From NCBI RefSeq assembly GCF_000143415.4, contig NW_003314262.1, positions 2,301,046 to 2,365,045 of the forward strand: 64,000 bases of DNA, in the 5' to 3' direction. This stretch comes from Selaginella moellendorffii. Its lineage: Eukaryota; Plantae; Lycopodiophyta. Each line of letters begins with the position of its first letter. Positions within the stretch are counted from its first letter, which is position 1. The translations under genes and the position numbers were made by a program. The notes under the pieces are model-generated. The model did no database searches. It saw only the letters and a program-made list of their open reading frames with translations, and was not told the origin of the DNA. Shown in pieces: positions 1-64,000 of the stretch.

Positions 1-1014
1 TGGCGTGGCTGTCGGCTTCGCAGAGCTCCGGCGTTCCAGTGATCTTCGTGAATATCCAGAGCGAGCCAATGTTTCTACAGGTATGCCAGTTCCTTCTCCT
101 TTTTCTCTATCGTTTCAAAGCTGATCGCAAGATCTCTTGTATCAGTCCTCAACTTCGAAATACTTTGGATCGAGCAATCCCGAGGACCCTCTGGGGATGG
201 TAAACTCGGGAATGTATCCATTGCATGAACTAGAAGGTACCGAAATTAATGTAACTCGGGCAATCAGGCTTTGGTACTCTCCACCGGAAGGAGAAATCGC
301 GATCACACTCCAGCCCACCGATGGCGAAGCTCGGCTCGGTGTCAATATCACTTGCACAGAAGAGGTGCGTAGAAGTGATCTCCAACCGCGCTAAAGTTGA
401 ACTTTTTCTCGCAGGGATTTTGCTATGTTTCATCGGTAGACATAGGAACAGCGGCCGATCGAGCGGGGATACGAAAGATCTACGACGCGGCATGCTCAGC
501 AAACAAGCTTTTGGTCGTCTCCCGCGTTGCTGGCGAGAAGGTGACGCCGTGGTTCGTCTCGGCCTCGGGAGCCATCCGGTGCTTCAATGCTCACTCCATC
601 AGCGAGAAGATCTCATCTCACAGGCAAGCTCGCGAGCCGATCGACTTCTACTTCATGGTCTGGACCGGCGGGACAAACGTGAAGCCAGCGTCGCCATCTC
701 GCGCTCGCGCTCGCGATCGCCCTCGTCCCGCCGAGAACCTGGACCGATCCTCGAGCTCGCTGGAGGGACAGATGGTGAGCGTGACGAGCTCCAGGTACTC
801 GCTCTCGAGCGAGAGCGATGGAAAGATGGATTCGTTCGGCAGTGGAGAGAAGATCGATGGAAGCTTGGAGCTGGCAATCTCTGACGATCTCGCAGTGGAG
901 AGAACTTCTTCCACCAGGAGCTTCAACTTCCAGGACGATGTCCCATCACTTGGGAAGAACAAGGGCGACAAACTCACGACGAACGAGGAATTCACATTCA
1001 ACGCCACAGGATGA
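1..1014 (+). CDS. 3' part of a conserved uncharacterised plant protein (exons <1-80, 146-364, 415-1014)
   Basis: GT-AG introns at 81-145 and 365-414 join in frame: AWLSASQSSGVPVIFVNIQ...RAIRLWYSPPEG...TEE|GFCYVSSV...KVTPWFVSASGAIRCFNAHSISEKISSHR, stop TGA at 1012-1014. Resembles a conserved land-plant family of unknown function (from memory). Confidence 0.8.
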
Positions 1015-1181
1015 GGTGTACGCTTTGTAACATAGAATATTCTAATGGGCGGTAACGGTATATTCCCCCGCGCGGTGACGTCGCGCCCGTGATCCAGTAC
1101 TGTGGCTGGATCGTGTGGCGGTGGCGTCCTCTAGGTCAAACGCGTTGGGAGGGTTGTTCTAGGGTTTACGCACTCTCGGCG

Positions 1182-2326
1182 ATGGCGGAGCATCTCGCCT
1201 CCATCTTCGGCACAGAGAAGGATCGCGTTAACTGCCCCTTCTATTTCAAGATCGGCGCTTGCCGCCATGGCGACCGCTGCTCCAGGCTCCACAACAAGCC
1301 CACAATCAGCCCCACGCTGCTGCTCTCGAATATGTACCAGAGGCCGGATATGGCGACGCCGGGGATGGATCTGAATGGGCAGACGATGGATCAGAAGAAA
1401 ATCCAGGAGCATTTTGAGGTACTGGAGTGGTTTCTTGAGATTTGATTTGTGGGTCTCAATTTTTTCTTTTTTCGCTTGGCAGGACTTTTACGAGGATATG
1501 TTTGAGGAGCTCAGCAAGTATGGGGAGATTGAAAGCCTCAATGTGTGCGACAATCTTGCAGACCATATGGTAAGCCTTGTGTTTCTCATTTTTATTCTGA
1601 TGCTTTGTTTTTTTGTTTTTTGTTTTTTTTCGTTGTTTTCTTCGTTGCTTCCTTTCAGGTTGGAAATGTGTATGTGCAATTTAGGGAGGAGGAAGAAGCT
1701 GCTGCGGCTCTGAAGGCACTATCAGGACGTTTCTATGCAGGTTTGCGTGTTCCTCTTCTCTCCTGTTTTTTCAAAAATATTTTTCTTTGCAGGTCGACCC
1801 ATCATCGTTGATTTTTCGCCTGTGACCGATTTTCGAGAAGCTACATGTCGTCAGTACGAAGAAAACACTTGTAACCGTGGAGGCTACTGCAACTTCATGC
1901 ACTTGCGACGCATTGGAAGGTCTGTTCATCCAAAAACTGTTTTTTATTTTCTGACTCCTGTTCTTGTGACATTGTCTTTGCTGCAGAGAGTTACGGAGGC
2001 GGCTGTTTGGAGGCTACAGAAGACGAGGAGGACGCAGCAGAAGCCGCAGCATGAGTCCTCGCAGGCAAGACGACCGTCGCCACTACGACGATCGGCGACG
2101 GAGGTACGATGATCGAGGAGGTAACTACGATCATCACAGCAGGTACGATCGACCGCGGAGGCGAGATGGCAGCCGCAGCCGCAGTCCTCGATCGCGCGGC
2201 GGCCGGGAAGGCAGCGTGGAGAGGCGAGCCAGGATCGAGCAATGGAACAGGGAGCGAGAGGAGCACGGCGGAGGAGGCGCTGGCGGCGAAGCGAATGGAA
2301 ACCAGCTTCCATACGGCGCCGAGTGA
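1182..2326 (+). CDS. U2AF35: U2 snRNP auxiliary factor small subunit (U2AF35), 5 coding exons
   Basis: [37 protein letters not shown] (CCCH1); UHM ([29 protein letters not shown]|VGNVYVQF); CCCH2 ([19 protein letters not shown]); RS/RD-rich tail with [13 protein letters not shown]. Confidence 0.98.
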
Positions 2327-3139
2327 ATCGCAACGCTCTCTGGTTGGTTTCTCTTGAAAATCCTTCCTTTCCTTCATGCAGGTGGCATCAAACATAGCTC
2401 ACAGATCTCCACTCTGTGCAGGTGTGCAGGGCACCACCTTGATGTGCAAAACTTTTGGATTTTTTGCTTGCTTGGTCTTGCCTGTTCTTCCCTCTCTCCC
2501 GGTTTTTTCTTTGTTCTTCCGGGCTTTTTCCATTCCCGAGCAGGCCTTTTTTTTGCTTTCTTCTACTTGGTCCCTGCATTGCTGCTTGCCTTTGCATTCT
2601 CTCCAGGTTGATACTAACATCACAGGAGTTTTTTTTATAGCTGCTGCCTGTCTCTCAGGTATCCTTTTTTTTGTGGTCTTCCTCGTTTTTTTTTCCCTCG
2701 TCTCCAAAGTTTTCTTGAAGCGTGCAGGTTTTTCAGGGTGATACTCTCATGTGTAAAAAATGTGTAGGTGAGAGAGAGCATTTGGAGCTAATGCGGTTTT
2801 CGTGTATACAGGTTGATTGGTTTCACGCAGAAAGGCGTCGTGAAGAACAAGCACGAGAAAAAAAAAAGAGCTGTGCGGGCTGCTTATGTAAAACAAAACT
2901 ATGGTTTGATTAATAGGAACGCTAATACCGTGGTTGGTATATTTGATTCTTCGTATATTCTGTCTCGTGGCATTTTCCGGCTGTGGGACGTTATGTTCTT
3001 GGAATATGCCTGCTGTGAAGCGTGCAAGTCATTAGGAGAGCTATGGACGAATGGCTGTGCGAGTTTTCAAGGAGGGCAGGCTTTAGGTCTTTTTGGATGA
3101 TTTTACAATACTCGCGGTCCCAATCGTCCGGGCTCGCGG

Positions 3140-3147
3140 GCGGGAAA
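3140..3147 (-). promoter_or_regulatory. E2F consensus TTTCCCGC upstream of the first multi-RRM-like gene
   Basis: GCGGGAAA on the + strand, about 120 bp upstream of ATG 3268. An 8-mer match can arise by chance. Confidence 0.35.
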
Positions 3148-3267
3148 GAGAGGTATCTTGGAATGTTTGCTCGCGGCGACGAAAATCTTCGAGAATCCAC
3201 TGCGATCGCGCGATCGAGGGGATCGAGGTAGTTCTTGCGCGATCGAGGTATCGAGGTACAGATTTTC

Positions 3268-5709
3268 ATGCTCGCATTCCAGAAGAGGCTGGAGAGGCTT
3301 GCGGCGGGCACAGATCCTCGCGAGCCGGATGCTTTGGCAGCGGAAGCGCCGATATTTCGAGAGGAGGAGCGATCTTACTGTCTCATCGTGCGCGGGATCT
3401 CCAAGAAGGACACTTGCCCCGAAGATTTGCAGCGGCTCGCCGACGGCATTCTCCGGGAGAGCTTTCGATTCTTCCCGCCCTGTGACGAATTCGTGGAGAA
3501 GGTTTTCTACTGCTTGCATGTCGATGGAGACATGGGCATCCTGGTGTTCTCCTCGGAGCTCATGGCGGAGCTTCTCTTCTTCGCGTGCTGCGACGAGACG
3601 ATCTCGCCTTTCTCCATCGCCGGCAAGAGGTTCTCGCTGGAGAGGATCTACGATCGGTCAGGAGAGCAGTGCCGAATGATCGAGGATTTCCTGGCGGAAA
3701 CAGCAGCGGCAGGGCCAGTCCCAGCGTCCAAGTTCGTTTTTCTAGCCGGAGTTCCACGGAAATGGGAGGACGCGGACAAGCTCGAAAGATACTTCAATGG
3801 GTTCTTTCCATTCAAGGTTGTGACATCTGTCCGGGTCTTTCCAGGGGCCACGTATCTCGAGTGTACGTCCAAGGCAGCCATTGACAGGCTCTTCTTTCGG
3901 TGCGAGCAAGACGCGAGGATCGTGACGGACATTGGCCAGGAGGTTGTGATTTGCTCCGGGAAGATTTTGCCGCTGTGGAGAGTGGTCCCAGATCGGAGGA
4001 GCCAGTCGAGTGACGCATCAGCAGAAGAGCAAGAGGTTGTTTTCGAAGAGAAGAGGAAAACTTTGGACGATGCTTGCGCTACGGAGACAGTGACGAGCAC
4101 TCCGGCGGGGAAGCGGCATGAAGTTGCAATCTCAACTAGCGAAAAGGTGACAGTGCAACTCAAGGATCTGGAAAAACAAGTTGACAAGGCAGGAGCTCCA
4201 GCGGCAAGGACGTCAACTCCTCAAGTTGAGCAGCAAGGCGAAGCTTTGCGTTCGCCCGAGGAGATTATCCGAAACGTGCTCATCGATGACTCCATGATGG
4301 AATGCGGAACTCCATCTCCCCGAGCGACAGGTCCGAGCTGCCGTCAAGTAGTTTGGGAGCCGCCAACGCACAGTGGCCGCCGGGTCGTGTGGGAAGAAGC
4401 AGTTCCGCCAGAAATGCAAAGACAGAGACGAGAATTCAGGCTCAGGCAATGCGGGCTAGTAATCGGAGGACTTACCAGGGAGAAGTTCGACTTGGAGCGA
4501 GTGGCATACCATTTCTCGAGCTTGCTTCGAAAGTTCCAGCTCCACAGCGATGCAGAACCGGAGGTTTCATGGAGATCTCCGAAAGAGGCGGTAGTCGCCT
4601 TTGCTTCCGAGAACACCGTGGATCGCCTTCTGGACAACTACATCCAGTTCCCGGAGGAGTTTTACTTGAACAACTCGAGGTTCTGGTTGTCTCGACCGGA
4701 AGGCTACCATCGACCAGGCGCGATTTACAGAGAAGGCAACCTGACAACCGATGGCAAAGCCGTCACCTTCGACGGAGTAGGCGTCCACTTGCACCGCGAG
4801 CAACTCAAAGGAGCTCTCGTGGAGGCCGTGGAGAAGATGCTCCTTAAACACGGGGTGGTGGAGAAAGGCAAGCCTCTCTTCAAGAGCTTCACGAACTTCG
4901 AGACCAAGGCTGTGGCGGTACTGGACGAGGTGGTGGCCAACGCTCTCGTCTCAGCCTGCGTCGGCTTGACAGTGGCTCGGCGGCCTCTCTCCATCTACAC
5001 TTCCAAAGACCAGGTGACTTTGTTCGTGGCCGAGCTCCCGGAGGCCGTCGGCAACACTCTCGACAAGCTCGGGCAGCTGCTCGCGTCGGGGCTGGCGAAG
5101 ATGAGCGTCGACCACCGCAGCGCCATCGAGCGGATCGAGTGGTCGGGTCGCAGCGTGGCCAGGGTGACACTGCGCAGCGAGGCCGCCGCGGACGCGCTCA
5201 TGAGCGCCTACGTCAACTTCACGCTCGACTTCTGCGTGTCGGACATGCCGCTGGTGATCTTCCGCCACGAGCGCTACGTCCGGCCTGGAGCAACTTACAG
5301 GAAGAGGGACAGGACGATCGATCTAGATCTTCCGCCGGGCTGGGGCGATGATCATCAGCAACCAGAGCTGTGGCAAGTTCACGTCGCGGGGATTTTCCCG
5401 GCGCTGGATCCCATCCCGCTCATGGGGGCCGTGAACGAGCTGCTGGAGACGGCGCTGGCGAAGCATGGCATCCTGGAGCGGGGCGAGAGGCCTTTCAAGC
5501 GGTTCTACTGGCAGAAGGGGAGCGAACTTGCGAGCTTGATCGTGGAGGAGGACGTCGCCGCCAAGCTGGTGGACGTCAAAGGATTGACGCTGGCCGGGCA
5601 CCACATTTCCTTCTATGATGCCACGGTTTTTCGCGATGGCCACCAGGAAGGAGAAGAAGGATCTCCTCGTAGAACTGGAGGCTGGATCGAAGAAGAGGAA
5701 GAAAACTGA
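3268..5709 (+). CDS. Uncharacterised intronless protein (~813 aa) with six degenerate RRM-like modules; paralog 1
   Basis: Open frame of 2.4 kb, first ATG at 3268; an upstream exon spliced to the AG at 3281-3282 cannot be excluded. RNP2-like module starts LIVRGI, VFLAGVP, LVIGGL, VTFDGV, LFVAELP, VHVAGI. Clear paralog at 6374-8908. Confidence 0.85.
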   Translation: MLAFQKRLERLAAGTDPREPDALAAEAPIFREEERSYCLIVRGISKKDTCPEDLQRLADGILRESFRFFPPCDEFVEKVFYCLHVDGDMGILVFSSELMAELLFFACCDETISPFSIAGKRFSLERIYDRSGEQCRMIEDFLAETAAAGPVPASKFVFLAGVPRKWEDADKLERYFNGFFPFKVVTSVRVFPGATYLECTSKAAIDRLFFRCEQDARIVTDIGQEVVICSGKILPLWRVVPDRRSQSSDASAEEQEVVFEEKRKTLDDACATETVTSTPAGKRHEVAISTSEKVTVQLKDLEKQVDKAGAPAARTSTPQVEQQGEALRSPEEIIRNVLIDDSMMECGTPSPRATGPSCRQVVWEPPTHSGRRVVWEEAVPPEMQRQRREFRLRQCGLVIGGLTREKFDLERVAYHFSSLLRKFQLHSDAEPEVSWRSPKEAVVAFASENTVDRLLDNYIQFPEEFYLNNSRFWLSRPEGYHRPGAIYREGNLTTDGKAVTFDGVGVHLHREQLKGALVEAVEKMLLKHGVVEKGKPLFKSFTNFETKAVAVLDEVVANALVSACVGLTVARRPLSIYTSKDQVTLFVAELPEAVGNTLDKLGQLLASGLAKMSVDHRSAIERIEWSGRSVARVTLRSEAAADALMSAYVNFTLDFCVSDMPLVIFRHERYVRPGATYRKRDRTIDLDLPPGWGDDHQQPELWQVHVAGIFPALDPIPLMGAVNELLETALAKHGILERGERPFKRFYWQKGSELASLIVEEDVAAKLVDVKGLTLAGHHISFYDATVFRDGHQEGEEGSPRRTGGWIEEEEEN

Positions 5710-5713
5710 AAGC

Positions 5714-5845
5714 GAATATCCTACCCAAACGCAGGGAATATTCTGCTGCTTGAGCAGGGAAAGAATATTCTATTAGGTCTAAGGATATTCCGCGGCCGGA
5801 CTATGTCAAGAGAGGATATTCTGTCTAAAACTAAGGGGGATATGC
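5714..5845. promoter_or_regulatory. Cluster of six GNATATNC (P1BS/PHR1-type) motifs
   Basis: GAATATCC 5714, GAATATTC 5736, GAATATTC 5763, GGATATTC 5783, GGATATTC 5814, GGATATGC 5838. Confidence 0.6.
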
Positions 5846-6373
5846 CGTTGCCGTAGATGTCTGCATCACCAAGATTCCTTCCCGGCTATGCTATGGAGAA
5901 AGATGGCACGGTATAGCTGTGAGGGCTTCCCATTTTGCGTGTCGTTAGTTTTACATTGAAATGCCGCTAGGTACCACGGACGCGCCGCGCCAGCGACAAC
6001 CGAATGGCGGAGGTTTCTTCTTCCCGTCCAAGAATGCCGCCGCTGCCGCCTAGCGTCCGCCGCGAGCGGCGATTCCAGGCGCGGCGGATCAGCAGCGCCG
6101 GGCCTCCAGGTGAAAATCCCCGCCGGGAATCGGCGTTCTTGCGTTCTTTCTCTCACGATCGCGATCGGGGAGTGGCAGTTCTTGGAGCGGCGGATGGACA
6201 TCGGCGCCCGGCGGCAGTGCTTGCGCGATCGTCGTAATCCGGGGAGAGGGCGAAATATTTCCGATCGTCAAGGTAACTTGGTCTTCCAGTTCCTAGCTAG
6301 AACCAAACGCTTGGAAAGCCGGCGCTGATTCCGAAAGATTCACAGATTTCCAAGCGCAGGCCCGCCAGCGGCG

Positions 6374-8908
6374 ATGCCTGATTTGCCCAAGGCGGTAGCA
6401 GCCAGATTTTTCGAGCCGGCGGCGACAGCTCAAGCACCAGATTTTTTCCCCGGGCCAGCGATCAAGGAGCGCTCCTACTCTCTCGTGGTGCGCGGGCTGT
6501 CAAAGAAGCACACTTGCCCCGAGGCTTTGCAGGAGCTCGCCGACGACATTCTTCGCAAGCGCTTCCGGTTCTTCCCGCCCTGTGACGATTTTGTGGAGAA
6601 GGTGTTCTACTGTTTGCATGTCGAGGGCGACATGGCCATCCTGGTGTTCTACACGGAGCTCATGGCCGAGCTGCTCTTCCAGGTCTGTCGCGACGAGACG
6701 AGCTCGCCTTTCTCCATCGCCGGGAAGAGGTTTGCGCTGGAAAGGCTCTACACAGCGAACAGGCAGTTTGAGGGGCATGGAAACAACGTGGTAAACGCAG
6801 TACGATCTCTGGAGGCGTCGTCAAAGTTTGTGTACCTCAGTGGTCTTCCTCCAAGTTGGGAGGACGGGGACAAGCTAGAAGCCCACTTTAGTGGGGTCTT
6901 GAACAGAGACTTGACATCAAAGGTGGTGGGTTCTGTCCACGTTTTCCCAGCGGCAGCGTATGTCGAATTCACAGACAGAGCAGCAGTTGAGAAGCTTTTC
7001 TACAGTTGCAAGCTGGATGGAAGCATCACGTCAGACATCGATCAGAACTTGGTGATCTGCTGTGGTGTCAGGACTCTACCACTGTCGCAAGAGCCTTTCC
7101 AAGTTTCCGAGGAGAGTGATGTCTCGCCAGCAAGTCAACAATGCCGCCAGAGAACTGCGAGAAACCTTGAAGAGCGAGGCTGGGAGAAAACAGGAAATGA
7201 GAATAGCTTTGAACAACAAATCCGGGAGGAAACAGAGAAGCTGAGTAGCGTTCAACAGCAGGAAAGCCCAGGCGGTTTGAGATCAAAGAACACAAAGGTG
7301 CGAGACTGTCCATCGATGCAGAGTGAGAGTAGCCTTGAACAACAGGGAAGACAGAAGGGGAGTAACCTTGAGCAACAAAACCGGGAGGAACCAGATAAGC
7401 TGAGTAGCGTTCAACAACAGGAAAGCCCAACGAAGACAAAGAACACAAAGGTGCGAGACCGTCCATCGACGGAGAAGCAGCGTTCCGTGCGATTCGATTT
7501 AGGACATGCAGCACAAGGCAAACAGCAAGATAGAGTTCCGGAGGCAAGACCCTTAGCTCGTGTTACATCCAACATTGACCGCCAAGTTCAACACATGCAA
7601 GGACATTCTGGGGCTGGACAAAGACAAGTGGCTGAGAGGGGCCTTCACCAAGTGTCCATCATGCTTGGGGGGTTCCAAAGAGAAACGTTCGACTCTGAAC
7701 AGTTGAAGAAGCTGCTCGTCGGTCTCTTTCGAAAGCACAAGAATTATACAAGTGAAGCGGACCTGAAATTCCAGGTGAAGTGGGATGCTGCAGCGGATGG
7801 AGGGCGGGTAATATTCTCTTCCGAGGATATGGCCAACCGTCTCATGGAAATTTATGTCCGGGCTACAGAAGAGTTCTCCTTGGATGACTTGAAGTTCTCG
7901 TTGTTTCGCCCAGAAGGTTACCAGCGACCTCGTGCGGCGTACAAGACCGGTGCATCATCAAGCATCTACAAAGTGCTGCAATTCGACGGGTGTCGAGTTT
8001 GCCCGGTTGCCGAGAGACAGTTCAGATGTGCACTGGCCGAGGCCCTGGCGACGGTGCTTTTGAGAACCAGCGTGCTGGAAGAAGGCAAGCCTCCTTTCAG
8101 AGACGTGCTTTTCAGGGAGGGCTGCTGCTTTGCAATACTCGAAGAGCAGGCTGCGAGCGCTCTGATGAGCAGCAAGGACAGGTTGTTTGTGGCTGGCCGG
8201 GTCCTGAGGCCATTCCAGCCTCACGCGCAGACAACTCTTTTCATCGTCAACTTGCCGACTGAAACTTCCCGTTATGATCCTACCAAGCTCAGGATGCTGC
8301 TGCGGAAGGGGATGAAGAAGTTGCAACCAGAAAAAAGCGTGGCAGATTGCATCACGAGGATAAGCTGGGTGGGGCAAGAGCCCAAGGCACTAGTCTTTCT
8401 TCAATCGGATGCTGATGCGGATGCACTAATGTCCGCTTATATCAGATTCACGCGAGAATTCTGCCACAAGGAGCTGCCCCTGACACTACACAGGCCTCCC
8501 ACTTACATTTGGCCGGGAGCAGTCTATAGGCCCAAGAATTTCATGTCGGGCACCAGCACCTGCGTTTTGAACTTCACTGGATTCCCGCTGACGCTGGATT
8601 CGAGGGCCCTATCGGGAGCAGTGTGCGAACTCGTGGTTAGAGCGGTTCTTGGCGAAGGCGTGCTGGAGGAATTCCAAAGGGCTGTGAAGAAGTTTTTCTG
8701 GAAAAATCGGACCCCCGTCGCCGAAATCACGGTTGACGAGCTTGTTGCGGAAAAGCTGGTGGCAGCCAAAGGATTGGTTCTGGCCGAGTCTAATGTGAGG
8801 TTCTACAGACGTAAAGCACCATCGCTGGGGATCCAAGTCCAGGAACTGGCACGAACAGGAACAGGGGGGTGGATCGAAGAGGAGGAGGAAGAAGGCGAAG
8901 TGAGGTGA
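6374..8908 (+). CDS. Uncharacterised intronless protein (844 aa) with six degenerate RRM-like modules; paralog 2
   Basis: Open frame of 2.5 kb, colinear with 3268-5709. Shares FRFFPPCDxFVEKVFYCLHV, FRPEGYxRP, ADALMSAY, KGLxLA and the C-terminal GGWIEEEEE. Confidence 0.88.
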   Translation: MPDLPKAVAARFFEPAATAQAPDFFPGPAIKERSYSLVVRGLSKKHTCPEALQELADDILRKRFRFFPPCDDFVEKVFYCLHVEGDMAILVFYTELMAELLFQVCRDETSSPFSIAGKRFALERLYTANRQFEGHGNNVVNAVRSLEASSKFVYLSGLPPSWEDGDKLEAHFSGVLNRDLTSKVVGSVHVFPAAAYVEFTDRAAVEKLFYSCKLDGSITSDIDQNLVICCGVRTLPLSQEPFQVSEESDVSPASQQCRQRTARNLEERGWEKTGNENSFEQQIREETEKLSSVQQQESPGGLRSKNTKVRDCPSMQSESSLEQQGRQKGSNLEQQNREEPDKLSSVQQQESPTKTKNTKVRDRPSTEKQRSVRFDLGHAAQGKQQDRVPEARPLARVTSNIDRQVQHMQGHSGAGQRQVAERGLHQVSIMLGGFQRETFDSEQLKKLLVGLFRKHKNYTSEADLKFQVKWDAAADGGRVIFSSEDMANRLMEIYVRATEEFSLDDLKFSLFRPEGYQRPRAAYKTGASSSIYKVLQFDGCRVCPVAERQFRCALAEALATVLLRTSVLEEGKPPFRDVLFREGCCFAILEEQAASALMSSKDRLFVAGRVLRPFQPHAQTTLFIVNLPTETSRYDPTKLRMLLRKGMKKLQPEKSVADCITRISWVGQEPKALVFLQSDADADALMSAYIRFTREFCHKELPLTLHRPPTYIWPGAVYRPKNFMSGTSTCVLNFTGFPLTLDSRALSGAVCELVVRAVLGEGVLEEFQRAVKKFFWKNRTPVAEITVDELVAEKLVAAKGLVLAESNVRFYRRKAPSLGIQVQELARTGTGGWIEEEEEEGEVR
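7201..7471 (+). repeat. Internal direct duplication (~115 bp x2) in the linker of paralog 2
   Basis: 7201-7318 vs 7360-7471: gaacaacaaatccgggaggaaacagagaagctgagtagcgttcaacagcaggaaagccca...aagaacacaaaggtgcgagac repeats with few substitutions. Confidence 0.9.
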
Positions 8909-9027
8909 AGGAATGCCCGTTTCGAAAAGACCGAGATGAAGAACTCGTACTCGACGTTTTTGCCACACATTTACACTTACAAGCTCAGCCGTGGAGCTCA
9001 ACCAGCTCGACAAAGTTTTTTCGCCTC

Positions 9028-11114
9028 TCAGCCTACGGGGATGGCTGGCTTCGCACCAGTAAGCTTCTTCAGCAGGACTTCCGAGTATCCTGGAGAGTAG
9101 TAGTGGACAATCTCCACCGGGTAGACGCTGTTGATGAGGTCGATGCACTCGCGCAGCTCCGTGCCCGGCTCGGCTGCCAGGTTCTGGAGCTTCTCAAAGC
9201 CGCCCGACGTCACGAACTTGGCTCTGGCATCACTATCCGCGGCCAACACCTTCGCGAGAGAGCCAAGGACGTACTTGAGTATACCTTCAGGCAGCATTGG
9301 TCCCTGTGACAAAGCCCCGACAGTCTCTCAGCGAAGAAGCTCAAAGAACAAGATGGACGTACCTGTAGCAGCGAATCCAGAGCGGGGAGGTGACTAAGAC
9401 GGTCCGAGAGGTTCTTGAGAGCTTTCTTGCACTTGGACTGGAGGTCCTCACTGCTGGTTTTTGACAGGAAGGTGGCGACCAGGTGTGGGAGCGCTCCGGC
9501 CTCGGCAACGGCAAGAGCGTGGACGGGGCCGTGCTTGCCGATCTGTCCCAGAGCCCATGCGGACGCGCTCTTGATGTGGTCTTCGTGCTCCTGGACGAGT
9601 GCACACACCATCGCCGCCACGCCGCCTGACGCGATGACCGAGCTGGACAGCATCTCGTCGAAGGCGCCAATGTAGCCGACAGCCATTATACCTGTACAGT
9701 CCCCGGCGTTGGTTACTTTGCGGGGAGAAAGGTGGCAGGAAACACAGGACAAAAGGAAAGGTGGCAGGAAACTGGACAGGAAAAAAAGAGAGTACCTGGC
9801 AAGCGCTCGTTGCCGAAAGTGTCCGAAATGTTTTCGATCAAGACGGAGAGTCCACCGGCGCCAACAACAAGCTGGGCGAGCGCTGCCGAGTGCTTGACGA
9901 CCTCGCGTATCAGAGTGGCTCCGTTTCTTCGGAGTTGGGGATCCTGGTCTTTCAAGCAGCCGAACATCTTGGGGAAGATCTCTTGCTCCACAACGGCCTA
10001 CAGTGCGACGAGCAACGATTAGAAACCAAATGAAGATCAGCGAGAGAAAGTGCTCGTGGCCAACCTCTGCTTGATCCTCGACGTGTCTGGCCAGCTGACT
10101 GAGCGCCAAGCAACCCTGGTAGACAAGGAGGTACGCAAATTTTACCAGCTTTGTTTGGACGAGAGAAACTTACCACACGTTTTACTCTGAAGTCATTGTG
10201 CGTGAGGAGCGCGGCAAGGTGTGGTGTAGCTCCAGCTTCGATCACAACTTGGGACAACTCCGGGGTATGTTTTGCTATTTCCGAGAGCGCTGTGCCTGCG
10301 GCTGTTCGCAGCGCAATCTCGGGTTCCTGATAAGTTCATGAGTTTCATCTTAGCAGGATGGAAGAGCTTTTACATACCTGGACGCAAAGAATGAGGAATC
10401 CAATCGCTCGAGCGTCCGCCACGGCCTGGGCGAGACGAGCGTTGTGCCTGGCGATGTTGGCCAGCGTCGAGGCGCCGGCCTCCTTGACGGATGGATCGAA
10501 TTCCTCGAGGCAATGCACCAGTGGCTCCAGAGCTCCAGACTCCACCACCGCCTGTGCCAGGGGCGCCGTGTGCTTGGCCACAGCTCGCAGGACATTCGCG
10601 GCGGCCTTCTTGTTGTGACGATTGATATCTCTGAGAGGTAAGAGGAGAGATGGACGATTCTTTTGGACAGAATTTTTTTGTATGGCGAGTTACCTGAGGG
10701 GGAATAGAACTTGCTGGAGGATTTTCTCTGTGACAAAAACCTCCGCTAGCTCTTCGCTGTAGTTTGCGAGCCGGGAGAGGCCCAGCGCTGCCAATTGCTG
10801 GATTTGTGGGATGCAATCCAGCAAGAGAGGTCGCAGCAGGACCAGAACACCGGCATTGTGGAGAATCTCCACGTTCTGCGATCACAAACAAGCACAGATC
10901 AAGCACGAGGAAGAAGAAAAAGGAATTCTTGGATCTCTATCATATCGAAAGATCTTGTTCCAGCTTACCTTGCATAGAGATTAAGCTGCGGTGTTCTTGG
11001 ATTTAGGCAGTATACCTGTGGCTTTAGAGCGAGCTCCGCGATCGTCCGGGCAAACAGCGTACGCGACTTTTGGAAGCTCTCAACGACCTGGAGAATCGAT
11101 CGTGCAGTCGCCAT
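9028..11114 (-). CDS. SPAG6: Sperm-associated antigen 6 / PF16 armadillo-repeat axonemal central-pair protein, multi-exon
   Basis: N-terminus MATARSILQVVESFQKSRTLFARTIAELALKPQ|..EILHNAGVLVLLRPLLLD; ARM repeats (AKHTAPLAQAVVESGALEPLVHCLEEFDPSVKE, EDHIKSASAWALGQIGKH); C-terminus INSVYPVEIVHYYSPGYSEVLL. Confidence 0.95.
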
Positions 11115-11496
11115 TCCTCTCTACATACCATCGTGCCGCCGCCGTCTCATCGGCCGGTAGCCGGCATTGGACGAGAGCCCCGCGCGCGCGCGCGCCCAAG
11201 AACCCTAAAATATATTTGGCCCTCTTCTTCTCTACTTTGGATCTCTCTCATCGCGCCTAGCTATATGCATTCCCATGAATCCAGGGAACGATTCGAGGCG
11301 GCCACGTGGCGCGCTGGAGGCCGTCGGCGCGCCACTTTAGGCTGACAGTTGAGGCAACCGAAAGGCATGGATGAATTGAGGAAAGAGGAATCACTTTTTT
11401 AAATTTAAAATATTCTTCGTACTGACACGTGGCAAGAAATGTGGTGCTAGGGCTAGAAGAGATTCTAGGGTTCTAGCGAGGGAGAGGAGGGGCAAA

Positions 11497-11840
11497 ATGG
11501 GGGACACGCATGGATTCAATGTGAAGATGAAGGCGCTGGTGCTCAACCAGCCGGTTTTAGTGATCAGCGGCATCGTAGCATCGATCGGTGAGTGGAATTG
11601 AGCGGTCTGTCGCAGTTTGGGGCTCAAAATCTTTGATTTTGGTGGGCAGGATTGATTCTTCCGCTCGTTGTTCCTCCGCTGCGCGAGGCGCTCTACAAAT
11701 CCGAGCAGCCTCCAAACCCCAATCTTAAATCCGTGAGTTTGAGCTTAAGAATCCCTCCTCCTCTTCTCATTTAGATCGATTCTCTTGCGCAGGTCGTTGC
11801 CAACATGACAGGGAAGCCGCCATTGGAGCCACAAAGATGA
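11497..11840 (+). CDS. NDUFA3: Mitochondrial complex I accessory subunit B9/NDUFA3-like, 73 aa (exons 11497-11587, 11650-11732, 11793-11840); absent from the ORF track
   Basis: Two GTGAGT...CAG introns give MGDTHGFNVKMKALVLNQPVLVISGIVASIGLILPLVVPPLREALYKSEQPPNPNLKSVVANMTGKPPLEPQR*. One TM helix; fits the plant B9 pattern (xPV...IGLxLPxVVxP...VVAxMTGK). Confidence 0.85.
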
Positions 11841-11958
11841 TCCATAGCTTCGCGAATTCCCCAGCATTTTTTCCTTTGTTTTGTTTTGGAGAACATTCCA
11901 TTCCATTCATAAAGCTCTAAGAGGTTTTGGGTTTTTAGGGTTCTTGCGCGCCGCGGCC

Positions 11959-12978
11959 ATGGAGATCCACTTCAAATCCGTGCCATTCGACCTCGCATTC
12001 CATCCCTCCTCGCCGCTCGTCGCCGCCGGCCTCGTCTCTGGCCGCATCCACCTCTACAGGTACGCCGATTGCGCCGCCGATGATCGTCCCCCGCCGCGCC
12101 GCCTCTGGTCCTGCCGTCCACACAAGGAGTCCTGCCGCGGCCTCGCCTTCGTCAACGCCGGCGAGATCCTCCTCTCCGTCTCCCCGGATCGCTCCATCGA
12201 CGCCACGGGAGTAGAATCCGGGCAGCGCGTCTCGCGATTCCCCGACGCGCACGACACCGCGATCAACCGCATCGTCAATCTCACCGACACCACCATCGCC
12301 ACGGGCGACGACGGCGGCACCATCAAGATCTGGGACACCCGCCAGAGCCGCTGCGTTGGATCCATCGCCGCGCACGAGGATTTCGTCAGCGATCTCGAGT
12401 TCGTGGGCGAGATGATGGAGCTCCTGAGCGTCAGCGGCGATGGAACGCTAGCAGTGAGCAGCTTGCGAAGGAACAAGGTGGATTTTCGGTCCGAGTTCTC
12501 CGAGGACGAGCTCCTCTCGGTGGTTCTCGCTAAACAACGCACCAAAGTGGTGTGTGGATCGCAAAGTGGAGTTCTATTGCTCTACTCGTGGGGTGAGTTC
12601 CAGGACTGCGACGATCGCTTCGTGGGTCATCCCAGCTCCGTGGATTCCATGCTCAAGCTGGATGAGGCGACGCTCATCACCGGTTCCAGCGATGGGATCA
12701 TCCGCCAAGTTTCCATACTGCCAAACCGGATCACTGGCGTGATTGGCGAGCACTCGGACTTCCCAGTGGAGAGGCTGGCATTTTCGTTTGATAAGTCGGT
12801 GCTGGGAAGCGTTTCTCACGATCAAGTTTTGAAGCTCTGGGACATGACTGGTAACTCCGCCTCTAGCAACGGTGGCTCTGGGAATGCAAGCGTTAGAAAC
12901 GAGAAAGAGATGGACAGGAGGGGGAAGAGTCACGTACCTGGTGGTGGCTCGTCGTCGTTCTTCGCGGATCTACTTTGA
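11959..12978 (+). CDS. WDR55: WD40-repeat protein WDR55/JIP5-like, intronless
   Basis: PFDLAFHPSS, HKESCR, ATGDDGGTIKIWDTRQ, SEFSEDELLSV, DRFVGHPSSVD, GEHSDFPVERL and the C-terminal SFFADL. Confidence 0.93.
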   Translation: MEIHFKSVPFDLAFHPSSPLVAAGLVSGRIHLYRYADCAADDRPPPRRLWSCRPHKESCRGLAFVNAGEILLSVSPDRSIDATGVESGQRVSRFPDAHDTAINRIVNLTDTTIATGDDGGTIKIWDTRQSRCVGSIAAHEDFVSDLEFVGEMMELLSVSGDGTLAVSSLRRNKVDFRSEFSEDELLSVVLAKQRTKVVCGSQSGVLLLYSWGEFQDCDDRFVGHPSSVDSMLKLDEATLITGSSDGIIRQVSILPNRITGVIGEHSDFPVERLAFSFDKSVLGSVSHDQVLKLWDMTGNSASSNGGSGNASVRNEKEMDRRGKSHVPGGGSSSFFADLL

Positions 12979-12986
12979 GGAGCTTT

Positions 12987-15242
12987 TCACTCGTCTAGGC
13001 ATGTAGCGCGTAGCCGATCCAGTGTAGCGCTCAAGCCGGCAGCTTTCATGGATTTGATCTGCCATCTCTCGGCTTTTGTTGGAGGGACCTTGACCTCTTC
13101 CTCTTTTTTGTTCGCTGGCTCAGGAAGGAAACCATTCTCTGGAGTAGAGAGTTTTGGAAGTTTGAAAATTTGAAGGAGAGTTTCATACCAGAAGGTGTCG
13201 TCTTTGTGTTCTGTGTGCTCGTTGTGCTGTTCCCACCTTGGAGTATGTGCGCCTCCACAAGGAGTGAAATATCCGTCTGGTGTCATAGAGAAACTTTAGT
13301 GCCAAAACCACGTCCACGGCATTTACCTCGAGCGAGCCATCTTCCTGGTAAGGCTCGGGGAATTCCGACTCCTCATTTATTCTTTCCAGTGGATGGTCCG
13401 GGACTGAAACCAGTTTCACAACCTTCGAGTTATTGTCGCAGCTTGCAACCTTTCCCACCTGTTAAACAAATACACAGGCTTTAAGGACTAAAAAGACTTG
13501 CGGAATGGAGATTTACTCTGAATGAAGAAACCTCCGGTGTTCCAGATGTGGATAGCTCCACCAGTTTGTAAGCAAGAACATCTCCCTCCTGCCGCAAATT
13601 AAAAACTTCCGTCAAGTACAACAGGTTCTGGAATCAATTTAAACCTCTGGAATGCCTTGCAGCAGCGGAAGGCTGTTAAAATCGAGCGTTGCCTCTGCAG
13701 TGGTCTTGTCTTCTTGGACTGTTCTTGCTTCTTCTCCCACTGTGCTGTTCCACGTTCTCTCCTGGCGTCCTGATCGCTTCTGCTGGCCCCAACTCTGCCC
13801 CTGCTTCTTGCTTTTAAGTCCACCACCAAAATTCATAGGCTGCAAAAAAACCGGTTGTTCAATTATCAAGCAAACATCTCTAACACCAAGCTTACCACAG
13901 GAGTGCTCTCGTTTTCATCTGCACAGCCATTTCACGAGTCAGAATCTTACTCTTGAGAGAAGCTCACATACCAGAATCAAGAGGTTCAAATCGTATATGC
14001 CCGGGAGCTACTACCGTAGGCTTCACAACTTGCTCCTCTGGCAACTGAATGTCAACTGCAGTGTTTTCACGACCAACCTGCAATGGAAATAGTGTTTGGG
14101 ACACATGAGAAAACAAGCAACTCACTTCCGCAGCCTGTGCGAGCTTGTTCGCTCTTAGCCAAGCACGTTTTGCTTTCTTCCTTCGAGAACTCCTACTAAT
14201 GGTCTGCAATACAATCTTCGCTGAGTATCTTTCAATAATAAGCGTCTACCTTTTCTTGTGCTTCGTTGTTCTTGGGCTCATCATTTCTGATATGTCATAA
14301 GACGTGAGAACAACTTATGCCACAAGACAACAAGCGTACACGAGAGCCTAAAATGTGTACCTGGGCTCATCTTTTTGGACTTCATGTTTATCGTCTTCTG
14401 AGCTGTCGTCCTCCTCTTCTTCGATCTTTCTCTTCTTTTTCTTGGTCTTCTTGCTCGACAACACCTCACCGTTTTCGGTTTCATCTTTCTCTGCTTGTTT
14501 CCTGCAAATCGGCGCTATAGAAACAACGCACAAATATATCACACAATATTACCTTCTTTTCGGCTTCTTGTCAACATTGGCGGTCTTACGTTTGAAAACT
14601 TTGGCCACGGGTTTTAACATCTTTTTCAGCCTAAAGAATGTTCTCAAGTCACAAAGGCAGCAAAGAAAAAAAAACACGGTACCTCTCTTTCATTTGCAAA
14701 GACCTTGGCCTTCTCGGAAAATCTTCGTCGATGGAAGCTGTCTGTGCGAGCCCTTCGTCTTCGCTTTTGTATCCGCCCGACTCCTTTTCAAACTCATCTT
14801 GAGCGCAAATTCTCAGCACTTTGTTGCCATCGTCTTCTTCTGGGAGCTGTCCCCATTTCAAAGGCGCGTGTGGAGGAAATTCCAAAGGCTTCACACTGCA
14901 AAACAAACGATTACATTTTCAAGAGAAGGAACGAACATTGAAAGAACTTACGTGATGATATCCTTGTCACTCAGCAAGCCGATCGATTGCAAGGGCGGCA
15001 GGGCGAAATCTTCCATCTGGTCGATCGATTAAGAGGCCTACATTCACTTCTTACATGCTTACCAGGAGAAGAACACCGTAAGGACAAGAACGCTGTAAGT
15101 GGAAGAACGATACAATTCCCGCGGCGAGATCAGCGATTGTCGCCATGGAATCCGAGACCGAGAACCACCACTGCAGCATGCCCTGCGAATTCTTCGCGAG
15201 GCCGCAAGCGCCATCGAAGCGGAGACGAAGCCTCAATGCCAT
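12987..15242 (-). CDS. COIL: Coilin (Cajal body scaffold), multi-exon
   Basis: N-terminal LRLRLRFD...TIADLAAGIVSFFHLQRSCPYGVLLL|MEDFALPPLQSIGLLSDKDII; SRSSRRKKAKRAWLR; VVAPGHIRFEPLD; Tudor-like DFNSLPLLQGIPEVGDVLAYKLVELS...PEVSSFR. Confidence 0.92.
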
Positions 15243-15339
15243 AGCCCTAAAACCATAAACCCTAATAGACCACTTCAAATTTTCCCGCTACTTTTTGCTA
15301 CCTAGGGTTCTTCAGATCGCGCGCGACCGTGGCGTGGCG
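15243..15339. promoter_or_regulatory. 97-bp bidirectional promoter (coilin / CDC7) with telo-box and E2F site
   Basis: Divergent ATGs at 15242 (-) and 15340 (+); AAACCCTAA at 15257-15265; TTTCCCGC at 15281-15288. Confidence 0.75.
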
Positions 15340-17863
15340 ATGGCGGGATTCTCCATCGCATTGCTCTCGCGATTTCGCGGCTACATTCGCAGGAAGCTGG
15401 ATGTGGATCCATCGCAGGTAGGCAGCTGTCTGGAGAAAAGAAGGCGACCAGAGGAAGAGCCGCCGCCTCCTCTCAAGGGAAAAGCCAGAAGGCTCTTCAT
15501 CTCCTGCCCTGACGCCGATAGGTGCGATCCTGGTGCTGTGGAGTGCGAGGCAAAAGAAGATCTGGAGGTCTCCCGCGCCAATCGAGACGGTAATCAGGGC
15601 AAAGGAAATGGTGTCGCCGCGGACGTGGATTCTTTGCCGGTAGATCAAAGGGCTTGTCTCGAAGCCCCAAATCCAGATCTCCAAGGTGAGACTGTCCTCG
15701 AATTCGAGGCTTCAAATTTAGTTCCCGACAACGAGGATCAAAGGCAAGAGGTCGCTCATGAGCTTGTTCCGATAGCGCCACACAGTGATGATGCTAAAGC
15801 CATCGACGAAGTTTTCCACCATAGAACAAAGGTAGCCTTCTTTTGCGGCTTTCTTTCTAGCCTAACTTCTGGCTTTCATAGGGACCAATCCCCATTCCAA
15901 ATTTGCAGAACTACAGGATAGAAGGCGTGGAAGGCTCGGGTAATTCTTTTCCTCTTTCTCATTTTAATTCTTTCGCTCTAGATTCCAGCCTCTAACTTTA
16001 TATTTTCAGGAGCTTATAGCGTGGTTTTTAAGGCGAGGCGCTTTGGAGATGGCCGGCTCTTTGCTATCAAGTGTGCGTTGTTTCTTAGTATATCTTTTGG
16101 GCCAGGGCTTTTGCTAACGATTCTCACAGGTCCACTTCAAGGAGATAAAATTGCTGCGAGTGTTGACAAGGAGATAAAATTGCTGAAGTTGTTTGGGTGG
16201 GCTTATCTTTATTCTCGTAAGATTTCGTTTGATGTTTCTGCTTTACATAGAGGCAAGCACAGCATAATCAGATTGGAGGAAGTCATTAGAGACGGTGAAA
16301 AGCAATATCTTGTTCTGGAACATGTCGAATACGACAGCATTCAGGTTTTACACTATACTTCTACTTCCTAGACTAACTTAATTTTTTGACAGTCGCTGAA
16401 GAAAGATATTAGTATGAATGATCTCCGATCGTATGGTTTTCATCTGTTCAAAGCGCTGAATTACATGCACCAAAAGGTTGGCCTGTTTTTTTCTTGTCAA
16501 CACTGTTTTTACATTTGAACTTCTGCAGAACGTTATACACAGGGATGTGAAGCCAGGAAATTTTCTCTATTCAAGGAAAAGCAAAGTGGGGCATTTAGTA
16601 GATTTTAATCTTGCATTGGTACGCTTTTATAGTTTTATTATCTAGAGTGAATGCTAGCTTTCGTTATTGCAAGGAACAGGATCTCGCTGGAAGGGCTAAA
16701 AGTAAGCATTCTATTGGCAATTTATTCTAGCAATTTATGGAAAGTTCTTTATGTGATCAGGAAGACTGCCAAACCAAAACAGACAGATGCAATGCAGTCT
16801 GCCAGCCGACATTACTTTCACAGAGGAACGGAACGCCTTATTACAGTGCTCTCGACTGGAGGCAGACGCCGAAGATTTCGATAAAATGCTAAAGAGATTA
16901 CGTTCGGCTGACTATAAGTCTCAGGTAGGCTATTCCATGTTGTGCTATAACTTCTTGAGCTGCATTTCTGCTCTTTAGGAACACATGCAGCCCGTCCAGA
17001 TGACAAGAAAGCCTCTCAGGGAATATGTGACGAGCAATATTCCTTCCAACCAGGCTCGCAAGAGAGTGGGTTTGAAGCCGACGTTAGTCACAGATATCAA
17101 GCCGCTCGCAACAATCTATCCGTCTTGTTCTCTCGACCGACGTAAGCATTTGTTCTACAGCCGTGCTGACCCTCTGACATTTTAAAACCAGGGAGAATAG
17201 CTTGCGTTGGAACAAAAGGATATGGGGCCCCAGAGGTACTTAGCTGATTTTTCCTGCAGTTTTTCATTCTATTTGGTCACTTGGATACAGGTTTTGCTGG
17301 GTTCTCCACAAACTGTAAAGGTTGATATCTGGTCCGCTGCCGTAACGCTACTCCAGATCGCAACTGGAAGGCTGCCCTTTTCTAACGGTGGAGTCCCCAA
17401 GTACGACCATCTGTTGCATTTAAGAAACTTCTCTTATTGCTCTTCATACGCATGCTGCAGGACAATCCAGGAGATTGCAAAGCTATGTGGTACAAGGGAG
17501 TTGAAAGAACTCGTGGGAACCAAAAAAACGTGCTTCCTTGAGGTAGAACGATTTTGTTTTTTATCTCTCTTTCTTGGTTTTATCAAAAGGTTGCCGTTCA
17601 GGAACTTAAGCACGATTGTGATGGTACCTCCATATCCGAGTGGATCAAATCACCTGAACTACCTTCTTCTTTTCTCGACCTGATCAGCAAGTGCCTGAAA
17701 GCTAACCCCGAAGAGAGGATAAGCGCTCGCGAGGCAATGCAGCACGAGTTTTTCTCTCCTTGTTTGAGAGCAAGGAAAGCTCCTGAGCACCGGCTGGTAA
17801 GTTCTTATTTGCAGCTACATGATGCTCACTCGGCTTTGTCTCATATAGCCTCTACGCGCTTGA
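15340..17863 (+). CDS. CDC7: CDC7-like Ser/Thr kinase, many short exons
   Basis: YRIEGVEGSG|AYSVVFKARR...FAIK|CP; LVLEHVEYD; VIHRDVKPGNFL; LVDFNLA; long kinase insert; GTKGYGAPE; VDIWSAAVTLL; NPEERISAREAMQHEFF. The last exon and stop are approximate. Confidence 0.88.
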
Positions 17864-19512
17864 ACGAGACAAACCGTGCACGACCGACCAGCCAAGGTTA
17901 ATACCCTGCGGGGCTTTCAATCGCAGTACGACTCAGCAGTGTTATGGATTCGCAGGTAGTGGCGCCAGTTAGCAACGCTCTGGAACCAGCACTCACCATG
18001 GAAGCAGGCAAGTCGAAGCTCGTTAAAGCCATTATATTTCTCCTTGACAGCAAACATTATGATTACACGCAGGCATGAGCCACACCGCGTTTTATCTCAA
18101 GACAACGTAACATGGTACAGAGTTTCGTCAGGCACTTAAAGGGAGTTCATACGCTCCACAAGGATCAAAATCGACCATTTTGGAGCTTGGAACGGCGCGA
18201 TGGGTAAGCCAAACGACCGAGAGAGTAGCAGTGAGAAGTGAGTGAAGCGATTGACGTGAGTGAAAGGTCTCTCCGAGTTTGGAGCAAGTTGTTTTCTTTT
18301 CCTTTCCCAGGCATTATAATGCGAGTGAAGATGGATGAGCTCCATCTCCACGAACAATCTCCATCGGGGAGATAACGCCGAGATTGAAGGAGGACGTGAG
18401 GACACGCGTTTCGGACCAGGTATGCATGCATACGTGCATCTCTTTCATTCTTTTCAAAGAAATCAAGCTACAGGGAGAAACATTATTGTGTGGTTTTCGA
18501 TTTCTTGCCACAGGTCAATGCAAAACATTCATGGATCATAACAACGCAATCAAACGATCTCCCAGAGCGAAATTAAACGCAGAGGAGAAAGCAAGGCCCA
18601 AGCCGAGCGAGCGAGAAAGAGAAAGAGTTAATTTAGCTCGGTTGCTACCTGTAAGTGTTTTGATGGCCACCTTGATTGCATATGAAAAACTAAGAGCCTT
18701 GTTACAACTTGTCTATCAATATCTGGAGCTGGGCTGGAGATTACTTTTAAACTTTTCTAAAATAATAGTAATAATAATGGTTGAAACATCAGTCGCGTGC
18801 ACACGCACAATTTCAAAGAATTGATTGTTGGTGTCTGTGTGTGCATGCAGGCAGCATATGGTCGAATTTGGAATATACGGACGGCTGCTACTTGGGAATC
18901 ATTTGGCTGGACTCCAATAACAACAGTGAAAGGGAAGTGCATATGATTTGTTTATGTTTTTCTTTTCTGTTCCGCGGATCGTTCAAACCGAAAGGCATCA
19001 CCCTAACAATCAGACTGATGTGTGATATGTGCCTACATTAACTCGAGGTTTCATATGAGGATCATGATTCCCCACGCAACATATCTATTCCATTCAATCT
19101 GAAAACATTCCACATTGAATTGTTGCGATGGAGACTGCAGCTTCATGTGTCCTTTGCTGTTTTCCTCTCCTTTTTCTAATTATACTCTCAATTTTTTATT
19201 TATTATATCATCATCTTCACAGAACTCACACAGAATTTGAAAAGCGGTTTTAAATAAGTAGAAAAGAATTCGAAAAACTTTAAAATACTTGCAAGTTGCT
19301 GCACTTCAAAAGTTCGTGTCTAAAGTTTTCGGGCAGAGCCGATGTTTCTTGATCATCTTTTTGATCATTACAATTGATGTCTTATATGGTAAACTGCTTT
19401 GCTTTGAGAAAAGTTAAATATTGATACAATCATAGTCTAGCATGGAGAAACATCCAACGTTTTCAACTCAAGAGAGCACTAATCCTAGAAGATAATGCCG
19501 ACTACTGGATCG

Positions 19513-21231
19513 TCACAGCAGCAAGTGCTCCACTGGACACTGCTGGATCGTCGCAACGCAGCGCTTGTGCTTGAACAGGGCATGCTGCAGCGTCTCGGTG
19601 AGCACCAGCGGCGAGGACGAGCTCGCGGACGAACTCCTCCTGGATCCCAGCAGCAGCACCGAGTCCGCGATCGAGGCCGGGCTCATCGCCACCACCGAGC
19701 TCGTCGCGATCGCCATGGAAGCCAAGTTACACGACGAGGAAGCACAAGAAGAAGAAGAAGAGGACGAGGAAGAAGAACAAGGAGAAGAGATGGCTATGGA
19801 GGAACTGGGCGATGAGGAAAACGGAAACATCCTGGCCTGGTGATTAAGAGGCACGTTAAGGCAGTGATTATTAGCGCCATAATTCCCATGCCCTCCATTA
19901 CCAACGGCCTCAAGAAGCTGGACCTGTATCTGGAGGAACTTGACGAACCGTATGGCCTCGTCCAGCATCGACGCCGTATCCAGCTTGTTCCCGCCCGGGA
20001 CCAGCTTCTCCAGCTCCCGGACCCTCTCGCTGATCTTCTTCCGCCGCTGCCTCGCCGCGATGCTTTGCGGCTCCACCGTCTCCTTGAATCGATACGAGAA
20101 AGATCCATGGCCGCCACCGCCGCTGCCAGTGCTGGTAGTGGTGGTGGCGCTGCTGCTGGTGATGGTGCTGCTTGGATTCCGAGCCGAAGCTGCGACTGGA
20201 GATACTGGAGATGGATTCCTCGCCACACTGCTGTTGATCTGGAGGAGCATTGCCTCGGACAATTTGGCCGCCACTCCGACGTTGTGGAAGATCACCGAGT
20301 GGTGCTGGAGTGACTCGGAGACGTTCTGGAGCGTGAAGCATCCACGCTGACGCTTGTTGGACTGATGAGACGCTGCCATTGGAGGGGAGGCTTCGACCTC
20401 CATGAGCTTGGGCTGCTCCTTGCTGCTGCAAAGCTCGCGGCGATCGATCATGTCGATATCGGTGTGATCATCGTCACTGCAAGGCGCGTGGCGAGCACCG
20501 GGGACAAGCTCCTGCTCGGGGACGTGACGATCATCGCCGGCTCGGGGAGCGTTTTCTTGCTGCTGGATCATGACCTCGTGAGCTCGAGAATGCGGGTGGT
20601 GGTGATCGAGCAAGCTGCCGAGGATGATCACGTCGTCATGGGACGAGGCAGTGCCACCGGGGAGGAGGTCGAACGATGGCGGCGAGGAGGAGGATCCCGA
20701 GAGCTTGGAGAAGTGATCCACAGGCTCTGGGATATGCAGCAGACCCGGGAGAGACTCGTACTGGAGAAAGTGCCAAGATTCGAGCAGCGACGCGGCGCCG
20801 TGGAGATCGACCGGGGGCGGTGGCGGAGGAGGAGGATGATCGAAGCCAGCGGCGGTGGTGTAAGCGGCGGCTTGCTCCACGATGGACGAGGCGGGGCTGC
20901 TGTCGGTGGAGCCAGCGCCAGCGCCAGCGCCGCCAAATTCGAGGAAGCACGACGCGCCGCCGCAAGAAGACGAGATGATGGACAGGTTCTCGGAGGCGGA
21001 GCCGGGGCTGTGATTCTTGGCAGGAATTCCGAAGGAATCGGTGTCGGAAGGCGAGAGGAGATGGTCGCAGGTGCTGGAGGCGGCGTCGAGCGAGAAAGAA
21101 GGGCATTGATGGTGGTGCTGATGATGATCCTGGGAGAAAGCGCAGCAGAAGGAGCCGCTGCTGACGAGCTGATTGAGCGACTCGTCGTCGTGCGCGAATT
21201 CGCCAAACACATCGCCCTGGAATGGATCCAT
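19513..21231 (-). CDS. bHLH transcription factor of subfamily VIII, probably VIIIa (BONOBO-like), intronless, 572 aa
   Basis: b[59 protein letters not shown]-terminal [16 protein letters not shown] resembles the VIIIa C-terminal motif (IQEKLYxxxxCLV). Confidence 0.9.
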
Positions 21232-22182
21232 TTGGAGAAGAAGCGAAGAACCCTAAATCAAGAACAGCAAAATTACAACACACAAGAACGAAGAAAAAGG
21301 GTAGCGCCACCACCAAAGCGTATGTATGCACGCATCTACGCGCGCAAAGTACGAAAATCTCCGCACCTATCAATGTCCACGTTCGAGAAGATCAAATCAG
21401 TAAATAATCACAAAATAATAACTGCGACTTTTTCGTTTCCACCTTTTTTTTCCCATTTTTCTCACTAATATTAATTGCATTAACTCGTTTTTATATCGTT
21501 TTTAATTGCAGTTTTTTTCTCGCCATCCAACGATCGAGAACGCGGTCGGCGGCGTCCGACATTGATGAGGGACAACGATCCCCCGATCGCGCTGGTTTTC
21601 CCGTTAGCCCTTGATTGCCCGGGGCCCGGCCAATCGCGACCGTTGAGGTTTTAGGGTTCTTTGTGGGGATCAACGTCACCTTCTTGGGGCCACCACCACC
21701 ATTGTCTCTGCGAAACTAAACTCTAAACAACGCAAAAGGTCTGCCCTGGAGTACTATGTATGCAACCGAGGAAAGGAGAGAAGAGCGTCATTGTCCTTGA
21801 ATCGACGTGATCCATTCCCATGGTTCCAAGAACATCACCACGAGAAAAATATTTCCAATCTTTGCTAAATCCATCCATCCAGGACAAGGTAACACCTTTT
21901 CTCGTGGTTTCTAAGATCACGAAAGTTACAGTACGAATGTTTTACCACGCGCTTTTTATCATGAGGTGAAAAAAATAATCTCTCCTTTTGAGGCGGCGGT
22001 ATGTCAACGTCGTCAACGGAAAATATTTGTTTACCTCGGTCGATCACATGGGGTGAAAATCTCGAGACCACCGTTGACAACGACACCAATTCAAGTCAAA
22101 ACACCGGATGCCGTACCAAACCCCCGAATCGTACAACACGGAAGCATTTCGTACTAGTTAAGCCTTTTCTCGTCTTTTTTCT

Positions 22183-24147
22183 TCACGAGTACTTGTGCCG
22201 GTTCTTCTTTTGATCCCGCTCTTGCCACTCTCCTCGATCCTTGGAGTGATTCCGGCTCCGGTTTTCGCCGCCGCCACCCTGGTAGTGATAACTTCCGTGG
22301 TGATCGCTGCTATGGTGGCGATAATCCTGTCCAGACTCTCGGCTGCTACGATAGTCCCGGTCGCTAGAATCGTAGCGTTTCTCTCCAGTCGGCCGTGACG
22401 ATGAATGGTAGTGTTGCTGTTGATCCTCGCCCCGGCTTGGAGGAAGCTCGCCTTCCTCGGGCTTGGACCACTTCTTCTCGATCATCTCTCGTTTCCTCTT
22501 GCTGGAATCCTGTTGTTGTTGTTGCACTCTCTCCACTCTATCATCCAAGTTGCTGTCCGCAATGTCTTTGTGGTGAACTTCGTCGCGGGCGGTGTCGGTT
22601 TGATCCGCCACCCTTCTTCGATCGCCGGCCTCCCCCCTGGTTCTACTGTCGTAACCATTCTGAGTCTCGGGTACCTGTTTTGGCCGTGCTTGCGCCCGCT
22701 CCATCTCGTAGTGGCCATCTCTGTTGTTTTCCACCTCGCGTGGTGGAAGGGCGGCTTCTCGTCGCTGCTCCTCCGGCGGGAGGTGGCCGTTTGCTGCCGG
22801 CTCCACCCCGTTCCTGTCGCTTGCGTTTGGATCTTCCAGCGCGTCACTGCGAGAGTTTTGTCCCGCCCTGTTCTGCTCGTAGAGTTCCAGCATTTGATTG
22901 CTGACTTCTGCAAAAAAATAGGAGACGTGCATCCCTTTCTCAATACGACCATGAAAATGAAACCAAAAAAAATGGAAACTAGAGTCTATCAAAGTCGAGA
23001 GAACGTACCTTCCAGTTGCCGAGGCGTGACATCAAACTCTTGCCACCAAGCCCGCTCACCATCGATCGGCAGCTTCACCTTAAGAAACTTTGCAGCCAGG
23101 AAAATGGCACCGGCGGCGATGTGGTGTGGCTTGAACTGCAGGCAGAGCGATGTGCGTAGCCTGCACATCCCTTCCACTGCTTCATTCCCATCTCATCAAA
23201 GTGATGAAACAACACGGACTCCAACACTCCAGTCGAGACTGAAGTTCCTACTGGTGTGCGAGAGCTTACCCATCATTGACAAAGTTCCACGCAACTTGAG
23301 CCAGCGCATGTTGAGAGACGTTGAACTTTTTTATGGCGGCCACCAGCGGTCTGTATGGATGGTGAACGTTTAGATCGAATCCTAGTGTAGTGAGGACGAG
23401 GCGCTCCCCGTACAGCACAAGCTGCTTTTGTGCCTCGTACAAATCCTGGAGAGATTTTTCCACGCAGATTTTCAGCAGTAGCAACAGAGAAAACCAGTAG
23501 AGAAAAAGTTTCAGACCTTTTGCTTGATCCGATTATTTGCAGAAGGGTCCTTCTTATTCCTAAGAGTATAAGAAACATATATTACGTCTTTCAAGACGCG
23601 AGGGGTTTCTTCCACTTTCCCCGCCAAGAACATACACACAGTAGCAATCATCTAGATCGGTACGAAGCTTATCAGTATCAGCTAGGCGTCAACAGTAACT
23701 CAGAACTTACAAATCTATCGTTTCTTGCATGGGATTGCCGAAGATAGAAACGATGACAAAATGTAATTGCGGTGGCAATAGTCACCTGTGGGCTGCAAAG
23801 AACGAAAGAACAAGAAAAAAAAATCAAACCGTCAATGAGTGTGAGTGAGAGAAGAAAAGAAAGAAAATTCCGAGAAGAACAAGACGAAGGAGAAGAGAAC
23901 AAGCTTACACTTTTAGTCGCATGCCGAGGTCCTGTAAAAAAGTACAGTAGGACTTTCGAAAGTAAGTCTCTCTTCTCGAGTCGATTCCATCACGGAGCGA
24001 TGGCGATGTCCTGTCAAGTTCTTCCCTGGGAAAGTACCAATTTGTGCTGGAGTGGTCGGCCTCCTCGAGTTTGCCTTGCAAAATGGCCGACGAGCCACCG
24101 GCATCCAAATTCAACTGAGCAGGATCACCGCCAAGCAGCCCCGCCAT
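22183..24147 (-). CDS. CYCT1: Cyclin T1 (P-TEFb), multi-exon
   Basis: [113 protein letters not shown]. Confidence 0.97.
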
Positions 24148-24514
24148 GGACGAAAGAATGCAAGCGAAAATCAGAAAGGAATGGAATTCCCTCGGCTCCC
24201 TGTACAGCAGCTCGATCTATCTAGGCGTTGGAATCGGACGATTCTTCCCGAGTAGCAGCACTAAAACCTATCCCAAAATTCGAGGCGCGCTTACAGATGC
24301 GAGCCTGGATCGATGATGCCGACGCGAGAATCGCCAATGCCGCTGCGCCGAAAGCTCCACTGCCGCCCCCGCTCGTCACGAAACCCTAGCCTATACCTCT
24401 CCTCGACAAGATCTTTTTTAGGGCTTCTCGGGGCTAGGGTTTGTTTGGCGCTCGCGCTGCGCGATCTCTTTCTCTTGCGCTCTCTCTCTCTCGATCGATC
24501 GATCGATCTCCGCG

Positions 24515-24814
24515 ATGGATTGGAAGGGGCAGAAGCTGGCCGAGGAGCTGATGCAGTACATGCTGGTGGGATGGGCGATTGCTGCGTTCCTCGCCGGCTA
24601 CTTCCGTGCATCGTTCCAGCTGATGATGCTCCTCTACGCCGGAGGTGTGATCCTCACTGTGCTCGTCACCGTGCCCAATTGGCCCTTCTTCAATCGCCAT
24701 TCTCTCAAGTGGCTCGATCCAGACGTGGCCGCCGCCTCGATCAATCCGGTCAAGACCAAGGCTGCCGCCAGCGCTGCCGCGGCCGGGAAGAAGAAGGGAT
24801 CGCGGCCCAAGTGA
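24515..24814 (+). CDS. SPCS1: Signal peptidase complex subunit 1 (SPC12)
   Basis: MDWKGQKLAEELMQ, two TM helices, VTVPNWPFFNRHSLKWLDP. Confidence 0.95.
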   Translation: MDWKGQKLAEELMQYMLVGWAIAAFLAGYFRASFQLMMLLYAGGVILTVLVTVPNWPFFNRHSLKWLDPDVAAASINPVKTKAAASAAAAGKKKGSRPK

Positions 24815-24990
24815 GCACAATTTTCTTGCTTGATCCATCGATTCCTCTTTCTGGATCGATCGAGTGTTGTTCGTGGCAATAACAATGATCAAACTCAAGA
24901 GACTGTTTAAAATTTATTTTTATTTTTTCTTCTCAAAAGGTTGTTTAAAGTTCCTTTCGTAAAGTTTCCGGAAAGTCTGATGTCTGGCAG

Positions 24991-25046
24991 GAATATTCTA
25001 AGCTCCAGATGGTATATTCTTAGAGCTAGAATATACAGGAATATAC
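24991..25046. promoter_or_regulatory. Four GNATATNC (P1BS-type) motifs in 56 bp upstream of B12D
   Basis: GAATATTC 24991, GTATATTC 25012, GAATATAC 25029, GAATATAC 25039. Confidence 0.6.
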
Positions 25047-25099
25047 CGCGTTCAAGAAGTTCTATTAAAGGATTGGGTGGCCAAGGGAAAGCTAAAGGA

Positions 25100-25441
25100 A
25101 TGGACGCTACGTTTAGGAAACGCTGGCTCAAGCCGGAAGTGTATCCATTGGGAGTTTTCGTGATTGGCGCTGTTGGATTGGCGGCTTATCTCTCCGCAAG
25201 AAAGCTCATCACTGATCCAGAAGTGAGGTAAAAATCTTTTCTCTTCATGGTAGAATTCATGGTAATTCGATCTGTAAAAAGGGTGAACAAAGACGATAGA
25301 AAGCATGGACGGCTGGATAACCACAGCGAGGGAGAAGTCTATCACAACCATCCATTGCGAAGGTTCTTGCGTGATAAGAAGACGCAGATCATGCCCGGTC
25401 TCAACGAGTACTTTAGCAAACCATTGAATCCCTCGAAATAA
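25100..25441 (+). CDS. B12D: B12D / NDUFA4 (MLRQ) family small mitochondrial protein, 2 exons
   Basis: RWLKPEVYPL...RKLITDPEVR|VNKDDRKHG..N..EGEVYHNHPLRRFLR....IMPGLNEYFS. Confidence 0.92.
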
Positions 25442-25547
25442 AAATACGGCCACCCCAAACAATAATATGATTATGAAATATCTCAATGCTTTCTGAACAT
25501 TTCAATGCAAGTTCATACTATATGATCATTAACATATGTATTGGATT

Positions 25548-26906
25548 TTAGAGGATGAATTTCACAAGCTCGGCATAGAGTTCGTCTGTGACGAGCTTGT
25601 ACATGGCTTGTGTAGGATGCACCATGTCCCAAAAGACGTATTCGTTCGAATCAGCGCACACTGAAGTCCGGCCACTGCAAGTCTGCAAAACTGACCCCAG
25701 AAACTTCCCAGATCCACAACAAGCAACGTTCCCGTATCGAAAGCCTGCTCGAACAAAACCACCGATGATCAATCAATCAAATCTTTTGCTCGAAACGAGA
25801 CGAAGAGCTTCTCGAGAACTTACCGTGTTTTCGGGGGTCCTGGATTGCGCTGAAGAGAATGTCGTACGCGTTTGCGTAGAGCAGCCGGCTCCCGGGAAGT
25901 TTGGTCTGAAGCCCGGCGAGCAGCGATTGCAAGCCAGCGTTGAAGTTCTTGGCTTGATCATTCACCTCGCCAATGCAGGAGCCGTCCGAGTTGAGAAGAT
26001 TAAGCATGAGTGGCGTGCATCCGAGGGGACCAAGCGAGAGGACGACGAGCTTTCGAGCTCCCAAGCTGTAAAGTCGCTAAAGAAAAACAACCAAAGATCG
26101 ATCATACGTATCGATGTGCTTGTGATTTTACAGACCTCGAGATCTCTGGAAAGCGTGGAGAGGAGAAGAGTGTTATAAGACTCCGGGGAGTAGCGAAACC
26201 TCGCCTTTGGATTGTAGACGTAGTTGAAGAGATCGTTGTTCCCAGTGCTGAGGAGAAAGAGCGAGTTTGCGAGGAGCCTGGACGATTCCTGTGATCCCAT
26301 GAGTTTGTTGATGCTGGCGATGGAGCCCTCAAAGGCATCAAGCTGCTGCGACAGGGATACGGTCGTCTGGAAATCACGACAAAGCGACCAAACGTTTCAA
26401 ACTTTTCTCAAGAACAGTAAAGAACCAAACTTCCTGAAGATCCTGTCGCTATAGTACGTACCAGTCCTGTGCCATTAAGAATGCCGGAGCCTCCGGCCGC
26501 GAAATTGATCCCTTGGAAGAGCTTTCGCCCCTGCGCGTCCGGCTCGAGATCGTCAATTGGAGTGGGAAGCCCCAGAAACCCCGCTGATCAAGAGGATCGA
26601 TCAAAAAACTCCCGAGAAAGAAAGAGAGAGATAGAGGATGGGATCGATTGTGGGCTTACCCAAGAAATCTGTGGCGAGCTTGCCATTGGAGGCTCGCCCA
26701 GTCGGCCCCGGAGGAATGAAATCGCGGCCATAGGGAAGCTCTTGCGTCCGGATCAAATGCACGGTGTTGGGCCTGTAGTTGAGATTGCCCGTGTCCAGCG
26801 TCGAGTCGCCAAACACGAACAATGCGGGCACCAGGCTCGCGCTCGCTCCTCCCCACGCATTGAGGAGATACAGGGCCAAGACAAGGCGGTGAAGATTTTT
26901 CTCCAT
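25548..26906 (-). CDS. GDSL esterase/lipase, 5 exons
   Basis: Signal peptide, ALFVFGDSTLDTGN, PYGRDF..PTGRASNG, GINFAAGGSG, STGNND, GARK...GPLGCTP, YVFWDMVHPT. Confidence 0.96.
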
Positions 26907-27132
26907 TGGCGCTTTGCTTGGAAACTCCAATCTCCTGTTCTTCTTTTCCCTTTATTGTTCTATACACCTCCTTCGATTCTGACAGTCCTCGTTTAAAGAC
27001 CTGAGCAATGTAGGTGGGGCGCATTCATGGAACATTACATTCCCACGCAGTGTATGCCCGGGTCAAACATAGTCAATTTACAAAGTCCACGGTTGGTCAA
27101 ACACAAAGCTTGTCAATTAAAGTCAACCATGG

Positions 27133-27681
27133 TCAAACTTCTACACAGATCTTTGCCTGGCCTTTGACCACACCATTTCGTCCATACGCGAAGAGCACGG
27201 TGGCATTTTGGATCCCCAGAAAGCTTCGACCGCCGAGAGTTCCCGAGATTGGCATGATGGACGTGAGCTGCGAGAAATCGTAGGGGCCCCTCACGTTAAA
27301 CCGGGCACGAACGCCATCGCTGGTCGCGAGTGAGACCGTCCCGCGCAGCGAGACCACGGATCCATCTCGGACTGTCGGGTAGCTTCCTTGGTACACTCCG
27401 ATCTGGCGAGAGTCGTACTCGTAGCTCTCGGTGATCTTGTTGCTGAAAACTTCTCCATAGCCGTTTGGGAAAGGTCGCTGGACAAGAAATTGCTGGCCTT
27501 GAAAGGGCATGATGCTTTGTACCTGGGAAGAATTCGCTGGAACCCGGATTCCATGGATGTAGTACACCAAGTTTCTCGACGAAGGCGACCGTGGCAAGAG
27601 ACAATTGAGAAGATCACAGTGGCCAATCTTGATCATTGTCACAAAGATGGAAAAAGATGCAAAAAACAGCTTGAAGCACAT
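27133..27681 (-). CDS. Divergent secreted dirigent-like protein, intronless
   Basis: Signal peptide, then NLVYYIHG (cf. LxFYxHD) and GYGEVFSNKITESYEYDSRQIGVYQGSY (cf. FGxxxVFDDPLT....S..VGRAQGxY); beta-strand-rich remainder. Confidence 0.65.
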   Translation of the reverse strand: MCFKLFFASFSIFVTMIKIGHCDLLNCLLPRSPSSRNLVYYIHGIRVPANSSQVQSIMPFQGQQFLVQRPFPNGYGEVFSNKITESYEYDSRQIGVYQGSYPTVRDGSVVSLRGTVSLATSDGVRARFNVRGPYDFSQLTSIMPISGTLGGRSFLGIQNATVLFAYGRNGVVKGQAKICVEV

Positions 27682-27809
27682 CCTCTTGATCAAGAAGAAA
27701 GGAAAAATGATAGAAGCAAGTGATGAAGTTAGGCCGATATAATATCTTATTGCATTTACCTACACTTTTATTGACTTTCGCATTTCGTCACCTTATATCA
27801 ACCTCTTCT

Positions 27810-29058
<1,249 letters not shown>

Positions 29059-29266
29059 CTTAGAGATAGATGGTTTGAAAGTTTGATCGATCGATTGGAT
29101 CCATTTGCGTGGTTTTATAGCACGAATCGTTGTAAACTAGTAGTATTTGTGCATGGCTTTGGAGGACAAAAGAACATGAGGAGCGCCAGGCAAAGGTCGT
29201 GCGTTATATTTTTAGGTAGACCTAACCCTAATGCTCTGTACTATTTCCGTGCCCTAAAAGACCGGG

Positions 29267-29274
29267 GCGGGAAA
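29267..29274 (-). promoter_or_regulatory. E2F consensus TTTCCCGC about 45 bp upstream of the OTU-RPC9 ATG, with telo-box-like motifs nearby
   Basis: GCGGGAAA at 29267-29274; AACCCTAA near 29224; TAGGGTT just before the ATG. Confidence 0.45.
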
Positions 29275-29318
29275 ATGGCCACAGAAGCCCTAAAATCTAA
29301 AACCCTGTGCTAGGGTTC

Positions 29319-30938
29319 ATGGGCGCGATCGACGAGGACGAGGGCTCTTCCTGGCTGCGCCCCGCCCGGCGGATTTTCCAGGTTCCTTACATTGATCGCG
29401 TGCTGCGCAGCAAGGGGCTGCGCCGGATCGTGGGCTATCCCTACAGCGCCGGCGACTGCCTTTTCGATTCCGTGCTCTATCTCCTGGGCGAGGAGGAGGC
29501 CTACGAGAGCTCCGTGTGCCTCCGGCGGGCGATGGTGAGCTTGTACAGGGAGAAATTCCACCGCAAGGACCCCAAGGCGATGGAGTGGATGGAGAATTTC
29601 CTGGTGCTGGAGAATTTGCAGGAGCTCCACCCAGAGCTGGGGAGGATCAAGCTCACAGAGAAGGACGCCGCGCTGGTCTACTTGTGTAAGATGCGGCTGA
29701 GCGCCTCGTGTGGGGGGCTCTGGGGGGATCACTTCTGCGCATTTTGGTTGCAAGAGCTCCTGGGGAGGCCGATAGAGATCTGGCTCGCGGACACTGGGAA
29801 GATCTTGGGCGACGAGGAAGATCACAGTGACAACGTTATGCGGCTCGTCTACCATAGCAACTATCATGGGTTCTCGTTTGCTCACTACGAGCCAGTGGTG
29901 GCGTTCGAGCGGATGGAGAGGTTTCGCTGGAGCTCTCTACAGGTGATTCACAGGAAGAGATTTATGGAGGACGACTTGGAGGACGAGGTGCTTGAGGAGG
30001 AGACCGAGACGGAGAGTGACAATGACGAGGAGGAGGACGACGATGACGAGCCACCGCCGCTTCCTCCTGAAAGCTCGCAAGGTTGCTCTCGAGCTCCATG
30101 GCTTGAAGATGACAATCCCGAACGGCCGGATAGATTGGTGAGCGTTTCCAGCGCGATCGAGGGCGAGGAGATGGATGAAAGTGCTACTGCGAGAGTGGAG
30201 GAACAGGAAGTTGCCGAGACACTCAAGGAATTCTCGAGTGACATCAAAACGGCTGGCGGCTCCACCAATAAACTGCCGGGTTCTCGTCACCTTCAGCCGA
30301 AACGGTTGAAAACGGACAGTCCTTCTCTCGGTGAGTCTACTGTGGAGATTTCTGTCCGCCAGCCCGATAAGCAAGAGCCAACGGCAAGGAGAGAACCACT
30401 CAACACAAAAGTGTAAGTGAGTTTTCCTCCTTTCGTTGAGTTTGTGATGGATTTCTTCGTTTTTCCTGGCAGTCTCGAAGCTGATTGTGGCCGGCTGAGC
30501 AACTTTGAAGTGCTCGATCTTCTGCAAAGCAGGGATGGCATCAGCCAGTCGGAAGTTTTGGTATGCTCGCAACCCGCGGAGTCTGGATGTGTTTATGATG
30601 GTTGGCTCTCCTCGACAGGTCCGTAGATATCTCCTCCAGACCCCGGCAGCGTCGCAGAGCATCGAAGACTTGAGAAAACTTTCTCGAGAGCCACTGATCC
30701 GTCGACTTTGCCCGCTGGAACGCATCCAGATAGCAAACTTAAGGCCCGATCCAGTCCAGCTCTACTTGGTACGTGAAAGTTTTTCTCGCATCAGATCGGC
30801 TCTAAAGGATGGCTTTTTTTTCTCTCTGTTCTTCGCGAGCAGATTATCCAAAACATCCAGAAGAGATTTTCCAACGACGAGATCGATGCCATGGTTGCTA
30901 CTGTGAACAGATTCTTGACAGAGCCACAGAAAGTTTGA
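29319..30938 (+). CDS. OTU-like cysteine protease - acidic linker - RNA polymerase III subunit RPC9/C17 (Rpb4 family) fusion, 475 aa (exons 29319-30412, 30473-30560, 30619-30768, 30843-30938)
   Basis: Exon 1 has the OTU motifs GDCLFDSV...LRRAMV...WGDHF...LGRPIEIW...LVYH...HYEPV. Splicing gives KVLEADCGRLSNFEVLDLL...SEVL|VRRYLLQTPA...LERIQIANLRP..QLYL|IIQNIQKRFSNDEIDAMVATV, the RPC9/CRCP signature. All introns are GT-AG and in frame. Confidence 0.85.
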
Positions 30939-31267
30939 TCGATCTTCCCAAAATCACAGCGCCAAAGAGCCAAAGAACCAAAGTTCTGTGGAAAAGAGAG
31001 TTTTTATTTTATTTTTTTCATTCCTTGTACAGAGGAAGGAATTTATGTAAATTTCAACCGTTGATCATGGCCTGGATCCGACGGTGATAGTGGCGCCAAT
31101 TGGCGGCTCTACGCATGCATGCACGAAGCTTAAGCTTTGATAAGAAGGCCAATTGGACAGGAGAATGGAACCCCATCTGTTCTTCTCCCGCGTGTTCTTG
31201 AGGTAAGCGCTCTTCAAGTCTGGATGATCTTCGGGTGCGCTGATCGTCTATTCTTGCCCAGAATATC

Positions 31268-32988
31268 ATGGCTTCTCGTCGGATCTGCCTAGTTCTCCTA
31301 GCATTGCTACTGGTTCTCCAGGCCGTCGTCGCGCGGGGAGGATTCCGGCTCGATGCGGCGTCCAATGGCGATCGAGAGCCGCGGCATCGCGATCGCGAAG
31401 ACGAGGGTGAGGACGATGATCGCGAAGGAGGCAAAGATCACGATGAGGATGATCGCGAAGGAGGCAAACATCGCGATGAGGACGACGATGAAGGGCACAG
31501 CTCGAAGCACAAGGGCAGGAACCCATTTGTTCTTGAGAAGCCTGTGGAGATCGTGAGCACCGAGGCGGGGAAGATCCACGTTCTTCCCGGCAGGAAGGAC
31601 AAGGCTGGCGTTTTGGGATCGAACAACATTGGTCTAAACTTCATCACAATGGAGCCCAAGGCGCTCCTCCTGCCGCAGTACATCGATGCTCCTTGCGTCC
31701 TCTACGTTCTCAAAGGTTCTTGGGATCTTTTTCTTGGTCGAGGAGCTTCTTTTCTTCGTTTCTTTTCAGGAAAGATGAGACTTGGATGGGTGGAAGATGG
31801 ATTGAACCAGCAAGACCTTGAAGCTGGAGATATCTACGTGATTCCTGGAGGCCTCGTCTTTTACATCCTTAACACGGATGAGGCACAGAGGCTGCGAGTT
31901 TTTGGCATGTTCGACACCTCAGAAAGTCTCGAGACTGGAGTCTTCCAAGTAAGCTGATTTGCTTAGCATCATTGTTTTGATTAGAGGCTTTTCTCTGGCA
32001 GTCCGCGTTTGTTGGTGGTGGAACGAATCCACTGACCATTCTCTCAGGTTTCGACTCGGACGTTCTAGCTGCGTCCTTCAAGGTCAAGTAGCCTGGATTT
32101 TCCTCGAAACTTTTCTGAAAACTCTTTCAGGTGTCGTCTGAGGAAGTGATTGAAGTGCTGAGCAACCAGGACCAAGGTCCGATCGTCTACACATCGCAGG
32201 CACGGTTCCAGGAGCTTGTTTCCAGGAAATCAAAGAGCTCAAGAGCCTCCTGGCCCTGGTCCTGGTCCTGGTTGAACTACATTCCCAGCTTTTCGTCGGA
32301 GCTCTTTGACAATGGTGGCGTTAAGTCCAGTTCGCCTGCCAAGCCTTTCAACCTCTTTAAGAAAAAGCCCGACTTCGAGAACGACAACGGCCGGGCAATT
32401 ACTGTGGATGGACGCCAGTACGCTCCGTTGCGAAACGCTAGCGTTGGAGTTTTTGGAGTCTCGCTGAAACCCGTAAGTCTTCCGGGTTTCATCCGTTTCT
32501 CCACAAACCATTTTCCTTCCTTGTTTTTGTCTAGGCCGCTATTCTTGCTCCACACTGGAATCCACGAGCAGCCGAAATCGCTCTAGTGACCAAAGGCCAA
32601 GGCGTCTTCCAGATCTCTTTTCCAAACGGTACCAGCGCGCTCAACAAGTCCGTCAAGGAGGGCACAATCGTCTTTGTTCCTCGCTACTTCCCGATGAGCC
32701 AGATTGCTTCTCGCGAGGGTGCTCTCGAGTTTGTGGGATTCAGCACGTCGGCGGCACCCAATAATCCCCAGTTCCTGTGTGGTACGTTTGGTGTTTCTCC
32801 CTTGTTCTACGCTAACTTTGTGACGTGTTTTAGGTGCGAGCTCGGTCTTGAAAGCTTTAGACGAGGAGACACTCTCGACGGCATTTGCGGCGCCACCGGA
32901 AAAACTGAGGGATTTTCTCGGATGGCAAAAGGATGCTGTCATTCTTGCCGGATTTGTGGAGGAAGACTATACCGCCAGATTTTTCTAG
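31268..32988 (+). CDS. Vicilin/7S-globulin-like bicupin protein, multi-exon
   Basis: Signal peptide, acidic DDDREGGK repeats, NPFVL, FITMEPKALLLPQYIDA, GDIYVIPGG, PFNLFKKKPDFENDNG, APHWNPRAAE, FVPRYFPMSQIASREG.LEFVGFSTSA..NNPQFL; stop TAG at 32986-32988. Confidence 0.93.
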
Positions 32989-35359
32989 TCTTGTAAAAAA
33001 GTATCCTGTGGAACCAAGGGAATATTCTAATAATATTTTAATATGTGTATTTGAAATGGTTATTGAAACGTACTTTAATCAACTTTTTGGCATTGCTTGT
33101 GTTTTTGAAATGGTTATTAAAACATACTTTAATCTATTTTTGGTTTGCTTAGACACTGGGATGGTAGTGAATATATTTAGAAAATGCTTGAAAATTCTAG
33201 GATATTTTACTATCGAACGCTTGTTATTAATTTAGATTAATTTTGTATTTATAATTTATAACATATTTATAATTTATAAACTTGTTATGCAATAAAATTA
33301 ATCTTTTATTTATAAATTATAAACATATTTATAATTCTAAAGTTTTATTTGATCAATTAGATTAATAAGTAGGAATAATACTACTATTAAGCAAACCAAG
33401 CATTGCGACATGCAATGCATAGCAAATTATTTAGATTAGTAGGAAGATATAGTGTAACTTTAATTGTCTAATGAGTGATTTAATATTTATTTTTGTTTAG
33501 ATTTAGCTTTTATATTGTTTAAATATTTTATTCTTATATAGATTTTATACTTTTTAACATTTGTACTTCCTTTTCTTTTTATTCATCTTCATGATAGAAT
33601 AATAAACTACTTCTTATAGTAGCCCCTCTTGTAGCTAGTGCAGTTGTTTGATATTATATGGTTACAATTGAACAATCAGACTTAATTGTTTTTATAATCA
33701 ATTTTTGTGGTTGGCTAGATTTCATTTGTGGGAATTCTAGCAATGATGTGTACCATTGGGTTGATTAATTTGTAGTGATTTCCATTTATCATTTTTTGGG
33801 ATGATATTTAGCATTTATATAAGTTTTCCACTTGTTTTCAAAGACAGTATTGTAATAGTTATAATGGTCTAAGTGCAACCACCTATACAAATTGGAATCT
33901 TCTCCTAGATGTTTTTAAATGTGCAATTAGACATATTGATAATTATAATGATATCTTCCAATGAGTGTATCATCTTTGTCAAGTGCCATTTAAGTTCATT
34001 ATGTAATTTAGTATTTACTTTAAAAGCTTCTTGCTTTGTGCAAAACCAAATATGTCGAAGTGAATCAATTTGGGAATTTTATGACTAACGCTTGGCCAAA
34101 ATTTTATGGGATTTATACATATGCTAGTTTAACCACCCTTCCTAACATTCTTTAAATAATATAATGTTATGAAACATTACTTCTCCCATTTATAGTTATA
34201 TGTGGTTCAACTCTATTTCCTATAAAAGATGATTTAGTTTTGATGAAAATTGACATTACTAATGCTTGTGTTCAATGATGAAGATAAGGATGAGGATGTG
34301 GCTATGATGTTTGCTATTGATTGTGTGATAAGATTGGCCATATGTATCAATGTTTCCCAAAATAGCATTTTCCATTGCTAAATGAAGGCCTTGGTTCAAT
34401 AATATCATATTAGTGTCAATGTAGTGAAAGGTTTTGATATAAATATTTTTTCAAAAAATAAAGAGTCATAGAAGTAATAGAGGGTCTTTTTATAAATAAG
34501 TTAGTGACCCCTCCATTCTACCACCAAAGGGGGGTTCACTTGACAAAAGTTTATACAATATTCACTTTCTAAACTTTCATGATAAAAAGTCTCATATTAT
34601 CTTTTATGTGTTAGTTAATATAGGTTTGAGTTTATTTTTATTGTTTAGCCTATTGCTATATCCTATTTACATTTATATTGTGTAGTAGAGCCAGTCTTCA
34701 TTTTTTATAACAATGGCAATACACATGCAAATGGGTGAGACAATGTTAACTTAATTGTATGTATTGGTGATCATAAGGTAGTGTTGAATCAAATTTTTAA
34801 CTTGTCTCATACTCCCTTATGTCTTTTTATTCCTTTCATTTTTGTTCCATTTCATCCTTTTGTTTTTACTTTTGCTTCTATCATTTTTATTTTCTCATTA
34901 TTATTTATTGCATTTCCTTCTTACTCTTATTCCCTTTCGAAACCCTTTAGATGGTCTTTATGCTATTGCATTTGACCAACTCAAAAAGAAGTATATTAAT
35001 TTCTTCAACTTTGATTTATTTTATAGGGTTAAGATTGTAATATATCATTCTATTCCTACTAAAGATGTTTGTCCAATAAAAAAATTAATTTGGCATCGGT
35101 CACCAAAAGACCCTTCTCTAACATTTTCTTGATATCCATTCATAAGATCTTGGCTTATTATTCAAAAGTCTCAAAGTATTAGGGTGTGTGAACCTTAAGG
35201 AGTATTCAATTTAGCATTGAATATGGTTCACATAATACTTGCTTTTAAGTTCTTTCAGATACTAAAAGCTAAGGAGGATATTTCTAGTGTTGTTACCATT
35301 ATGATAAGGTGCAATATCTTAAATGTTTTATTGATCATTTTTCTAATTATATTGCATAT

Positions 35360-36100
35360 GGGTACCCCTACTCCCCCACTTCCATCTTGAAGGGAAGGCC
35401 CAAGCCCCTAGGAAGGGCGAAGACTAATGAGCCATTAGGTATTCAAATAGGGCATCACATCATATGAGCTGGGAGCATTGCAATAAGTTTCCCTTCCAGG
35501 AGCGAGAGTTACTTTTAAACACTTCCTTCGGTGGCCCTTCCAACACCACCCAAATCCATGCTCACTTCCACCTAAGGCCCCTAAGCCCCAATCTCAACTT
35601 CAAGTCAATTTGAAAGCATCATTGGAGGTTCTTTCAAGACTAGTTTCTGGATATTACTATCCTTATTATACTTTTGGAACCCCCTACAATGCCCTCCCCC
35701 CCCCGGGAGACACACGTTTTAGGCTTTCACCCATGATCTATATTGGTATTCGGACTCAGTCTCGGACTTGATCTTGGACTTAATCTCGGACTCAACCTCA
35801 AACTTAGTCTTAGACTTGGTCTCAGACTCGATCTTGGACTCAATCTCGGACCCAATCTTGGACTCTGTCTCAGACTCGACCTTGGACTTGGTCTCGGACT
35901 TGATCTTGGATCTCATACTCGGTCTCAAACTTGGTCTCAAACTCGGTCTCGGACTTGATTTTGGATTTGGTCTCGAACTTGGTCTTTGGTCTCGAACTTG
36001 GTCTCAGAGTTAATTTCGAACTCGATCTCGAATTGGGTCTCATTTGATAAACTTTTTATCATTTCGGTTGTGTTTTTGGGGATCCTTTAGCCTACGACAT
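35360..36100 (-). mobile_element. Decayed fragment of the long satellite-bearing LTR family
   Basis: Colinear with 57200-58300 (ggctttcaccc followed by the GGACTC/GGTCTC array), with many C-to-T and G-to-A changes. Confidence 0.75.
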
Positions 36101-36439
36101 CTCAGAGAGTTAGTTCCTTACAACTCCACCACCTATAGAAGTTTGATATATGTCTCTTTTTAATCCTACAACTTGTTGACTATGTCTCCGAGGGCATCCC
36201 CCCACTTAGCGGTATGCCTAAGTTAGCCTCCCCAGCCAAGAGCCCATGACAACGGAATATAGATGTCCCTATACCCCTCACCTCACCATGCCCTAGTATG
36301 GGGTTGAGATTTGAACCTAGCCTTGCTTTATTAGAGGGTTAGGACTCAAACCTAACCTCTGTAGAATACATCTATGGATTTAACATCCCCATAGGGAGTC
36401 AAATGTAGTTCTTTACACCTGGTTGACCTAGATAACCCA

Positions 36440-38480
36440 TGCTAATTAACTTAGCATGCCTTCAGATTGTTTACTTTACCTCTTGTTGAGTAAAGTCAAA
36501 TTTGTTTTCTTTAGCATACAACTTGTGTTCCCTTAGTTTCTCAAATACCTTTGTTAAGTGTTCGATATACTCCTCTAGTGTTTCGCTATAGATCAAGATG
36601 TCATCAATGTAGATGACCATGAAATAATCCAGATAGAGTACAAAAATGTGATTTATTAGTGCTGAGAATATCACTAGTGCATTGCACAGCTCAAAGAGCA
36701 TCACTAGAAACTCAAAGCTTTTATACCTTGTCCAACAAGTTGCCTTTTCAACATCTTCCTCTGCTACCTTGATCTAATAGTACTCTGATCTAGGTCAATC
36801 CTCAAAAAGTATTTTGTTTTTCTCAACCTATTGAATAAGTTGTCAATGCTTAGTAAAGGGTATTTGTTTTTCTTTGTATACTTCTTGAGCAACCGATAGT
36901 CTATGCACAAATGTATAGAGCCATTTTTCTTTTTTACAAATAACACTAGTGCCCCATATGGTGACTTGCTCAGCCTAATTTACCTTTTTCTCAGCAACTC
37001 AAGTTGGCACTTGAGCTCTTCATGTTCCTTTTCATTCAATTGATAAGGGGGACAAACCATCACCTTAACACTATTGACCAGCTTGATCTTATATTTGATC
37101 GGTCGTGTGAGGGGTAATCTTGCCGATAACTCCTTTAGTATGGTATTTTGAAATTAGTCTAACATCTGCTAGATCACTAAAGGTATTTTTTCTATTCTCG
37201 TCTTTTTGTCACTCCTCACTAAGAGTAAACACAAAAATGCTACTTTCGTTCCTTTAGTGAGTTATTCTCTTGTGGACACCAGGTTTAAGTAGGAGTCTTT
37301 AGCTTTACTTTGCCCTACCTTTAGATTCTGGGCTTGCATCCTAGACTTAGCATTATCTATCAAGTATGGTTTAGCACATGGGGCTTTCTCTAAGCTCGGT
37401 AACTGCAACACTTAAAAGTAATCCTTTATATCGTAAAATCAATCATTCACCATCTTATAGTTATTCAATCCCTTGAAGATCGATGGGGGCTTTGGTTTGT
37501 ACTTGGAAACTATTTGAGGGATTGATTCCACTTTAATTTGTTCAACTTTGTTCAATTTCGCTTTAGTCCCTGCTAAAGGGTCTATGCATTTTGCACTGTT
37601 AGCATCTATAGTCTTTTGCTTTCTCTTTCACTTTTTGTCACGTTTTAGCTTGTATACAAGGGTTTCTAGTAGGGCATTGGTCTATGGTAATTGTCCTTCT
37701 AGAATGTTCAATTGAACCTTGTACGACTAAACCTCACCACCAAACTCTTGTTTGGAAGTTTTCTCACTAGAGTCTTCCTCATGCAAGGATTTCTTATCCA
37801 TAACTTCTTATTCGACTAAAGGCTTCAACTTTGGAAGAGATTTCGTCTCTGCCGTAGTTCTCTTATGCCTTGCTTTAGCCATCTCTCAGCAATTTACCTC
37901 TATCCTTTGCTAAAACTAAAGAAAAGACTTTGATACTAAATTGTAAGCCATAAATTTTTCTTTTCTAATTTGCTAATTTATCTCGTCTATCTGACCACTA
38001 TGGCCTTGGCCTTAATAAAGTTCCCTTGCTAAAATTCCCACTTATTATACCAACTTCTACTCGGTCTTATTTAGTTTCAGCAACTCACTATATGAATAAC
38101 AGAGCATTAGCCATCCATCTATAGATTCCAAAATTCTCTCCCAATTCCCCTTCCCAGGTTAAATTGGACTTAAGGTTCGGCTACATTCCTTACAAGCACA
38201 AGTAGCCAAGCACACCAAGCCTCTAGGTTTTTAACATCCTATGGTACAACAAGATTTGATTATAGAACCCTCTAAATCCCAACCCTTAAGTGCAACACTT
38301 GTTTCAGGACACAGTTTCAAACTTGGTATTGGACTTGGTCTCGGACTTAGTTTTGGACTCAATCTCAAACTCTATTTCAAACTTAGTCTCAGAGTCAGTA
38401 TTAGACTCGATCTCAGACTCAATCTTATCCAATGAACTCTCTATCATTTTGATCATGCTCTTAGGGATCCTTTAGATATG
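36440..38480 (-). mobile_element. Ty3/gypsy relic: LTR fragment, PBS, gag leader and RT
   Basis: RT motifs [17 protein letters not shown]...NKYPL..IDNLF and FMVIYIDDILIYS with stops and frameshifts; degenerate Met-tRNAi PBS (tgatactaaa, ~37931-37940) abutting the LTR end. Confidence 0.85.
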
Positions 38481-38827
38481 ATACCTTGAGAAGTTGGCTT
38501 TTTACACTAAGATGAACTTGAATGTCTAGTAGTAGTTTAGGGTTTTAAGAACTTTATATGTACTTACATAGTTCTTAGATGCTACTAAAGGATGATCATT
38601 TTGTTGTCATTTTATTGCTAAAGTAAAAGAACTAGATTGGCTATATTGTTTAATAAGCCTTGAAGTTTTAGTTTTACAACTTTAAATTGTTTATCACCCT
38701 TAAAACTTATTGGTTAATGCTATTCTAAGCTCCTCTTTCTCCTCCTCTTTTATTTTCTATTCCTAAGGTGCCTATTGTTTAGTTGTTGGTGGATTTTTTG
38801 GACAAAAATTTATATACTATCAATAAT

Positions 38828-39970
38828 TGTTATATATTAAAGGGAATGATTTGAGAAAGGTCTAAAGGGGTTTAAGGATTAATAGAAAAGGGCCCACAAA
38901 TAAAAATGGACCATTTTTAAAAATTTATTCATGAAGTTAAGTATTTTTTGGATTTTAGTAATACTAGAATAGATAACCTTTTAGAAAGTTTAAATATGGG
39001 AGTTTATGTTTGGTAGAGGGGTTTTAAGTTTGACTCTATGGTCCAATTTGGTTGACTAAGGTAATCATATCAGATGTTGAGATTAATATTTAGTGATCAA
39101 GTTTGGCTGGCTAGGGGAATCATATCACATATTGAGATTAATATTTAGCAGTTAAGTTTGGTTGGGTAGGGGAATCATACCATATATTGAAATTAAAATT
39201 TAGCAATCTAGTTTGCTCTTATTAAGCTAAATTTGAATTAAAATTGATATTTGATAGTTTGGGATAAATCAAGGGGTATAGCATTAAGAGAATAAGACTC
39301 TTGAGAGAATTATAATTCTTAATTTCCATTCACAAGGGTATAAACTTGTAAAGAAGCATAATAAATTGTAAAAAACTAAAGGGTACAGATTGAAAGAAGT
39401 CCATTGAGGTTTAGAGGGAAAACTCATGAATAAAGTGCACTCTCTTTTCTAATTAGTTAAAAGTTTTAAGATATATGGAATTAAACATTTTTAGGTTTGA
39501 ATAATATTAGGATAGGTAAACTTTTAGGAAGTTTGAATTAACTATATATTGAAATTGATATTTGGAAAGGTAAGGTATTAAGAAAGCAAGGCTTTAGGAA
39601 AGTTATAGCTTTTATTGTTTAAAGATAAAAAGGAAAGAACTTATAAATAAAATTGCACTCCTTTTTCTAATTGATTAAGAGTTTTGGGATATATATCCCT
39701 GAGTTTGAGTAGTATTGAAACTCTGATATGTTAAAATTGATATTTAGTAATTTATTTTAATCAAAATTGATATTTGGTGATTTAGTTTTCTCTTGCTAGG
39801 CTTAACTTGATAGGTAGGGTGTCAAAAGAGTGGGGTCTCAAGAGATTGTGGCTCTTAGCTTGGGCATGAATTACAAGGAAATATAGTGGATTATAAGTAA
39901 AGGAAACGGCTCAATAATAGTATATAGGGGTTTAAAAATAAATAGAAAAAAACTATGAATAAGAGTAAAT
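38828..39970 (+). mobile_element. Degenerate tandem array of TRIM-like units
   Basis: Repeats of the short LTR (tgt..ctaaaggg...ttttagRaagtttRaat) and internal blocks (gagattaatatttag, caagggtataaacttgtaaagaagcataataaat) homologous to the TRIM at 45370-45847. Confidence 0.65.
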
Positions 39971-40758
39971 TTTAATGAATGATAAGCTCCTTTTCATTAA
40001 AATCAGATTTTCCCATCATAGTAAGACACAATAATATATGTCCATATGCTATGTCTTAATTCACTTCAATATTTTCCTTTTATCTTTTTTATTTATTTAT
40101 TTTTGTAACATTGGTTTAACATAAGATAATCACAGAGTAAAACCTAAACCCTTGGACATGTACACCAAGGACAGCAAAGCTGAACCTGAATTTTAGGGCC
40201 TTAGGCCTTTAAATAAAAGTAGAAAGCCAAACTCCCAAGTTACAACCAAGGAACAAAACAATTGGGGCATGAAACAACTCTTGAGTATATAGCCCAAAAA
40301 TGAAGGGATAAGAGTACAGAATGACATTTGGGTAATCCTAAAACATCTAAAATCCTAACGCCAAGACTAGTATATAAAACGGAAATAACAAAGTTTAACA
40401 CTATTTTAATTACCAGTGGCTTAATGCAAGGATATAGGTATTCCATCACTAATATAGTATGGAACCTAAGCCAAATGCAAAATAAAGACAAACACGCAAG
40501 TATAGAGTTAGATTATATTATGTACACATGGTTTTCACATTTTACCCTATGGTGGTTTAACAGAAGCATCTAGTGACATCCCAAAAGTCTGAACTAATGA
40601 TTTTACAAATATTTAGAATACATTTGGAAGTGTTTAAGAAAGTTTATAAATTATAAACATTAATGGATTATGTTAGAATATCAAAGTATATTCTTGATAT
40701 ATCCATTACCCATTAGCACCCATTAAAAAATGCTAAGTCGACGTGACCTAGGTATGTT

Positions 40759-40858
40759 NNNNNNNNNNNNNNNNNNNNNNNNNNNNNNNNNNNNNNNNNN
40801 NNNNNNNNNNNNNNNNNNNNNNNNNNNNNNNNNNNNNNNNNNNNNNNNNNNNNNNNNN
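40759..40858. other. Assembly gap (100 N)
   Basis: Run of N. Confidence 1.
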
Positions 40859-41127
40859 ATAGTCATTGGCTAATCCATTAAATATTTGTCCATTTCGTAT
40901 TTATTAAAAGATAAAAATTACGACATAAATTAAATTTTAAATATAAAATTTTATTGTTATGTGTTATTTTTGTTAAAACAAAATTATGGATGTACTTTAT
41001 AAGAAATATTCGTTATAAATATTTTATAATTTATGATCATATATATTTATTGTACTAGACATATTAAATATTATAAGCATAGAATTTACACAGCTTTACT
41101 ATCTATATTCTTCTTATACTTATTGTA

Positions 41128-41520
41128 ATGAAAATATTTTTTACAACTACTATATTATTGGTGTATAGTTTTCTGATACTAGTTAGAACCAGTTTTTCAC
41201 AACCTTGTGAGGATATTACTCCAGGATATTTTAGATCTAATAATGAAGTTGCCCCTGAAGGGTTTCGAGATCAATTAACTGATGTCTATAGACAAATATA
41301 TTCTAAGGATGCCATTTCAAAAACACTCAATTACAAGTCACCAACAGAAATATATGGAACATCTCGTTGTAATATAAGTTCAAATGCTAAAGATTGCTTA
41401 TATTGCTTAGCTGTTATAATAGCTGTCAATGATCAACAAATTGTGTTATCAACTGGATTTGCCATGTGTTCTGCAGATAATAATTGCTACCTACGGTATG
41501 AAACATATAATTATTTTTAA
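41128..41520 (+). CDS. Secreted single-DUF26 (Gnk2 / stress-antifungal) cysteine-rich protein, 130 aa, intronless
   Basis: Hydrophobic signal peptide; C-X8-C-X2-C motif (CNISSNAKDCLYC) preceded by IYGTSR; C-terminal CYLRYETYNYF; six Cys. Confidence 0.88.
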   Translation: MKIFFTTTILLVYSFLILVRTSFSQPCEDITPGYFRSNNEVAPEGFRDQLTDVYRQIYSKDAISKTLNYKSPTEIYGTSRCNISSNAKDCLYCLAVIIAVNDQQIVLSTGFAMCSADNNCYLRYETYNYF

Positions 41521-41839
41521 AAACTTGATTATAGCAATATAAATCCTTTCAAAAACACTTAGAAATAAAACTTATCTTTGATTTTGGTTGCAAACTTACT
41601 AAATTTTTCATTCTTAAATTGTGTCATAATATACAATTGTTAACTAAAATTATGATTAATTTGTTTTTATAAATATATTATTTACTGTTTCTATATTTAA
41701 AAGTAACTATATACTTCTTTATTTCAAATAGTTCATAAATACAATATATATTATTTACAATTAATATTAGTTCCTAATTAATTTATATTTTATGTAATTA
41801 AGTACTTATATAAAAACTATAAACCAAAACTATACTATT

Positions 41840-43950
41840 TGTATAAATAAGTTTAGTTGGGTAGGCATGATTGACTAACTTAAGGCATAATCTAACTCCC
41901 ACTTGCATATCTGTTCTTGTTTTGCATCTGATTTGGGTTTAAGCCCAAGTTTTATATGCTAGTTGATGGAATACCCATATTTTCGTGTTAGGTTATTGAT
42001 ATGCTGAAATAGTGCTAAACTTCATTTGGCTTTGTTTTGTGTGTTGATCCTGGCATTGGAATGTTGGATGTTATAGGATTGTTTCAAGTCGTTCCCCTTT
42101 TACTCTTTGGGTTATACACTCGAGAGTCACTTTGTGCTCGAGTTCATTTGCTCTTTGGCTCCATGTTTGAGAGTTTGGCTTCATTCCTTCATTCAATGGC
42201 CTAAGATTTTGAAACTCGGGTTCCACTTCACTGTCCTTGGACACATGGCATATGGCACGTGGCATATAACACGTGGTACATAGAGGGTTTATGTTCTGCT
42301 TTGTGGTTATCCTATGGTAAATCACCATAGGATAAATGGTGAAATCCGTGTGTGTTACATTTGGTATCAGAGTATATGTCTCAACGAGTACTATTTAATG
42401 AGATTGGGCAATTAGTCTCATTGCATATGCATAGATGAAAGAAATAATCCAAATGGGTACACATTTAGGTGCTACGACTTCATATTTGTTCCTTGGGTAT
42501 GTATTTTGGTTACTTTTTTGTACCATATTTTATGAGCTTGCTCTTGGGCTCATAAGTTGGACTAAAATGTTCTGTTTGCATGAGTTTGTGCTTGGGCTTG
42601 TGAGTGAGGCACATTAGCAACTTAAGATTATAGTTTGAGTTGGCAGAATTAATGTTAGTCTATTAATAATTACCATGAGTTGAACCATGTACCATAGGTG
42701 AAAGTAAACCTCCTCTAGGTTTGCTATAAGTGGCAAATAGGTTGGTCTATAACTGCTTAGCATGGCACTAATGGATTCCTTCTAGGCATGATTATAAATG
42801 GATTAATTAAGATTGTAGGGATAAGTCTANNNNNNNNNNNNNNNNNNNNNNNNNNNNNNNNNNNNNNNNNNNNNNNNNNNNNNNNNNNNNNNNNNNNNNN
42901 NNNNNNNNNNNNNNNNNNNNNNNNNNNNNATTTCAAGTAGTTCTTGTTGTGCTCTCTCATAAACTTTTCTTGGATTGGATTGAAGGTAGGGTAAATATAA
43001 ACTTTAGGTTTGGTTAAAGATGAGACTGAAAAGAGAGTCCTCAAGGACAAAGGATTAAACACATAAATCATTTTCTCTTTTGGGAGAGATGATTTACAAC
43101 AAAATATTAACTTATTGATCGTATTCATATCATGCAATCAAGAGTCTCTATCTTGGTGCATGTTGGAAATGATAGTCTTATAAATGATGAGTTGTGGAAT
43201 GGATAATGGTGAAGTGTTAAACCATTTAGTTTAGGCTTGCTATTGAAGATTTGGGTTGCTTAATTCTTTTATGGGAAACTTTACTATTGCTCCTTGAGTA
43301 GCTTGGTTTTAGATTAGTTTTGAGTTTGGTCAAAAGGAGAGTATCATAAACTTGTCTGAGTTGTGAACAAAAGTTGGTAATGTTTGGTGTTGTAAATCTC
43401 TATTAATGGGGCGTAGTATTTATGTTGCATTTTGTCAAATTGAATTGGTATTTGATATTCACATAAACCTTTGAAGTAATGACCTTTGAAATTGCAAAAA
43501 GTTGACATGTTAATACCTGTATTATAGTTTTATCTATGAGGAGGTTGTGTACCAATATGAGTCCATTTCATGGTCTTTGCTTTAGTTTCAACTGAGTGTT
43601 GATGATGCATAGCTAGCCTCTTCAAGGCATGTTTAGAGCTATTGGCTAGATATTTTAGTGCGCTTATTGCAGTTTGATTGGATTTGAGTGGTCATTTAGT
43701 TCGTATTTGTTCACAAACCTTTATCTCATACCTAGGGTATTACGTTCATGTTGGATAAATATATGACTTGATGACATGAGTTTAGTGTTTGGGTCTTATG
43801 AAGGTAAGTTGAAGAGTGGTTGCTTTGCAACTAATGATTACTAGTAAACTTCATTGAGGACCGTTGACACTTGCTTCACTCGATAATGATTTAGTAATGA
43901 TAAACTTGCTTTATTAGATGGTGTTGTGGAGGATCATAATGTGGCTTGCA
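41840..43950 (+). mobile_element. LARD-like LTR family: 3' half of the LTR, Met-tRNAi PBS and non-coding internal region
   Basis: LTR ends gttaCA at 42359, then TTTGGTATCAGAG. The internal region is the reverse complement of ~59500-60408. Confidence 0.8.
42830..42929. other. Assembly gap (100 N)
   Basis: Run of N. Confidence 1.
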
Positions 43951-44317
43951 TGGTTTTTCCATGGTGGTATATCAATTCCTTTATTGATATAATTTCTATC
44001 TCTTAAGTCATTCTCTTTAGTTGCTTACTGACACCCTACCCCTCAGGTCGAGCCCAGCCAAAGGCAAACTAGATGTCAATTTCAACATTTGGTGATTCTC
44101 CTACACAACCAATAGAGTCAAACCCAAAACCCGCTTTGATACCAAATTATAAACCACAATTTATTAGCTTACCTCGTTTATTTGACCATCAATGCCTTAG
44201 CCTTGATTAAGTTCACTTGCCAAGGTTATTGCATATTGTAATAGCTCTTACTTAGTCCTACTTGGTTTTAACTACTTATTGCACAAGAAAGGAGTTCCAC
44301 TCCCACTCTCGACTTTT

Positions 44318-45245
44318 TGTCGCACACATGGTTTTCACCCTTTATCCTATGGTGATTTACCATAGGATAACACCACAAAGCGGAACCTAAACCCTCCATG
44401 TGCCACATGTCCATAAAATAGTGGTGTGGAACCTGAGGTTCAGAACCTTGGGCCACTGAACAAAGGAACAGTACCAAACTCCCAAGCATAGAGCCAAGGA
44501 GTGATAAAACTGGACCACGGAGCAACTCTCGAGCATACAGCCCAAGGAGCAAAGGGACAAGAGCCCGGAGCAACTTGGAACAATCCTAGAACAACCAAAA
44601 TCCTAATGTCTAGTCGGCCATACCCAACCTACCCACTATCCCTACTATACATTTAAGAACCCCCCCCCGAGGAACACATGCTTTGGGCTTTCACCCCAAA
44701 CCTCCCTTAGTATTAGGAGTTAGTCTCTAGAACAAGCTCGAAACTTATTAAATATGAAATGGCAATAGAATACAAATTTGGATACAGGACGAACACCATT
44801 GTGTTCAAGCCAATTTCTACATTCCATAGATATGCCAAATGAGCAAATCTACACACTTTATATAAATAGCATTTGGGACCGAAATGAGACTAACACAAAG
44901 GGCATGATAGCGAGGGTGTTTGGCAAACACAGTAAGCTATCATCCAGCAATATTGAGGAACTAATCTCAATATGTGAGAGCTCTTGCCAAGCTAGTGCAA
45001 GACAAAGCAAAAGAGAACTAACAAGCCAGGCTAAGTATGCTCAGCTAAATAGACACTTAGGAATTCCTTCCTTATGCTCATCCAGCCAAGTACAGATGCA
45101 AAATTCAGTTTACTAACACTTGAACAAGAGGGACTAATAAAGGGTCCAGCAATACTGGCTTCCTGCCATCGTGGCAATAAGGAAAGAGTGTCTGTAAGGA
45201 CTGGCCGACAAATAACTTTCGATACCCAAAATCACATTCGAAACA
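44318..45245 (-). mobile_element. Solo LTR of the LARD-like family with a 5-bp TSD (CTTTT), inserted in another LTR
   Basis: TG...CA ends; CTTTT at 44313-44317 and 45246-45250. The paralogous empty site near 58352-58400 reads through with a single CTTTT. Confidence 0.92.
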
Positions 45246-45369
45246 CTTTTCGAATGGGAGCTTTTAGTCCAAATATGTTATACTCATTTGGCCTCTGCTT
45301 CGGCCACTACCATGTGACACCCTCTTGGCTCCACTTTAGGGCTTAGGGATCTGTATTTCACAACTTGAT

Positions 45370-45847
45370 TGTAAATAACTAAAGGGAATGACTCGAGAAA
45401 CAATCCATACAATTAATGGTCTTGGGATATTTAGGGTTAAATGTCTTTGGGTTCAAATAGTACTTGGTCGAGTGACTTTTTAGAAAGTCCAAATTCAAGA
45501 GCTTATATTTGGTATTAAAGAGATCTTGACTCCGACTTTATTGGTTAATTTAAGGGAATTACACCACATATTGAGATTGACATTTGGCAAGTCTAGTTGC
45601 CTCTAGTTGGGCTCAACTCGAGGGGTAGGGTGTTAAGAGAGCAAGGCTCTCAAGAGAGCTATGGCTTTTAGCTTCCATTCGCAAGGGTGTGAATTTGTAG
45701 GGAAGTTTAATAAATTGTAAGCAACTAAAGGGAATAACTCAAGAGACGATCTATATAAGTCTTAGGATATTTGGGGTTAAACATCCTTGGGTTTAAATAT
45801 TACTGGGTCAAGTGATCTTCTAGGAAGTCTAAATTCAGGAGCTTACA
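45370..45847 (+). mobile_element. TRIM (terminal-repeat retrotransposon in miniature), 478 bp
   Basis: LTRs at 45370-45507 and 45716-45847 (TGTAA...GCTTAYA); degenerate PBS TTTGGTATTAAAG at 45508-45520; purine-rich tract before the 3' LTR; no ORF. Confidence 0.85.
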
Positions 45848-45924
45848 TGCTTGTGCTTAAGTCTAGTCTAATCTAGAGAGGGGGATTGGGAGAGAATTTG
45901 GGAATCTGTGAATGAATAGTTAAC

Positions 45925-47315
45925 ACACCATAATGAAGTGCTTGAGGAACGAGTATGAAGTGATCAATAAGCAAACCTCTAGAAAAGGGACATAAAAGGA
46001 CTAACACATGACATGTGGAAGTGTCGAGACCAAGTCTAAGATGGACCTGAGATAAACCTGAGATGGAGTCTAAGGAGTTTGAGATGGAATATGAGAAGGA
46101 GTCCAAGATGGAAACCAAGATCAGGTCTGAGATCAAGGTTGAGTCTAAGACTGAGATCGAGACTAAGACCGAGACTGAGACTGAGACCGAGACCGAGATT
46201 GAGACTGAGACTGAGACCGAGACCAAGACCAAGGCTGAAACCGAGACTAAGACCAAGACTAAAATTGAGACCGAGTCTAAAACCGAGCCTGAAACCGAGC
46301 CCAACTCCAACTCCGAGTCCGAGTCTAAATCCAAATCCAAGGGTGAAAGCCCAAAGCAATAATCTCCCAGACCCTAGGGGTTTTGGTGAGCTCTAAAAGA
46401 ATAGTAGGAAGGAGGACTCTAGTAGAATTAATTTGCTTGGAAAGTATAGTGCAACCAAGGAAGGCTATACCCATGTGGTGGGTGATGATATAACTGTTGA
46501 GGAATTCAAAGTTAGAGTGAACATAGACAAATAAATGGGGTAACTTGGTGAAGTGTTTAAGAGCTAACTCTAGCTCCCCCAGGAGATTGAATGGTCGATG
46601 CTCCCAATCCAAGTGTGGGTGGCACTATCTACTTGGATATTTAGTGTGGCTCATCGAAACTTCGCTCAAGCCATATGGCTAGGGCACCTAAAGGCAAAAA
46701 GTGGGAGAGTACCCACAAGTTTCATATAGGGCTATAGTGTTTCGAAATGTTATCCCAAAGTCCCAAACTATGGAAAGGAAGAGGAGCAATCCTCTTGTGT
46801 AGTGACTAAGGGCATGGTCATATGGTGAGGAAGTCCTAGAGGTCAATAGGACTTAGTGGTCGGGCCTTCAAGCCCTAACTCAATGGCAGTGTTGGCAAGT
46901 ACTATTGTGGTTGAAGTGGGACTTAATATGGACTAATGGAGGGATACTGGGGAAGGGTGTTCCTATGTCTTTGAGTATCTTAAGGGTGCTAAGGTGTGGT
47001 TAAGAAATGACCATACATGGATAGATTGCTTAGTCTTTGGGAAATGGGTCTATGGTATAGGTGTACCAATAAGACAAAGATAAATGGATATAGTTTTAGT
47101 ATAATGGGTTGATGTATTAGTGGTACCTTTGGGTGTCTATAGTGGAATTAGACACATAAAGAATTAGGCAAAGACTAAGTGGCATAAATGTCAATCACAA
47201 GGTTAGCATGCCCAAGTTGGAAATAAGACTTATAAAAGTTATGAGTGAGACAACTCCAAGTGGTTGAAGGTATAATTAAGTGACTAAAGTAAAATGGAAA
47301 ATTTAATCACTTATG
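45925..47315 (+). mobile_element. Old copy of the long satellite-bearing LTR
   Basis: Reverse complement of 56565-58350, including the GAGACC/GAGTCC hexamer array (46020-46340). Confidence 0.85.
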
Positions 47316-47399
47316 AAGTAGCCAAGCACACCAAACTTCTAGGTTCTTAACATCATTTGGTACAACAAGATTTGATCATAAGACCCTCTAAATCCCAAG

Positions 47400-49336
47400 T
47401 CTTGGTCCTTCTAGTGAGTTGTTCTCTCATGGATATTGGGTTCAATTTAGCCTTATATTGCCCTGCCTTTAAATCTTGTGCTTCCACTCTAGATCTTTTT
47501 TCTTAAACATTCGCCAATACCACTAGGTTCCTACCTTGTTGCAAAGCTATTACAAATCAATTGAACCAATTTATTCTAAAGATAAGTCAAATCTCACAAT
47601 GTCTAAAATAATGAAATCTATATCTAATTTCTATGTCCCTACTTCGACTTAAGTACCTCATCGATGCTTTGGCTACTTTAAACAAACTCTATGGTCCTTG
47701 GTTCACCCAGCTGTTGCATTGTTAGTTCATCTTGCCATACTATATTTGCAGCCACATAATTATCCGAAACACTTGTGTCAATAAGGATTTTAACAAATTT
47801 ACCTTTGAGCTTCTCTCAAAGGGCTAGTAGATGTTGCAAACGACTCTTTATCAAAGTCGCTCATGTAATGAACAATTTTGAGTTTAAGACTAGATTACAT
47901 ACTTCAATTTGGACTTCACTTGATTTAATGGCCATATTGATTCTAGCCTTCTTCGAATAGGGACATTTTCTCTAAAAGTGTCCTGCTTCACCGCAATTGT
48001 AACATATGTTGTTTCCCACGCTACTAGTAGACTTTGTTTTCTTATAAGTAGATTTGTCCCTTTTTACTTGACTCCCTCACATACTTACTTTTTAGCCACT
48101 AAATTTTCCTTTCCAAAACCCTAAGGATTTATTCTTAGAGAAACTCTGTCTAGATTTCCCTTTGCCATATATCCCTTTTGGTTTGGCTTCTTTCCCAAAT
48201 GTGGATCCTAACCCTATTGTATTCCCTTTTCGTAGGTTATCATTGAAATACATCTTAATAGCTACATCAAATGCTTCCTTGTAGTTGGTAGGGTTGCAAC
48301 GCATCATCTCACCTCAAGCCCAAGTTTGTAAATCTAATATGAAGGCATAGAATGTGTCTATGCCATTATAAGGATCTTCTTGGCCATAAACACATTCACA
48401 CATACTCTTAAATGGTTCTTATTTGCTTCAGCCTACTTAGCTCATTCCTTAGATATAAAGTAGCATTTTAAGGAACATAAGTTGCACAAATTCTTGCCTT
48501 CATCACTTCCTAAGTGGCTACCAGTCCTTTGTTAGCCTCTATTGTTCTCTACCCAGACTTAGTGCTATCTAATAAGTATAGTTTTGCATATAGGATCTTT
48601 TCTGAGCTTAGTAATTGCAATGCTTAAAAAAATCTTCCATATTGTAAAACCAATCCTCTATCACCTTATAATCATTCACTCCCTTGAAGATTGATAGGGG
48701 CTTTAGTTTGTACTTGAGAACTATTTAAAGGATTAATTCTACTTTAGTTTGCTCGATTTTATTTAGTTTAGCCTCAGTCCCCACCAAAGGGTCCATGCCT
48801 TTTACGTTCTAGCATCTATAATCTTTTACTTTTTCTTCCTTCATCACACTTTAGCTTATTTATGAGGGTCTCTAATAGGGCATTGATCTGTTTCAATTGT
48901 CCTTCTAAAGAGTCCAATCGAGCCTTGGACAACCAAACCTCACCACCAAATTCCTATTTAAAAGTTTTTTTATTGGAGTCCTCCTTATGCAAAGATTCTT
49001 CATCCATAACTTTTTGTTCAATTAAAGCTCCATCTTTGAAGGAGGTATTGTCTCTGCCTTAGTTTACTTATGCCCTACTTTACCATCTCTTAGCAATCTG
49101 CCTCTAACTTCCACTAAAATTGAGGAAAAGGTTCTGATACCAAATTATAAACTTATGAATTTGGACTTCTTAAAAGGTCACTTAACCTATTATTATTCAA
49201 ACCCAAGGACACTTAACCCCAAGTATCCCAAAACCTTTAATCAATTGGAAAAAGAGGTGCACTATTATTCATGAGCCCTTTCTCTCTATATTTAAACTCC
49301 ATAAATCGTTTCCCAAGTCATTCTCTAGTTGCTTAT
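47400..49336 (-). mobile_element. Ty3/gypsy gag-protease relic with PBS and a short TRIM-type 5' LTR
   Basis: Zinc knuckle CYNCGEAGHF*RKCP (~47960-48010); protease ILIDTSVSDNYV (degenerate DTGA); PBS reverse complement tctgatacca (~49133-49142); LTR ~49146-49336 homologous to the TRIM LTR. Confidence 0.82.
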
Positions 49337-49379
49337 AAACTGCATTGCCTTAGTGTAATACTAACTATATTATCATAAT

Positions 49380-50250
49380 TTTGCTGTAACATGGCACCTA
49401 TAGCATAGCTAGATGCATCATAATGCACTTTGAAGGGTTTATCAAGATTTGGAATCTTGAAAACAAGAACTGTAGTCAAAATCTCTTTCAATCATACAAA
49501 ATCATGTTGATAAGCTAATGTCTAATGAAATGATATACTACCCTTCGTTAACTTAGTTAACAAAAGAGCAATACTTGCAAAACTGTAGCAATAGTATCCA
49601 ATTAAACTGATAAAGAAACAAACATTTAATACAGTGGTTAGGACTTCCTAGGACTTCACCACTTCCACTTTCTTTGGATCTACCTCGAATACACCACCAC
49701 CAACTATATACCCAAGGAAGTTCACACACAATTGATCAAAAGCACATTTACTCTCTTTAACATATAATTTGTTCTCTCGCAACTTTTGAAACACCAACTC
49801 TAATTTTTTTTAAATGATCTTCCAACATTTCATTGAAGACTAAAACATTGTCAATATATAGGACAACAAATGTGCCTAAATAATCTCCAAATATTCTATC
49901 CATTATTGTACTAAACATAGCTGAGGCATTAATAACCCGAATGGCATAACAAGAAATTCACAAAACCCATAATGAGTCTTAAAGATTGTCTTCTCCACAT
50001 TCTGATTTACCACTTGTATCTGATGATATTAAACCACAAATCAAGTTGTAAGATATTTAGCCTTTAAGAGTTGATCAAACAAGTCATCAATGTGAAAGGA
50101 TAATTGTTTCTAACTGTGATCTTGTTGAGACTCAATAATCGATACATATCCTTATAGTACCATCCTTTTTTATAACAAAAAAAACTAGCACTTCATAAGT
50201 TAACTCGCTTAGTTAGATATTACTTTTGTCAAGAAGCTCAAGAAACAATT
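49380..50250 (-). mobile_element. Ty3/gypsy reverse transcriptase / RNase H relic
   Basis: VMPFGL, FVVLYIDNVL (degenerate YIDD), VNFLGYIVGGGVFEVDPKKV; many stops. Confidence 0.85.
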
Positions 50251-50264
50251 CCTTTAATATCAAA

Positions 50265-52067
50265 TGTAACACACATGAATTTGTAGATGAACTCCAAACC
50301 CATTGCACTACAAAACGAAGGTCTAATATGCACTCAATATCCCTTATGAGCACTAGCTCTCTATATCTAGCTCTTGCATACAAAATGGTGCTAGATAAAG
50401 TCTAGCATAATTTCAGCATATGGTGGCCTAACGCGAAGAGGAGGGTGCCCCACAGACTAAAGTAATATGGAGTTTAGGCTTAAACCTAAGCCAGACACAG
50501 AATAAAGAATGACAAAGCCCAATGGAAGCTAAATTAATTAAACCCAAGCCAAATGCAAAACAAAGAGTGACACAGCCCAGTGGAAACCAAACTAATATTT
50601 AAGGTGGTCAATTGTGCTGCCAACCACTATCCCTACTATACATATTATATTTGGAACTCCCCATAACCCCCTCTAAGGAACACATATTTTGGGCTTTCAC
50701 CCTAGTCCTAAGAGTCCCTAGGATAAACTTGAAAGCTTATTAAATATGGAATGGTGCTAGATTGTAAATTGGGACATGAGAATAACACTTCAAGACACTT
50801 TTTACATTCCATAAATATACCTCTTGGACAGATCTAGATACTTATTATAAATAGTATATGGAATCAAATGGGACCAACACATGGGGCATGATAGTGAGGG
50901 TGTCTGATGGACACTATAAACTATCACATAACAATTGAGGGATGAAGCTCAATATTATAGGAGTTCTTGATACTAACAAGTGCAAAATAACACAAGTTTC
51001 TCAAACCAAAATATAGTATAAGTTTATTTATGTTGTAAATGAAATTAGTGGTGTTAAGTGTTATAAATCTTTATTGATGGGATGTGGCATTTGTGTTGCA
51101 TTCTATTGTTTAAATGAACATTAGATATTAGACTAAATCTTTGTAGTTGCGAATGTGATTTCGGGTATCGAAAGATACTTGTCAGCCAGTCCTTATGGAC
51201 ATTCTTTCCTTACTGCCATGACGATAGGAGGTTAGTATTGCTAGTTTCCTTTTACGGTCCCCACCCAAGTTAGTTAAGAAATTGGTCAGCACATGTGCAC
51301 TTAGATTGGAAAGGCACTAAGGAAGGAAATCCTAAGTTGTCATTAAGTCAAACATACTTAACACGGTGACGAGAAACTTATATTGTTAGCTTGCACTTGC
51401 TAGTGTTGCACCCCCATGATATTGATATTAGTCCCTCAATATTCTTTAGATGATAGCTTACCGTGTTTGCTAAACACCCTCGCTATTATGCCCTTTGGGT
51501 TAGTCTCATTTCGGGTTTAATGCTATTTATGGAAAGTATTTAGATTTGCTTATTTGGCATATCTATGGAGTCTAGACATTGTTTTGAACATAATGGTGTT
51601 CATCCTATGTCCAAATTCGCAATCTAAGGATATTCTATATTTAATAAGTTTCAAGTTTGTCCCAGAGACTAACTCCTGCTATTAAAAGAGGTTTGGGGTG
51701 AAAGCGCAAAGCATGTGTTCCTCAGCGGGGGGGGGGGGGGGGGGTTTTAAAGGTTCCCAAAATATTATAGGGGTAGGGGGTTAAAAGTTTTTTTCACCCC
51801 CTTGGAAATTTATTTTGGTCCCCCCAAGAAAATTTTTTGGGTCCGGTTGGGGCCTAACCTAAACTCTACATTGCTTTAGTCGATGGGGTACCCTCCTTCT
51901 TGTGTTAGGCCACTGGTATGCCAAAATTGTGTTAAACACCGTTTGACACTATTTTGTGTGCAGGTGTTGGATGCAAGGAGCTGGTGCTCGTGGGATTGTA
52001 CTAGACCCTCGTTTTGTAGCACAATGGGCTTAGAGTTTAGCTCTAAATTCAAGTGCGCTATAAGTGA
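50265..52067. mobile_element. Two LTR copies of a LARD-related subfamily in inverted orientation
   Basis: 50265-~50990 (minus sense, preceded by a degenerate PBS taatatcaaa) and ~51145-52067 (plus sense) are reverse complements over about 600 bp. Confidence 0.7.
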
Positions 52068-52099
52068 CATGGATGTGTTTGTAATATTTCTCAATTGGT

Positions 52100-54692
52100 G
52101 ATCAAGTCATTTTAATTTTTATATTATATCCCTATGATTATGAACAATGTGTTTGTAAAGTTAGTTGGTCAAATAACAATTAACCCAAAGTGGTTGATGA
52201 TAGTCTACTTACAAGTAGTAGCATTGTATTCTCAAAAGTGATCTATTATATTAAGTTGGTGAGAGTACCTTGTTTCCTTAAGAGTTTGCCTATTGAGGTT
52301 TTGGAAAAATTATAACATTCGTTTACTATAGCTTGTTGGTGGATCTATTATCACTTGGAGTAAATTGTTAAATGAAAAAAGTGTGCATTGGTATTGCTAG
52401 CATTTGTGTTAATGGAAGTAACATAGCTATATCAAGTGATAGAGAGTTTATCTTAGAGTTTGATTTTTCATATTATCTTTTTGTTAATGTTTTGGTTTTA
52501 TACTGAATCTTGAAAATGATTGAAGAGTGTTAGTGTGATATAAATATTTGAAGATATGGTATTTGTGATAAAGTCTTAGGTATTTATTAACATTTGTAAC
52601 AATCAACATTGAATATCGGATATATAGACATGATGTTCATCATTTAGATATACTAATGGGTCATCAGAATTTATATTGAGATGAACTTATATGAAGTTAT
52701 AAATAGAAAGAAGCTGGTTGAGTCTTGAGAATTTACATTCATAGATTGAAAGTTATTCTTTCTTTAGAATGAAAGATTTTCCATAAAATTTCTTAGACTT
52801 TTCCAATGACTAATATATTGATCATTTTTCTCAAAAACCATTTTGTTTTTATAAACCATTACAAATTGGTGAAAGGGTTAGTATTTACTTCAGTTAACTT
52901 AAACCTTAGTAAATAGTTTGTATGATGTGACTTTAAGGGATGTTAATTTTTAGATCTAAAGCAATTGAGTTAGATCAAGTCTAGAATTAGAGTAAAAAAG
53001 TCATTGTTGCACTTTTTTAGAAAGATGATCTTATGTGTTTTTTTTTTTTAGCACTTTATATTTGGTTAAACTCTATAAGAATAGTGAGTTCTCCTTGATC
53101 TTGACTTAGTCTTAATAGCATGCCTTAACTAAGGATAGTGATGTTTAACTTAGTTATTCTAATGGTCCTTACTTTAGTTTTGGCTAAGCATTGATCATTC
53201 ATAACTAGCTCTTTAATTATACTTAAAGTTATTAGCTAAACATATTGATAGGCTTATCATTGTATGATTGAAATTTGAGTAGTTATTTTATCTATACTTG
53301 TTCATGATCCTTATGTTGTATCTAGAGTGTTTTCTTATATGAGTCATTTATATGAGTTTAGTGTTTGGGGTCTTATGAAGATAAGTTAAAAGGTAATTGT
53401 TAGTTACTTGCAACTAGTGATTGCTTGTAGACTTTATTAATTACTGCTAACACTTTACTTAGACATGGTGATTCACATTTTGATGATGTGTTATTTATAG
53501 TTAAATATTATTAAAAGATTGGTCTTAAATATTAAATAAGGTATCTTTGATCTTGGTTAGATTGGTTGTTAAAGACGAAATATTTCTTTAAAGACATATT
53601 GAGGATGTTAAATTTTTCATCTATAGTGATTCAAATGGTTGATGATTATTTGGGTTTATTAGAGATTGATATTTTGTTTTACTAATCTCGTAAGATGGTG
53701 TTGATTATTTAGCCATATCTTTGTATCATTAGCATTCATGCATCTTGCTATTTAGTAACTATATTAGTGTTCAAATAAACTGAATGGTAAGTTGGGTTAA
53801 CTATGTTCTAGATGAGATTGCTTAGTAGAGGTTTAAGTTTTGGTTTTTCCTTGAAAGAATTATTTAATTATGAACTATACTTAATAAGTGTTCATCAAAT
53901 TGATCCTCTATAAATCCATTTGCTAACAAGCATAATAAGGATTATCAATGATTGATAATGTCAACTTAAGTTTAACAATGATCTAACAACTCCAATTATC
54001 AATTACTAACTCTTCCTTTTGCAAAACTAATATAGCTTTGTTATGTTTAGCTTTTGGATAAATGAAAATATGTTTTTCATTAGCTTTTGAATTTAAAACT
54101 TTAGATGTGCTGGAAACATGTTGTGGGTTACATTATGAATTCTTCTTTAGCATTAAAGTTAGTTAATGCAAAATTTATAATCATTATTATCCAAGATTTA
54201 GCTATAGACTTCTTTGAGTTTTGGTTATTTGAGTTTTCATACTTATTATTTCATTTATTAAGAGTTGTCAGAGAAGGTATTTTGGCTCATTATCTTTGAT
54301 GTTCAAATTAACTTCTACATCTTGCATTCAGGTAATGATTGATTTTTATTTGGGATAGCTGATTATTTTTGTTAGAGGTCTTGCATAATTATCATTGATA
54401 TTTGATGATTTTGCCATTCTTTAAGATGGTTAATTATTTTTTGCTGAATGTGGAGTTGTTTCCTTAGTGGTGGTTTAAACTAAAGTATGCATCTATGAGG
54501 ATATTGATGTTTTTAAAGAGGGGAGCATGTCACAAATGTAATTATGGGTATTAAAAGTTATCAATCAACAAGTTTTTTCAAATATTCCTTTTTTACTACT
54601 ATGATGGTAAAAGATCAATATTGGTAAGCCTTTTAACAATCCTTCTTCTATAATTAAAGTTAAATGGGTATTTTGAGTGCATTTAGATTGGA
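52100..54692 (+). mobile_element. Old LARD-like host element: internal region, PPT and start of the 3' LTR (continues at 61504-~61800)
   Basis: PPT AAGAGGGGGAG at ~54516-54526, then LTR start TGTCACAAATG at 54528. The LTR sequence resumes after 61503. Confidence 0.75.
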
Positions 54693-57253
54693 TGTAGCAC
54701 ACGTTGCTTTTACCCTTTATCCTATGGTGATTTATTATAGGATAACCACGGAAGTGGAACTTAAACCCTCCATGTGCCATGTGTTCAAAAGACAGTGGTG
54801 TGGAACCCGAGGTTCAGGGTTTTGGGCCACTAAACGAAGGAATGGTGCCAAACTCCCAAGCGTGGAGCCAAGGAGTAATGGAACCAAACCACGGAGCAAC
54901 TCCCAAGCATACAGCCCAAGGAGCGAAGGGATAAAAGCCCAGAGCAACTTAGAACAGTCCTAGACAACCAACATCCCAATGCTAGGACTAGCACCCAAAA
55001 CGGAGCTAAATGGAGTCTGGCGCTATTTCAGCATACTGGTGGCCTAACGCGAGGATATGAGTACTCTATCAACTAACATAGTATAGAACTTGGGTTTAGA
55101 CCCAAGTCGCATGCAGAATAAGGATAGGCACTCAAGTAGGAGCTAAATTATGCCTTGGGTTGGTCAGCCATGCTTGACCTACCCACTATCCCTATTACAT
55201 TTTGGAACCCCCCATAGACTAGTAAGCATAATGCTAGCAAATGTATCACCCAAAGGAAATAACATCCTAATCTATCATAACTAACTCAAGCAATGATTAA
55301 CATAACAGAATAAATGTTGCAAGACCAACAAACATAGCATTCATGCCAACCATCGCACTAGCCAATCTAAATATATCCCTATCAACAATACAAAGGAACT
55401 CAAGTTCCTTAAGCAAGTGTCAGCAACATCTTACTGATGTCTCAAACCTAATAGACCAATCTAGAGCAAACCACAAAGAACATGTGATATTGCAAAAAGG
55501 CATAAGCCATCAAAGAAAATAACTAACTATCATAAAAAAAATCAATCATCCCACGAATAAAGAGATGCATAATCATCATTGAAGAAAGAATCTACCATCC
55601 TGAAGAATAGCAAATCATTCTATACCAACAATAATCAAGCAAAATCTTTTGACAAGGATAATCAACCATTCTAGATGATAGTCAATCATCATCAATAATT
55701 GCTAAATGCAAAAGCTAACTTCAACATTGAAGCGAATGAGCCAAAATGCCTTCCCCAACAACTTCTAGTAAATGGTCCACAAGTATGAAAACTCAAGGAA
55801 CCAAAAGCTCGAAAAAGCCCATAATTAAGTCTTGTTTAACAATGATCACAAAGCTTGCATGGACTAACTTCAATGCTGAAAAAGAAATCATGGTGCAACC
55901 CATAATATCTTCCTCAACACATCCATAAGCCAAACTTCATAATGCCAAAGCTAATGAAGAGCATATCTGCATTAATCCAAAAGCCAAGCATAACGACGTT
56001 TTGCTCAACAAGTGATCATCAAATTGATCCTCCATGAATCCATCTATAGCAAGACGTAACTCACTTCATAATAAGCACAAGAAGAATCACCAATGATTAA
56101 TATATCTTAACTCAAATTTTATAAGGATTTAAACATTTCAATATCGATCACTAACTCTTCGTCTCATAAAGCTAGCATAGTCTATAATTGAGGATATGAG
56201 GATAATCTTGTGACTCCTTTAATGTTTTGGAGTCTCTATCTTTCCCGTGATCCCAACTTTAGTTGTTTACCACAACAACCTAAGCCAATTTGCTGAGACA
56301 AATGCTCATCCGGATCACATCCTCAACTCAATGAGGAAAACCTTGCACTGTTCCCAAGATCCCAAAGTCGTTCCATTATTGGCCCTTTTCTATCCACCAC
56401 CTCGTCTACAAGTTCACACATGAACTGTAATGGAGAGCCATGTCTTCCCGACTTGCTACTCCTCAAGGATAGGCCCACTCCTCGGACCTTCCGATGCCAA
56501 CACTAGTGGTGATATACTTGAGCACCAATAAAAGTCGGACTAAGGAACAGCTCCGATACCAAATTGTAAGCGACTAGATTTTCCATTCTACTTTAGTCAC
56601 TTAACCACACCTCCGACCACTTGGAGGAGTCTCATTCACAACCTCCATCAATCCAATTCAAGACTTGGGACTTGCTAGCCCCAAGAATGGCATCCATGCC
56701 ACTCCACACTTGCACCTGGTCCAAGTGCTCCACGTGTCCGGTCCGGAGACCGACACCCAAAGGTACCACTGACATCTCGGCCCGTTATGCTAAGGCCATG
56801 CCCATTCACCTTTGCTGCACTAGTGGTTCAACACCACTTGCATCACCACCTCATCTCTCCAAGACTGGGCCATGTGTCCACGAGTGGTCATCCTAGATCC
56901 ACTCCTTAGCATCCTTAGGATGCCCACAGACCTGGGGAGTTGCCTTCCCCAAAGTCCCTTTGTCAGTTCCTACCAAGTCCCTTTCTGCCCCTGGCCGTGT
57001 TTGCCAACACTGCCACTGGATCGAGGCCCACAGGCCCGACCACTAAGTCCCACGGTCCTCTGGGACTTCCTCACCACATGACTGTGTCCTTGGTCACTAC
57101 CCCAGAGGACTGCTCCTCTTCCTTTCCACAGTCTGGGCCTTTGGGACAATATTTCGGAACACCGTGGCCTTACGCGAGCCACCTGGGTACTCTCCCCACC
57201 TATCGCCTTTAGGTGCTCTAGCCATGGGCTTAGAGCGAGGTTCCATTGAGCCA

Positions 57254-57353
57254 NNNNNNNNNNNNNNNNNNNNNNNNNNNNNNNNNNNNNNNNNNNNNNN
57301 NNNNNNNNNNNNNNNNNNNNNNNNNNNNNNNNNNNNNNNNNNNNNNNNNNNNN
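57254..57353. other. Assembly gap (100 N)
   Basis: Run of N. Confidence 1.
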
Positions 57354-57662
57354 GTATCCAAGTAGGTAGTGCCACCCACACTTGGACTGGGAGCATCGGC
57401 CAGTTGATCTCCCGGGGGAACTAGAGCCGGCTCTTGAACACTTCACCAAGCTACCCCGCTTGTCGGTCTGTGTTCACTCTAGTCTTGGACTTCCCAGTGG
57501 GCAGCTCATCACCCAACACTGGGTCTGGCCTTCCTGGGCCAAACTGGCCTTTCCTGGCCAAACTGGCTCCACTGCAGTCCTCCCCCTACTATACTTTTGG
57601 GGCTCACCAAACCCCCCCAGGGTCTGGGAGACGAACGCTTTGGGCTTTCACCCTCTCAGGCT

Positions 57663-58262
57663 CCGGACTCGGACTCGGACTCGGACTCGGACTCGGACTC
57701 GGACTCGGACTCGGGCTCGGGCTCGGTCTCGGCCTCGGCCTCGGTCTCGGTCTCGGTCCCGATCTCGGTCTCGGTCTCGGTCCCGGTCTCGGTCCCAGTC
57801 TCGGTCTCGACTTCGGACTCCATCTCGGACTCCATCTCGGGTCCATCTCGGACTCCATCTCGGACTCCATTTCGGGTCCATCTCGGGTCCACCTCAGACT
57901 CCATCTCGGACTCCATCTCGGACTCCATCTCAGGTCCATCTCGGACTCCACTTCGGACTCCAACTCGGGTCCATCTCGGGTCCACCTCGGACTCCAACTC
58001 GGACTCCATCTCGGACTCCATCTCGGATTCCACTTCGGACTCCAACTCGGGTCCATCTCGGGTCCACCTCGGACTCCACTTCGGACTCCATCTCGGACTC
58101 CATCTCGGGTCCATCTCGGACTCCACTTCCGACTCCAACTCGGGTCCATCTCGGACTCCACTTCGGACTCCAACTCGGGTCCATCTCGGACTCCACTTCG
58201 GACTCCAACTCGAGTCCATCTCGGACTCCACTTCGGACTCCAAGTCGAGTCCATCTCGGACA
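57663..58262. repeat. Hexamer-based satellite with higher-order units inside an LTR
   Basis: (GGACTC)n, then (GGTCTC)n, then 12-mer variants GGACTCCATCTC / GGACTCCACTTC / GGACTCCAACTC / GGGTCCATCTC. Confidence 0.97.
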
Positions 58263-61200
58263 CTCCCATGTGTCATGTGTTGGTCCTTTTGGGTCCCTTT
58301 TTGGAGCCTCGCCTTTTGCTCGCTTCGTGCTCGTTCCTTGAGCACTTCGTTGGGAGTTCCACTCCCGCTCTTGACTTTTCAAGTCGGAGCTTTTGGTCCA
58401 AACGTGTTACGCTCGTTTGGCTCTCGCTTCGGCCACTACCATGTGGCGCCCTTCCAGCTCCACTTTGGGGCCTAGGGATTTTGTGTCTCACAACTCCACG
58501 ACCCATAATCGAATCTCGATTTCCTATTCGACCGGTAAACCCTTTCATAAAGTAACACCCACAGCTGTTACCATTTCCATCCTTGGCACCTAGCCAATCT
58601 TTGTCTAGTATTTGAAATCAAAGGCTCACCATGCCTTGCGCATCCTTTAAGGACAGTAGTCTCTCCAACTTAGAGACTGATTGGACCACATGTAATGGTT
58701 CTCCCCTTTTATTGGTTTAGTTCTTGCTAAACCTTATAGAGACCCTTCTCTAAGTCAATCCCACTACTAACTTTCAAAACTCAACCAACTTCCTTTTACT
58801 AACAACTTCATATAATTTCACCTCAACACAAATTCTCAAGACTTATAGTATGCTTAAGCCTTGAAGATTTTTGCCCATATTTCCGACATCCGCAAAAATG
58901 CAAAATGAACATCTAAGGCTTGATCACAAAGACCACATCTTCAGATATTCACATTGCACTAACACTCTTCTTCAACCACCTTCAAGACCCAATGTGAAGC
59001 TAAAACACTAACAAGAAAAATGATATGGAAAATCAAGCTCTCTAAGGAAAATTCCCCATCACTCAAAATAACAATGCCACTTCCACTAACACAAGTGCTA
59101 GTGATATCAATACCTCATCCACACATCTTCTCCATCCAACAACTTACTTCAAATGCTAACAAATTAACTGATAAGTTATAGCAAATGAATTCTACAACCT
59201 TTTTCCAACACCTTATGGGCAAACCCCTAAAGAAACAAGGTATTAGCTTAAACTTAGCGTAATGGACCACTATCGAGAATCCAGTTAAAGCTACTACAAT
59301 ACTACTATGTGTAAGTAGACTAGCTTCACTATCAACCACTTTGGGGTTAAGATCATCAATTGAGCAACACCAGGAGCAATGCTCATGTCATTACTTCAAA
59401 GGTTTATATGAGTATCAAGTGCTAACTCGATTTGACAAAATGCAATATAAATGCCACACCCCACTAATAGAGATTTACAACACTCAACACCACTAACTTT
59501 TATTCACAACATGGACAAGTTCATGCCACTCTCTATCCAACCAAACCCAAAACTAATCCAACACCAAGCTACTCAAGGAGCAATAGCAAGGTTCCCCGAA
59601 AAAAAAAATGAGCATTGTAACTCAAGTCTTCCAATAGCAAGCCTAGACAAAATGGTTTAGTGCTTAACTACTATCCATCTTATGACTCACCACTTGTAAA
59701 ACTATCATCTCCAACATGCATCAAGATAGGGACTCTTGATTGCATAATGTGAACACGAGCAATGAGTCACATCTCGTTACAAATCATCTCTCTAAGAAGA
59801 GAAAGTGATTTACATGTTTGACCCTTCGTCCCTGATGACTTTCTTTTTGGTCTCATCTTTGACTAAACCTCAAGCTTGCATTCGCACTGCCTTCAGTCCA
59901 ATCCAAGAAATGTTTATGAAAGAGCACGGCAATAACTACTTAAACCAATAGAGTAATCCCTGCAATCTTAATTGATCCACTTGTAATCATGCCTAGGAAG
60001 GATCCACTAATGCCATGCTAAATAGCTATAGACTAGCCTATTTGCCACTCATAGCAAACCCAGGGAAGGTTTGCTTTAACTCATGGTACATGGAACAATT
60101 CATGGAACCACTAATAGGCAAATATTAATCCTGCCAACTCAAAGTGCAACCTTGAGTTGCTAATGCGCCTCACTCACAAGCCCAAGCAAAAACTCGTGCA
60201 AAATGGTACATCTCAAATCCATCTTATGAGCCCAAAAGCAAATTCACATTATAAGGTACAACAAAGTAACCAAATCCATACCCAAGGAACAATTGCAAAG
60301 CCTTTGCACCTAAATGTGTACCCACTTGGATCATCGTTTTCATCTTTGCATATGCAACGAGATTAATTGCCCAATCTCATTGTATAGTACTCGTTGAGAC
60401 CCATCCTTTGATACCAAATGTAATGCATGTGGTTTTTACCCTTTATCCTATAGTGATTTACCATAGGATAACCACGGAAGTGGAACTTAAACCCTTTATA
60501 TGCCACATGTCATATGCCATGTGTCCAAAGGATAGTGGTGTGGAACCTAAGGTTCAGAGCCTTGGGCTATTGAACGAAGGAACGGTGCCAAACTCCCGAG
60601 CATACAGCCCAAGGAGCGAAGGGACAAAAGCCCGGAGCGACTTGGAACAGTCCTAGAACAACCAGCATCCCAATGCCAGGATTAGAAACGGAGCCAAACG
60701 GAGTCTGGCACTATTTCAGCATACAGCGGGCCTAACGCGAGGATATGAATACTCTACCAACTAGAATGGTATGGAACTTGGGCTTAGACCTAAACCAGAC
60801 ACAGAACAAAAATAGGCATGCAAGTAGGAGCTAAACTATACCTTAAGTTGGTCGGCCATGCCCGACCTACCCATTATCCCTACTATATATTTGGAACCCC
60901 CAATAGCCCCCCCTCCCCCCTTTGAGGAGCACATGTTTTGGGCTTTCACCCCAAGCCTCCCTTAGTACCAGGAGTTAGTATTTGGGACAAACTCAAAACT
61001 TACTAAATATGGAATGTCCTTAGATTGCAAATTTAGACATAAGATGAACACTATTGTGTTCAAGATGACTTCTACATTCTGTAGATATGCCAAATAAGCA
61101 AATCTGGACACTTCCTATAAATAGTATTTGGGACCGAAATGAGACTAACACAAAGGGTATGATAGCAAGGGTGTTTGGCAGACACGGTAAGCTATCATCC

Positions 61201-64000
61201 AGCAATATCGAGGGACCAATCTCAATACACGAGGGTTTTTGTCAAGCCAGTGCAAGACAGAGCAAAAGAGAACTAAGAGCCAGGCCAAATATGCTCAGCT
61301 AGAAACACATAGGAGTTCTTACTTTATGTCCATTTGGCTAAGTATAGGTGCTAAGCCCAATTTACTAACACTTGAACAAGAGGGGTTGATAAAAGGAATT
61401 AGCAATACTAACCTCCTGCCATCGTGGTAGTAAGGAAAAAATGTCTATAAGGATTGGCTAACAGGTAACTTTCGATACCCGAAGTCACATTTGCGACATT
61501 GGACTAGCATAAAGACATAATTTCTATGTGTTATTATTTAAGTATACTTATTTCAGTAAAGAATTTTCATTTCACTAGTAACAAGAACCCTCATGTATTG
61601 AGCACTAGTCCTTCAATATCACTATATGATAATTTGCCATATCTTTTAAAACACGCTCACTATCATGCCCTATATATTGGTCTCATTCAATTCTATTGGC
61701 TATTTATAAAAAGTATCTAGATCTACTTATAAGGCATATCTATGGAATATAAAAGATGAAAACTATATACACTATATTATTATCCAAGTGATAAAAAATT
61801 TTATGGATGTGTAGGCATGTTTTGGAAGGAGGTGTACCTTAGGTAGGTGATATCTCAAAGAGCTCAAAATTATCTGCAAGATAAATCAATTTAAAACATG
61901 CATATTTAAATTGTTTAAACAGATATGTGACTCAAAAATAATCTTTTGGATATAATATTTTTTCAAGGTATGGGCATATATTGGAATGCATGCATGATGG
62001 TTTGTACATATATGAATTTTTCAAATGCTACCTTCTGTAAAATCCATATCAATATCACATATGACTTTTTTAGTGTTGTGTAAAGTGGGAATCCTATCAA
62101 TTTATTTTGCATATCAATAGACTTTAAGCATTGGGTATAGGCATGATATTTTTGTAGTGCACAAGCTAGATTTTGAGCACTTTTTAGTCGACTTGAGAGA
62201 GAGGAAGACTTTCATAATTGAGATGGAGGATATGTCATTTTAATTGTTGAAGACATTTTTAGCATATCTCTATAACAACACTAATTGACCAATGTTTTGC
62301 AAGCACCAAATAACTCTCCTTGCCATATTTCATAAGTATGATATCAATCTCAAGGAAATAAGCAAGGAAAGTTTGATAAAAGATATAACCTTGAATAACA
62401 TCCTAAAGAGACTATACAATGAACTCAAATAATTAAATCCAAAGTTACCCTTTCTATATTCCACACACTCATACATACCTTAGTCAAATTTGGAAGGTAA
62501 AACATTCATTTACTTTCTTATTTGGGATTCTACTTATAGTAAAGGTCAATACATGGTTATATAGCTATTCTATTGATATGTTGCTTACTTATCTAGTTAA
62601 TTATATACTTCTACCATGGCTCCACTATAATTGTACTTGATTAAAGAGTTCATGAAAAGCTTTAAAGTTCTTTCCAAGAGGTTTCCTCATTGGTGTATAG
62701 ATGTTAATTATCCCCACCTGTCCAAAGTGGAGATGAAGGACGAGCAACTAAGCCTTAAAGACATTATATATACAAGTGGTTCTAACACTATTATAATTTT
62801 AAAGTCCCATTTTCGAGATTGACAATTTAGACTTTCATGTAGAGCTAAATATGTCGGAGCGGATCAAGCTAATTTTTCCAAGTTAATATCATAAATTCGT
62901 GGAAGAAAGGAGAAAAGAGTGCTAGTACTTCTAGGTTTATATCATAAGTTCTTAGAACGGATGGGATCATACTACTTTGAGATCAATACTAAGGAGCCCA
63001 AGGTGATCAAGTCAACATTGCCTGCTAAAAAATTTACACTCTACCTCAACAGTTTTAATTACCAAGTATTCTTCTATGTCGATATATTGTTAGTTTACAA
63101 TATTGGTCATAGGGAGTATAACATCCAACCAAAGAACCTAAATGATGATCTTCATGATGGCAAAAGAGCTATGATCAAGAAGCTCTATAAAGAGTAAAGT
63201 GTTGGAACTTATAACTCATGCAAAGAAATGTGAGAAATTTAGATTGTAAAAGCAGAAAAACAAGGACTTAGAGAAGGGGAGAATTGTTCATTCACTACTT
63301 TCAATCTGCTATTAAGTCACCAACTCAAATTAAGGAAAATTAAGAACAATAAAGACCTTCAAATGTTATCATTTTGACAACTTAGTCTCATGTGTGATAA
63401 AACCAAAGGAAATTTGTTAACCATTCACCACTTTAATATAAGTTAAACATTATGCTAGTCAAAAGAGAATATAATGAGAAAGTACAAAATCTTGAAATTT
63501 CTATTAACACTTTTATCACTTAAAACTTAAAAGAGAAGTTAGATATAGTGGACTGAAAGTGAGTAATAATATAAAAAGCTTAAAGATTTTAAAGCCAAAA
63601 TAAGAAGGAGGTATGACTTATCCAATTGAACTCTTATATGGATTAGATGTTATAGCATACCCTATCTCTCTTTCTAGAAAAAGGGTAATTACTTAATGAA
63701 AAACCCCTTAATAACTATTTTATCTTTATTGATTCCCAAAGGTCTTAAAGACCTATAGTTCCATAGTGATAATGATTGTTATTATCACATGCACTACTGT
63801 CCGCCCCCCCCCCGTAAAGATGTCAATATCTCCATTGATTATTGATTAACAACCTTTACTGAGCCAAGAGGAACTAACATCTCCATTTCCACATTAAATC
63901 TATTAATTTTTTTTATTATATAGATTAATTATTCTAAATTTATCAACTTTTTGTAGCACACCTTATCTCTCTCCCTTTAAGCCAACTGGAAAAGGGGCAA

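What the first reader, a model, noticed from the sequence alone, without database searches (positions are those of the whole stretch)
3268..8908. Tandem pair of intronless six-module RRM-like proteins resembling U2AF65 RRM1, directly downstream of U2AF35
Seen: two co-oriented ORFs of about 2.5 kb with no introns in an intron-rich neighbourhood. Each has six modules of about 80-95 aa in a 2 + disordered linker + 4 layout. Modules 3-4 and 5-6 are an internal duplication (…RPEGYHRPGAIY vs …RHERYVRPGATY; LLKHGVVEKGKPLFK vs LAKHGILERGERPFK; GLTVA vs GLTLA). Established: U2AF65 RRM1 has an elongated helix 1 and ends DGIxFxGxxLKIRRPxDYxP. Inference: the long helix 1 and module ends such as FWLSRPEGYHRP, FSLFRPEGYQRP, LTLHRPPTYIWP and VKGLTLAGHHISF look like diverged copies of this RRM type. 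This would be a lineage-specific, possibly retroposed, multi-RRM family. Its position next to U2AF35, in a genome with 50-60 nt introns, raises the possibility of an undescribed accessory 3' splice-site factor.
Basis: partly seen in the sequence, partly recalled or inferred. Interest (0 to 1): 0.82.

Follow-up and report, generated by a model that had tools for sequence, protein, structure and literature searches.

The report
Tandem six-RRM genes in spikemoss
Two neighbouring intron-free genes of the spikemoss Selaginella encode proteins built from six degenerate RNA-recognition-motif (RRM) folds; they belong to an unstudied family found only in mosses, lycophytes and ferns, and nothing ties them to the splicing gene next door.

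Summary
Window 3268-5709 and 6374-8908 (+) are intact ORFs of 813 and 844 aa, 38% identical. Each has 2 modules, a disordered linker, then 4 modules. Modules 3-4 and 5-6 are an internal duplication (hhalign 98% and 97%). A U2AF35-type gene lies about 0.9 kb upstream.

The family is not Selaginella-specific. An exhaustive HMM search found only 15 representatives. The named ones come from Selaginella, Sphagnum and ferns, none from a seed plant. Relatives have four modules (A-D), canonical RNP motifs in A and C, and in mosses a WIYLD domain and a CCCH zinc finger. The window proteins lost these features and most RNP1 aromatics. They keep an R-x3-Y-x-R-P-G extension and a TGGW-acidic peptide shared with mosses.

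A single-exon core is a family trait, so retroposition is not supported. U2AF35 adjacency is absent at three other family loci. Both ORFs are intact in both haplotypes, with dN/dS about 0.3-0.5 in the modules. Expression could not be tested. The pair is an uncharacterised multi-RRM family, probably RNA-binding or adaptor proteins, of modest interest.

The parts
3268..5709 (+). Gene 1 (p1): 813-aa intronless ORF with six RRM-fold modules
   Evidence: ORF. 95% identical to SELMODRAFT_441437 on the other haplotype. dN/dS 0.46 between haplotypes.
3370..3657 (+). p1 module 1 (type A RRM fold; RNP1 aromatics lost)
3715..3987 (+). p1 module 2 (type B RRM fold; keeps F in beta1 and Y in beta3)
   Evidence: Best-conserved module across the family (HMM hits 1e-15 to 1e-7).
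3988..4434 (+). p1 disordered linker (about 150 aa)
   Evidence: No module HMM hit. Aligns poorly with p2. dN/dS about 1 or above, on few counts.
4435..4734 (+). p1 module 3 (type C copy 1, ends in the R-x3-Y-x-R-P-G extension)
   Evidence: hhalign M3~M5 98%. Alignments A2 and A5.
4735..5007 (+). p1 module 4 (type D copy 1)
   Evidence: hhalign M4~M6 97%. Alignment A2.
5008..5307 (+). p1 module 5 (type C copy 2; closest solved structure is U2AF65 RRM1)
5350..5637 (+). p1 module 6 (type D copy 2; 19-residue helix 1; no RNP aromatics in any family member)
   Evidence: Two-domain alignments to U2AF65 RRM1-2 cover model residues 3-217.
5674..5703 (+). p1 C-terminal TGGW-I-acidic peptide
   Evidence: Motif present in p1, p2 and the other haplotype, and shared with P0004 (organism not recorded; 51% identical to a Sphagnum protein, so probably a moss). 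Sphagnum P0057 carries a TGGW-L-acidic version.
6374..8908 (+). Gene 2 (p2): 844-aa intronless ORF, tandem paralogue of gene 1
   Evidence: An intact orthologous ORF, 96.4% identical, lies on the other haplotype at L003:13102-15609. dN/dS 0.49. The deposited model SELMODRAFT_403402 (P0002, 608 aa) departs from the open frame after residue 560.
6464..7090 (+). p2 modules 1-2 (types A and B)
   Evidence: Module HMM hits. Alignment A3.
7091..7636 (+). p2 disordered linker, holding a 159-nt direct duplication (7196-7322 / 7355-7475)
7637..8824 (+). p2 modules 3-6 (C, D, C, D)
   Evidence: Tree: the M3-4 copies of p1 and p2 pair (support 100/98) and the M5-6 copies pair (94/93).
8861..8893 (+). p2 TGGW-I-acidic peptide near the C-terminus
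1182..2330 (+). Upstream neighbour: U2AF35-type gene (two CCCH fingers around an RRM-like domain, short introns). Context only, not part of the family.
   Evidence: exon pieces searched separately. (annotated 290-aa product with zf-CCCH + RRM_1 on the other haplotype).

Best explanation
The two ORFs are real, tandemly duplicated genes of Selaginella moellendorffii. They belong to an uncharacterised multi-RRM protein family found in mosses, lycophytes and ferns, with no seed-plant protein among the named hits.

Shown:
- The ancestral core has four RRM-fold modules (A, B, C, D).
- Module C carries a conserved post-beta4 extension (R-x3-Y-x-R-P-G-A-x-Y).
- Module D has a long conserved helix 1.
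- Fern and moss members keep canonical RNP2/RNP1 aromatic residues in A and C.
- The full-length Sphagnum member P0057 adds an N-terminal WIYLD domain, a CCCH zinc finger between C and D, and a TGGW-acidic peptide; P0004 (organism not recorded, probably a moss) has the finger and the peptide.
- The window proteins are derived. The C-D pair was duplicated internally before the tandem gene duplication, giving six modules. WIYLD and CCCH are absent, and the RNP1 aromatics of A and C are replaced. The C extension, the D helix and the TGGW-acidic peptide are retained.

Inferred:
- They act as RNA-associated scaffold or RNA-binding proteins. Binding would use non-canonical surfaces (the basic/aromatic C extension, and modules B and M5 that keep a beta1 aromatic) rather than the classical RNP platform.
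- They dock to an unknown partner through the conserved TGGW-acidic peptide.
- The position behind U2AF35 is coincidental.
For: - Genes are real: long ORFs, both intact on both haplotypes. Between haplotypes dN/dS is 0.28-0.53 in the modules against about 0.9-1.9 in the linkers.
- Family and range: the exhaustive HMM search gave 15 representatives only. Named members come from Selaginella, Sphagnum, Ceratopteris, Pteridium and Adiantum.
- Four-module core and conserved motifs.
- RNP comparison.
- RRM_1 and zf-CCCH in P0004. WIYLD (33.6 bits, cutoff 27) and zf-CCCH in Sphagnum P0057.
- TGGW-acidic motif shared by p1, p2, P0004 and P0057.
- Order of duplications: tree.
- No conserved synteny with U2AF35.
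Against: - No expression data for these two genes.
- RNA binding is inferred from fold and relatives only. The loss of RNP1 aromatics argues against classical binding, and language-model features point to degenerate protein-binding RRM types (PARP14, NMI), though only at lead level, score 0.85.
- The between-haplotype dN/dS values rest on few substitutions (23-35 non-synonymous per gene).
- Modules B and D were never searched as single domains.
- The organisms of the Logan-only hits are unknown.
Confidence: 0.6

Rival explanations
1. One reading: the modules are diverged copies of U2AF65 RRM1, and the pair is an accessory 3' splice-site factor working with the neighbouring U2AF35.
For: U2AF65 RRM1 is the top structural match of the C-type module, by 1.3-1.8 Z and by about 10 more aligned residues, reaching into the extension. 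U2AF large-subunit entries head both Foldseek lists and the Atlas shape list. The family's invariant R and Y after beta4 fall where U2AF65 has its R-P-H-D-Y stretch; the U2AF65 numbering is from my own knowledge, not tested residue by residue. The U2AF35 adjacency is kept on both haplotypes.
Against: No sequence-level link to U2AF65 even at E 10. Module A is tied with many RRMs. Other tandem-RRM proteins score within a small factor of U2AF65. No RS domain, no ULM-type basic-Trp motif and no U2AF-like three-domain architecture are seen in the sequence. RNP1 aromatics are lost. U2AF35 is not a neighbour of the family gene at the Sphagnum locus or at two other Selaginella paralogue loci. Haplotype synteny says nothing about function.
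Confidence: 0.06
2. Pure pseudo-RRM adaptor: the six modules no longer touch RNA and serve as protein-protein interaction domains (as in UHMs, PARP14 RRM repeats or NMI/IFI35 NIDs), with the TGGW-acidic peptide as a docking or autoinhibitory element.
For: RNP1 aromatic positions are replaced in modules A, M3, M5 and in all D modules. Protein-language-model neighbours are PARP14-type RRMs, RBM43 and NMI, at score 0.81-0.85, lead level only. No Pfam RRM_1 hit for the window proteins. The high pTM of 0.80 suggests a fixed C-D didomain rather than beads on a string.
Against: Relatives keep canonical RNP motifs and a CCCH finger. The most conserved element is a basic/aromatic extension of the kind that contacts RNA in extended RRMs (own knowledge). 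Modules B and M5 keep the beta1 aromatic.
Confidence: 0.25
3. Decaying or non-functional ORFs: recent retrocopies, pseudogenes or transposon cargo.
For: Intronless; no Pfam hit; dN/dS of 0.46-0.49 over whole genes is only moderately low; no expression evidence obtained.
Against: Both 2.4-2.5 kb frames are open on both haplotypes. The paralogues are old (dS about 1.4) yet collinear over six modules. The modules are more constrained than the linkers. The single-exon core is ancestral, seen in Sphagnum and other paralogues, and there is no poly(A) tract. No transposon domains were found, and the family is low-copy with orthologues in ferns and mosses.
Confidence: 0.04

Closest known systems
U2AF65 (U2AF2) RRM1-RRM2
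   Different: No detectable sequence homology. The window proteins have no RS domain, ULM or UHM. They have six modules instead of three, and degenerate RNP1. The family has a different relative architecture (WIYLD, CCCH).
Canonical multi-RRM RNA-binding proteins (PABP, hnRNP A1, Sxl/HuR, DBHS proteins NONO/SFPQ, PTBP1)
   Different: The window proteins lack the RNP1 aromatics and fall below Pfam RRM thresholds. The inter-domain packing is not matched by any known structure (TM under 0.45).
Degenerate RRM repeats of PARP14 / RBM43 / NMI-IFI35 (NID)
   Same: Arrays of RRM-like modules without RNP consensus. They are the nearest clusters by protein-language-model features (0.81-0.85).
   Different: They are animal proteins. 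The similarity is a lead only, with no alignment-based support, and no PARP or NID domains are present.
WIYLD-domain proteins (plant SUVR histone methyltransferases)
   Same: The Sphagnum full-length family member P0057 starts with a WIYLD domain (E 3e-8).
   Different: The window proteins have no WIYLD domain, and no SET domain occurs anywhere in the family. No paper combining WIYLD and RRM in one protein was found.

Membership tests
RRM superfamily (fold) | beta1-alpha1-beta2-beta3-alpha2-beta4 topology in each module | tested here: met
   DSSP strings of both models show this order for modules A, B, C and D.
RRM superfamily (fold) | Significant structural match to solved RRMs | tested here: met
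Canonical RRM (Pfam RRM_1) | RNP2 and RNP1 consensus with aromatic residues on beta1 and beta3 | tested here: not met
   The window proteins have no RNP1 aromatics at positions 3 and 5 in A, M3, M5 or D; only B and M5 keep a beta1 aromatic. Fern and moss relatives meet the feature in A and C.
Canonical RRM (Pfam RRM_1) | Pfam RRM_1 hit above the gathering score | tested here: not met
   No RRM family hit for p1 or p2 even at E 10. Relative P0004 reaches 23.2 bits against a cutoff of 20.7.
U2AF large subunit (U2AF65/Mud2) family | Sequence homology to U2AF65 RRMs | tested here: not met
   Profiles A2 and A5 do not recover any U2AF65 chain among PDB sequences at E <= 10.
U2AF large subunit (U2AF65/Mud2) family | RS domain, ULM, RRM1-RRM2-UHM architecture | tested here: not met
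   Sequence inspection shows six modules, no RS-rich N-terminus and no basic-Trp ULM.
U2AF large subunit (U2AF65/Mud2) family | Module structurally closest to RRM1, including the extended helix 1 and the R-P-x-D-Y C-terminal extension | tested here: inconclusive
   The C-type module ranks U2AF65 RRM1 first by 1.3-1.8 Z. Module A is tied with other RRMs. The residue-level equivalence of the extension rests on range ends and remembered numbering.
UHM (U2AF homology motif) pseudo-RRM | R-x-F motif after helix 2, and an acidic helix 1 that binds a Trp ligand | not tested
   No R-x-F motif was noticed in alignments A2 and A3, but no dedicated test was made.
Processed retrogene | Intron-bearing parent gene, poly(A) remnant, flanking duplications | tested here: not met
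   The core is a single exon also in Sphagnum and in Selaginella paralogues, and there is no poly(A) tract after either stop codon.
Unnamed four-module RRM family of mosses, lycophytes and ferns (WIYLD and CCCH in moss members) | Collinear A-B-C-D modules detected by HMM | tested here: met
Unnamed four-module RRM family of mosses, lycophytes and ferns (WIYLD and CCCH in moss members) | Invariant R-x3-Y-x-R-P-G extension of module C and G-A-L-x-E-L helix of module D | tested here: met
   Invariant and near-invariant columns of A2 and A5.
Unnamed four-module RRM family of mosses, lycophytes and ferns (WIYLD and CCCH in moss members) | WIYLD domain and CCCH zinc finger | tested here: not met
   Absent from p1 and p2. 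Both present in Sphagnum P0057; P0004 has the CCCH finger only. These features vary within the family.

The most novel reading that the evidence does not exclude
The family (WIYLD, four RRM folds, CCCH finger, TGGW-acidic peptide) marks an RNA-linked regulatory pathway of seed-free land plants that seed plants lost. The Selaginella six-module pair would be a specialised offshoot. Its C-type modules, which descend from or converge on U2AF65 RRM1, would read pyrimidine-rich RNA through the conserved R-x3-Y-x-R-P-G extension.
Probability: 0.1. Interest if true: 0.6.

Novelty: new member of a known kind. Interest (0 to 1): 0.3.

Why it matters
The finding defines a protein family that Pfam does not cover and no paper describes. 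It is restricted to mosses, lycophytes and ferns, and it has a clear domain grammar and two strongly conserved short motifs. This gives a concrete target for work on RNA biology in seed-free plants, for example by knock-outs in Ceratopteris or mosses. It also corrects a deposited gene model: SELMODRAFT_403402 is truncated by a spurious intron. As it stands this is one more uncharacterised multi-RRM family, and the attractive link to 3' splice-site recognition is not supported.

Tried and rejected
- Plain BLAST self-comparison found no internal repeats; hhalign was needed.
- Pfam and PDB sequence searches of the whole proteins gave nothing usable.
- The word-index protein search with the whole p1 found only the other haplotype. 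With a full-length family alignment it returned only two Selaginella paralogues, because low-complexity words swamped it.
No reads were laid, so expression is untested. No place was reported as human-like.
- Exact-protein look-ups for p1, p2 and P0010 found nothing.
- Module-C-only profile against PDB: the top hits were spurious IsdH NEAT domains and weak PTBP1 matches, with no U2AF65.
- Tandem Repeats Finder found nothing in 3000-9200.
- Paper searches by locus tags, by RRM/Selaginella/ferns terms, and by WIYLD+RRM found no description of the family.
- The transposon and retrogene readings were rejected (family distribution).
- The subfamily placement of p1 and p2 relative to the CCCH-type moss proteins stayed unresolved in the tree.

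Full report
**Observation.** The window is Selaginella moellendorffii. The first ORF is 95% identical to SELMODRAFT_441437, which lies on the other assembled haplotype. One search shows two co-oriented uninterrupted ORFs: 3268-5709 (813 aa, here p1) and 6374-8908 (844 aa, p2). They align end to end at 38% identity, E 2e-147. Plain BLAST finds no internal repeats. Profile-profile comparison of the six modules gives M3~M5 at 98% probability, M4~M6 at 97% and M1~M3 at 47%. The gene about 0.9 kb upstream (about 1182-2330, +) has two CCCH fingers around an RRM-like piece (exon pieces were searched separately and the joined product was not built). On the other haplotype it is annotated with zf-CCCH + RRM_1. 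This is the U2AF small-subunit architecture.

**Are the genes real?** The other haplotype (L003) carries both ORFs intact. The 14-kb region is 97.2% identical in DNA, and the p2 orthologue is 96.4% identical in protein without stops. Nei-Gojobori dN/dS between haplotypes is 0.46 for p1 and 0.49 for p2. It is 0.28-0.53 in the folded parts and about 0.9-1.9 in the linkers, though each gene has only 23-35 non-synonymous differences. The two paralogues are old, with dS about 1.4 and dN/dS 0.41. The deposited model for p2 (P0002, 608 aa) leaves the open frame after residue 560. Collinearity with p1 and with the other haplotype shows that the uninterrupted 844-aa frame is the better model. Expression could not be tested. 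Exact-protein look-ups found no other assemblies.

**Fold.** Neither protein has a Pfam hit. I aligned the N-terminal pair (A3, 18 sequences) and the last pair (A2, 23 sequences) with relatives and predicted both structures:
- Modules 5-6: pLDDT 83.5, pTM 0.80.
- Modules 1-2: pLDDT 79.7, pTM 0.74.

All four modules show beta-alpha-beta-beta-alpha-beta order, with long first helices (15, 15 and 19 residues in A, C and D). Foldseek finds over 170 PDB matches at E<=0.001 for each model, and every match shown is an RRM protein.

At sequence level the A-B profile weakly hits RRM proteins (chloroplast cS22 at E 0.004 and many others). The C-D and C-only profiles never recover U2AF65 even at E 10. 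So the RRM fold is shown. A modest structural preference of the C-type module for U2AF65 RRM1 is also shown. A specific evolutionary link is not shown.

**Family.** An exhaustive HMM search of 1.84 billion representatives gave only 15 proteins at E<=0.001. Cluster look-ups and one further word search name the following:
- Selaginella paralogues (P0003/P0016, P0009/P0048, P0014).
- Sphagnum (two subfamilies, P0033 and P0057).
- The ferns Ceratopteris, Pteridium and Adiantum.
- Unnamed transcript-sized Logan contigs.

No seed-plant protein appears among the named hits.

Module HMMs show a four-module core, A-B-C-D, in all relatives. The window proteins have an extra C-D pair. In a tree of C-D units, the M3-4 copies of p1 and p2 pair (support 100/98), the M5-6 copies pair (94/93), and all four join weakly (78/85). 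The internal duplication therefore preceded the tandem gene duplication. Placement relative to the other subfamilies is unresolved.

The most conserved elements are the post-beta4 extension of module C (invariant R, Y, P; near-invariant R, G, A) and helix 1 of module D (G-A-L-x-E-L).

**Relatives' extra features.**
- P0004 (organism not recorded; 51% identical to a Sphagnum protein) has a Pfam RRM_1 hit and a CCCH finger between C and D.
- Sphagnum P0057 (2030 aa) has an N-terminal WIYLD domain (33.6 bits, cutoff 27) and the CCCH finger.
- The peptide T-G-G-W-I-acidic near the C-terminus of p1 and p2 recurs in P0004, and as T-G-G-W-L-acidic in P0057. It is a short linear motif kept between mosses and a lycophyte, with an unknown partner.

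**RNP motifs.** Fern and moss members have canonical RNP2/RNP1 in module A (for example V-F-V-G-x-I and x-D-F-A-F-L-E-L) and in module C (K-D-Y-A-F-F-Q-F). Module B keeps one aromatic on each strand. Module D has none in any member. In p1 and p2 the RNP1 aromatics of A and of both C copies are replaced; only B and M5 keep a beta1 aromatic. Language-model neighbours are PARP14-type RRMs, RBM43 and NMI, at score 0.81-0.85, which is a lead only. The window proteins thus look like pseudo-RRM derivatives of an RNA-binding ancestor.

**Retroposition and synteny.** The family core is one exon in Sphagnum (residues 184-963 of P0033) and in the Selaginella paralogues P0048 (39-940) and P0016 (234-873). 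No poly(A) tract follows either stop codon. Being intronless is therefore an old family trait, not a sign of recent retroposition. U2AF35 is upstream on both haplotypes, but the neighbours of P0033, P0048 and P0016 are unrelated genes. Adjacency alone gives no functional link.

**Verdict.** The pair belongs to an undescribed multi-RRM family of seed-free land plants; no paper was found. The most likely role is an RNA-associated scaffold or binder that uses non-canonical surfaces and a conserved Trp-acidic docking peptide. A pure protein-adaptor role is the main rival. The splice-site-factor idea keeps about 6%.

Noticed in passing
window 5735-5822: Four GAAnnTTC-type palindromes (G-R-A-T-A-T-T-C-Y) lie within 90 nt, between the stop of gene 1 and the start of gene 2. 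The pattern has 13 strand-matches in the window against 3 expected, and none of 100 shuffles reached 13. The motif resembles heat-shock-element half-site pairs (own knowledge). This could be a promoter element of gene 2 or lie in the 3' UTR of gene 1. One more copy sits at 1034-1043, upstream of the U2AF35-type gene.
   Followed up: partly
window 7196-7322 and 7355-7475: A direct duplication of about 125 nt, 159 nt apart and 87-92% identical, lies inside the disordered linker of gene 2. It gives two copies of a peptide of about 40 aa rich in Q, E and K.
   Followed up: partly
window 6374-8908 versus P0002 (SELMODRAFT_403402): The deposited 608-aa model follows the ORF to residue 560 and then switches frame, apparently through a predicted intron. 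The open 844-aa frame is conserved in the paralogue and on the other haplotype, so the deposited model is probably wrong.
   Followed up: yes
P0057 (Sphagnum fallax, 2030 aa), residues 6-60 and 1384-1408: The full-length moss member of the family combines a WIYLD domain, four RRM folds and a CCCH finger. I found no paper describing this domain combination.
   Followed up: partly
Fern homologues P0005, P0008, P0010, P0011, P0029 (N-terminal halves): Two strongly conserved N-terminal blocks lie upstream of module A. One is around L-E-T-L-L-P-D-E-P and the other around V-P-S-V-L-C-D-A-E-G-N-V-W-H. Neither has a Pfam match.
   Followed up: no
L007 (Selaginella GL377568.1), P0016 versus P0003/P0017: The 873-aa model P0016 appears to fuse an upstream 194-aa gene product (P0017/P0018) to the family gene. 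The other haplotype annotates them separately.
   Followed up: no

Follow-up and report, generated by a model that had tools for sequence, protein, structure and literature searches.

LOC112349395 of Selaginella moellendorffii, an expressed chimeric gene joining a putative Helentron-type OTU domain to an RPC9-like module

Upstream open reading frames (ORFs) coding for OTU domains are a described feature of Helentron/HLE2 transposons (PMC4067079, PMC11417382, PMC9741609). According to PMC9741609, which also covers domesticated Helitron-derived VTD proteases, the activity of transposon OTU domains had not yet been assayed. Host-transposon chimeric genes are known already as well. In these, as among domesticated transposon deubiquitinases, a host locus expresses a domain of transposon origin, either attached to a host protein or serving as one. 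SETMAR is an example of such a fusion gene. The protein described here has its fold in common with cellular and viral OTUs (yeast Otu2, OTUD1/3/5, nairovirus vOTU and Wolbachia OTU), and its Rpb4-family domain in common with the RNA polymerase III (Pol III) stalk subunit RPC9/C17/CRCP (human 7a6h_D; yeast 5fj8_D and 2ckz_A; S. pombe 3ayh_A). It differs from other host-transposon fusions in that the partner is a core RNA polymerase subunit.

We analysed a 64,000-nucleotide stretch of DNA from Selaginella moellendorffii (the window, to which all coordinates refer). It contains LOC112349395, an "uncharacterized protein" in RefSeq, with a peroxidase gene on one side and a cupin gene on the other. 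Our analysis shows LOC112349395 to be a genuine chimeric gene that is expressed as a single spliced mRNA and forms one transcription and translation unit. The gene is a host-transposon chimera because its OTU domain belongs to a Helentron family; no Helentron gene array is present in the window itself.

The coding sequence of 1428 nt (475 codons) starts at ATG 29319 on the forward strand and is distributed over four exons at 29319-30412, 30473-30560, 30619-30768, and 30843-30938. Intron 1 (30413-30472, 60 nt, GT..AG) interrupts the frame in phase 2, with the donor AAAGT/GTAAGT at 30412/30413 and the acceptor CAG/T at 30472/30473. Introns 2 (30561-30618) and 3 (30769-30842) are 58 and 74 nt long, both GT..AG. 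The preliminary description of the locus had proposed this ORF, the limits of the first exon, and the phase-2 splice, and all of these were confirmed. The four-exon translation was identical to XP_024539513.1 over 475 aa. An intact 475-aa allele with all splice sites kept was present at the syntenic place of the second haplotype, and its gene model, too, agreed exactly with a RefSeq protein. Only the two allelic products were found in the protein collections, where the gene is single-copy per haplotype.

OTU-fold domain and its relatives

Codons 1-200 (29319-29918, forward strand) were assigned to an OTU-fold cysteine protease domain of a Helentron-borne subfamily on the basis of Pfam, relatives, motifs, and structure. 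PF02338 aligned with residues 43-190 over profile positions 2-128 of 128, with 21.1 bits for exon 1, 20.3 bits for the whole protein, and 22.8 bits for residues 1-215, the gathering cut-off of 23.3 bits not being reached. Of the two profile matches expected in the preliminary description, the one to RNA_pol_Rpb4 held (33.9 versus 25.6 bits) and the one to OTU fell short at its cut-off (21.1-22.8 versus 23.3 bits). Within the subfamily, Pfam OTU was matched at E < 0.01 by 10 of 21 members, and the cut-off was passed by three of the ten scanned singly. The OTU-like domain that had been described ahead of a long linker nevertheless stood, as the full length of the profile was covered and the fold was recovered from structure. 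The AF2 model of the domain had a pLDDT of 83.7 and a pTM of 0.78, and every top Foldseek match was an OTU domain or OTU deubiquitinase (prob 1.00). Structural Z values were 14.3 to yeast Otu2 (7pl7; 144 residues, rmsd 3.4), 13.2 to OTUD3, and 11-13 to OTUD and vOTU chains, and the OTU part of the Atlas model gave a TM of ~0.6 to OTU clusters. According to these models the N-terminal ~200 aa have an OTU (papain-like) fold. When the OTU part by itself was searched against PDB sequences, the only matches were spurious ones to WD40 repeats and antibodies, which were rejected.

In contrast to the common fold, the sequence similarity to cellular and viral OTUs was marginal, with Pfam below cut-off and PDB profile E values of 0.06-0.5. 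The Cys box and the G-WG motif of nairovirus vOTU did align with LOC112349395 in the profile search. The landmarks of the domain are Cys47 (codon 29457-29459), the WGD at residues 135-137, His189 (codon 29883-29885), and Glu191. Cys47, in GDCLFD, was nearly invariant across the subfamily, and His189, in HYEP, was kept by every member reaching that region. Glu191, two residues after His189, was conserved as E or Q. The residue three before Cys47, usually Asp in OTUs, is Ala in LOC112349395 and variable across the subfamily. The preliminary description had seen in this Ala a reason to question activity; the Ala is no defect of the LOC112349395 copy, the Asp being missing across the whole subfamily. 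Judging from motif conservation, His-x-Glu (HYEP) is the likely third-residue arrangement in the whole x-G-D-C-L-F-D subfamily. A His-x-Glu arrangement is known from nairovirus OTUs.

An exhaustive HMMER search of 1.8 billion proteins returned only ~25 relatives of the OTU domain, with E down to 8e-18, and no cellular OTU deubiquitinase at E < 0.001. Among these relatives, four (P0006, E 9e-11; P0017, 6e-7; P0018, 1.5e-6; P0029, 1.2e-4) were linked to Helentrons, their loci carrying Helitron_like_N, PIF1, and Exo_endo_phos downstream. In all five of the long genomic contexts available, the family was located just upstream of the Rep-helicase-AP-endonuclease array that marks the Helentron type of Helitron. 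In L002/L003, L004, L007-9, and L010/11, a distance of 2.5-5 kb separated the relatives from the array of Helitron_like_N, PIF1, and AP-endonuclease, which was downstream of them and shared their strand. The Helentron/HLE2 OTU ORFs (PMC4067079, PMC11417382; PMC9741609) were the closest relatives of residues 22-195 (26-37% identity) and had the motifs Y..GDCLFD, GLWGD, and HYEP in common with LOC112349395. By sequence affinity, the domain thus belongs to a Helentron/HLE2-borne family and is not a cellular OTU deubiquitinase. What seems new is that its only sequence relatives form a sparse, Helentron-linked family. The maximum-likelihood tree of the subfamily was a star around the LOC112349395 protein, so that no sister group can be named. 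The nearest relative, P0004, is on a 1.1-kb contig, and its downstream ORF was not RPC9-like and showed no real similarity to the LOC112349395 linker. Several candidates were excluded from the family: the 56-aa P0003, although listed with P0004 in one 90% cluster, is unrelated, and P0005, P0015, P0016, P0019, P0023, and P0025 reflected a WD40 artefact (query residues 146-194) with long multi-stretch matches.

Unlike the Helentron OTU ORFs, the OTU part of LOC112349395 is outside any recognisable element; its promoter region is of host type, and splicing connects it to a host gene. With Rep, helicase, and endonuclease pieces as tblastn queries, neither the 64-kb window nor the 13.6-kb allelic locus gave a match, and the gene is therefore not inside a Helentron. 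A search for Helitron or terminal-inverted-repeat structures around LOC112349395 gave only short inverted repeats at chance level.

RPC9-like module and acidic linker

The RPC9 module makes up the C-terminal 113 aa of the protein. PF03874 (RNA_pol_Rpb4) scored 33.9 bits on residues 360-475 and 25.9 bits on the whole protein, both above the cut-off of 25.6. In the PDB, human RPC9 ranked first (E 3.8e-6) and RPC9 of yeast and S. pombe came next, these being the sole polymerase chains at E <= 10. In the Atlas model the RPC9 part had a TM of 0.85 to an RPC9 cluster, and 40 of 40 feature hits were to the Rpb4 family. A single-sequence AF2 model of the module was discarded (pLDDT 41) and the Atlas model used instead. 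The PDB search and the Atlas model together place the C-terminal module nearer to RPC9 than to the paralogues RPB4, RPA14, and NRPD4. The complete RPC9-like module of the preliminary description was thus borne out by both the Pfam score and the human RPC9 match. Likeness to RPC9/C17/CRCP extended over the N-terminal xKVLE...LSNFEVL signature and the helical C-terminal portion, for which the alignment covered residues 50-128 of the human protein. The loop between N-terminal helix and core was shorter than in human RPC9.

The module differs from RPC9/C17/CRCP in having no start codon of its own and a 362-aa N-terminal extension, and the protein is not the stand-alone RPC9 of ~130-160 aa. The former RPC9 start (30405-30412, forward strand) reads ACA (Thr363, 30405-30407) followed by AAA GT, which ends exon 1. 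Exon 2 encodes the N-terminal helix region (VLEADCGRLSNFEVLDLLQ...), exon 3 the core with the start of the Rpb4/HRDC-like part, and the coding part of exon 4 the C-terminal helices and the TGA stop, all on the forward strand. Because residue 5 of both the human and the yeast protein is paired with query E367, the place of Met1 falls on Thr363, as had been noticed before, and the same ACA was present in the other haplotype. The nearest in-frame Met ahead of the module is M285, 78 codons upstream (about 80 in the preliminary description), and M461 is the only Met inside it.

Between the two domains is an acidic low-complexity linker (codons 201-362; 29919-30404, forward strand), which contains M285 (30171-30173). 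It had no real Pfam match, and the mean pLDDT of the Atlas whole-protein model was 0.57. This ~165-residue stretch is probably a disordered tether. Within exon 1, GC3 was 0.835 in the OTU part versus 0.593 in the linker, a sharp break that fits a mosaic origin. Variants between the haplotypes were distributed as 1 nonsynonymous and 3 synonymous in the OTU domain, 4 and 3 in the linker, and 4 and 1 in the RPC9 part. The last of these hints at relaxed constraint, the counts being tiny. A word-index protein search with the RPC9 part gave no match even at E <= 10, and no RPC9 of 61-194 aa was retrieved. That the part is too divergent for such a search also hints at relaxed constraint, as would be expected with a canonical RPC9 elsewhere.

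Origin and possible role of the fusion

Two readings of the chimera were weighed. According to the first, which we hold at even chances, LOC112349395 is an expressed chimera in which a Helentron-type OTU and an acidic tether precede an RPC9 with its own start replaced by Thr, so that the protease is placed at the Pol III stalk. The OTU domain would descend from the accessory OTU ORF that Helentron-type Helitrons carry, or share a recent ancestor with it. Probably such an ORF inserted into the 5' region of RPC9, either the gene itself or a duplicate of it, and after the loss of its stop was read through what had been the 5' UTR into RPC9. If the RPC9 module still pairs with RPC8, the protease would be positioned on the Pol III stalk, where its substrates would be Pol III subunits or factors close by that carry ubiquitin or a ubiquitin-like modifier. 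The protein may be the Pol III-tethered deubiquitinase countering Pol III turnover that the preliminary description suggested; the neofunctionalised RPC9 duplicate it named as an alternative could also account for the gene. In favour of the Pol III-stalk reading we counted the gene model and its spliced contigs, both domain identities, the conserved catalytic motifs, the transposon affinity of the OTU domain, its 1 nonsynonymous to 3 synonymous variants, and the GC3 break. The RPC9 variants and divergence, the sub-cut-off Pfam OTU score, the lack of an orthologous fusion in the protein searches, the short 5' UTR, and the room that contigs leave for further internal transcription starts were counted against it.

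The second reading is that the gene is a lineage-specific chimeric by-product, in which a duplicated or captured RPC9 was combined with a transposon OTU ORF (by Helitron-type fragment capture or block insertion) and a canonical RPC9 elsewhere serves as the stalk subunit. The fusion would then be transcribed and spliced, yet neutral, decaying, or unrelated to Pol III. Taken as a whole, this account is a substantial possibility that we nonetheless put at less than even. It gains from the transposon family of the OTU domain, from the short, divergent RPC9 part and the excess of nonsynonymous variants in it, and from the protein searches, in which no ortholog elsewhere was found. It gains further from a 16-nt direct repeat resembling an insertion footprint, whose left copy (29077-29092, forward strand; GAAAGTTTGATCGATC) and exact right copy (30929-30944, forward strand, overlapping the end of the coding sequence with its final codons and stop) bracket a 1.85-kb unit holding the whole gene. 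Apart from one tandem array, the 64 kb contain only three direct repeats of such a kind at a spacing of 200-3000 nt; in the other haplotype the right copy has one mismatch. What such an account explains less readily is that the ORF and all splice sites are intact in both haplotypes, that the OTU catalytic motifs are retained, and that expression is seen in more than one independent study. Moreover, protein collections hold no products beyond the two allelic ones, Rep, helicase, and endonuclease remnants are absent within the 64 kb, and comparison with human RPC9 still identifies the RPC9 part.

The preliminary description knew of no parallel for the architecture, and this remained so: neither a second OTU-RPC9 architecture nor an orthologous fusion in another organism was found in the protein searches. 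The literature search likewise returned nothing on LOC112349395, an OTU-RPC9 architecture, Selaginella RPC9, or a Selaginella Helentron, and no earlier case of any polymerase stalk subunit fused to a protease or deubiquitinase came to light. LOC112349395 is a natural, single-copy, expressed Helentron-family OTU in a host context with a defined partner. If its RPC9 module is functional, ubiquitin control of Pol III would become directly testable in a plant, and the protein would, to our knowledge, be the first deubiquitinase covalently built into a nuclear RNA polymerase. A further step, which we regard as unlikely, is that the fusion is the sole RPC9 gene of S. moellendorffii, with every Pol III carrying a tethered, catalytically competent OTU deubiquitinase of transposon origin. 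In that case a domesticated Helentron protease would reside in a core transcription machine and control ubiquitin-dependent Pol III turnover or regulation. Should the gene prove to be a redundant duplicate, it would be a clean case of a lycophyte gaining a new spliced coding gene through Helitron-family sequence, which is useful but modest.

Transcription and splicing of the locus

The joint 30412/30473 was present in transcriptome contigs X1, X4, and X8, representing three runs from three studies, and the joints of introns 2 and 3 were found in the same three. Contig X4#13 (1419 nt) corresponds to 29323-30933, beginning 4 nt past the ATG, and contains the OTU exon and the three RPC9 exons, all introns having been spliced out. 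The RNA check suggested for this junction therefore came out in favour of the fusion, one contig spanning both domains.

A tandem donor at 30417 would retain TAA 30414-30416 and yield an OTU-only product, and we considered if the locus mainly makes separate products, namely this one and an RPC9 started at M285 with an acidic extension from an internal promoter, the full fusion being minor. The minor joint 30416/30473 was seen in X1, M285 does provide an in-frame AUG 78 codons ahead of the module, and transcription starts are not readable from contigs, so that extra internal starts are compatible with these data. However, the minor joint occurred in that one run only, at about one-seventh of the depth of the major joint (3.9 versus 25.7), and the in-frame joint was the major one in all three covering runs. 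Moreover, X4#13 reaches from just past the ATG to the end of the coding sequence, and no separate contig start was visible near 30100-30170 in the transcriptome contigs. We consider separate main products improbable. That two independent genes were joined by a RefSeq artefact, the case of two transcript units held up in the preliminary description as refuting the fusion, is highly improbable, because although the unspliced exon-1 ORF does stop at TAA 30414-30416, the RPC9 part has no ATG of its own (Thr363 in place of Met1, and M461 alone inside), contigs from three studies splice exon 1 in frame to exon 2, and the second haplotype has the identical structure.

The proximal promoter and transcript start were mapped to 29224-29317 on the forward strand. 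RNA contigs begin at ~29310-29333, with X1#1 starting at 29310 directly after adapter letters, and contig coverage was absent at 29062-29304. The apparent 5' UTR deduced from the contigs is ~9 nt, and so short a leader could make it easier for scanning ribosomes to bypass the first AUG. At the other end, the 3' UTR (30939-31071, forward strand) extends as far as the contigs reach, to 31071 in X8 record 20. A scan for bacterial-type promoters and terminators was set aside, the source being a plant. The promoter region carries two telo-box-like AACCCTA motifs, at 29224-29230 on the forward and 29311-29317 on the reverse strand. Telo-box-like motifs numbered 18 in the window versus 7.2 expected, and were mostly paired near gene starts.

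Gene model and RPC9 module

In Selaginella moellendorffii, the fusion gene LOC112349395 consisted of four forward-strand exons (29319-30412, 30473-30560, 30619-30768, and 30843-30938) joined into a CDS of 1428 nt, and its three introns of 60, 58, and 74 nt all carried GT..AG ends. The exon coordinates proposed in the preliminary description proved exact, and the 475-aa translation of the joined CDS was identical to RefSeq XP_024539513.1, "uncharacterized protein LOC112349395". The fused model is already public annotation, though unnamed and uncharacterized. A second RefSeq protein of 475 aa, XP_024531737.1 (LOC112346614), had 98% identity to the fusion and was encoded on the other haplotype scaffold (GL377581.1), and the gene order peroxidase, fusion gene, cupin was the same on both haplotypes. 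The divergent neighbor was a class III peroxidase gene (27810-29058, reverse strand) whose start codon lay just 260 nt from that of the fusion, and the other was a cupin or vicilin-like gene (31268 onward, forward strand) with an acidic N-terminal repeat. A literature search found no mention of the fusion gene or of the OTU-RPC9 architecture.

The RNA_pol_Rpb4 profile (PF03874) matched residues 360-475 with 33.9 bits, above its cut-off of 25.6, as expected from the earlier domain call. Among all PDB sequences, the top match was human RPC9 (E 3.8e-6, query 32-108 against chain 50-128), followed by yeast C17 and S. pombe Rpc9, and no RPB4-type chain was found at E <=10. The protein is present in the ESM Atlas, where the model of residues 365-474 reached TM 0.85 to an RPC9 cluster and the nearest feature matches belonged to the Rpb4 family in 40/40. 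Compared to human RPC9, the Selaginella module had a shorter loop after the first helix and lacked the acidic tail. The module is so divergent that a word-based search with it, run up to E <=10, did not recover any RPC9 in the 61-194 aa range. Since E367 aligned to residue 5 in human and yeast RPC9 alike, Thr363 (ACA, 30405-30407) fell exactly at Met1, where a Thr had been proposed to replace the usual Met. The only AUG inside the module was M461, and the nearest in-frame AUG upstream was M285, located in the OTU exon as anticipated; any RPC9-containing protein must therefore start inside exon 1. This is a bona fide RPC9 module, translatable only as part of the upstream ORF.

OTU domain and its Helentron-linked relatives

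The Pfam OTU profile (PF02338) aligned to residues 43-190 at full length (positions 2-128 of 128) with 21-23 bits, just below the 23.3-bit cut-off. The AlphaFold2 model of the OTU domain (codons 1-200, 29319-29918), built on the alignment of relatives, had pLDDT 83.7 and pTM 0.78. All top Foldseek matches in the PDB were OTU deubiquitinases (nairovirus vOTU, yeast Otu2, OTUD1/3/5, and Wolbachia OTU), and VIA-align gave Z 14.3 to Otu2 (144 residues, rmsd 3.4) and Z >11 for about 25 other entries. Judged by the model and both sets of matches, the predicted fold of the N-terminal domain is OTU.

Exhaustive phmmer with the OTU query against 1.84 billion cluster representatives returned only 32 proteins at E <=0.001, six of which were discarded as WD40 artefacts. 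The remaining relatives formed a sparse family (100-340 aa, 26-37% identity, best E 8e-18), and no cellular OTU deubiquitinase family was significant in this search. Taxus chinensis contributed a further relative, a hypothetical protein of partial length. The family alignment had in common Y-x-x-G-D-C-L-F-D (Cys47 nearly invariant), G-L-W-G-D (W135 invariant), and H-Y-E-P (His189, Glu191). The Asp of DGxC, noted earlier as absent, was indeed lacking, but since the Cys-box motif is common to the family, the "missing" Asp three before Cys is a family trait and no defect of a single copy. The conserved acidic residue two after His presumably resembles the Cys-His-Asp arrangement of nairovirus vOTU. 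Searched against PDB sequences, the family profile contacted nairovirus vOTUs only (E 0.06-0.5).

All genomic contexts long enough to inform were covered, namely those on contigs L002 and L003 (two marine metagenomes), L004 (a JGI metagenome), L007-L009, and L010 and L011. The layout was that of Helentron/HLE2 elements in five of five independent families: sequences for Helitron_like_N (Rep), a PIF1 helicase, and an AP-type endonuclease followed the OTU ORF on its own strand, the ORF being 2.5-5 kb upstream of them. Such elements, from unknown eukaryotes, occupied L002 7528-13725, L004 7496-16299, L007 9001-15518, and L010 9001-17565; the L007-L009 and L010-L012 elements were each seen on many contigs. 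Helentron/HLE2 elements are described as carrying an accessory OTU ORF upstream (PMC4067079; PMC11417382; PMC9741609), HLE2 is reported in land plants (PMC11417382), and PMC9741609 notes that no transposon OTU has ever been assayed. The maximum-likelihood family tree placed the Selaginella protein without resolution among Helentron-linked lineages, and queries with Rep, helicase, and endonuclease had no match in the 64-kb window or the allelic locus. The domain is a transposon-type OTU with apparently intact catalytic motifs. As far as we can tell, its Helentron link is new. The closest relative, P0004 on contig L005, had 36% identity to the Selaginella domain. A second ORF in another frame of L005 (886-1140) ran past the contig end; it contained a KRKR motif and an acidic stretch and may represent a continuation that is unspliced or frameshifted.

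Mosaic composition, constraint and possible function

GC3 fell from 0.835 in codons 1-200 to 0.59 in the linker (codons 201-362), both within exon 1, and was 0.575 in RPC9. The first exon was 1.1 kb and intronless, whereas the small RPC9 part had three introns. A 16-nt exact direct repeat, GAAAGTTTGATCGATC, bracketed the whole fusion unit (29077-29092 and 30929-30944, spacing 1852 nt), its left copy just past the divergent peroxidase ATG and its right copy spanning the last codons and stop. The GC3 break, exon contrast, and bracketing repeat are signs of mosaic origin. With one tandem array excluded, exact repeats of at least 16 nt located 200-3000 nt apart numbered only three in 64 kb; the other two, 35882/38329 (20 nt) and 53892/56016 (17 nt), may be insertion footprints. 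The GAAAGTTTGATCGATC repeat may mark where a block was inserted or duplicated, and such an event would favor RPC9 being a displaced copy. A poly(A), terminal inverted repeat, or Helitron terminus that would support a particular mechanism was absent around the fusion gene, and none of the known element types fits. A tandem array at 57810-58230, which turned up in the repeat count, was composed of units like TCGGACTCCATCTCGG, its periods being about 35 and 268 nt.

The fusion promoter carried a telo-box-like AACCCTA pair (29224 and 29311). This motif occurred 18 times in the window versus 7.2 expected, a number reached in 0/100 shuffles, and tended to close pairs (e.g. 11201/11466, 15258/15303, 21249/21652, 24382/24435, and 29224/29311; also 48117-48295). 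Since AACCCTA was likewise present at several further gene starts within the window, the fusion promoter looks host-like. The fusion is a host-transposon chimeric gene.

The CDS differed between haplotypes at 13 positions (5 synonymous and 8 nonsynonymous), with splice sites, frame, and Thr363 codon all identical. When variants from RNA contigs were added, nonsynonymous and synonymous counts were 1 and 3 in the OTU domain, 4 and 3 in the linker, and 4 and 1 in the RPC9 module (residues 363-475), with nonsynonymous sites about 3.3-3.6 times synonymous sites. The pattern points to purifying selection in the OTU domain, with little of it acting on the RPC9 module, in counts far too small for significance.

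We give about an even chance to a functional Pol III-associated fusion, whose product would dock on RPC8 and thereby place a deubiquitinase-like protease at the Pol III stalk; a long acidic tether joins the OTU domain to the RPC9 module. Roughly one chance in three goes to a lineage-specific chimera without stalk function, a redundant duplicate with normal RPC9 elsewhere, toward which the polymorphism pattern and divergence of the RPC9 module and the bracketing repeat all lean. The protein and architecture searches found no second OTU plus Rpb4-family protein, in keeping with the earlier remark that this architecture was not known elsewhere. Interest in the fusion would be high if it were the sole RPC9 and moderate otherwise.

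One gene, one spliced mRNA

The fusion stretch was present in 20 public runs, identified as transcriptome assemblies by their small size and absent introns, and contigs were mapped over 28900-31300 in four runs from four studies (X1, X4, X8, and X13). Contig X4#13 (1419 nt) was unbroken over 29323-30412, 30473-30559, 30618-30767, and 30842-30933 with the three introns spliced out, spanning the whole CDS from 4 nt past the ATG to 5 nt short of the stop. X8#20 joined 30278-30412 to exons 2-4 and continued into the 3' UTR up to 31071, and X1 contained all three exon joints of X4 and X8. The predicted splicing of the OTU exon to the RPC9 exons was thus seen directly in X1, X4, and X8, and the locus is one gene with one spliced mRNA.

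A minor joint, 30416/30473, was found in X1 only (depth 3.9 versus 25.7) and used the second of the tandem donors GTAA/GTGAGT, 4 nt apart at 30413-30418. This joint retains the TAA (30414-30416); the product would be OTU-only, its transcript likely being sensitive to nonsense-mediated decay. The RNA contigs were also compatible with extra internal transcription starts. That the locus works mainly via such separate isoforms is improbable, perhaps one chance in ten. The RNA evidence contradicts OTU and RPC9 being two independent genes, a reading to which we assign hardly any weight.

X13 contigs were confined to 29333-30220, covering exon 1 with the joints outside this range, and their SNPs matched or resembled the second haplotype. 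Contig coverage of 29062-29304 was zero in all four runs, and one X1 contig started at 29310 with adapter letters immediately before. The beginning of this contig suggests that transcription starts close to 29305-29310, leaving a very short 5' UTR.
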